Origin: a virus
Taxonomy: Duplodnaviria > Caudoviricetes
DNA length: 37,837 bases
Strand: one strand, 5' to 3'
Virus record (IMG/VR): IMGVR_UViG_3300034103_001120
Location: 1 to 37,837 of that record
Positions within the stretch are counted from its first letter, which is position 1. Each line of letters begins with the position of its first letter. The notes beneath the pieces were generated by a model. The model was given only the letters and a program-made list of their open reading frames with translations. It had not been told where the DNA came from and did no database searches. Below are positions 1 through 37,837 of this stretch, piece after piece. The translations under genes and the position numbers were made by a program.

Positions 1-438
<438 letters not shown>

Positions 439-441
<3 letters not shown>

Positions 442-485
442 TGTTCTACAGGTGATGTTGATCTATCCATGGCAAGGCGTAATAT
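439..485 (+). promoter_or_regulatory. Putative promoter TTGATC-N16-TAATAT with upstream TAGTGTT-N5-GGTGATGTTG element
   Basis: Same architecture as 37304-37350; lies in the intergenic gap before ORF 523. Confidence 0.55.
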
Positions 486-522
486 CTCCACATGGCCGGC
501 GCGGTGCCGGGGGAGAATGAAG

Positions 523-711
523 ATGAAGGGTTTCGACATCCGAGAGGGGCAGAATGGAACCGGCAAGATCATTGGGACCGTGCAAGCCAACACTCCGGCC
601 GGCGCAAAGCAGAGATGGCGCACTGTTGTTCGTGATCGTGACAATGACACGCTGGCCGGAAGCTATTGGCATATGCATTGCGTCCGCGAGACCGAAGGCG
701 GTGCGGCATGA
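523..711 (+). CDS. Hypothetical protein
   Basis: GGGGAG SD upstream; ATGA overlap with the next gene; start 517 or 523. Confidence 0.6.
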   Translation: MKGFDIREGQNGTGKIIGTVQANTPAGAKQRWRTVVRDRDNDTLAGSYWHMHCVRETEGGAA

Positions 712-941
712 GCGCGCCCGTGGGTGTACTTCACGCAATCGACCAAGCGGATACAGCGCTTGGAGTCGCCGGGCTTTCCGACGGCAACATTTTTCGCGCT
801 GAGCTTCGCGAAGCCCGCGATGCCGTGGCCGAGCTGATTGAGGCGGCAAATGAGGCAAAGAACGCATTGCGTGGCAGTTACGAGGCCCGCCACGCAGCAG
901 AAATCAATCTTCGCTCCGCGCTCGCGCGGGTCGGGGCCTAA
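708..941 (+). CDS. Hypothetical helical phage protein (…ARDAVAELIEAA…)
   Basis: ATGA coupling; AVAELI.A motif also seen in the ORFs at 30805 and 31101. Confidence 0.7.
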   Translation: MSAPVGVLHAIDQADTALGVAGLSDGNIFRAELREARDAVAELIEAANEAKNALRGSYEARHAAEINLRSALARVGA

Positions 942-1012
942 CTAAACACCGTGCAGGAGCGTAGCCGGCCTAGCGGCAAAACTAGGCACCTATTCCAACC
1001 AGTGAGGACAGT

Positions 1013-1198
1013 ATGAAGGCGTTGATCGCCATCGTCGTTATCGTGATTCTCTGCTATGTGGCCCACAACGCCATTCCGCAACAGGCGAAAGCGTGGGTTA
1101 TTCGCCACGGCCGAAACATCACGTTCTTTGTTTCCGCAGCGATCCTGCTTGCCATGATTGCCTATTTCAGCCCGATTAATCCGTATTTCCAACCGTGA
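1013..1198 (+). CDS. Small two-TM membrane protein
   Basis: GAGGA SD; two hydrophobic segments. Confidence 0.7.
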   Translation: MKALIAIVVIVILCYVAHNAIPQQAKAWVIRHGRNITFFVSAAILLAMIAYFSPINPYFQP

Positions 1199-1206
1199 GG
1201 CACGCA

Positions 1207-2040
1207 ATGAAACTCCGAATTTTCGCAACCATGATGACCCTCTTTCTTGCCGGCTGCACGCAGATCGATACCGGCAACGTCGGCGTAGAGAAAGCGTTTG
1301 GCAAGATCGATCCAGAGCCCAAGGTGCCGGGCGTGTATGCAACTGTGTTTGATTCAATCTATGAGGTGAGCACCAAAGAGGTGAGCTTTCCGATCAACGA
1401 CCTTTCGCCGAAGAGCAAGGACAATCTGACGCTAAAAGACCTTGATATTGATATTTATTTCAAGGTGTCCCCAGCGAAGATTCCCGGCCTCTACATCAAG
1501 TATCAGGGCGACTACGTACTGCATTCGCAGATCGTCGAAGGCGGCAACGATGTTGGAATCGTCGGCTACAATCGCGTTCTCAGGGCTGCGCGTGAGTCCG
1601 TATATGACGCCGTTTCTCGGTTCGATGCGACCACCATGCACACAAAGCGCGCAGAAATCAGCGAGGCAATACGCAAAAACCTGCAACGCGAACTCGAAAC
1701 ATCAGACCCCAACACCTTCACCGTTACGTCAATCAACGTCCGCAACCTGCTGACAGACCCCGCTATTGAAAAAGCGATCCAAGCTCGCGCGGCGACCGAT
1801 CAGGAAATTTCAAGAGCGCAGAAGCAAATCGAGCTTGCGAAGGCTCAAGCACAGATCAGGATCGAAGGCGCACGAGGGCAGGCTGAAGCCAATCGAATCC
1901 TTGGCGCGTCTCTCACCGGCAACGTGATGCAATTGCGGATGGCCGAACTACAGAGAGACACCATAGTTCAGTCGGCAAAGGCAGGGAATACCGTTATTTC
2001 AGGCAATGTCACACCGATGATCGTTGCAGGCCAGAAGTAA
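1207..2040 (+). CDS. SPFH/Band-7 (prohibitin/HflC-like) lipoprotein
   Basis: Lipobox FLAGC; IDTGNVGV..FG, SKDNL, INVRNL..DPAIEKAI and a C-terminal Ala/Gln coiled coil typical of SPFH proteins. Confidence 0.88.
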   Translation: MKLRIFATMMTLFLAGCTQIDTGNVGVEKAFGKIDPEPKVPGVYATVFDSIYEVSTKEVSFPINDLSPKSKDNLTLKDLDIDIYFKVSPAKIPGLYIKYQGDYVLHSQIVEGGNDVGIVGYNRVLRAARESVYDAVSRFDATTMHTKRAEISEAIRKNLQRELETSDPNTFTVTSINVRNLLTDPAIEKAIQARAATDQEISRAQKQIELAKAQAQIRIEGARGQAEANRILGASLTGNVMQLRMAELQRDTIVQSAKAGNTVISGNVTPMIVAGQK

Positions 2041-2121
2041 CCCCGCCACGAATCAAGGAGAGCGCCGAAGACAACCGAAACGGCCAGCATGAGCGCCGCA
2101 ACATGCACAGAGCAGCGTTAC

Positions 2122-2439
2122 GGGTGCCCGGTCCCAAGCCCGGGCACCTTCAAGGGATCGGATTCGGCGGTTGCAACGCTAGACGTATGCGGGGATCGGA
2201 AAGCGCGCCGGTACTATCGCATGCGAGACAGGGCCCCTCTACGGCCGCGTCGTCGAGTCCGATCCCTTGAGGGTGAATGCGCAGAAGGTGCCCACACGGG
2301 AGCGCACACAGTCAAAACGCGAGGGCTTGCAACCTCGGGAGGAAAGCATCTCCAAGCCCAGACGGCAGCAATGCGGGCGCTTGGCTGACGGAAGAACACG
2401 TGATGGTTCTACGCCGGGGTAGCGTCCGGCCACCCTCAA
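2122..2439 (+). ncRNA. Candidate structured ncRNA block 1 (minihelix, 25-bp stem, expanded tRNA-like cloverleaf)
   Basis: Hand-paired helices 2123-2131/2140-2148, 2145-2169/2251-2275, 2267-2275/2431-2439; T-arm-like GCCGG-8nt-CCGGC at 2413-2430. Confidence 0.65.
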
Positions 2440-2459
2440 ACCAAAAACAGGAGACGGAC

Positions 2460-2678
2460 ATGGCGAATACAATCGAAGTTCCGCTAGCCCATTACAAAGA
2501 ACTAGCCGAGTCCCACGCGAGGCTGCTGGAGGCTGCAAGGCTGGCGAAGGTCGATATCGATTACGTCCTGACCGCCCACCCGGAAATCACCGGCCTATGG
2601 GTTAGGAATGACGCAAAGAAAGAGCTGGATTCCGCCATCGCCGCAGCCCAGCAATTCACAACAGAGGGGGAGAAATGA
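2460..2678 (+). CDS. Hypothetical protein
   Basis: CAGGAG SD before ATG 2460; the longer 2277 start is unlikely. Confidence 0.75.
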   Translation: MANTIEVPLAHYKELAESHARLLEAARLAKVDIDYVLTAHPEITGLWVRNDAKKELDSAIAAAQQFTTEGEK

Positions 2679-3007
2679 CCATCAAGCCAGACACCTCGCT
2701 ATACCATAACCTGCCGGATAAGCTTAGGGCTCTTGCCTTAATTTTAGACCACCCAAATATTGAAGACAGACAGATTTTACTTCGAGGATCATGGGTGCAT
2801 GGCGGGACAGACACGTCGGCTGTGATCCGTTCTCTTGCTGATGAGAGTGATTTGAGAAGTTACCGCATCAAGCCCAAGCCCCGGGAAATATACCTTGCAT
2901 CGTTTACCGGGCACTTAGGCGCGCCGTACGACAGCAGAGAGGAGGCTGAGCGAGAAAACCCTGAGGCAACTCGAATCATTCGCTTCGTTGAAGCGGTTGA
3001 CGAGTAG
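2675..3007 (+). CDS. Hypothetical protein (YRIKPKPRE motif)
   Basis: ATGA coupling; the YRIKP motif is common in small phage proteins. Confidence 0.75.
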   Translation: MTIKPDTSLYHNLPDKLRALALILDHPNIEDRQILLRGSWVHGGTDTSAVIRSLADESDLRSYRIKPKPREIYLASFTGHLGAPYDSREEAERENPEATRIIRFVEAVDE

Positions 3008-3041
3008 CAGGAACTGAGCTAGATTCAAGTCTTCTGAGATT

Positions 3042-3120
3042 GCGGGTTGACTAGCGCAAGGGGCGCGCAACAGCCTTCCAAGCTGACGACCGCGGAGTTC
3101 GACTCTCCCAGCCCGCTCCA
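3042..3120 (+). tRNA. tRNA-Gly(TCC), atypical or degenerate
   Basis: Acceptor GCGGGTT/AGCCCGC, anticodon loop CTTCCAA, T-loop TTCGACT, discriminator T plus encoded CCA; D-arm is odd and the anticodon and T stems are only 4 bp. Confidence 0.75.
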
Positions 3121-3553
3121 ACGTTCCACCGGCCCTAGTGGCCGTAGCAATACCCCGGCGGCAACGCGTGACCGGCACGGCCTAGCCCCAGAAATGGGCT
3201 CCGGAGGTGATGCTTGCGGTTTCGACCGTCAAGAACCAGAGACGAGACTAGGCCCGGGGTTCCAAGCAATGCGGCTTGCGGCCTCTTGATTGAGGCGACT
3301 TGCAAGGCGAGGGTATATCTAAACCATGGTTAGTGCCGGTTCGACTCCGGCCCGCATTGTGCAATAAGGCGAGCATCGAGCGCCGTGACTCGATGCAATG
3401 CTGAGCCGACATTTAACTCGGCAGCCGGTGGAATTCCGGCGCAGTAAGGCGTTGCCCCGGCCATGCGGGGCGCTGTTTCAAGCGGTAAGGATTGGGCGTT
3501 CCCGGTCGCCGCTGTTCCACAACCCGCCCCAGCGCATCGGGGCGGCCTTATTC
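3121..3553 (+). ncRNA. Candidate structured ncRNA block 2 between the two tRNAs (several tRNA-like units)
   Basis: GNRA/UUCG tetraloop hairpins; closing stems 3152-3158/3254-3260 followed by TCCA, 3267-3274/3352-3359, 3363-3370/3545-3552; two GCCGG-7nt-CCGGC T-arm-like hairpins. Confidence 0.7.
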
Positions 3554-3628
3554 GCGGGGCTAGCTGAGATAGATTAGCGTCGGCCTGAAAAGCCGAAGAC
3601 GTTGGCGCGATACCAACGCCCTGCACCA
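3554..3628 (+). tRNA. tRNA-Phe(GAA) with non-canonical T-loop
   Basis: GCGGGGC/GCCCTGC acceptor, GCTG/TAGC D stem, TCGGC-CTGAAAA-GCCGA anticodon arm, GTTGG-CGCGATA-CCAAC T arm, ACCA end. Confidence 0.88.
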
Positions 3629-3630
3629 CT

Positions 3631-3861
3631 TCACCCCGCAGCCTCCCCCTGCGGTCCGAGGCCACAATCGACTCCCCCGGTTGTGGCCTCTTCTTTGGGG
3701 TATGCAGCCAACGCGGCTCCAATCGCAGCCTTGGGGCCGCCTAGCTTGGCGATCAGTGTTTCTAGGCTGGCGATTGCTTCAGGGCTGGTGAGGACGGTAG
3801 ACACCGGCCGACCCCTTGATCGGCGGGCGGCTTCGCGGGTTGCGGATTTCTTGGCGGTCAT
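3631..3861 (-). CDS. Small basic protein, possible DNA-binding regulator
   Basis: Basic N-terminus (RRSRGRP), then a short strand and two helices; AAGGA SD. Confidence 0.55.
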   Translation of the reverse strand: MTAKKSATREAARRSRGRPVSTVLTSPEAIASLETLIAKLGGPKAAIGAALAAYPKEEATTGGVDCGLGPQGEAAG

Positions 3862-3875
3862 GCGGTGTCAATCCT

Positions 3876-4082
3876 TCACTTTAGCAGTAGGTACCGATAG
3901 AGGGATCGGCTTTTTTTGTTGTCTCTATGCCAAGACCGAGAGGTTTCGATTTTGCTGTATGCGGCCTTGTTGACTTTGTAAGCCTTGCCGCTTTCTGTCA
4001 TTTCCTTGGCGATTGCTAAGTTATTTTTTGTGACCGCGACAATTCCTGTTGAGGTGTGCATTGAATCCCCGACTTCGATCAC
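3876..4082 (-). CDS. Hypothetical basic protein
   Basis: GTG start directly after the stop of the upstream gene; lower GC. Confidence 0.55.
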   Translation of the reverse strand: MIEVGDSMHTSTGIVAVTKNNLAIAKEMTESGKAYKVNKAAYSKIETSRSWHRDNKKSRSLYRYLLLK

Positions 4083-4325
4083 TTATGCGGCCTCGATGAT
4101 GTATTGAGTGCCCCAGCCGTAGGTTTTCATCGGGAAAAGAACAATGCCAGCGGCCTCAAGAACGGGGCGCGAGATGATGAGGTTAGCGACGGGGCCGGAA
4201 ACCGTACCAGCCGGCTTGCCGTAGCCGACGCACTTGACCGTGACGCCTGAGATAGAAGCTGCGCGCAGTGCGCGGTTGGCTTTGGCGGTCAGCGCGGAAG
4301 CGGTGTTCTGGCGGGCGGTTTTCAT
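4083..4325 (-). CDS. Hypothetical protein
   Basis: GGAG SD before ATG 4325; promoter just upstream. Confidence 0.7.
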   Translation of the reverse strand: MKTARQNTASALTAKANRALRAASISGVTVKCVGYGKPAGTVSGPVANLIISRPVLEAAGIVLFPMKTYGWGTQYIIEAA

Positions 4326-4352
4326 GTCTGCGTCTCCGTGGTTGATGTAGTA

Positions 4353-4380
4353 ATCATACATCGTCACGCGTGACAGTCAG
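4353..4380 (-). promoter_or_regulatory. Leftward promoter CTGACT-N16-TATGAT with palindromic operator GTCACGCGTGAC (4363-4374) in the spacer
   Basis: Perfect 12-bp palindrome between the -35 and -10 boxes. Confidence 0.6.
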
Positions 4381-4466
4381 CAGTTAGCCGACGAACGGTC
4401 GAGCTTGTAGAGGTTGATTCTTAACGCAACATATGCGCTAATAGTCCAAAGTGCCCCGAGGTCTAA

Positions 4467-4946
4467 ATGACGCCAGAACCGGACTATCTCATCGCCGCAC
4501 GTCGAGACATTGGGCAACGGGAAACCCTCGGGCCGAATGACTCGAAATGGATTCGGGGCATGTGGGCCAAGTTCAAGGCCGGTTGGCTGTTGGGCCAGCC
4601 GTGGTGTGGCGGAGCGGTCGCCAAGTGGCTTTCTGACTCCGGCTATCCCATCCCGAAACACTTTTATCGCGCGCTGGCGTGGGCCGATTACGGCGTCAGG
4701 CTTTCAGGCCCTAGGCAGGGCGCAATCGCTGTGCTGACTCGCAAAGGCGGCGGCCATGTGGGCATTGTGACTGGCGTTAGCCCTAACGGCTCGCATGTGC
4801 GCCTACTCGGGGGCAATCAAAACGACGCCATCAATGAATCGTGGTTCCCATCTGAGCGAATTACAGCCTACCGCGCGCCTGCTGGGGTATTGCTGGCGCA
4901 CACTGCCATTGCCCCGGTGGGCTCTATGTCTCGGAGCGAGGCATAA
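4467..4946 (+). CDS. Endolysin, TIGR02594-family (CHAP/NlpC-like) peptidoglycan peptidase
   Basis: PWCGGAV, GGGHVGIV and LLGGNQ motifs; first gene of the lysis cluster. Confidence 0.85.
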   Translation: MTPEPDYLIAARRDIGQRETLGPNDSKWIRGMWAKFKAGWLLGQPWCGGAVAKWLSDSGYPIPKHFYRALAWADYGVRLSGPRQGAIAVLTRKGGGHVGIVTGVSPNGSHVRLLGGNQNDAINESWFPSERITAYRAPAGVLLAHTAIAPVGSMSRSEA

Positions 4947-4949
4947 GCC

Positions 4950-5267
4950 ATGACTTTCGACGGCGTGACTGTGGCGATTATCCTTGGGCTTTGCAATCTC
5001 CTAGTTGCTCCCTTCGTCGGGTACATTTTCCGTTTCGGGAAGGCCTTGGAGACTAGGCAGATTGCCGACAATGCGGCTCGGGAAAAGGAAATCACTGCAC
5101 TGGGGCACAAAATGGAGTTAGCAGCGCAGCGGGTCGAAAATAGCCAACAGTTGTCTCATAGAGACATGACAGAATTGAAAGAAAAGGTTAATGGGCTGAC
5201 TACTCTGCTTAGCCCGTTGATCGACAGGCTTGGGCTGCATATCCCGGCGACGATGGAGCATCGATGA
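4950..5267 (+). CDS. Single-TM coiled-coil membrane protein (holin/antiholin candidate)
   Basis: N-terminal TM helix, coiled coil, lysis-cluster position. Confidence 0.6.
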   Translation: MTFDGVTVAIILGLCNLLVAPFVGYIFRFGKALETRQIADNAAREKEITALGHKMELAAQRVENSQQLSHRDMTELKEKVNGLTTLLSPLIDRLGLHIPATMEHR

Positions 5268-5656
5268 CACAGGCGCAACAGGGGGAGTTCCGGGAGCTAA
5301 TCGAGGCAATGCGGGAGCTTGTCCCGCTGCTGACCCGAATAGTCGAAATGCCAATTAGTCACCATCCGCAGGCTGGGCAAGTGCAGCAAGTTACGCTGCC
5401 GCCTCAGTTGCCGCCCGTATCCAAGGGTGAGCGTGCCGCATGGTTTGCGGCGATGGTGACGGTGCTGGCATTGGCGGTTGTTGTAATGCAGGGCCAGCGT
5501 ATCAGCGATATGCGCGCAGCCATGACTGCCGAAGCCGCGCAGCGCGATGCGCATGAAGCGTGGGCACGCGAAGAGTCCAACATCACGCGAGGCTACATCT
5601 GGACCGGGAAAGTGCCGGTTGCTAACCCTTACCCGAAGCCGGAGACGCAAAAATGA
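5264..5656 (+). CDS. Single-TM membrane protein in the lysis cluster
   Basis: Central TM segment AAWFAAMVTVLALAVVVM; ATGA coupling. Confidence 0.6.
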   Translation: MTQAQQGEFRELIEAMRELVPLLTRIVEMPISHHPQAGQVQQVTLPPQLPPVSKGERAAWFAAMVTVLALAVVVMQGQRISDMRAAMTAEAAQRDAHEAWAREESNITRGYIWTGKVPVANPYPKPETQK

Positions 5657-5946
5657 CTGGACCGCAGACTGAAGGCGAAGAGGAGGAGGTCATCATCAAG
5701 ACCCCGCCTAAGAAAGTCCTAGGCTTTGCCCTTACCTCCGACCCGTTGAAATGGTGGAAGAAGTGGTCAACGTGGTGCGGCTGGGTTGCGGCCGGTTGCG
5801 CTGGTTCGCTTGGCTTCTACGCTCTGGCCCCGGCGCGCGCTCAGGCGCTGGTCCCTGACGCTGCGCTGGTGACCGTCATGGTACTGGGCATGCTGTCTGG
5901 TTTCGCGGTCGCAGTGGCGACAAAGATTCGGCAGCCGCAGCCATGA
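5653..5946 (+). CDS. Putative holin
   Basis: WWKKWSTW followed by two TM segments and a ...KIRQP end, a common holin-like pattern. Confidence 0.65.
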   Translation: MTGPQTEGEEEEVIIKTPPKKVLGFALTSDPLKWWKKWSTWCGWVAAGCAGSLGFYALAPARAQALVPDAALVTVMVLGMLSGFAVAVATKIRQPQP

Positions 5947-6257
5947 TCGAGATTCTAATTCTGTTGATCGGTTGGCATGCCTTGGCGGATTATCCGCTAC
6001 AGGGCGACTTCTTGGCCAAAGCCAAAAATTCGACAGCCCCAATCCACGGCGTTCCGTGGTGGCAGGCGCTAGGGGCTCACAGTGCGATTCATGCAGTAGG
6101 CGTTATGGTAATAACAGGTTCCCCATTGCTAGCCTGTATCGAGTTTGTCGGCCATGCGTTGACGGATTGGGCGAAATGCACGGGAAAAATCGGATTTAAC
6201 ACTGATCAAGCCGTACACGTCGCGATGAAGGTCGGCTATGTCTGGTGGCTGTCATGA
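5943..6257 (+). CDS. DUF3307-family membrane protein
   Basis: H.LADYPLQ, AH..IH, H...DWAK and DQ..H motifs. Confidence 0.8.
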   Translation: MIEILILLIGWHALADYPLQGDFLAKAKNSTAPIHGVPWWQALGAHSAIHAVGVMVITGSPLLACIEFVGHALTDWAKCTGKIGFNTDQAVHVAMKVGYVWWLS

Positions 6258-6763
6258 ACCCTCTAGCCCCCTACATGCTATGGATCAAGGCCGGCGCAGC
6301 GATTGCGCTGGTTCTCGCTATTTGGTTCCACGGCCGCAGCAATGGGAAAGAGGCGGGGGAACGCGAGGTCGCCAGCCTACAGGCCGAATACGCCCAAGCA
6401 AAGGCAGAGTCGGCCGCTCGGCTCGCCTACCTGTCCGAACAAGCCCGAGTTAAGGAACAGCAGTGGTCCGAGGACCTTGCTATAATCGCTGCAAAGTTGG
6501 AAGACGATAAACAGAGGGTGGCCGATGAAACGAAACAGTCTGTGCTTGCTGACATTCGCAATGGCCGTCTCCGGGTGCGCCTCCCGTCCTGTTCAGGAGT
6601 GTCCGCCGCCTCTCAAGATTCCACCGGTCCCGGCGTCGATCATGGCCAAGCCGGAAGCGGAGCAGAAATTGCGGCAGCTGCTATTGGAATCGGTGCCGAA
6701 GCCGACGCCCGCCTTGCCGCCTGCCAAGCCGCGCACACAGCCATAAGGGGGCCAAGACCATGA
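6254..6763 (+). CDS. Rz-like inner-membrane spanin
   Basis: N-terminal TM helix, coiled coil, G.LRVRLP.C and LAACQA. Confidence 0.85.
   Translation: MNPLAPYMLWIKAGAAIALVLAIWFHGRSNGKEAGEREVASLQAEYAQAKAESAARLAYLSEQARVKEQQWSEDLAIIAAKLEDDKQRVADETKQSVLADIRNGRLRVRLPSCSGVSAASQDSTGPGVDHGQAGSGAEIAAAAIGIGAEADARLAACQAAHTAIRGPRP
6525..6746 (+). CDS. Rz1-like outer-membrane spanin lipoprotein, embedded in Rz
   Basis: Signal peptide with lipobox VSGC; Pro-rich mature part; alternative frame fully inside Rz. Confidence 0.85.
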   Translation: MKRNSLCLLTFAMAVSGCASRPVQECPPPLKIPPVPASIMAKPEAEQKLRQLLLESVPKPTPALPPAKPRTQP

Positions 6764-6855
6764 GTCGTCGAATCATCATCAACGCCGCCGCATTGCTTGG
6801 CGGTTGCGCCATTGGGGCTGGATTAGTCCTGATCTTGGTAGGGTCCTCACTGTGA
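6760..6855 (+). CDS. 31-aa hydrophobic peptide MSRRIIINAAALLGGCAIGAGLVLILVGSSL
   Basis: ATGA overlap with the Rz stop and GTGA overlap with the next gene; below the ORF-track cutoff. Confidence 0.45.
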   Translation: MSRRIIINAAALLGGCAIGAGLVLILVGSSL

Positions 6856-7256
6856 CACGCACCACGACCGCCATCGCCAGCGCATACGACCGCACCCGCA
6901 CTCAGGTGTGCGAGTTGGCGCGTGGCGAGATTCGGGAGTTGTCGGCTAACTTCAATGGCGTGCTGGACAAGACCGAAACGATCGCATCAGTCACTTGGCG
7001 CATCACTCAGCCATGGGGCGCCATCCTGACTTCCCCCTCAATCAGCGAAGACGGTAAGCAGACGAGCTGTACGCTACAGGCCGGTATCGGTCGGGCGCAC
7101 GTCAAGGCGCTGGTAACGACCACTACAGGGCGCCAGTTCCCCCAACTGTTCAGGATCGACGTGGAACAGTCCCCGTGGTTCCAAGGCGAGACAGCGACCG
7201 TTGGCGGGGCGTATGAGTTGACCGTGGTGGCTGAAGAAGAGGAGCCGGGGCCGTGA
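6852..7256 (+). CDS. Beta-rich virion accessory/adaptor-like protein
   Basis: NF...L...ETIASVTW...VTTT.GR pattern of small Ig-like phage proteins. Confidence 0.55.
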   Translation: MTRTTTAIASAYDRTRTQVCELARGEIRELSANFNGVLDKTETIASVTWRITQPWGAILTSPSISEDGKQTSCTLQAGIGRAHVKALVTTTTGRQFPQLFRIDVEQSPWFQGETATVGGAYELTVVAEEEEPGP

Positions 7257-7705
7257 GCAATGCCACCGGCAGACCGACAACCTATACGGACGCATTGGGA
7301 GATAGCATCTGTGAGCGCCTTATGGACGGCGAAAGCCTAAAGTCCATTTGCGCGGCCGACGACATGCCGCATCGTTCCACAGTGTTTCGATGGATAGTTG
7401 CAAATGAAACCTTTCGCGACATGTACGCGCGCGCCCGCGAAGAGCAGGCCGAAACGATGGCCGACGAGATCGTTTCCATTGCTGATGAGGGAGAGACGAA
7501 GGTCATTGTCGGTGGCGACGGGGCATCAATGGTTGTGTTCGACTCCACAGCAGTGGCACGAAACCGCCTGAGGGTTGACGCCCGCAAGTGGGTAGCGGCC
7601 AAGCTCAAGCCCCGCAAGTACGGGGATAAACTACAGACGGAAATCTCAGGCCCGGATGGCGGCCCTGTTGAAACGGTTACGAAGATCGTCCTAGAGGCCG
7701 GATGA
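7253..7705 (+). CDS. terS: Terminase small subunit (Sf6/P22-like)
   Basis: GRPT.YT...ICERL..GESL..IC....MP...TVFRW and RLRVDARKW.AAKL.PRKYG. Confidence 0.92.
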   Translation: MSNATGRPTTYTDALGDSICERLMDGESLKSICAADDMPHRSTVFRWIVANETFRDMYARAREEQAETMADEIVSIADEGETKVIVGGDGASMVVFDSTAVARNRLRVDARKWVAAKLKPRKYGDKLQTEISGPDGGPVETVTKIVLEAG

Positions 7706-9012
7706 TGGCTGAGGCGCGAATTAAGCTGCCGCCGAAGCTGATCCCCGTCTTTACAGGCGAGGCGATGTACCGCGGGGCACACGGCGGGCGTGGCAGCGCC
7801 AAGACGCGCAGTTTCGCCAAGATGACAGCGGTGCGCGCTTACATGTGGTCGAAAGAAGGGCGATCCGGTGTGATCGTCTGCGCTCGCGAGTACATGAACA
7901 GCCTCGCTGATTCGTCGATGGCTGAGGTCAAGGCCGCCATTGAGTCGGAGCCGTGGCTGGCTGCGCACTTCGACATTGGCGAGACGTATATCCGGACCAA
8001 AGACAAGCGTATTGAGTACGTATTCTGCGGCCTGAGGCATAGTCTGGACAGCATCAAGTCCAAGGCCCTGATCCTTCTGTTGTGGGTAGATGAGGCCGAA
8101 ACCGTGACAGATTCGGCATGGTCCAAGGCAGACAATACCGTTCGCGAGGTTGGCTCTGAGGTTTGGATCACTTGGAACCCTGAGCTTGAAAATAGCGCAA
8201 CCGATTTGAGATTCCGGAAGAACCCGCCAGCAAATTCAAAGATTGTCGAGTTGAACCATCGAGATAACCCGTGGTTCCACCTGACGACTCTACCTGAGAA
8301 AATGAAGGCTGATATTGAGGCCCGCCCTGATCAGGTTGACCATATATGGGAGGGCGGATACAAGACCGTCAATATCGGCGCCTATTACGCGCCACAACTG
8401 AACGCGGCAAAGTCTCAGGGGCGCATTACGTGGCTGGCTCAAGACCCGCTAATGCGACTTAGGGCCTATTGGGATATTGGCGGAACGGGCGCAAAGGCGG
8501 ATGCCTGCTCAATTTGGATTTCTCAGTTCATCGGGGAAGAAATCCGTGTTCTTGATTACTATGAAGCCGTGGGCCAGCCGTTGGCGACCCATGTGGAGTG
8601 GCTGCGCCGCAGCGGGTACGAAAAAGCAATCTGTCGGCTCCCCCACGATGGCGCGCAACATGACAAGGTTCACAAGGTCACCTATGAAAGCGCACTGAGA
8701 GAGGCCGGGTTTGAGGTCGGCGTCATCCCGAACATGGGCGCTGGCGCTGCGAACATGCGAATCGAGACGGCCCGTCGCGTATTTCCGTCTGTCCGGTTCG
8801 ATGAGGAAAAGACTGCCGCAGGCCGAAAGGCGCTTGGCTGGTACCATGAGAAGCGTGACGAGCGCCGGAATATCGGATTAGGCCCTAACCACGACTGGTC
8901 AAGCCACGCCGCTGACGCGTTTGGATTGATGTGTGTCGATTATGCTAGTATTGACCGCAAGCCTGCGCGACGGACCCCGATTGTCCACTTTGCCTCCGAG
9001 TTCAGCCATTGA
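7702..9012 (+). CDS. terL: Terminase large subunit (PBSX family)
   Basis: Walker A GGRGSAKT, Walker B LLWVDEAE, TWNPE; nuclease motifs WDIG and HAADA. Confidence 0.95.
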   Translation: MMAEARIKLPPKLIPVFTGEAMYRGAHGGRGSAKTRSFAKMTAVRAYMWSKEGRSGVIVCAREYMNSLADSSMAEVKAAIESEPWLAAHFDIGETYIRTKDKRIEYVFCGLRHSLDSIKSKALILLLWVDEAETVTDSAWSKADNTVREVGSEVWITWNPELENSATDLRFRKNPPANSKIVELNHRDNPWFHLTTLPEKMKADIEARPDQVDHIWEGGYKTVNIGAYYAPQLNAAKSQGRITWLAQDPLMRLRAYWDIGGTGAKADACSIWISQFIGEEIRVLDYYEAVGQPLATHVEWLRRSGYEKAICRLPHDGAQHDKVHKVTYESALREAGFEVGVIPNMGAGAANMRIETARRVFPSVRFDEEKTAAGRKALGWYHEKRDERRNIGLGPNHDWSSHAADAFGLMCVDYASIDRKPARRTPIVHFASEFSH

Positions 9013-11009
9013 GCCCTGACCAGAAAACCGATTCTGTGGACTATGCCGCTGAGCGAGCCGGCGTAGACAAGGCTGAACTGCACAAGGAAATGCTGACCCG
9101 GTTCAAAGAGTGCCGGGATTACTGGCGCCCGCAGTACGACGAAGCGAAGGCGGACGTTAAGTTCGCGTTTGTCCCGGATTCGCAGTGGGACGAATGGATG
9201 TCGGAAACCCGGAAGGGGCGGCCGTGCTACACGGTCAACAAAGTCCGACAGGCGATGAAACAGATTACCAACGACCAGCGCCAGAACAGGCCGCAGGCGA
9301 AGGTGAGGGCTGTTGAAGGGGCTGACCAAAAGCTGGCCGAAGTCCGTCAGGGGATCATCCGAGGAATCGACAGTCAGCTTGACGCGCAACGTGCCGTTGA
9401 CACTGCATTCCAGTTCGCCGTGGGTGGGGGTTATGGGGTGTGGCGGATCACGACCAGCTATCAAGACGACGGCGGGTTTGATCAGGTCATTCAGAGAGAG
9501 GAAATCCCGAACCCGTATTCGGTCTTTTTTGACCACGCGGCCAAGAAGAAAGACCGCAGGGACGCGCGCTATGCATTCGTTGAGGCATCGTTCGCCCGCT
9601 CGGCGTTCCGTGCGCGCTGGCCCGATGCAAAGCTTGTTTCCGTAGACGACACGACAGACGCAACCCGCGAATGGTTCGGCGAGTCGGATGTCATCGTCGC
9701 GGAGTACTATTACAAGAAGGTCGAACGGAAGGAAATCGTATTGATGTCTGACGGCGCGGTGTACGACGCCGAAGACATTGCCCCCGTGATTGACGACATG
9801 GCTGCGGCGGGCGTGACTGAACAGCGCCGTCGCTGGACGGATCGCGATTGCGTGTATCACTGCATTGTGTCTGGCGCGGAGATTATCGAAGGCCCTAAGA
9901 AAGTCCCGGGGCGATTCATCCCGCTTGTCCCTGTGTGGGGAGAATTGATCCGGATCGATGACAAAGACGTGTTCTTTGGTGCGGTGCGTTTCGCCAAGGA
10001 TGCACAGCGCATGTATAACTACGAGCGCAGCACCTTCATCGAGGTCATCGCTGATCAGCCTTACAGCCCGTTCATGGCCGAGGCAAGCAGTGTTGAGGGG
10101 TATGAGTCGCAATACCAAAACATGCGCGTCAAACGGCCGCCTGTGCTGTTCTACAACGCCAATCCGCAAAGCCCGAACGGCGGCAGGCCAACCCGAGAGG
10201 CTCCGCCGGACTTTCCTGTTGCGCTGGCGAACGCGGCGCAGATCAGCAGCGACGATATCAAGTCTGCCACAGGCATCTATGACGCCAGCCTAGGCGCCAA
10301 GTCAAACGAGACTAGCGGCCGGGCGATCATTGCGCGCCAGCGTGAAGGCGACGTTGCGAACTTTGACTATATCGATAACCTGTCCTATGCCCTTCGGTAC
10401 GACTTCGAGATTACAAGCGACCTGATCACGGAGATTTACGATACCGCCCGACAGGTCCGGATTATCGGGGAGGACGGCAAAGAGGATGTGGCCGAGGTCA
10501 ATAAGCAGATGATCGACCAGCAGACGGGCCAGCCTGTCACGCTGAACGACCTCTCCCAAGGCCGTTATGACGTGTCCGTGACCGTGGGCCCGAGTTACAC
10601 GACGCAGCGAATGGAGGCCGCAGAGGCGCTTCAGCAGCTTGCTAACGATCCGTCTCCTTTGGGGATGGTCGCGAAGTACGGTTTCATCATGAATCTGGAT
10701 TCCGTGGGGCTGGAAGAGGTCAAGAAGGCCGCCCGGATGATCCTTGTGGGGCAGGGCCTTTTGGAACGCGGGGAAGACGACCCGCCGCCCGGCCCGCCGC
10801 CTCCGCCCGATCCGAAGGTTATGGCCGACGCGAAGAAGGCGGACGCGCAGGCCACACTCTACGCCGAACAGGCGCAGGGGCAGGACTTGCAGAATCAAGA
10901 GACCGCAATTCGTCTCGGAATCGAAATGGGGCAGGCTGGCATGGCCCCGCAACCGCCGCAAGGCACCGCACCGGGCGGATTCCCGGGCGCCCCAACGGGG
11001 CTCGCTTAA
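9009..11009 (+). CDS. Portal protein (P22 gp1-like)
   Basis: QW...R..RPC.TVN, GRFIPLVPVWGE, KDAQRMYNY, SNETSGRAI.ARQ, G.YDV.V.VGPSY.TQR. Confidence 0.95.
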   Translation: MSPDQKTDSVDYAAERAGVDKAELHKEMLTRFKECRDYWRPQYDEAKADVKFAFVPDSQWDEWMSETRKGRPCYTVNKVRQAMKQITNDQRQNRPQAKVRAVEGADQKLAEVRQGIIRGIDSQLDAQRAVDTAFQFAVGGGYGVWRITTSYQDDGGFDQVIQREEIPNPYSVFFDHAAKKKDRRDARYAFVEASFARSAFRARWPDAKLVSVDDTTDATREWFGESDVIVAEYYYKKVERKEIVLMSDGAVYDAEDIAPVIDDMAAAGVTEQRRRWTDRDCVYHCIVSGAEIIEGPKKVPGRFIPLVPVWGELIRIDDKDVFFGAVRFAKDAQRMYNYERSTFIEVIADQPYSPFMAEASSVEGYESQYQNMRVKRPPVLFYNANPQSPNGGRPTREAPPDFPVALANAAQISSDDIKSATGIYDASLGAKSNETSGRAIIARQREGDVANFDYIDNLSYALRYDFEITSDLITEIYDTARQVRIIGEDGKEDVAEVNKQMIDQQTGQPVTLNDLSQGRYDVSVTVGPSYTTQRMEAAEALQQLANDPSPLGMVAKYGFIMNLDSVGLEEVKKAARMILVGQGLLERGEDDPPPGPPPPPDPKVMADAKKADAQATLYAEQAQGQDLQNQETAIRLGIEMGQAGMAPQPPQGTAPGGFPGAPTGLA

Positions 11010-11018
11010 GGCGCATAT

Positions 11019-11894
11019 ATGACTGATGAACTGGAAAACACTGGCCCGATCGACAACAGTCATTTGATGGCTAGGCCGGAACAGAAAGAACCTCCGAAAG
11101 TGGAGGCGCAAGCCGCAACCGTCGATGACGGCAAAGACTCCGTGGGATCGGCACCACCGGAAAACGAAGATGCGAAGCCGGCCGGCAAAAAGCCGGGCGT
11201 GCATAACCGCATTGGGGAACTGACGAAGGAAAAGCACGAGGCGAGACGCGAGGCGGAAGCCTTGCAGCGTGAGCGCGATTACTGGCGGGAACAGGCCATG
11301 AGGAGTGGCAAGACCGAACAGGAAGCGCCCACGAAAGCGGAAGAACCGACAGGTGAGCCGACGCGAGAACAATTCGACTTTGACGACGCCCAATATATGC
11401 GCGCTTGGTACAAGTGGCAGCGTGGGCAGGAGCAGGCCGAAGAGTCTAGGCGTAAGCAAGAGGAAGAGGCGCAGAAACGCCATAGAACGTTCCAAGAGAA
11501 GGAGCAGGCCTTTGCGGCTGCGCATCCGGACTATGAGGACGTTGCAAAGGCGGAGCATGTGCCGATCACAAAGGAAATGGCGGAGGCCATCATCGAATCC
11601 GATGAAGCTCCGGCGATCGCCTATTACCTCGGCCAACACCTTGAAGAAGCTGCCGCAATCGCTCAGATGTCGCCCCTCGCTGCCGCCCGAGCAATCGGTC
11701 GGATCGAAGCGAAGCTGAGCGCAAAACCGACCGTGCAACCCGCCATCCCCGCCAAAACCGTGACCAAGGCGCCCGAGCCGATCACGACCCTTTCCGGTTC
11801 GCCCGCCGTGCCCGTGTCATACGAAGAAATGAGTATGGCCGAATACGACGCGGCGAGACGTAAGGAGCGAGCGGCGAAGGGGCTACCCCCCTAA
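11019..11894 (+). CDS. Scaffolding protein
   Basis: Charged coiled coil, HPDY, IAYYLG, IGRIEAKL; between portal and coat. Confidence 0.88.
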   Translation: MTDELENTGPIDNSHLMARPEQKEPPKVEAQAATVDDGKDSVGSAPPENEDAKPAGKKPGVHNRIGELTKEKHEARREAEALQRERDYWREQAMRSGKTEQEAPTKAEEPTGEPTREQFDFDDAQYMRAWYKWQRGQEQAEESRRKQEEEAQKRHRTFQEKEQAFAAAHPDYEDVAKAEHVPITKEMAEAIIESDEAPAIAYYLGQHLEEAAAIAQMSPLAAARAIGRIEAKLSAKPTVQPAIPAKTVTKAPEPITTLSGSPAVPVSYEEMSMAEYDAARRKERAAKGLPP

Positions 11895-11912
11895 TCCATA
11901 GGAGTTACCATC

Positions 11913-13112
11913 GTGGCAAATAGTTTTCTGACTACCAGTCTCATCACGCGGGAGATTTTGAGCGTTCTTCGCCAGAAACTCACGTTCATCAAGAAAATCA
12001 ACATGGAGTACAAGGACGAGTTCGCCGTCACTGGTGCAAAGATCGGCGACACCGTCAACATCCGCGTTCCGACCCGTGGCGAGGTCCGTGAGGGCCGAAT
12101 CATGAACGCCAGCGCGCTAAACGACCGTACTACGCCGCTCACGATCACTGATCAGACTGGTGTTGACCTCGTTTGGAACAGTTCGGACATGGCGCTGAAG
12201 ATTGACGATTTCCGCGCTCGCTATCTGGACCAGCGGATTGCGGACATGGCGTCTCGTATTGAGTCCCGCGTCATTTCTCGGGCCTTGCCATACGCATCGG
12301 GCTTTGTCTCGAATTCTGACGGCAAGCTGGCAATCGGTGATGGCCTGCTGGCGAACAAGGCGCTGACCGATAGCCTCGCCCCTGAAAAGCGCTACATGAT
12401 GACCAACACCAGTGGCACGGTGCAGGCTGTCCAGAGTGCGCAAGCGCTGTTCAATGCACAAAATCAGATCAAGAACCAGTATGAAGAGGGCATTATGGCG
12501 CGGGCCATGGGCTTCGATTGGTTCGAGTCCACCAACATGCCGACACAGGCTGCCGGCACTGCGGCGTTTGGCACTGCGGCGGGCTATCTGGTTAACGGCG
12601 TCGGACTCAGCGGTTCGAGCATCGCGATCGACACCGGCACCGGCACTATCAAGGCGGGGCAGCACGTGACCTTCCCGAACGTGTTCTCGGTAAACGGCGC
12701 GACTAAAGAATCGACGGGCTTCTTGCAGACATTTGTTGTGACCGCCGACTACGCGGGTGGTGCAGGCAACCTGCAAATTTTGCCGGCCATCACTCTGACC
12801 GGTCCGGAACAGAACGTTACAGCCCTTCCGACCAACAACGACGCCATGACCATCTTGGGCGCGGCAAACCAGAGCGGCGTCAATCTCGGCTTTACGCGAG
12901 ACTTCCTGACGTTCGCGACCGTCGATCTTCCGCTTCCGGAAAACAAGGACGCGAGTCGCATGGTGTTCGACGGCCTGTCCCTGCGCATGATCCGCGACTA
13001 CGACACGATCAACGACCAGTTTCTGAATCGTATTGACGTGCTGTGGGGCTCTGCGGTCCTGCGTCCTGAGTTCGGCGTTGTCGTGCCGAACAACATCACC
13101 GACTTCAGCTAA
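11913..13112 (+). CDS. Major capsid protein (P22 coat family)
   Basis: MANSFLT...ITRE.L, KIGDTV.IR.P, R.DVLWG...LRPE. Confidence 0.93.
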   Translation: MANSFLTTSLITREILSVLRQKLTFIKKINMEYKDEFAVTGAKIGDTVNIRVPTRGEVREGRIMNASALNDRTTPLTITDQTGVDLVWNSSDMALKIDDFRARYLDQRIADMASRIESRVISRALPYASGFVSNSDGKLAIGDGLLANKALTDSLAPEKRYMMTNTSGTVQAVQSAQALFNAQNQIKNQYEEGIMARAMGFDWFESTNMPTQAAGTAAFGTAAGYLVNGVGLSGSSIAIDTGTGTIKAGQHVTFPNVFSVNGATKESTGFLQTFVVTADYAGGAGNLQILPAITLTGPEQNVTALPTNNDAMTILGAANQSGVNLGFTRDFLTFATVDLPLPENKDASRMVFDGLSLRMIRDYDTINDQFLNRIDVLWGSAVLRPEFGVVVPNNITDFS

Positions 13113-13123
13113 GGAGCAAAGTC

Positions 13124-13330
13124 ATGGCACTTTCCAGCGAGACAAGCGCGGCTGCCGCGCAAGAAACGGCGGACGGCACTCTCATCGGTCGCAATGCAGA
13201 CTCGAAGGTTGGGTTTTTCGGGGCTACGCCCGTCGTCAAAAATGCGACCGCTTTTGACCTGTCGTCCGGCACTGTTGCCGAACTTGCCGCGATTCTTGCG
13301 GCTTACGGCCTGATTACGACTCAGGCATAA
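13124..13330 (+). CDS. Small virion protein (possible capsid decoration)
   Basis: AAGGAG SD; KVGFFGATPV and L.AYGLI motifs; follows the coat gene. Confidence 0.7.
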   Translation: MALSSETSAAAAQETADGTLIGRNADSKVGFFGATPVVKNATAFDLSSGTVAELAAILAAYGLITTQA

Positions 13331-13339
13331 GGAGGATCG

Positions 13340-13552
13340 ATGGCCACTAACAAACCAATGTGGCTTGAAAAAGATGGCAAAGTGGAATTCCACGCGGATT
13401 CCGCCGCAGCATTGGCTAGCGGATGGGCCGAGCCGAAAGGCGTCAGAGGTAACGGCGCGGAATGGAATCCGGCGTCTGTCGATGGCGAACTGAGTCAAGC
13501 CGAGGCATTGGCGAAGTCTCAGGAAACCAAGCTAAAGAAGAAAGCGAAGTAA
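13340..13552 (+). CDS. Small hypothetical protein after the coat gene
   Basis: AAGGAGG SD; ..GW.. motif and basic tail. Confidence 0.7.
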   Translation: MATNKPMWLEKDGKVEFHADSAAALASGWAEPKGVRGNGAEWNPASVDGELSQAEALAKSQETKLKKKAK

Positions 13553-13556
13553 TCCC

Positions 13557-13587
13557 GAGGGGCCGTAGACTCGGCCCCTCCCTTATT
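13557..13587 (+). terminator. Hairpin / likely intrinsic terminator after the capsid genes
   Basis: GAGGGGCCG-TAGACT-CGGCCCCTC followed by CCTTATT (weak U tract). Confidence 0.55.
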
Positions 13588-13597
13588 CGGAGGTCTC

Positions 13598-13990
13598 ATG
13601 GCTAAAGTAGAAGAAACGGTTGCGGCAGCGCTTCGTTTGCTGCGCGTGATTGATGCCCGCCAGCCGGTCAAGCCGGCCGACATGAGCACCGCAATCAAGG
13701 CACTGAACGGGATGATGACGCGATGGGAAGCTAACACCCTGTCGCTTGGCTGGTCTAACGTGAGCAACCCGTCAGACGATATGCCTGTCCCTGATGAGGC
13801 GATTGAGCCCATTGAGTTTAATCTGGCGCTTCGCCTACGACCTCAGTACGGCACCACGCTCGACCCGGATACCATCGAATTCGCACGCAAGGGGCTGGCC
13901 GATCTTCAACGTGACCAGAAGCGCGCGACCCCCTTGGAGCGCGCCAGAGGCTTCAGCGACTACAACATCGAAACGGATAGCTATATCTAA
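13598..13990 (+). CDS. Head-tail adaptor (P22 gp4-like)
   Basis: ALR.L.V, ALN.MM..WE, NLALRL.P.YG. Confidence 0.88.
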
Positions 13991-16470
13991 TGCAGCCTCA
14001 GCCGCTTCCGTTGGTAGGTGGATCGTACGCAGACGAATCTCGCCCGTGGTCAATGCAGGATACGGTCAATTATTTGCCGTGTCGTGCTGAGCGGGCAGGT
14101 ACGCGCTCGCCGGAGATGCTCAAGACCCCACCGGGATTGCGTCCGTACGTGGAAATTGCGTCCGACACCTACATCACCGTGCGTGGCGTCCACAACTGCG
14201 AGGGCCGACAGTTCGCGGTGATCGGTAAAACGCTGTACCAGATCAGCAAAACGAAGGTCGCGATCCCGATCGGCACAGTTCCGGGGTTTGGTCGGGTCAC
14301 GATGGACCACAACCAAATCAGCCTAGGGAATGAGCTTACAGTTTCCAATGGCTCGGCCGGCTACGTCTACAACACCGTGACGGGTAACTTTGGCCGCATC
14401 ACCGATCCCGGCTACCCCGGATCGTCAGTGACGAAGTTTCTTGACGGCTTCATGATCGGCATCGAACCGCAAGGCCGGTTCGCGTTCAATTCCGGCGTCG
14501 CTGCGGCCACTGACTTCAGCACCCTTGACCGATTTACGTCGGAAGTAACGCCAGACAGACTGGTGTCCGCCGCGGTCACGGGCAATGAATTGATGCTGTT
14601 GTCGGTCAATTCGTGTGAGTTTTTCCAGAATACTGGCGCGAGTCAGCAGCCGTTCCGTTCCAAACGCATCGCGTTCGACAAGGGTTGTGCAGGTGCTTAT
14701 GCAGTGGCGGAAGCGGACAATAGCGTTTTCTGGCTTGGCTCGGATGGTTATTTTTACCGGCTGAGCGGATACAGCGCGATCCGAATTTCGACGCGCCCGA
14801 TCGAGCAGGCAATACGCGGCTTGAAATGGTATCAGGCGTACGCTTTTGTATGGGAAGAGGCCGGGCATACCGTCATCTATTGGACCTTCCCTGACGGCCG
14901 CACGTGGGGCTATGACGTGGCCCATGAGGAATGGCACCGCCGCGAGTCGTACGGGCTGGACCGCTGGCGCGTCAGCTGCACCGCACGCTATACCGATGGG
15001 TGGATCGCAGGGGACTTCCAGAGAGGCCGCCTGTGGTCGCTTGATTGGGATTACATCCTAGAGGGCGATGAGCCGTTCGTGAGCAGCCGGACGATTGCGG
15101 TGTCGCACGCCAATCAAAACAGGTTTGTCACGAACCGGCTTGAGTTGGTAATGGACACCGGCCAACCGGAGACGATCCCTGTGCCGTTCCCTGAGCAGCC
15201 GGAGGCGCCGACTATCTCGGGCGACCCGCCGGACGGATCGACGACCATCGAATATAGTTTCACATTCACCGCCACCGGAGGATTGGAGCCCTATAAGTTC
15301 ACCGTAAAATCCGGAACGCTTCCGGCCGGGCTTACCCTTTCGACTGCGGGCGTCCTTTCCGGAACGCCGACGACTGCGGGTAACTACTCGTTCACGGTTC
15401 GCGTTACGGACGCAAATGGCCTATGGGACGAAACAACCTCCGTTGTGGCTATCGCCGCCTATACAGCGCTCCCTGTTCTCGTTTCCGCGCGTGGCTGGTA
15501 TAGCGGGGCGCCGGCTGATCTTGATGCGGAGGCGGGAAGCCTGAACTACACCGGCTCAGTGGGGCGCGTTGTAGTGGCACCCAACGGCAAATATGCAATC
15601 CATTACATTGCGTCGCAAAACCCAACATCTAACACGGACGCACTGCAATTCCTCAAGCATGACCCGGAAACAAAGCTGTGGTCGAAACTCAGCGCCCCGG
15701 TGTATGTGCCTAACGGCGTGATGAACTATGTGGCGTGGCATCCAGCGAGTAGCGTTCTTGCGGTGACGTGCGAGGGAACGCCGCCCCATGGGGGGGATTC
15801 CCTGATTATCTACCTTCGCGATGGGGATACGTTCACCAAGTCCGGAACAATTTCGACAGTGTTGGATGCGTCGCCTTTCACTTCGGCGTTCAGCGAGTCC
15901 GGGACGCGCTTGGCGGTCATGCAATCCACTACTGCCGCGCGAGTCGTGATCTACGACTTTGATGCGGTGACCGGTAACCTCACGAACCAAAGAAAGGGCG
16001 TTAGCGGACTCGATGCCTTGTCGTTCTCTACGTTGGATTGGCTGCCGGATTCCGACTATATCGCGGGCGGCAGTTCGTCCGGAACTTCTGTTTTCCGCGA
16101 TGTTGGCTCGTCGGTTACAAACACGGTCCGCATCTCGAAAAGCGGCGACCTTGGCGTATTCTGGACTCCGGACGGTCAGCTGGTCGCGATCGGCAATGAC
16201 TCCCCGGCGATTGCCCTATACACGTTCGTCAAGTCGCCCGGCACGTTGACCCTTGAGGACGATGAGGCGGCCCCGTCCGGCTCCACGGTGACAGGCGCGT
16301 CCATTTCCGAGGGCCGGAGTACACTTGCGGTTGCCTGTAATGGTGGCTCTGCAGTGAACGCCCCGAGGCTTTATAATCTGGACGTGGTTGACGTGATCAC
16401 TTACTCAGGTGATGGGCCGACAACGGCACTCGCGCCTGTCACTCTCTCCTATTCGTGGGTGCTCCCATGA
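13990..16470 (+). CDS. Tail hub (P22 gp10-like) N-terminal part fused to an Ig-like domain and a predicted beta-propeller
   Basis: gp10 motifs ([31 protein letters not shown]....WH.R, ELVMDTG), then ATGG..PY.F....[27 protein letters not shown], then repeats such as VAWHP, FSESG, WLPDS, WTPDG. Confidence 0.9.
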
Positions 16471-16688
16471 CAGATCGTGAAATCAGGATGCAATACGCCG
16501 ACGACGGGCAGCCCAACTTCAGCAATTGGGACGCAGAGAGTATCGGCGAGGTTGGGCAGTATGGCGAGCGGGTCGCTTGGACGCGGCTCGGTAGCGCTCG
16601 GCAGCGCGTCTATCGCTTTGAGTGTTCCAGCCCCCGAAAACGTGATCTTTTGACTTTGGTCGCAGTATTTGAAGGAACCGAAGGATGA
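16467..16688 (+). CDS. Detached C-terminal segment of the gp10-like tail hub
   Basis: MQYADDG..NFSN....[20 protein letters not shown] matches the conserved gp10-family C-terminus; ATGA coupled. Confidence 0.82.
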
Positions 16689-17173
16689 GCTACGAAACCC
16701 CCGTGGTTTTTTTCGACACCGCTAAACCAGCATTGCTTGCTTTGCCTTTGCCGAGCCGTGAGGCGATTCAGGCGTTCCAGCGCGAGATTGCCAAATATGC
16801 CGAGGAGATGCCGGAAGCCGAGCATTTTTTCGCCAAGGGGCAGTATGGCCGAGAGTTTCGGGTTAAGGCGGGTAAGTTCTTGACCGGGAAAATTCATAGA
16901 CATGAACATCTGGTAATGCTCGCAAGTGGGGAGGTCACGATTAACACGGACAAGGGAATGGAGCGGATCACGGGTCCGAAAATGTGGGTTTCTCCGGCCG
17001 GTGCAAAGCGCGTGCTTTACACGCATACAGACTGTGTTTTTTGGACTGCCCACCTAAACCTAACCAACACTCGCGACCTTGCGGAAATTGAGGCCGAGCA
17101 TATCGAGCCCGAGCCGTCACCCTTCGAGGGATTGCCGGAACTTTCAAACGACATTCAGAGGCTATACGCATGA
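16685..17173 (+). CDS. Cupin-like protein in the tail/ejection cluster
   Basis: HFFA.G.Y.RE....AG..LTGKIH...H, SG.V, S.AG.KR. Confidence 0.7.
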   Translation: MSYETPVVFFDTAKPALLALPLPSREAIQAFQREIAKYAEEMPEAEHFFAKGQYGREFRVKAGKFLTGKIHRHEHLVMLASGEVTINTDKGMERITGPKMWVSPAGAKRVLYTHTDCVFWTAHLNLTNTRDLAEIEAEHIEPEPSPFEGLPELSNDIQRLYA

Positions 17174-17772
17174 GTTGGGGATTCGTAGTCGCGGGCGCCG
17201 CAACCGTCATCGGCGGTGTTTTGTCTTCCGAGGCCGGGAAAGATGGCGCGGAAGCCCAAGTAGGCGCATCGCGGGCCGCTACTGCTGAGCAGCGACGGCA
17301 GTACGATCAGACTCGCCAAGACTTGATGCCTTGGCTGAGACAGGGCAATTGGGCGCTGGATCAGCAGCGTAACTTTCTGAACGGCGATTGGTCCGGATTC
17401 CAAAGTTCGCCAGATTATTTGTGGGCGGTGAATCAGGGCTCTAGGGCCTTGGACCGTGGCGCAACCGCTCAGGGCAACTTGTGGGGCGGAGGTGCGGACG
17501 CAGACCGGATCGCGCTCGGGCAGGGCATGGCGACGCAGTACGCCGGGAACTATTACAATCGGCTTGCAGGCCTTAGCGGGACAGGCCAGACGACGGCTAA
17601 CCAGCTGGGCGCGTACGGCCAGCAGTACGGCCAGCAGTACGGCCAGAATCAGATGAATGCGGCGCAGGCGCAGGCGTCGAGTTACGCCAACACCGCTAAC
17701 GCTTGGGGCAACGTCGCACAGCAGGGCGCCGGGTTGTTCGGTCAGTGGCAGGCAAGTAGAGGGCGCGGATAA
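17170..17772 (+). CDS. DNA ejection protein (P22 gp7-like)
   Basis: Gly/Ala/Gln-rich; QYDQTRQDL.PW...G, SPDY; position in the cluster. Confidence 0.82.
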   Translation: MSWGFVVAGAATVIGGVLSSEAGKDGAEAQVGASRAATAEQRRQYDQTRQDLMPWLRQGNWALDQQRNFLNGDWSGFQSSPDYLWAVNQGSRALDRGATAQGNLWGGGADADRIALGQGMATQYAGNYYNRLAGLSGTGQTTANQLGAYGQQYGQQYGQNQMNAAQAQASSYANTANAWGNVAQQGAGLFGQWQASRGRG

Positions 17773-19217
17773 TGGCCGACATTTACGACGTTAACGCGGC
17801 GATTCAAAAGCCGAACATTGTCAATGCGCTTCGCGAAGGGCAGCAGTACGGAATCCGCCTCCGCGAACAGCAGCGGCAGATGTCGGACCAAAACAGGCTC
17901 CGCGAGTTGGCGCCGCAGATCATCTCCGGCGATCAAACAGCCTTCGCCCAAGGCGCGGCGATTAGCCCTGAAGCCGCTGGTCAGTACCAGCAGGCCGGGG
18001 ACAGTCAGCTTCGCCGGCTGAAGGGCGCTGTGGATTACTTCGACAAAGGGCTAGCAACCGGCGATGACAGGATCATTCAGGCCCGCTTCCGTGAGATTTC
18101 CCCATATCTTGCCAAGTTGACAGGCCGTCCGTCTCCGGAAGCCTATACGCCTGACATGTTGCCGGCGTTTGAGCAGGTCAAAACCAAAATCGCGATGGCA
18201 GACCTTGACCCGAACAAGGCCGAGCTTGCCCCGCGTGTGGTTGGTAGCGCGCTGGTCGATTCTACTGGCCGGGTGCTGTATCAGGCGCCTCCGGAACAGG
18301 AATACCAATGGTCTGAACGTGCGGGCGCGTGGATTCCAAAGCCGGGCGCTAACGCTCCGCAACAAGGGCAGCAAAAAACCTTCGAGGACGGGACAGCAGT
18401 TCCGCCGCCGTCCATGGCCGGAAATGACGGCATGCCCGTAACGATTGACCCCGGCATGTCTGCCGAGGATATTAAGGCTGTTCAAGCGATGGAAGGCGGA
18501 GCCATCCCGCGGCAATTCAATGCACAAGAGACACAGATGCAATCCGGACTTGCTGCCATTCCAGTCGCCGGCATTGGCCCGAAGCCTGACATCAGCCCGG
18601 CAGAGGAACGTCGGCTCCAATTGGCGGAAGAAGCCGCTCAGCGCGCGCGCGAGGCCGCAGACCGCCAGAGGTTTGGGAACGCCCCGGCTGGCTTCAGGTT
18701 TAAGGCGGATGGCACGCTAGAGGCTATCCCGGGTGGCCCAAAGCCCGCCGGCTCAGCTGCGACCGAAGGTGAGCGCAAGGCGGCGACGCTACTGCAAAGG
18801 CTGAACTTCTCGCTTGGCCAATTGCAAAGCGCCGTTCAAGAAGACCCCGCCGCCGCGTCGCCTAGTCTTGCTGCCGAAGGTCTCCGCCGCCTGCCGTTGG
18901 TTGGCGAGCCAGTAGCGAACGCTGTAACCTCACAAGAGCGCCAGCGCGTGGAGTCGGCTCAGCTGGATATTCTCGATGCCGCTTTGACATTAGGGACTGG
19001 TGCCGCATACACCCGTGAGCAGCTTGAGGGGTATAGGCGATCATATTTCCCACAGATCGGAGATAGCCCGGCCGCCATTCGGGACAAAGCCGCGCGCCTG
19101 CAAAATGTCATTGAGGCCGCAAAGATTGCCGCCGGACGTGCCGCCCCCCAAGCGGAGCAGACCCCGAGCGGTCCGCGCCGTCTCAAATTTAATCCGGCTA
19201 CCGGGAAGCTTGAATAA
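17772..19217 (+). CDS. DNA ejection protein (gp20 position)
   Basis: Gln/Ala-rich helical protein; P.GFR...DG.LE.IPGGP and TEGERKAA. Confidence 0.72.
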   Translation: MADIYDVNAAIQKPNIVNALREGQQYGIRLREQQRQMSDQNRLRELAPQIISGDQTAFAQGAAISPEAAGQYQQAGDSQLRRLKGAVDYFDKGLATGDDRIIQARFREISPYLAKLTGRPSPEAYTPDMLPAFEQVKTKIAMADLDPNKAELAPRVVGSALVDSTGRVLYQAPPEQEYQWSERAGAWIPKPGANAPQQGQQKTFEDGTAVPPPSMAGNDGMPVTIDPGMSAEDIKAVQAMEGGAIPRQFNAQETQMQSGLAAIPVAGIGPKPDISPAEERRLQLAEEAAQRAREAADRQRFGNAPAGFRFKADGTLEAIPGGPKPAGSAATEGERKAATLLQRLNFSLGQLQSAVQEDPAAASPSLAAEGLRRLPLVGEPVANAVTSQERQRVESAQLDILDAALTLGTGAAYTREQLEGYRRSYFPQIGDSPAAIRDKAARLQNVIEAAKIAAGRAAPQAEQTPSGPRRLKFNPATGKLE

Positions 19218-21307
19218 TGCCAATCGAAGTTGAACTCCCTGACGGTTCCATTGCCGAGTTCCCGGACGGCACAGACAATGCCACGATGGAAAAGGCGCTG
19301 GCTCGATATGCCGCGCCGAAAAAGTCGGGGCCTGACTTTAGTAATGTTTCGGCGCGAGTAACCACCACAGAGCGCCCTACAGGCCGTCCTACGCGCCCCG
19401 GCGGCTTCAACCGGCGTCAGTATGAGCTAGAGGCAGAAGCCGCGAGGATGGCCGCGGAGGACCCGTTAGAGGGTGTCGGCGCATTTAATCGGCTTATGGG
19501 GTCCGTCGGGAAAACATTTGCGGATACTGGCAGAGGCATCAAGCAGGCAGCGACGGATTCAATGTTCCGAGGCGCGGCGGCTGCGGACCTTGCATTAGGC
19601 GCGGTTGGGCTAGACGGCGCTCAGCAAGCAGTGCGCGAGGGTGTTGCACTGCCTCTGTACCAGTCAAGCCAAAGGCAGCGGCAAGAAGCGGGGGAGCGCC
19701 GCAGGCTTGAGGCCCCGATTAGCTACGGGAGCCCGTCCGCAGTTGTCGGCAACATTGCAGGCAATGCGCTGTTGACGCTGGGCCCCGGGCAACTCGCGAA
19801 AGGCACGGCGTTCGCCGCTGCCGCTAACCCGGCAACCGTTCGTGGAAATGCACTCGCAGGCGCTCTATATGGCGCTGCTCAGCCCTATGAAAGTGGTGGA
19901 GAGCAAGTCTTAAATGCGCTGGCGGGCGGGACTGGTGGCGCTGTCGGCGCTGGAGCTGCAAAAGGTGCCGGCGCAGCTGCTCGGTCTTATGCTCGCGCAA
20001 AGGTTCCAAAGCTGGACCGCAAAGCCGCTCAGGAGATTTTAGATGCGGCTAAAGGACGGGAGTTGACGTTTGTCGAATCGCAGACCCCGGGAGTTATCCG
20101 ATCCTTCGGCGAAGGAACTGCGGACCCGGGCGTCATGGCGCTAGAACGAAATGCGCGCCGACTTTCTCCAGATCAGTTCGTTCCTAACGACACCGCGAAC
20201 AATATGGCGCGCGTCCAGTCTTTGCAAAGCATTGCAGGAGACGATGCCGCCATGGATGCGGCACTCGCCCGCAGGAGCGCCGCAACAACACAGGCGCGGG
20301 ACCGCGCATATGCCGAGGGTCGCATTAACGATGAGCGCATCGCACTAGAAAAGGCCGCTCAAAAAGAAGCAGCAGATAAAGCCCAATTAGAGGCCGACCG
20401 GGCTCGGCTGTTTGGGCTGCCTGTGGACCCTAATGGCATTCCTCCGCCGATCAAGACAGAAAAAGACGCGCTCAGGGCCGAACTTGTCGCCATGGCCGAA
20501 GAGCAGGGCGGCCGGGGTGCCGTAAAAGACACCCTGACGTATTTGATCAAGCAGGTTGACGATGCGCCCGATACGATCAAGGGGCTAGACAATGTCCGCC
20601 AAACGATTAGCGACCTTTTGACCGGGAAAGCCGGATCGGATCGAAGCGCAGCCAAGGCGGCAACGCGGGAGTTGATGCAGGCAAAAGAGCTAACCCAAGA
20701 AGCACTAGCGCAGCGAGCGCCGTCGTTCCCTGCATACCTATCGGAGTTCCAGTCTCAGAGCGGCGACATTAATCGAATGCAAGTCGGCCGCCGGCTGATG
20801 AAGCTTGCCACGGGCAAGATTCCTGACGAACTTGGAACGCCACAGGTCCAGCCTTTTCGGTTCTCATCGGCCAATTCAAACCTAGACGAAGTCGCGCGAA
20901 AGGCGACCGGGTTTGAAAAGGCTGAGGCTAACAAAATACTTCGCCCGGAAGATTTGGCGGCTTTGCGTGCGATTCAAGAAGACATGAGTCGAATTTCTAG
21001 GCGCGCATCGAATCCTGCTCAGTCGGGCTCAGCGACGATGGAAGCGACTGATATGGCAAAGCGTGCGGCTTCAAGAGTAGCCGGGCGTTTTGGAGTAGCC
21101 GGAGATTTCGTCAATTTTGTGGAAGCGAGAGCGGCTGAACAGGTGCGAGAGCGATTGGGATACTTACTCGCCAATGGCAAGGTGGCAAGACAAGTTCTAG
21201 ACAAGCTCAGTGAGGCGGATCGAAAGCTAGTCCGCAGCGCGCTTGTGCAGTTGTCGGCGAAGGTTGGGATGTTCTCACCACAACTTGACAATGACACCGC
21301 GAACTGA
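19217..21307 (+). CDS. DNA ejection protein (gp16 position)
   Basis: N-terminal VELPDG...EFPDGT, Gly/Ala-rich hydrophobic middle, large helical protein. Confidence 0.72.
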   Translation: MPIEVELPDGSIAEFPDGTDNATMEKALARYAAPKKSGPDFSNVSARVTTTERPTGRPTRPGGFNRRQYELEAEAARMAAEDPLEGVGAFNRLMGSVGKTFADTGRGIKQAATDSMFRGAAAADLALGAVGLDGAQQAVREGVALPLYQSSQRQRQEAGERRRLEAPISYGSPSAVVGNIAGNALLTLGPGQLAKGTAFAAAANPATVRGNALAGALYGAAQPYESGGEQVLNALAGGTGGAVGAGAAKGAGAAARSYARAKVPKLDRKAAQEILDAAKGRELTFVESQTPGVIRSFGEGTADPGVMALERNARRLSPDQFVPNDTANNMARVQSLQSIAGDDAAMDAALARRSAATTQARDRAYAEGRINDERIALEKAAQKEAADKAQLEADRARLFGLPVDPNGIPPPIKTEKDALRAELVAMAEEQGGRGAVKDTLTYLIKQVDDAPDTIKGLDNVRQTISDLLTGKAGSDRSAAKAATRELMQAKELTQEALAQRAPSFPAYLSEFQSQSGDINRMQVGRRLMKLATGKIPDELGTPQVQPFRFSSANSNLDEVARKATGFEKAEANKILRPEDLAALRAIQEDMSRISRRASNPAQSGSATMEATDMAKRAASRVAGRFGVAGDFVNFVEARAAEQVRERLGYLLANGKVARQVLDKLSEADRKLVRSALVQLSAKVGMFSPQLDNDTAN

Positions 21308-21334
21308 GTTCGCCAAACAACACTAGGAAAAACC

Positions 21335-22144
21335 ATGGCATCTTTCCGCATCTTGAATCAAGCCCCTCAGTATTTTTTGGCAGACGGCCGGGTTAATGCT
21401 GGCGGGTCGCTCACGTTTTACGAAACCGACCTAACCACGCTAAAAGACACATGGTCCGATGAGGAAATGACGACGCTAAACGAAAACCCTGTCGAATTCG
21501 ATGCGGCGGGAAGAACGCTCACGGACGTATGGGGGGAGGGCGAATACGGCATTGAAATGCGTGATGCATTGGGCACGGTTATTTGGACACGGAACAACGT
21601 GCAAGCCGGAGGGGACGCAAGCCAGACGATTCCAGCATTGCAGGCCGGGCAGTTTTTGGCCAGCGATGGGACTACGATGTTTTGGAGTGAAATCCTTCAA
21701 GTCCCCGACCCCACCGACCTTGCGAATTACCAACTCGAAAGCGATGGGACTGGAATTCCGGTGTGGGTACAGAAGCCCGAGCCGCCCGAGCCGCCGGAAT
21801 CAGACATTGATGCCGAAACGACGTTTATTCGTCTGAACACCTACCTCCGGCAGTGGGGCACCGGGACCGCTCCGGCTGCGCCAAGCGCCAAAACATCTAG
21901 CGTCAATATCACTTTTGCAAAGGCGTTCAGTGGCACGCCTTATCATGCGAGCGTAACCATTACGGAATCCGGCGGCTCTACTCCTTCCGGTGCAATCTGC
22001 ACCCTTGCGGTTACGGGTCTTACGTCCACGGGGATGACAGTCACCGTCAACATGCCGGACGACGATTCAAATAGCTCGTGGAAGCTGGCGAATGCCACGC
22101 CGTTTAGCTATTCCGTCGAAGGCCCGACTGTCCTGCCCTCATGA
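21335..22144 (+). CDS. Tail appendage protein with virion-binding N-terminal domain and lectin-like C-terminus
   Basis: GG.L.FYE...TT.K.TW.D......NPV..DAAGR N-terminal domain; QWGTG...ITF..AFS..P C-terminal domain. Confidence 0.75.
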   Translation: MASFRILNQAPQYFLADGRVNAGGSLTFYETDLTTLKDTWSDEEMTTLNENPVEFDAAGRTLTDVWGEGEYGIEMRDALGTVIWTRNNVQAGGDASQTIPALQAGQFLASDGTTMFWSEILQVPDPTDLANYQLESDGTGIPVWVQKPEPPEPPESDIDAETTFIRLNTYLRQWGTGTAPAAPSAKTSSVNITFAKAFSGTPYHASVTITESGGSTPSGAICTLAVTGLTSTGMTVTVNMPDDDSNSSWKLANATPFSYSVEGPTVLPS

Positions 22145-22785
22145 CCGATCTATCGCTTTTGCTGCCTCGGGCGAATGCGCCGATTGCAGGAAACCTGCCG
22201 GCGTCTAGGGAGTTCTATGACTTTTTGCGGGAGCTATTGGCGTTAGCGGGGCAGCAAACTACGGATGGAGAGTCGATCGAAGAGTTAGCGGCCCGCGTTC
22301 TCGCTTTGGAAAACGCAGAAAACGAAAGCCCGGCAGAGATTATTGGTCTTGGATCAGTTCTTGTCACCGGCAGTCTTGCGGCCGGCCGAGTGACTATCGA
22401 GCTAACAAGCGATCCATTCGCGCCATGTTCCGCATCGGCCACATTCAAAGGGGGTGACGCGGATATTGAGGTCGGGACATTCTGCGATCTTTCGGTCCCC
22501 AATGCTTTTGTAATTAATGGCGTGACGCTTGTCGGCGAGCCGTCCGGATCGATAGAAATTGATATTCGTGGCGTCAATATCTCATCGTTCCCGCCCGGGC
22601 CATCGGATACAATTTGCGGTGGAACCCCGCCCGCTTTGGTTGCCGCATCTACGTATCAGGACACAACTCTAACCGGGTGGACTCTGACTGTCCCGGCAAA
22701 CCATGTGCTTAGGTTTGTCGTTAACTCATGCTCAGGCGTTAGTAGCGCCAATCTTGTCATTTCAGGAAATCGCACAAATGCCTAG
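22141..22785 (+). CDS. Tail needle/fibre-like protein
   Basis: PR...PI.....SREFY.FL N-terminus, short coiled coil, beta-rich C-terminus. Confidence 0.6.
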   Translation: MTDLSLLLPRANAPIAGNLPASREFYDFLRELLALAGQQTTDGESIEELAARVLALENAENESPAEIIGLGSVLVTGSLAAGRVTIELTSDPFAPCSASATFKGGDADIEVGTFCDLSVPNAFVINGVTLVGEPSGSIEIDIRGVNISSFPPGPSDTICGGTPPALVAASTYQDTTLTGWTLTVPANHVLRFVVNSCSGVSSANLVISGNRTNA

Positions 22786-23677
22786 AGTTAGTTGGTCAAC
22801 TCCCATCGAAAGCAGCAACGACGCAACGTTTAGGGCGTGGGGGTCCGATATCGCTGCGAGGCTGGCCACTGCCGGGCTGATACAAACCGCCGACACTGGC
22901 CAAATCAATTGGGTAACTGTCCTAAGGCCAGCGATCAATGCTTATGGTGGTTATGAGATTTGGCGATTCGATGACACGCTACAGGCGACTTCTCCGGTCT
23001 TCATCAAAATCGAATATGGCACTTCAAACAACGCCGCAACCCCTGCCATTCGTGTGACCATTTCCAGCGGCACTAATGGCGCGGGGACGCCGACCGGACT
23101 TGTATCTACGGCAACGGTGAATTATGCCTCTGGCGCGCTTGTGGCAAACGCCAACATCACCAACTTCCCGAGTCACGCTGTCCATACAGAGGGGTTCTTC
23201 GCGTTGGTCTTCAAGATGGGCGCGGGGGCCTCATCGCTTACGTTGTTCGCGTTTTCGGTGTCCCGGAGTGTTGACAACACGGGCGCCGCGACAGCAGACG
23301 CCGTCGTGATGCTCGGCTGCGGGAATAGCAATTCAGCGACAGCCGATCCCCCCGTTTCAATTCTCAACTATTCGACCAGTACGGTAAACAATGTATCCAC
23401 TGGCGCCGATCTAGGTTTTATGCCTTCAAGGATGACGAGCAGCGTCACTGGCGCAGATCAGCAGCTTTTCATCCATTGGATTGCGCTCCCCAAAATGACG
23501 CCGTTGATTGGTACCGGGTCTTACATCCTTTCGGAACTAGGGCTTAATTCAGAGTCCGGGACGGCGCTTGTGGGCACTACTCCTAGGAATTATTTGGCAG
23601 TCGGCAACTCTTTCCGTAAGTCTGCTTATAACGGCTCAGGCGCCGTGATTGGGACCGCGATTCTTTGGGAGGATTGA
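22778..23677 (+). CDS. Putative tail / receptor-binding structural protein
   Basis: Ser/Thr/Gly-rich beta protein at the end of the late operon. Confidence 0.6.
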   Translation: MPRVSWSTPIESSNDATFRAWGSDIAARLATAGLIQTADTGQINWVTVLRPAINAYGGYEIWRFDDTLQATSPVFIKIEYGTSNNAATPAIRVTISSGTNGAGTPTGLVSTATVNYASGALVANANITNFPSHAVHTEGFFALVFKMGAGASSLTLFAFSVSRSVDNTGAATADAVVMLGCGNSNSATADPPVSILNYSTSTVNNVSTGADLGFMPSRMTSSVTGADQQLFIHWIALPKMTPLIGTGSYILSELGLNSESGTALVGTTPRNYLAVGNSFRKSAYNGSGAVIGTAILWED

Positions 23678-23820
23678 TGGCCGTTATCGCTGCAAACTCG
23701 GAACAGAAAAACTCGGTGCAGGTTGGCGGGGTTTCAACCCCCGCACCATCTGCCAGCGTCTTGGCGCCGTCTACTCCGGCCGGATCGCAGAGTTACGCCT
23801 TCGCGGCTTTTTCAGCGTGA
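23677..23820 (+). CDS. 47-aa Ser/Ala/Pro-rich peptide
   Basis: GGAGG SD; TGATG overlap with the upstream stop; manual translation MAVIAANSEQK...FAAFSA*. Confidence 0.5.
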   Translation: MAVIAANSEQKNSVQVGGVSTPAPSASVLAPSTPAGSQSYAFAAFSA

Positions 23821-23824
23821 TCTA

Positions 23825-24043
23825 TTAGGCGTTTTGATACCGAAGCTCTAACAACAGTTTCAACTCATGAATCGCCTTCTCGATATCCTGCCGCCCTTTC
23901 CCTCCGGGGCGGTTGTGTCGTGTGACGCGTTTTACCACACAACCCTCTAGGAATCTGAGGTCATTGGCCTCGATGTACTCCACGGGCTGGATTGCTCCAG
24001 CCCTGTAGTGGTCTCCGCCTATCTGTTCGTCGGTGGCTTTCAT
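23825..24043 (-). CDS. DUF3310 family protein
   Basis: QIGGDHY....IQP.EYI..N.L.F.EG.VVK...R...K...QDIEKA.H. Confidence 0.88.
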   Translation of the reverse strand: MKATDEQIGGDHYRAGAIQPVEYIEANDLRFLEGCVVKRVTRHNRPGGKGRQDIEKAIHELKLLLELRYQNA

Positions 24044-24204
24044 GACTTCACGTGCTCTTGTGATTCAATGTATTCGACGGCCACATCTATAGCCTCGCCG
24101 ATCAACTTAGGGTGTAGCATCTGCGGCGAATTTTCCGGCTCTCCATCAAACCGGCGCCATTCGTTGTGCTTGCGCAGGATTTCGGCGGCTTGTTTCGGCG
24201 TCAT
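24040..24204 (-). CDS. Hypothetical protein (HNEWRR motif)
   Basis: ATGA-coupled chain; MTPKQAAEILRKHNEWRR. Confidence 0.7.
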   Translation of the reverse strand: MTPKQAAEILRKHNEWRRFDGEPENSPQMLHPKLIGEAIDVAVEYIESQEHVKS

Positions 24205-24305
24205 CCCACACGCTCCAATGTCAGCCCGAAAACGACAACATGCGCGATTATATAAGCGACAACCACGATGGCGATGCCGGCGGCGATGAGTTTCAGGGTT
24301 TTCAT
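24201..24305 (-). CDS. 34-aa single-TM peptide MKTLKLIAAGIAIVVVAYIIAHVVVFGLTLERVG
   Basis: Manual translation; ATGA overlaps on both sides. Confidence 0.6.
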   Translation of the reverse strand: MKTLKLIAAGIAIVVVAYIIAHVVVFGLTLERVG

Positions 24306-25816
24306 GCGGGGTTCTCCGGTTGGTTGACGGCGGTGTTTCCGGCCTTTTTGCGAATGCTGAATTCCAGAGTTGACAGGTCATACCCACGGTCCTCCAGCTC
24401 TTTCAGCAGGCTTTTATCGAATGGCCGCCCCGGAACCCCCGGCGGCCGATCACTACACAAAATCCAGTGCAACAGGCGCCCGTCTCTTTTGCTGCACCCT
24501 TCACCCCAAGCCGTACACACATCAGGCGTTCTTTCACCGGGAAGGCGGCCGTAGAACATCCGAAGTTGTCCGGGCGCGGCTCCGGCGTATAGCGGTTCGT
24601 GATCAGGCGTCACGTCATCGCGGTTAGTCGTGAATGCCCATGCATACCCGCCGTTGAGGTGTGGCACGTAACTCTTCGATCGCCACGCCACCGCCTCCCC
24701 GCTGCCGGCGGGCGCGGCCAGTTGCCAGATGCGTTCAAGCGGCCATTCGACACCGGGGCATGAGTCATCGGAGGGCTTGCACATCGTCTCCGCTTCGAGT
24801 GCATTGCGTGCGCCGCACCGATCACACTTCGGGTCTTTCAACAGGCCGCAGATGTATTCGGATTCGCCCCGACCAGTTGCAAGCCCGCTCAGAAAACTCG
24901 GGCTTTCCGGGTCCACCGCCCCGCCCTCGGCGGGCTTGGGCTGCGCCTGGGCTGCACAATCCGGGCACGGGTCCATCGTCCCAATCGACCGTCCGTCGTC
25001 GTCAATATCAGCATCGACCACGTAGCCGCGCCCTCGACAGCGGGAGCATGCCGCGGATTCCTGTTCGGCGGAGAGGATGGCCGACAACAGTGCGTCATCC
25101 GCCCCCGCTTTGGCCTCGGGCTGCGCGATGGTGAATTTCGAGTAATCGATCACGAACGTCGGATCGGCCTCGGGCTGCGGGGCTGCACAATCGTAGTAAC
25201 TGGGATACGGGGCCTCACACACGACCTCGCCGGTGTTGGGCGCAGTCGTAAACGTCTTGTTGACAGCTGCGGGCTGCGGCGCGGCGGCGAGCATGGCAGC
25301 CCATGCTTCTTCGAGTACAGCCTCCGCGGAGGCCTCTTCATCGAGGGCGTAGAGTGCGGCAGCAACCATCTCAGGTGTTGGCCTCTTCGGAACATGCACA
25401 ACCCCCTCCGGCACCTTCGCAACCGCCGCACGCGCAATGCGCAAGTCGCGTTCCGCGGATTCAGCCATCGCGAGCAGGCGAATCGCGTCTTTGTGATGAT
25501 CGCGAGCCATTTCCGCTTCGCACTCACGGGCGGCCGCAGCTGCGCGGGCGTCGCCGTAGGTGCGGAGTTGGTCGGCGGTGTATCCGCAAACGGTGCGGCC
25601 GTTATCGGGGTATTCTGTCGCCGGCTGCCACGCGCGTATTGCGGGCTCCGGCATCGGCACCTCGCCAGCCGGCGCAGGCTGGGCGGCGAGGGCGCGTTCA
25701 GCCGTTGCGAGTTTCGCAGTCATTTCGACGATCCGAGCGTTTTTCTCCGATTGCGTCATCTCCGGATCGGCCATGAATTTAGGCGGAATATTCTTGTGGT
25801 CAAGGTCACTTGCCAT
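24302..25816 (-). CDS. Large mosaic early protein (Ea22/Ead-like modular) with Zn-finger-like motifs
   Basis: Modules joined by AAPQP linkers; YTADQLRTYG, PTPEMV.A, CxxC pairs. Confidence 0.72.
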   Translation of the reverse strand: MASDLDHKNIPPKFMADPEMTQSEKNARIVEMTAKLATAERALAAQPAPAGEVPMPEPAIRAWQPATEYPDNGRTVCGYTADQLRTYGDARAAAAARECEAEMARDHHKDAIRLLAMAESAERDLRIARAAVAKVPEGVVHVPKRPTPEMVAAALYALDEEASAEAVLEEAWAAMLAAAPQPAAVNKTFTTAPNTGEVVCEAPYPSYYDCAAPQPEADPTFVIDYSKFTIAQPEAKAGADDALLSAILSAEQESAACSRCRGRGYVVDADIDDDGRSIGTMDPCPDCAAQAQPKPAEGGAVDPESPSFLSGLATGRGESEYICGLLKDPKCDRCGARNALEAETMCKPSDDSCPGVEWPLERIWQLAAPAGSGEAVAWRSKSYVPHLNGGYAWAFTTNRDDVTPDHEPLYAGAAPGQLRMFYGRLPGERTPDVCTAWGEGCSKRDGRLLHWILCSDRPPGVPGRPFDKSLLKELEDRGYDLSTLEFSIRKKAGNTAVNQPENPA

Positions 25817-26744
25817 TGTCGGCCTCCGGGCTCGTGGTCAGTGCGGCGCGCGCCGCGTCGATCTTGCGGATTGCGCTGTTGGCCATCGACGCAAGTCCGG
25901 GGCTATCGATCCCGTTTTGCACGTCGGTCAGCACGCCATAGAGGTCGGCGCTATTGATCGCACGGCGAACCGCGTCCGGAATCTTCGCCTCATCCACCTG
26001 CGGGCGCAGGCGGCGGGCGATAGCTATCAACGTCAGCATTGCGTCGCCGTCTTCAGGGTAGCCGGCATCTGCAAGGTATTCCGATAGCTTCGCGATATCG
26101 TGGTCGACGCCATCATCCGCATCGCGCCCGAGGCTTTCGACGGGGATGGAGCGAACCCCGCAATGCACAGGACAGTCTCGCCACGTCTCAAAACTTCCGT
26201 GCGCACAGAGGTGATTGTTTTGCCGTGCTATTCCCGCCTCGCCCTGCCGCTCCGGCCGCTCCAAGCGGTAGGCGATGATGTCGCCATCCGTCCCATCATG
26301 ATTCCATCGCAAGTCTGAGCCAACCTCAAAAGCCAACTGCCCGCAGCGCATCATGTATTCGACGAGTTTGCTTGCTGCATCCTCCGGACACTCGCCCCCG
26401 GGCCAAGGCGTGAAGCCCTCGGGGACCGGCGGGGCGTCTTCATCATCGTCGCCGATGAAAAGATCGGAAACCGATGTCGCGTCCGGATTGATCTTGCCTT
26501 CGCCAAGCGCGCGGCGCGTCAATACTTCGGCTTCACGATCCGCGGCATCGTCCTCGAATTCTTGCGGGGCGTCTTCGATCAGGGCGCGGTAGCTGCAGCC
26601 CATGCGCAACATTTCCGCAGGCTCAAATCGGCCTTTCTGCGTCGGGACAATCCATCCGTCCGGCTCGCAGGTAAATTCAACGTGTCGCCCCGCCTCGAAC
26701 GCAGCCATCACCGCCTCGGGGGTCTTCAGTTCTTCCCATCTCAT
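25806..26744 (-). CDS. Mosaic hypothetical early protein
   Basis: W.GGECP...W.H....GDIIAYR module common in phages. Confidence 0.72.
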   Translation of the reverse strand: MRWEELKTPEAVMAAFEAGRHVEFTCEPDGWIVPTQKGRFEPAEMLRMGCSYRALIEDAPQEFEDDAADREAEVLTRRALGEGKINPDATSVSDLFIGDDDEDAPPVPEGFTPWPGGECPEDAASKLVEYMMRCGQLAFEVGSDLRWNHDGTDGDIIAYRLERPERQGEAGIARQNNHLCAHGSFETWRDCPVHCGVRSIPVESLGRDADDGVDHDIAKLSEYLADAGYPEDGDAMLTLIAIARRLRPQVDEAKIPDAVRRAINSADLYGVLTDVQNGIDSPGLASMANSAIRKIDAARAALTTSPEADNGK

Positions 26745-26953
26745 CGCTTACTCTCCACCGCGTAGATTGTTCGGGTCTTGTGGCCTCGGGCTGCCCACAA
26801 AGTCGGCTGGTCTGTTTTCTGCCAACTGCCGTCAGTCCATTGGACCTCTACGGCGAGCGGGTAGGCGTGCGCCCATTGCTTCAGTAGTTCAGCCGCGTCG
26901 GTGTCGGAATCTCCGTTCACCACGTCGCGGGTCTCGCCGATTAGGTCGGTCAT
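26741..26953 (-). CDS. Hypothetical protein
   Basis: ATGA-coupled start at 26953 (MTDLIGE...). Confidence 0.6.
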   Translation of the reverse strand: MTDLIGETRDVVNGDSDTDAAELLKQWAHAYPLAVEVQWTDGSWQKTDQPTLWAARGHKTRTIYAVESKR

Positions 26954-27255
26954 GGTTTTTTTCCTACTGCGGGCGTGAGGGCGAGGGCGATAGCCTGCTG
27001 TTCGATATCTCGGGCGACCTGCCGCGTGTGAGGGTTGCTGATCTTGCGGCCGTCTTGGAAGTCTTTGAGGATCAATCTGTAGGCATCCCGCTCCGCCTCC
27101 AACTCCGCATTGCGCGCGATCAGGGCTTCGGCGGACTTGTGGGCGCGCATGTATTTTTCCCATGCAGCATAATCCAGCTTTGCCGCTATGTCGCCAATTG
27201 GAACAAGCAAAACCATCAGATCGCTCGCCTCGCCGCTGGGCTTGTCGTTGGTCAT
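26950..27255 (-). CDS. Hypothetical protein
   Basis: Coupled ORF with a coiled coil. Confidence 0.65.
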   Translation of the reverse strand: MTNDKPSGEASDLMVLLVPIGDIAAKLDYAAWEKYMRAHKSAEALIARNAELEAERDAYRLILKDFQDGRKISNPHTRQVARDIEQQAIALALTPAVGKKP

Positions 27256-27539
27256 GGCTGGGCTCCGGTGGCTTTGGCGATGGCAGCGTCATGAGCGCGA
27301 ATCGACTCTTCGTATTCTTCGTGTGAGCAGCCGTTTTCACGAATCCACGCAAGGCGCCTGCTTGTTTCCAGCAAGTCTGGCGCGGCTGCGATCAAACGGG
27401 CGTTGCTTTCGTTTTCTGTCATCCCGGAGCCGTCACGAACTATTGCTAGGTCATAAGCCCTGTCATTTGCGGTTACGATCCAGCCTCGCGGCGCAGTTGT
27501 CCTAATAGATTCCCACGGCCCCGGTGTGTGTTTGCTCAT
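27252..27539 (-). CDS. Conserved small phage protein (HTPGPW...NARLIAAAPDLL)
   Basis: Widespread phage motif; GGAG SD. Confidence 0.85.
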   Translation of the reverse strand: MSKHTPGPWESIRTTAPRGWIVTANDRAYDLAIVRDGSGMTENESNARLIAAAPDLLETSRRLAWIRENGCSHEEYEESIRAHDAAIAKATGAQP

Positions 27540-27621
27540 TTCGAATCTCCGTCAGTTGGTGTAAGCCATCATGCCACGGGAATCGGGTTTCATTAGCGAC
27601 ACTGGTGGGATAGTGTGTTTC

Positions 27622-28059
27622 TCAGAATGGCGGCAAGTCGTCGTCAAAGTCATCGACAGGAGGCGGGGCACTGGGCCTTGAGGGCTTCTGGCCACCGGGC
27701 TTAGCAGGCTGCCTTTCGCCACTATCCCGGCTCCCGATCATCTGCATATCGTCGGCGATGATGTCGGTGAAATACTTCTCGACGCCGTCCTGACCGGTGT
27801 ATTTGTCGTACCGAATCGAGCCTTCGACGTACACCTGCGAACCCTTTTTTAAATACTCGCCCGCAATCTCCGCAAGCTTGCCAAATAACTTCACCCGGTG
27901 CCATTCGGTGCGCTCTTGCTTGTTGCCGTCTTTGTCCTTCCGTTCGCTGGACGTTGCCAAGCTAATAGAGGTCACGGCCATCCCGCCCTGAGTGTATTTG
28001 GTCTCAGGGTCATTTCCGAGATTGCCGACTAGAATTACTTTGTTTACTCCACGGGCCAT
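27622..28059 (-). CDS. ssb: Single-stranded DNA-binding protein
   Basis: [25 protein letters not shown], acidic DDDLPPF tail; resembles Xanthomonadaceae SSB. Confidence 0.97.
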
Positions 28060-28061
28060 GT

Positions 28062-28904
28062 TTAACCTTCTTTTTCAAATTTTGGGAGTTTCGTCTTGAT
28101 CACGTCGCGCTCATGAGCGGAGAAAATACCGCCCTTTGTCGGGGCTAGCCACAAATCCATCTGAGCGGCCTGCGGGATGCAAGCCCAAGTTTCGGCAACG
28201 GTGTAAAGTTCGTCGGGGTCTTGCGACGTATCCCAGCGCGCAATGCATTCTTTGATCAGGTCAACCGACGCAAAGTATTGGTCATAGGCCTCATCGTGGC
28301 GAGCCTTTCTGTCGTCTTTAACCGTAAGAAGCGGGATAGTCTCGTTTTCATGGATCACCGTGGCGTCTGCGATCCTCTCCGCCTCGTCCGGCTCGACAAT
28401 CCCAGCGAATCCGAAGGCATAGCGGGCCGCCTGAATCGTGGCCTTGTGGCGGAGCATGCGCGCCGGCCAGCGTTTCCACACGTCTGTTCCACGCAAACAC
28501 TCAGCCATGTATTCGGTGACAATAACGGGATGCGCGCGGTCCTTCCGGAACATCTTGCACGTCACAGAAATCAACGCGCCTTTGTCGTCTGTATTATCAA
28601 CAAACTCCATGCCATCGAATGCTGGATGACCGTTGATCAGCTTGAGCCAGCCATCCACACTGACCACGGGGATAATCCCGCCGTTGGCCGGAAATGCGAA
28701 AATCTCCTTAGTGAACGGGTTAAGCCCGTGTTCTTTCGCAACAAGGCAGAAGGCTGCAACCTGCTCATCGCTAACTTCTTTCCCGCCCATTACGGTCTTT
28801 TTCATGGTCTGGATAAAAGCCCTTTTATCCATCCCATAATTGCCAGCAAGCGAAGCAATGATGCTTGCCCCGGGGTTTTCGCTAATTGGTGCAATGTTGC
28901 TCAT
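28062..28904 (-). CDS. bet: Single-strand annealing recombinase (lambda Red Beta/RecT family)
   Basis: [41 protein letters not shown]...P.RMLRHKA.IQ.AR.AFGF.GI. Confidence 0.93.
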
Positions 28905-28912
28905 TTTCTGGT

Positions 28913-29025
28913 CCTGTCATGTCGGAACAATATTCTGCCATCGCCCCATCTCACAGGACGCGACAGGCTAGATTAGTTGGCCCCGGTGCCGACAGGGGAT
29001 CGGTTCGCTTGGGCTCACCGGGGCC
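28913..29025 (-). promoter_or_regulatory. Structured leader upstream of bet
   Basis: 10-bp stem 28979-28988/29016-29025; stem 28913-28918/28962-28967 covering the AGGA SD. Confidence 0.5.
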
Positions 29026-29032
29026 GTGAAAG

Positions 29033-29476
29033 TTAGTCGTGTGTATCGCAGCATCCGGGGTTGTATGCGCAGTCTAGGCATTCGGGCTGCGTTGACGCGG
29101 CAAGAAGTGCGTCGTATGCGTCTTGCATGTCGTCGTCATCGACTGCGCGAGTTCGCGAAAACCATACTTCGGCAAATGCAATGCTCATCTCAATAGTCAT
29201 CTTGCGTGGCACTAGCTGCCACCCGTCAGGGGCCGAGACCGCCGCCTGTATTGCCGCAATGGCCTCTCGAATCAGGCCAACATCGCAACCCCAAGGCTCA
29301 GCGCGACCGTCGAGACCCACGCCTCCGGGGGTCTGGCACACGTCTTTCAGTCGGACGAGTAGATCGCTTACCGCCTCAGACTTGGGGGCAAACAACGCCT
29401 CCCGCAACTCGTCCCGCTGGCGCTTGATGCAGTTGGGCCGGTCGCAGTAGTACGAGCATGTATGCATGTCAGTCAT
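29033..29476 (-). CDS. Mosaic hypothetical protein (HTCSYYC.RP.CI..QRDELR; PDGWQLVP)
   Basis: Common phage micro-modules. Confidence 0.7.
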   Translation of the reverse strand: MTDMHTCSYYCDRPNCIKRQRDELREALFAPKSEAVSDLLVRLKDVCQTPGGVGLDGRAEPWGCDVGLIREAIAAIQAAVSAPDGWQLVPRKMTIEMSIAFAEVWFSRTRAVDDDDMQDAYDALLAASTQPECLDCAYNPGCCDTHD

Positions 29477-29534
29477 GGCTTTGCCTGTTTTGGTGCAAAC
29501 GAGAATAATAAATCTTCCGGCAAATACTTCAACG

Positions 29535-29753
29535 CTACCGGCGAAACACTCCGTTCCGCTCACTCCACATCACAACGTCGCACGCCTGCGCATACGTCAC
29601 TCGCCCCGGATGCTCGCCGATCAGCCCATAGAGGATTGACATGGCGCTAGCAATCTCTGTCGTCTCGTCTGCGACGACGCTGCGGGACTCGCCTGCGTTG
29701 ATGAGGGTTGCGGCTAGGTGGGCCTTGACGGCCTTTAGGTTCGGTCTGGTCAT
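29535..29753 (-). CDS. Hypothetical protein
   Basis: ATGA coupling with the HNH gene. Confidence 0.55.
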   Translation of the reverse strand: MTRPNLKAVKAHLAATLINAGESRSVVADETTEIASAMSILYGLIGEHPGRVTYAQACDVVMWSERNGVFRR

Positions 29754-30256
29754 GGCTTCCCACCATTTTTGTTTGCGAATGGGTGCAGCTGTGTTTTTGC
29801 TCTAGCTCTGACTTGTGCGGCAGTTTCCAAGCAGTCAAACATCCCAAGATGGTGACGTTTACCGTTTACCCTAATGTGGGCTTCCCATTTGTTGCTTTGC
29901 CTATTCCAAGAAACGCCGATGTGTCCAGACGTATTGTTCTTGTTGCCAAAACGGTTTTGATGGTTTTCTGCGTTCGTCGCTTCGCGAAGATTAACAATTC
30001 TGTTGTCGTCTCGGATGCCGTTTATGTGATCGATTTGATTAACGGGCCAAGCGCCATGATGCAAAAGCCAAGCAACACGATGCGCTTTATACTGCTTGCA
30101 GTTCATCCGGATAAATGCATACCCACATGGCCCTGTCCATCCTGCCCTCATTCCTGCTACGGCACCGCCGCCACTTTTCTTATGAACGATTAGACCTGAA
30201 TCTGCGTTATAGCTGAACCGGTCTTGGAATTGCTCTAGAGTTGGCTTATCGCTCAT
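29750..30256 (-). CDS. HNH endonuclease with C-terminal AP2-like DNA-binding domain
   Basis: AHRVAW, IDHINGIRDDNRIVNLR, NTSGHIGVSW....KW.A.I. Confidence 0.92.
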   Translation of the reverse strand: MSDKPTLEQFQDRFSYNADSGLIVHKKSGGGAVAGMRAGWTGPCGYAFIRMNCKQYKAHRVAWLLHHGAWPVNQIDHINGIRDDNRIVNLREATNAENHQNRFGNKNNTSGHIGVSWNRQSNKWEAHIRVNGKRHHLGMFDCLETAAQVRARAKTQLHPFANKNGGKP

Positions 30257-30444
30257 TTCTCATCCCTCGGTTCGTAGTATCGGCCGGCAGGGCCGCAGTT
30301 TTGGTTTCTAGCGATGCTCGGCAGCGCTGAGTCGGTGTCCGGCGAGTCGCACAGGTCAACGACTCGCGTTGCGCCGCTGATCCTCAGCGTACCTTCGCGG
30401 CACCATCGGCAGCTTCTGCAATCCGGAGCCTTGTCGATGGTCAT
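30253..30444 (-). CDS. Small Cys-rich protein
   Basis: C..C.WC ... C ... CGP.GRYYE. Confidence 0.7.
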   Translation of the reverse strand: MTIDKAPDCRSCRWCREGTLRISGATRVVDLCDSPDTDSALPSIARNQNCGPAGRYYEPRDEK

Positions 30445-30620
30445 GGCTTTGAATCACTCTTGAGGGCATTGATCAGTTCTCGAAAAGCCACGTCGTACGC
30501 TTCACCCTCCGCGTACTCGCCGCGATCGGCGGCGCGGTCCCACTTCCTCCGGCTGCTGGGGTACAGGCAGCGAATGGCGAACGCAACCAGCAAGATCACC
30601 GCTTTCTCTTTCGTGGTCAT
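30441..30620 (-). CDS. Hypothetical protein
   Basis: TAATG/ATGA coupling. Confidence 0.55.
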   Translation of the reverse strand: MTTKEKAVILLVAFAIRCLYPSSRRKWDRAADRGEYAEGEAYDVAFRELINALKSDSKP

Positions 30621-30808
30621 TAGAACGTCACTCCGTAGGGTTGGGCCTCGACGCCGTACACGCTGGCGCATTGGCGTTCGATGGATGCCCAGCTTTCACT
30701 GGCGGCGATGCCTCTGTCGATGGCGTACGGCGCGGTCTCGTGCTCCGCCCACACCAGACGGCAGCGCTTGCCGATGCGGGCGACGTAGGGGCGGGTTTCG
30801 GTGGTCAT
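30620..30808 (-). CDS. Hypothetical protein
   Basis: Coupled ORF MTTETRPYVA... Confidence 0.6.
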   Translation of the reverse strand: MTTETRPYVARIGKRCRLVWAEHETAPYAIDRGIAASESWASIERQCASVYGVEAQPYGVTF

Positions 30809-31104
30809 GGCGCACCCACCTTGCGGCACGCGGCCAGTGCGGACGCCCGTCGATCACAGGCCCATTGATGCCGAGTCAGAGCGCGCATGTAAAGCTCGTC
30901 GTCATCGTCTGCATTCTCTTGGGCCGATAGTTCGATCCACGCCGCGTCATATTCCTCGTCCGCCGCGATAAGCTCCCTCAGCGCTGTGATGCCCTGCCCG
31001 GCGTCCTTCAGCATACTTCGTGTGATCTCCTCGCCGTTGTCGTAGCGCCAGACTATGGTCTCAACCGCATCAACTGCGGCACCGGCGGTCAGTCCAGTGT
31101 TCAT
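30805..31104 (-). CDS. Hypothetical helical protein
   Basis: GGGGAG SD; ELIAADEEYD motif. Confidence 0.7.
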   Translation of the reverse strand: MNTGLTAGAAVDAVETIVWRYDNGEEITRSMLKDAGQGITALRELIAADEEYDAAWIELSAQENADDDDELYMRALTRHQWACDRRASALAACRKVGAP

Positions 31105-31355
31105 TTCTCCCCCTTCATGCGGGCGTGTGCCAGTGCGTGACGCTTCTCCGCACGTCCAACCGCGGCGACTGCCGATTCAATGCCCCACTTTGTTTCTTGG
31201 GCAAGCGCCTCCCTCGCTGAGATCAGCTCATCATTAGCCGCGATGTACTCGGCCAAGTCCGCGACAGCGCTGGCAATCTCGCCGTCGAACTCATACTCTG
31301 TGACATGGGCTTGCAGTACCGACAGCGCCCCGCCCCGCTGCTGGTCGGGCCTCAT
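31101..31355 (-). CDS. Hypothetical helical protein
   Basis: ATGA coupling; similar in style to 30805-31104. Confidence 0.65.
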   Translation of the reverse strand: MRPDQQRGGALSVLQAHVTEYEFDGEIASAVADLAEYIAANDELISAREALAQETKWGIESAVAAVGRAEKRHALAHARMKGEK

Positions 31356-31582
31356 GCTGCACCGCCTTCGTCGAACTGTGCGAGTGTTGCTTTCAGGTGG
31401 TCCCAGCGGGCGCACTCGGCGTCCCATGCGGCCTGAAACTTTGCGCTGCACTTTGAGCCATTCGCGACAAACTGATTCAGGTATGAGTTGCAGCGGGTTT
31501 CGCAGCTGCGGAGCATACGGGCGACTTCCTTGCGGCCGAAGCCTTTGGCGGCGAGTTCGACTTTCGTAAAAATCTGATACAT
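31352..31582 (-). CDS. Hypothetical protein, first gene of the leftward arm
   Basis: AAGGAG SD before ATG 31582. Confidence 0.7.
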   Translation of the reverse strand: MYQIFTKVELAAKGFGRKEVARMLRSCETRCNSYLNQFVANGSKCSAKFQAAWDAECARWDHLKATLAQFDEGGAA

Positions 31583-31633
31583 CTTCGTCTCCTTGCCCCT
31601 AACCGTTATCGGCTTGTCGCGGGGCATGGGCTC

Positions 31634-31661
31634 AGATTACTCCGTCTAGCCTGCAGATCAA
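31634..31661 (-). promoter_or_regulatory. Leftward early promoter TTGATC-N16-TAATCT
   Basis: Same -35 box and spacing as the promoter at 458-485; in the divergent intergenic region. Confidence 0.6.
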
Positions 31662-31697
31662 TCCTATTCTGCGGAACTCACTGTTCTATCCATGGCG

Positions 31698-31726
31698 TTT
31701 ATCTGCCGGCCCTGTCCTGCTAGGAT
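31698..31726 (+). promoter_or_regulatory. Rightward promoter TTTATC-N17-TAGGAT with extended -10 TG
   Basis: TGC-TAGGAT lies 6 nt before ATG 31733, consistent with a leaderless transcript. Confidence 0.5.
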
Positions 31727-31732
31727 CGCCAC

Positions 31733-31954
31733 ATGTCCAAACCATTGAACCGAAAGCGGAACCGATCCGCACTAGCCCATATCCTGATCGATCTAGAGCC
31801 CGGCGACTCGATCCATACTCGTCTGCACAAGGCAACGATTGACCGGGTATTGTCCGAACTGAGCGATGCGGGATATTCGTTCAGACCTGAGAAGTCAACA
31901 ACGGGCTACAGGCTATTTTGCCAGTCTGTGCCGAAAGGAGGAAATAATGAGTAG
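31733..31954 (+). CDS. Small basic putative DNA-binding protein
   Basis: Basic N-terminus, LEPGDS motif; first gene of the rightward arm. Confidence 0.6.
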   Translation: MSKPLNRKRNRSALAHILIDLEPGDSIHTRLHKATIDRVLSELSDAGYSFRPEKSTTGYRLFCQSVPKGGNNE

Positions 31955-32198
31955 TGATGAAAAGACTAAAGAAGTTGATGCGTTTTCGGATTGGCTCGCC
32001 CGCGAGATGCCCGGCGGAACTGTGATTGGCGACCCGAGGTGGTGGGCTTCTCGAATATTTAATCGCCTGTGCCCTGAAGTGACCGATGAGATGGTGCAGA
32101 GGGCCGCAATTGCAATTAGTGGCTCCCCGATTTCATCCTCAAGCATAGACAAAGCCAGAGCCGCCCTCACCGCCGCCCTAGAAGGGAGCCAGAAATGA
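31947..32198 (+). CDS. Hypothetical protein
   Basis: AGGAGG SD; WL..EMP.GTVIGDP.WWA and VTDEMV.RA...ARAALTAAL modules. Confidence 0.75.
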   Translation: MSSDEKTKEVDAFSDWLAREMPGGTVIGDPRWWASRIFNRLCPEVTDEMVQRAAIAISGSPISSSSIDKARAALTAALEGSQK

Positions 32199-32518
32199 TC
32201 AAGCCAACTCCGCGTAAACCGGAGGTTTTTGCCTATTCTGCTGTTGATGCAACCGGATCAAAAGCCGCCAAAACCTTATTCAAAAACGCATTCAACACCT
32301 ACCACGCCACAGGCCTGCTGCCGAGCGAGCTTGCGGCGCAGCGGGATCAGCTGCTGGCGGCGCTCACTTTCTTGGCGGCTTTCCCTCTTGAAGAGTTTGC
32401 AATGGAGGACAAGCCGGACGACAGGACATTAACTGGCTTTAATGAATGGCATTTGACAGTGGGCGACATACGTCGCGCTCGGGTAGCCATCACCAACGCA
32501 AAAGGGAAAACAGAATGA
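32195..32518 (+). CDS. Hypothetical protein
   Basis: ATGA coupling; QRDQLLAAL. Confidence 0.7.
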   Translation: MIKPTPRKPEVFAYSAVDATGSKAAKTLFKNAFNTYHATGLLPSELAAQRDQLLAALTFLAAFPLEEFAMEDKPDDRTLTGFNEWHLTVGDIRRARVAITNAKGKTE

Positions 32519-32742
32519 AACTCTACCCATGGCCCGACATGCAGATCGGCGAGACCCGCGAGATTGTGAGCGACAAACCGATTGCATGCGTCCGCGCATC
32601 CCGGAGCATGTGGGCTGCGAAGCCGAAGAACAGGAACGACGACGGGAGCCGGAAGAAGTTCACGATCACGTACCGGAAAACGGTCGGCGAGGATGGATCG
32701 GACAAGCGCTGGCATATCTACGACGCGGAGCGTATCGCATGA
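32515..32742 (+). CDS. Small putative DNA-binding protein (YPW..M.IGE)
   Basis: Motif resembles small phage YP[FW]..M..G[DE] proteins; basic. Confidence 0.6.
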   Translation: MKLYPWPDMQIGETREIVSDKPIACVRASRSMWAAKPKNRNDDGSRKKFTITYRKTVGEDGSDKRWHIYDAERIA

Positions 32743-32999
32743 GCTTTGAAATCAGTTTGCCCGTTAAGATTGATGCGAATCAAATCGCGGGCAGTGTTTG
32801 CACGCGCAGGGATCGCGACGAAGTTTTGGATTTTATCCTAGCAATTGACCTTGCTATTGCGGATGTCGGATTCACGGAGCAGCTTATCAAGCGCTTGTGC
32901 GCCAGCATCAAAGGCGACCTCGGAGAAGAGGAATATAACGCTCTTATTGATGAGCTTAAACAGCCCCCGCCTAGACGCCCCGGCGCGACCGTGTTATGA
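32739..32999 (+). CDS. Hypothetical protein
   Basis: ATGA coupling. Confidence 0.65.
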   Translation: MSFEISLPVKIDANQIAGSVCTRRDRDEVLDFILAIDLAIADVGFTEQLIKRLCASIKGDLGEEEYNALIDELKQPPPRRPGATVL

Positions 33000-33000
33000 T
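32972..33000 (+). promoter_or_regulatory. Sigma70-type promoter TAGACG-N17-TATGAT with extended -10 TG
   Basis: Good consensus match upstream of the ProQ/replication genes. Confidence 0.65.
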
Positions 33001-33096
33001 CCACTCGCCCCTCACCCGGAAGTCATGAGCCGGGGACATGCCGAACCTCTGCCGGTCGGGGCCATATTTCAGCAGAGACGACGCAGAGGATCGCTA

Positions 33097-33381
33097 ATGG
33101 ACGCAATCCGTCCCATCAAGAAAGCCCAGATCGGGGCATATCTCGCCGATCAATATCCGCACCTCTTCATACTCCCGGTTCCGCTCAAGGTCGGCATCTA
33201 TCGTGACCTTATGGCCGTTCCGGAGAGGCCCTACGGCGGCCGTACGCTGCAATCCTTCCTACACAAGTGGACCCGCTCCGACGCTTACTGCGCCGCTGTA
33301 GAGCGCGGCCGGTGCCGTTATGGGCTGGATGGGTCTATGCATCCGATGGTGTATTCGACATCGCGCCGGGGCTGCAAGTGA
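33097..33381 (+). CDS. ProQ/FinO-domain RNA chaperone
   Basis: L...YP.LF....PLKVGIY.DL ... L..WT.S..Y..AV..G..RYGLDG, the FinO-domain signature. Confidence 0.87.
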   Translation: MDAIRPIKKAQIGAYLADQYPHLFILPVPLKVGIYRDLMAVPERPYGGRTLQSFLHKWTRSDAYCAAVERGRCRYGLDGSMHPMVYSTSRRGCK

Positions 33382-33391
33382 GGTTCGGGAA

Positions 33392-34423
33392 ATGACTGAT
33401 GCCCGAATGTCAATCAACCTCCCCGGCCATCCCAAGATGAAGAGGGTAATCCGTTCGCTTGGGGACTCAGGCGCATGGCATGTCGTCAAGCTGTTCCTGT
33501 GGGTAGCGGGTAACAGGCCGGACGGCGACCTTTCCGGAATGTCGGCGGATGACATCGAGCTGTCTATTGACTGGACGGGGGCGCAAGGCGGATTTGTGAG
33601 TGAGCTTGTGGCCGTTCGTTTCTTAGACGAAACCGATTCCGGATATTGCGTCCACGATTGGGAAGAGCATAACCCATGGGCCGCCGGTACGGAGATGCGT
33701 GCAGAAAAGGCGAAGTTTAACGCTTTTTGCAAACATTACGGACGTGAAGAGGCTGCTAAGCGCATGCCAGAATATGCCTCTCGCATAGGAATTGCATGCA
33801 CGCAGCATGCTACTAGCATGCGCGATACGAAACCTAGCAATGCTCCGTCTCCGTCTCCGTCTCCGTCTCCGTCTCCGTCTCCGTCTCCGTCTCCGTCTCC
33901 GTCTCCGTCTCCGTCTCCTAAAGAGCTTAAGCGCTCGCGAGGCTCGCGCCTGCCCACAGACTGGAAGCCAGATGCATCTCTGATTTCTTGGGCTGGCTCC
34001 GAACGCCCGGACGTTGACCTGAGAGCCGAGGTCCAGAAGTTCCGGGACTACTGGTCCGCAAAGGCTGGGAAGGACGGGGCGAAGCTAGATTGGGCGGCGA
34101 CCTTCCGGAACTGGATCAGGAACGCGCGAGGTAGTCCCGGCATCACGAAAAGCAAGACAACCCAATTCTTCGAAGAGCAGGTAGGGCAGATCAATGAACA
34201 CATGGCTGCACATGGAAATCAAAACGGGCCTGTTGGCGCTGGCCTCCCTCAACTTGGAACGTACACCGCCCAGAGAGGCGCAGGCGTTCGAGGTAGTGGT
34301 GAATGCTTGGGCCTCGGGGTTGATGCAGGATCGGGTATGGGACGCGCAGCGAGATATCCCGAGGCTTCGGACGGCATTTTCGCGCATGTTGACGGCTTGC
34401 CGGGCATGGCCGAGCCCTCGTGA
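33392..34423 (+). CDS. Replication initiator (lambda O-like position) with PS linker
   Basis: HPK....., LFLW......DG.L, HDWEEHN; C-terminal GSRLP.DW.P, FRDYW, DW.ATFRNWIR. Confidence 0.85.
   Translation: MTDARMSINLPGHPKMKRVIRSLGDSGAWHVVKLFLWVAGNRPDGDLSGMSADDIELSIDWTGAQGGFVSELVAVRFLDETDSGYCVHDWEEHNPWAAGTEMRAEKAKFNAFCKHYGREEAAKRMPEYASRIGIACTQHATSMRDTKPSNAPSPSPSPSPSPSPSPSPSPSPSPSPKELKRSRGSRLPTDWKPDASLISWAGSERPDVDLRAEVQKFRDYWSAKAGKDGAKLDWAATFRNWIRNARGSPGITKSKTTQFFEEQVGQINEHMAAHGNQNGPVGAGLPQLGTYTAQRGAGVRGSGECLGLGVDAGSGMGRAARYPEASDGIFAHVDGLPGMAEPS
33845..33916 (+). repeat. (CCGTCT)12 perfect hexamer microsatellite encoding (Pro-Ser)12
   Basis: Counted directly. Confidence 0.95.
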
Positions 34424-34646
34424 GTTTCTGGACTACATCCCCCCTGCCGAACAGAAACAGATCGCTTACAAACCGACACCGGCTAACCCAGCGAAGGTTC
34501 AGGCCATCATGAACCAGCTTGCTCGCGAGCTTGGGATTGAACACCGGATGGATTTTGAGAAGCCGGACGTTGCGAAGGCTGAGGACGAATTGAAGCGGCA
34601 TTATTCGGACGCCAAGACACGGGCAGCAGGGGGAAACGATGATTGA
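34194..34646 (+). CDS. Hypothetical protein, helicase loader/inhibitor position
   Basis: W...L...W....D..R...AF........WP.P.EF pattern seen downstream of phage initiators. Confidence 0.65.
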   Translation: MNTWLHMEIKTGLLALASLNLERTPPREAQAFEVVVNAWASGLMQDRVWDAQRDIPRLRTAFSRMLTACRAWPSPREFLDYIPPAEQKQIAYKPTPANPAKVQAIMNQLARELGIEHRMDFEKPDVAKAEDELKRHYSDAKTRAAGGNDD

Positions 34647-34785
34647 GGCTAGCGCGCAATCTGTCCTCCCGTTCGTGATCGCGAGGTGCAGCCCATCGGA
34701 AATTGCCGAATGGTTTTCGATCGATGAGTTTTGGGCTCGCTACCTCGTCTTCAAAGCAAAGCGTCTTCACTTAGCTAAAGGGTAA
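34639..34785 (+). CDS. 48-aa hypothetical protein
   Basis: Manual translation MIEASAQSVLPF...HLAKG*; fills the gap; G-rich SD. Confidence 0.45.
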   Translation: MIEASAQSVLPFVIARCSPSEIAEWFSIDEFWARYLVFKAKRLHLAKG

Positions 34786-34788
34786 TTT

Positions 34789-35067
34789 ATGAACGATCAA
34801 CCGATGATTCCAATGACCGGCGATGGTGTTGTCGTCGATATCAGCGGCCTTTCAAAGCCCGAGAGGATCAAGCCAATCATTCGCCGATGCGCTCAATACA
34901 TCGATGCGATGGGGTATGCAAAAAAGCACGTCGAAGTTATTACGCTTTCCAGCGGCGACTACAGTTCGATATTCAAGATCATGGCTGACGCCGCAAAGAA
35001 AGAAAGTCGGCCTCCGGTTGTTGGACTTCGTTTCCGTGAAATCCCCGTGAAGAGTGCAAACACATGA
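34789..35067 (+). CDS. Hypothetical protein
   Basis: ORF in the operon chain. Confidence 0.65.
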   Translation: MNDQPMIPMTGDGVVVDISGLSKPERIKPIIRRCAQYIDAMGYAKKHVEVITLSSGDYSSIFKIMADAAKKESRPPVVGLRFREIPVKSANT

Positions 35068-35207
35068 ATGACTATGACCCGATGATTGCAAACGCGAAGC
35101 CGCACGAATTGATTAGGATCGTTGACAGGAAGTCTGACGCTTCGCAGCTTGAAAGAGCATTGTCAAATGCGTTGCAGGATGCGTTAGAAGAATTGGAGCA
35201 AATCTGA
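35064..35207 (+). CDS. 47-aa hypothetical protein
   Basis: Manual translation MNDYDPMIANAK...LEELEQI*; ATGA coupled. Confidence 0.55.
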   Translation: MNDYDPMIANAKPHELIRIVDRKSDASQLERALSNALQDALEELEQI

Positions 35208-35208
35208 C

Positions 35209-35394
35209 ATGGCATGCAACGAACACGACGCCCACAAGGGCCTCAAAGACTCCCGCGATCACAACACATGGGGCTTCCCGACGCCGATCAAGAAGCCGTG
35301 GTCTCAGACGTTGACGACGGCAGCGATCCTTACGGCAGCGATTATGGTTTGTTGCGTTTTCGGGCAGTGGTTGGCGGAGTGGCTATGGAAGTAA
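35209..35394 (+). CDS. Small membrane protein
   Basis: GGAG SD; C-terminal TM helix. Confidence 0.6.
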   Translation: MACNEHDAHKGLKDSRDHNTWGFPTPIKKPWSQTLTTAAILTAAIMVCCVFGQWLAEWLWK

Positions 35395-35825
35395 TCACGC
35401 TGCCGCCGAAGAACCGGGAAAACGAAATTGCCCGGCTGATTCAAAAGGCGTTGACGTTTTGCGTTGGGAAGCCGGTGAATGTGAAATTCACGATTGCGCG
35501 GCCTGAGAGGACGCCGGATCAACTGAGATATTTGTGGGGTGTTGCGATCAAGCTGCTATCCGATCACACTGGCTTTGAACCGGAAGACGTACACGAATAC
35601 CTTTGCGGCATGCATTGGGGATGGAAGCCGAAGAGCCTCCCCGGAAAGAGAACCGTTGATATACCGATCCGCACGACGACGACAGACGAAGACGGGGGAC
35701 GTGACGTGATCGACGGCGAGGCGTTTTGGAAGTATGTAGAGTTTGTACAGCGAGTCGGGTCGAAACAAGGGGTGTATATCCCGGACCCTGATCCTAATTA
35801 CAAAATTGCGAGGGCAGCGAAATGA
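35385..35825 (+). CDS. NinB/Orf-like recombination protein
   Basis: RT..Q..YLWG......SD.TG...ED.HE ... RTT ... F..YVE.V......GV.IPDP. Confidence 0.75.
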   Translation: MEVITLPPKNRENEIARLIQKALTFCVGKPVNVKFTIARPERTPDQLRYLWGVAIKLLSDHTGFEPEDVHEYLCGMHWGWKPKSLPGKRTVDIPIRTTTTDEDGGRDVIDGEAFWKYVEFVQRVGSKQGVYIPDPDPNYKIARAAK

Positions 35826-36175
35826 AGCAAGCCACAAGTGCGTTTTATGCGCTCATTGAAAAATGGCGAGGATACGCATCAACACAGAGGCACCCGGACG
35901 AAAACGATTTTATAACGGTTGGAGAGGCGCAAGCATTTGCTTGTTGTGCGGATGAATTGGAAAAAGAAGTCAGGCAAGTAAAAAGCACATGGCAACCAAT
36001 CGAATACGCGAATAAAGACGGAAGACCGCTTCTTGTCTTCAACGAAAAGTGGTGGGCACCGATTCAAATTGCGGGATGGGATGCTCACGAACTTGCATGG
36101 AGGGTCCATTGCAGCGGATGCCCAGCGGAACAGCCAACACACTTCGTTGAATGTCCGGATCATCCAGATGCATGA
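35822..36175 (+). CDS. Hypothetical protein with a DUF551-like C-terminus
   Basis: WQPIE.A.KDGR..L ... PTH. Confidence 0.7.
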   Translation: MKQATSAFYALIEKWRGYASTQRHPDENDFITVGEAQAFACCADELEKEVRQVKSTWQPIEYANKDGRPLLVFNEKWWAPIQIAGWDAHELAWRVHCSGCPAEQPTHFVECPDHPDA

Positions 36176-36473
36176 CAACATCCGCGACAAGAAGTTTCTA
36201 AAGCTGTCCTATCGATTCGGTTGCATGCTGAGAATCGACGGCGTATGCGAAGGCGGAGAGGGCGAGCCGTGCCATGCGAATTGGGCGGACTACGGGAAAG
36301 GCGGGGCGATGAAGGCTCACGACATTTTCACCGTTCCCGGATGCCGGAGTTGTCACAGGGAACTTGACCAAGGTAAAAAATTCGACAAAGAGGAAAAACG
36401 GTGGATATGGGAGCGAGCATGGCGAGAGTACTTTGTGATGTTGTGGCAGGAAAAGATTATCGGGGTGAAATGA
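36168..36473 (+). CDS. DUF1364/DUF968-like Zn-binding nuclease-fold protein
   Basis: C.LRI.GVC, HAN....GKG..MKAHD, C.SCH..LD. Confidence 0.82.
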   Translation: MHDNIRDKKFLKLSYRFGCMLRIDGVCEGGEGEPCHANWADYGKGGAMKAHDIFTVPGCRSCHRELDQGKKFDKEEKRWIWERAWREYFVMLWQEKIIGVK

Positions 36474-36751
36474 AGGCATGCGGGACTTGCGGCAAAGTGC
36501 ATCCTGTGTATATTTACCCTGTGAGGATGCGTGGCAATCGGCGTGGGATTTCAAGTCACTGCCCGCCGTGCATGAAGAAAAAGGAAAAGGAGCGGTGGCA
36601 GCGGCGCAAGGTAATCGCCGCAGACCGGCAGGCGCTGCCGTTTGAGGGGATGCGTACGATAGAGGTTGAAACCCCGCTAGAGAACGCCAGAGAGTTGATG
36701 CGGGCGTGGGTGGGGCCGGCGGACAGACTACCTTGGAGGGTTGCGTTGTGA
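36470..36751 (+). CDS. Zn-finger hypothetical protein
   Basis: C..CG..HP ... S.C..C. Confidence 0.7.
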   Translation: MKACGTCGKVHPVYIYPVRMRGNRRGISSHCPPCMKKKEKERWQRRKVIAADRQALPFEGMRTIEVETPLENARELMRAWVGPADRLPWRVAL

Positions 36752-37119
36752 CTGAGTTTACTGTCCCGTTTCACACGGTGAACACGACCAACGTTCGCGA
36801 GCATTGGAGCAAGCGCGCTAGGCGTGCAAAGTTTCATCGCAATGGGACGTGGATGGTTACGCGCCGGCATATGGGAGAGTCGCCGGTCATTAAGGATGAA
36901 ATTGTTGTTGAAATGACCCGTATCAGCCCCGGCGTTTTGGATGACGATAATCTCAGGCCGGCGCTAAAATCGATCCGCGATGGGGTCGCCGATGCGTTCG
37001 GTGTCCCAGACAACGACCCTAGAATCAAGTGGCGTTATTCGCAAGAGAAGGGAAAGCGCGGCCATCATGCCGTCCGAATCAAAATCACAGCCGCAGTTGG
37101 AATCACGAGGAAGCCATAA
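36748..37119 (+). CDS. RusA-like Holliday junction resolvase
   Basis: N.REHW..RA; LDDDNL..ALK.IRDGVAD..GV.DND. Confidence 0.8.
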   Translation: MTEFTVPFHTVNTTNVREHWSKRARRAKFHRNGTWMVTRRHMGESPVIKDEIVVEMTRISPGVLDDDNLRPALKSIRDGVADAFGVPDNDPRIKWRYSQEKGKRGHHAVRIKITAAVGITRKP

Positions 37120-37292
37120 TGTTTCATTGCAAATCCGCCGGCAAGGCTAGGGGCTGCGACCATTGCGTCAACAACCCCATTCACCAGCTAACCGAATCCC
37201 GCCGGCATAGCATCGCGCCGACCGTGAACAGGTCGGGCGACTGCAAGCAGTACATCGAGACCATCAAACGGCCAGCCGAGCAAATAGGCTAG
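37119..37292 (+). CDS. Small Cys-containing hypothetical protein
   Basis: GAGG SD; TAATG coupling; C..., C..C, C..Y. Confidence 0.6.
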   Translation: MFHCKSAGKARGCDHCVNNPIHQLTESRRHSIAPTVNRSGDCKQYIETIKRPAEQIG

Positions 37293-37303
37293 TATTTGAG
37301 ACA

Positions 37304-37350
37304 TAGTGTTTCATTGGTGATCTTGTTGTCAGTTGAAAAGTCGATAACCT
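37304..37350 (+). promoter_or_regulatory. Putative promoter TTGTTG-N16-TAACCT with upstream TAGTGTT-N5-GGTGATCTTG element
   Basis: Same element and spacing as 439-485. Confidence 0.55.
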
Positions 37351-37378
37351 ATAGGCTCAAACCTAACGGGAAGCCGAA

Positions 37379-37837
<459 letters not shown>

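Follow-up and report, generated by a model that had tools for sequence, protein, structure and literature searches.

Known phage RNAs resembling the element

The phage RNAs C4 and CI have a fixed antisense function, and we know of no swappable insert in either of them or in M3. C4 (from P1/P7), CI (P4), and M3 (phi80) are small RNAs cut from longer phage transcripts by host RNase P; the E. coli enzyme is reported or suggested to act on all three (PMC5499578). They are a model for the maturation proposed here for an element at positions 2267-2439 of the window, the 37,837-nt stretch of phage DNA that was analysed, in which a tRNA-shaped frame encloses a variable insert. In contrast to that frame, they are said in that source to lack a T-loop equivalent, and none has an Rfam match in the window. 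The T4 RNAs RNAC and RNAD, described as small RNAs of unknown role from the phage tRNA region (PMC3014915, PMC9697503), have a lytic myovirus context and resemble the element in genomic place.

sRNA-17 of E. coli K1 RS218 is a prophage-borne 193-nt RNA detected by Northern blot and RACE (Sun et al. 2020, PMC7719688). Its deletion altered expression of unlinked genes, direct targets not being demonstrated in the text of that paper, where homologues are given by BLAST only and the word 'tRNA' is absent from the main text. The last base of the printed 193-nt sequence is the first of the frame's closing stem. From the RACE primers and probe, we infer that the transcript is the frame strand, the paper printing the opposite orientation; on the frame strand, this would put the 5' end at the first base of the 9-bp stem, with the 3' end at a terminator. 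Because that terminator lies about 57 nt past the frame, and the 5' end is 2 nt upstream of where the 12-bp RNase P rule would place it, tRNA-style maturation is unproven even for sRNA-17. The two RNAs share the same frame and are both non-coding. They differ in that sRNA-17 has an unrelated insert, keeps the consensus loop-loop pairing, runs on to its terminator, and adjoins a repressor gene.

STnc100 (RF02076) is described in the sources consulted as prophage-borne and expressed (PMC5331693; expression also PMC12370729), and as related to PasD (PasD1/PasD2; bioRxiv 10.64898/2026.05.13.724894). Judged by eye from the Rfam consensus, it resembles the frame in its GGUG/CACC closing stem, short linker, D-like hairpin, insert, T-like arm, and complementary loops, whereas its D stem and loops are different. 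The STnc100 model gave no match in the window at E<=10 (its 47-bit cut-off was not reached), and an STnc100 copy scored only 11 bits on our own frame model, R1. STnc100/PasD is likely a sister family.

Genomic setting

As a complete virus record of 37.8 kb, the window represents a P22-like podophage, with genes for portal, scaffold, coat, head closure, DNA ejection, a Bet/RecT-like annealing protein, RusA, and HNH. Its coat protein finds its best match among cultured phages in Pseudomonas phage PAE2 (38.5%). The DNA is present in lake-water runs, and no RNA dataset is listed among the runs carrying it. The element lies in the gap from an SPFH-type gene, which ends at 2040, to the start of a 72-aa gene at 2460; a probable tRNA-Gly and a tRNA-Phe, on the same strand 0.6-1.1 kb downstream, and then lysis genes lie 3' of it. 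The gene order, together with the layout of phage HK620, in which a copy of the frame is located between pR'/qut and the terminator tQ, suggests by analogy that the array occupies a late-operon leader. The features discussed are as follows.

2054-2114, + strand: conserved non-coding element heading the array, matched in L014, L015, and contigs of runs X4 and X24
2122-2149, + strand: minihelix-like hairpin (inverted repeat) overlapping the 5' end of the long-stem unit; also in L014, L015, and L104
2145-2275, + strand: upstream long-stem unit; its outer stem uses the 5' acceptor strand of the frame and its interior is also exchanged in relatives
2267-2439, + strand: whole tRNA-shaped frame RNA with insert, a diverged family copy (R1 match, fold)
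2267-2275, + strand: 5' strand of the acceptor-like stem (7-bp core 2269-2275), common to the upstream hairpin (fold, inverted repeat); retained in both relatives, X22 and X24
2278-2306, + strand: D-like hairpin with a 19-nt loop, usually 6-7 nt in the family (fold, R1)
2307-2412, + strand: variable insert replacing the anticodon and variable arms, with a predicted multibranch fold (z -0.9); exchanged in X22 and X24
2413-2430, + strand: T-like arm, its 5-bp stem stacked on the acceptor (fold, R1), its loop neither canonical TTCRA nor family consensus
2431-2443, + strand: 3' acceptor strand 2431-2439, then A-CCA at 2440-2443 (sequence)
2460-2678, + strand: 72-aa gene, ribosome-binding site at about 2449-2455, some 10 nt after the frame; start region retained in X22 and X24
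3042-3120, + strand: probable tRNA-Gly, anticodon UCC, encoded CCA (Rfam tRNA 24.5 bits, under cut-off); resembles the tRNA-Gly of L243
3268-3358, + strand: second, different tRNA-like frame with a 7-bp acceptor, canonical TTCGA T loop, and T arm at 3335-3351; no R1 match
3424-3440, + strand: lone T-like hairpin without a 7-bp acceptor
3554-3628, + strand: tRNA-Phe (GAA), called by ARAGORN and Rfam
28062-28904: Bet/RecT-like annealing protein (gene annotation)

The 72-aa gene has no PHROG match, and the probable tRNA-Gly is not called by ARAGORN. The element at 2054-2114, for which Rfam holds no match, carries a 26-nt insertion in the contigs of X4 and X24. The loop and stem of the hairpin at 2122-2149 match the conserved P4/L4 part of twister ribozymes at 21.5 bits, the rest of the ribozyme being absent; a twister assignment (twister-P5, RF02684) for 2116-2143 was rejected, with one hairpin only and a cut-off of 37.6 bits. 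More stem-rich non-coding units surround the tRNAs (3119-3262, 3440-3556, and 3736-3831; 3440-3560 folds at z -2.7). Around the tRNAs, tRNA-Phe included, the X24 contig keeps short anchors and differs in the sequence between them. A long GCC/GAC repeat at 60-400 of the window would, if translated, give an alanine-rich tract.

Predicted structure and a competing upstream fold

Every stem listed for 2267-2439 in the initial annotation was recovered, and together they make up its minimum-energy fold: 2267-2275/2431-2439, 2278-2282/2302-2306, 2309-2315/2381-2387 with three inner hairpins, 2393-2397/2406-2410, and 2413-2417/2426-2430. By energy alone this fold is not beyond chance (z -1.5; 12 of 200 shuffles equally stable), and it is comparison with relatives, not fold energy, that raises the frame above chance. 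Like tRNA (RF00005), the element has a 7-bp acceptor, a short linker, a hairpin in the D position, a 5-bp T stem stacked on the acceptor, and A-CCA after the 9-bp stem. Unlike tRNA, it lacks both an anticodon arm with a 7-nt loop and a TTCRA loop, and neither ARAGORN nor Rfam calls it as a tRNA.

A 25-bp inverted repeat, 2145-2169/2251-2275, had been overlooked. It includes the 5' closing strand of the frame, and the region 2140-2280 folds at z -6.2. Because the 5' acceptor strand is common to this upstream hairpin, the cloverleaf has a rival fold. For the closing stem, a computed probability of 1.0 drops to 0.34 once the transcript is extended to 2120-2445 and to about 0 for 2050-2445; forcing the stem in longer transcripts costs 1.5-6 kcal/mol (1.5 kcal/mol in 2120-2445), in a computation without pseudoknots. 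Ten D-loop bases, 2284-2293, could pair with 2142-2151, the upstream competitor of the acceptor strand, a 10-bp complementarity reached in 8 of 5000 shuffles. This complementarity may free the acceptor or serve as a replacement contact, or it may be a local duplication. Pairing of the D loop with the loop of 2122-2149, as a permuted form would have it, was rejected at 4 bp, the chance level.

A family of tRNA-shaped frames

The lead to a family came from the element at 2054-2114, whose matches L014 and L015 contain a related frame. The window's frame ends, separated by a gap of 100-130 nt, served as a search pattern in IMG/VR and returned 82 loci, 72 of them distinct. These 72 viral copies carry inserts falling into 53 clusters. 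No 11-mer is common to the window insert and the 72 inserts, and the inner multibranch fold is thus without homologue. Beyond the bases fixed by the pattern, the closing stem pairs in 71, 70, and 66 of the 72 copies (shuffled 40, 36, and 32), and pairing fades beyond 7-8 bp.

GTDB genomes were scanned with the D-like arm alone as anchor, which gave at least 120 loci (about 420 estimated), 77 with enough flank. The 7-bp acceptor closes on a 5-bp T stem in 40 of the 77, compared with 0-3 in 20 shuffles, around inserts of 33-163 nt. About 8 of the remaining 37 are, by eye, members below threshold; the rest are apparent chance matches, many in coding DNA. The T-loop sequence, which was unselected in this test (the test selects pairing), proved complementary to the D loop. 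Most hosts in the closed set are Gamma- and Betaproteobacteria, the frame as a whole being widespread among phages and prophages of proteobacteria.

Alignment A2 comprises 32 of 112 elements, with short ones and loop variants chosen on purpose and the window excluded. Double-sided changes occur at 6 of the 7 pairs in the acceptor, 2 of the 5 in the T stem, and 3 of the 5 between the D and T loops, this last count being inflated by the deliberate choice of rows; the D stem has none. Paired cells amount to 96% (84.5% shuffled), in samples selected by patterns that presuppose part of the pairing. By these comparisons, the family frame is a 7-bp acceptor-like stem, a 2-3 nt linker, a D-like hairpin, a variable insert, and a 5-bp T-like stem. 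Across the family the D loop is complementary to the T loop and the two covary; they would form a 5-6 bp loop-loop duplex in place of the tRNA elbow contacts. Only its acceptor and T arm had been described as the common scaffold; both are present, and to them the D-like hairpin and, normally, the D-loop/T-loop pairing have to be added.

Model R1, built from the 32 members without the window, has 2267-2439 as its sole match in the window (32 bits, rough E 2e-6; next best 9.8 bits), a match that is not fully independent because part of the training set came from the window-derived pattern. Other family members score 47-88 bits, and the mEp460 copy of sRNA-17 scores 84.6 bits. The acceptor, D-like stem, and T-like stem are present in order in 2267-2439, together with the exchangeable insert. 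We file the element as a diverged variant because the D-loop/T-loop complementarity of the family was not found in it, the best D/T loop duplex having 3 Watson-Crick pairs, no better than shuffles. Loop-loop pairing is also weak in L036, L079, and L249, which retain the frame. NCCA directly follows the 7-bp acceptor in 7 of 112 members and lies within 8 nt of it in 42 (28 shuffled); in the window, A-CCA follows the 9-bp stem, not the 7-bp stem. A same-strand tRNA is found at 11 of the 112 member loci and an opposite-strand tRNA at none.

Rfam gave no match over the frame in the window, L014 and L015, 20 of the 82 pattern loci, or 4 annotated loci. The family is uncatalogued in Rfam, with one member, sRNA-17, already in print as an isolated sRNA and the only one for which a discrete transcript beginning at the closing stem is on record. 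BLAST of 2040-2470 gave no match among cultured phages. In E. coli, a piece of the family frame is located by BLAST in 735 of 5426 genomes, and the unannotated frame is present in the well-known phages HK620, HK629, mEp460, and ZC03. A literature search that had most subscription journals outside it found no description of the frame-plus-insert design. The frame motifs were likewise not found in the main text of papers, a weak search since the motif occurs in the supplement of PMC7719688. Several other leads were discarded: a 16-nt insert motif (11 chance matches), one metagenome scan (7 chance matches), sRNA-Xcc1 (RF02221; PMC2996969, 10.1101/2020.03.17.996009), whose Rfam model has no match in the window, and a resemblance to an RNase P RNA junction or to GOLLD, for which there is no Rfam support. 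The SPFH-gene neighbours L001 and L002 lack the element.

Insert exchange and insert content

Four runs were compared with the array. X24 and X22, represented by contigs from other samples, match it piecewise, X5 matches 2030-2298 unchanged, and X21 has no match. X24 keeps 2079-2170, 2254-2281, and 2426-2467, with 115 nt in place of 83 and 79 in place of 144 between them; X22 keeps 2135-2154, 2264-2284, and 2413-2480, and replaces 109 nt by 97 and 128 by 88. The retained pieces are the stem ends, with joint sides of 20-28 nt and one contig for each relative. Three of the four replacements (+32, -65, and -40 nt) break the reading frame, so the ORFs at 2089-2388 and, before 2460, 2277-2678 are not conserved. 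A conserved ORF, for example 2089-2388, had been named as the finding that would overturn an RNA reading, and these lengths speak against it. Comparison of the related sequences thus supports both insert exchange at this locus and the absence of a conserved ORF.

The inserts were surveyed in 91 non-redundant examples. Their folds are weak (median z -0.5; 5 of 91 below -2), as is that of the window insert alone (106 nt, with loops of 8, 8, 4, and 8 nt; z -0.9). GNRA loops are enriched (16 against 5.6 expected), as are T-loop fragments (7 against 0.1), and no further motif is common to the 91. An anticodon-decoy function was considered and rejected, anticodon-like loops showing no enrichment (1 against 0.5), and so was a mini-ORF, a Shine-Dalgarno sequence with ATG occurring in 1 of 91 inserts against 4.8 when shuffled. 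The inserts look like recycled pieces of structured RNA, rather than anticodon decoys or mini-genes.

Chained units and other GCCGG arms

The overlap of the frame with an upstream hairpin recurs in the family. Such a hairpin takes the 5' acceptor strand of the frame in 24 of 111 members (0-3 in shuffles). Once a near-duplicate is set aside, 20 of 23 have an upstream partner weaker than its downstream counterpart, 3 an equal one, and none a stronger one, a bias due partly to selection; in 18 of the 23, another hairpin directly adjoins the upstream strand (2.4 expected). The window's own junction has 16 matches: 4 by chance in apparent coding DNA, 1 weak, and 11 members, several of them close kin and two repeating earlier elements, with the overlap visible by eye in 10 of the 11. 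These comparisons argue for a genuine sharing of the strand. The upstream units are often tRNA-like; in L111 and L246, genuine tRNA D and T arms enclose a long insert. The shell of the window unit, 2154-2266, is reused in L014 around a family frame and in L246 around a tRNA-type body.

Further arrangements were seen among these units. In L111:465-606 and in the L246 unit just upstream of the frame, the insert takes the place of the anticodon arm and the extended closing stem is common to the next frame. In the tRNA-like unit formed by the upstream hairpin of L090, the insert, about 100 nt long, sits within the D loop and not at the anticodon arm. Those of L016, L039, L063, L097, and L161 represent a second frame type that recurs, in which an extended acceptor stem encloses a distinct D-like hairpin and a GCCGG-type T arm. 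Weak tmRNA-like Rfam matches lie just upstream of the frame at L101:2155-2356 (phage Madison) and L098:2205-2352 (HK620), and ARAGORN calls a permuted tmRNA at L012:2095-2483, an unrelated viral contig.

The window has four GCCGG-N5-10-CCGGC sites (2413, 3335, 3424, and 13663) where 1.3 are expected; four or more turn up in 7 of 100 shuffles. The arms at 2413, 3335, and 3424 do not make one family, as the initial annotation had supposed. R1 matches only 2267-2439, 3268-3358 is a different frame, with one homologue (L258) of different interior among its three matches, and 3424-3440 lacks a 7-bp acceptor. The proposal of an RNA family with a common scaffold and exchangeable inserts is borne out for the element itself by the tRNA-like frame, the 53 insert clusters among 72 copies, and the swaps in X22 and X24. 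Since several frames carry a GCCGG stem, the idea also holds in a wide sense.

Proposed maturation and function

It is highly probable that 2267-2439 is a copy of the family and is non-coding, and it probably gives rise to a discrete, stable RNA. We propose that this RNA, tRNA-shaped and released by RNase P, presents its exchangeable insert to the host, an explanation that as a whole we hold to be evenly balanced between right and wrong; action of the insert in trans is itself put forward tentatively. The array is likely transcribed together with the neighbouring tRNA genes, as part of a late leader. The upstream strand would hold the acceptor strand temporarily until the better-matched 3' strand is made, when the acceptor-like stem is predicted to close by displacing the upstream hairpin, RNase III perhaps cutting the long stem first. 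Host RNase P would then cut at the 5' end, at 2267-2269, to leave a stable non-decoding small RNA in which the frame shields the insert. Inserts may be swapped by homologous recombination at the constant ends of 25-30 nt, the phage encoding a Bet/RecT-like annealing protein, and the insert would likely be presented to host RNAs or proteins. Against this explanation, the window copy lacks the loop-loop pairing of the family and scores well below other members, and the computed ensemble of long transcripts does not form the acceptor. The inserts are weakly structured and have no common motif beyond GNRA loops and T-loop fragments, NCCA directly follows the 7-bp acceptor in so few members, and the ends of sRNA-17 leave tRNA-style maturation unproven even for that RNA.

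The ribosome-binding site about 10 nt past the frame could mean that the frame acts in cis, as a processing or stabilising signal within the late transcript, protecting the 5' end of the mRNA for the gene at 2460 or for the next module, while the insert is neutral filler drifting by recombination. The weak, unconserved inserts and the place of the HK620 copy agree with such a role, as do the 25 of 91 members with a Shine-Dalgarno sequence and start within 60 nt downstream of the frame, an uncontrolled count. We nevertheless think it rather unlikely: 66 of the 91 have no such start, the ZC03 copies sit within tRNA clusters, and sRNA-17, from the published account, is a free RNA ending at a terminator whose deletion affects unlinked genes (PMC7719688). 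The overlap with the upstream hairpin, with its abutting further hairpin and with folds that differ by only 1.5 kcal/mol in 2120-2445, raises the thought of a two-state, attenuator- or riboswitch-like switch controlling the downstream genes. This seems very improbable, given that no terminator-like site exists on the + strand within 2041-2460, that the Shine-Dalgarno purines stay free of pairing in either computed fold of 2041-2462, and that most members are without the overlap; in addition, the interiors are unrelated, so the family has no common ligand pocket.

The 32-bit score, the missing loop-loop pairing, a D loop 13 nt longer, and a drifted T loop could all be signs that the window holds a decaying copy of a functional family, one that no longer forms the tRNA-like elbow. 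Yet all three frame stems are perfectly paired, and X22 and X24 retain pieces of the frame while the interior has changed. L249, L079, and L036 likewise keep the frame despite poor loop pairing, and the extra D-loop bases are those complementary to 2142-2151 (a replacement contact, or a local duplication); decay is in our judgement improbable. A protein-coding role for the stretch (through ORF 2089-2388 or 2277-2678), or a fold due to chance, is scarcely credible. Both ORFs exist and the fold z is only -1.5, but the length changes in the relatives contradict a coding reading, the ORFs have no PHROG match, and the R1 match and covariation count against chance.

Returning to the tRNA-shaped RNA released by RNase P, we offer as a speculation, and an unlikely one in its full extent, that proteobacterial phages have a natural RNA display system. 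Interlocking tRNA-shaped frames would be matured by host tRNA enzymes, and their hypervariable inserts would be reshuffled by phage recombination at constant ends and selected as decoys or antisense RNAs against host defence and regulation. sRNA-17, probably STnc100/PasD, and the lake-phage copies can be viewed as one frame-plus-cargo design, which makes the role of the non-decoding RNAs in phage tRNA regions directly testable. If the inserts do act on the host, they would be a diversifying, RNA-level counterpart of phage accessory proteins.
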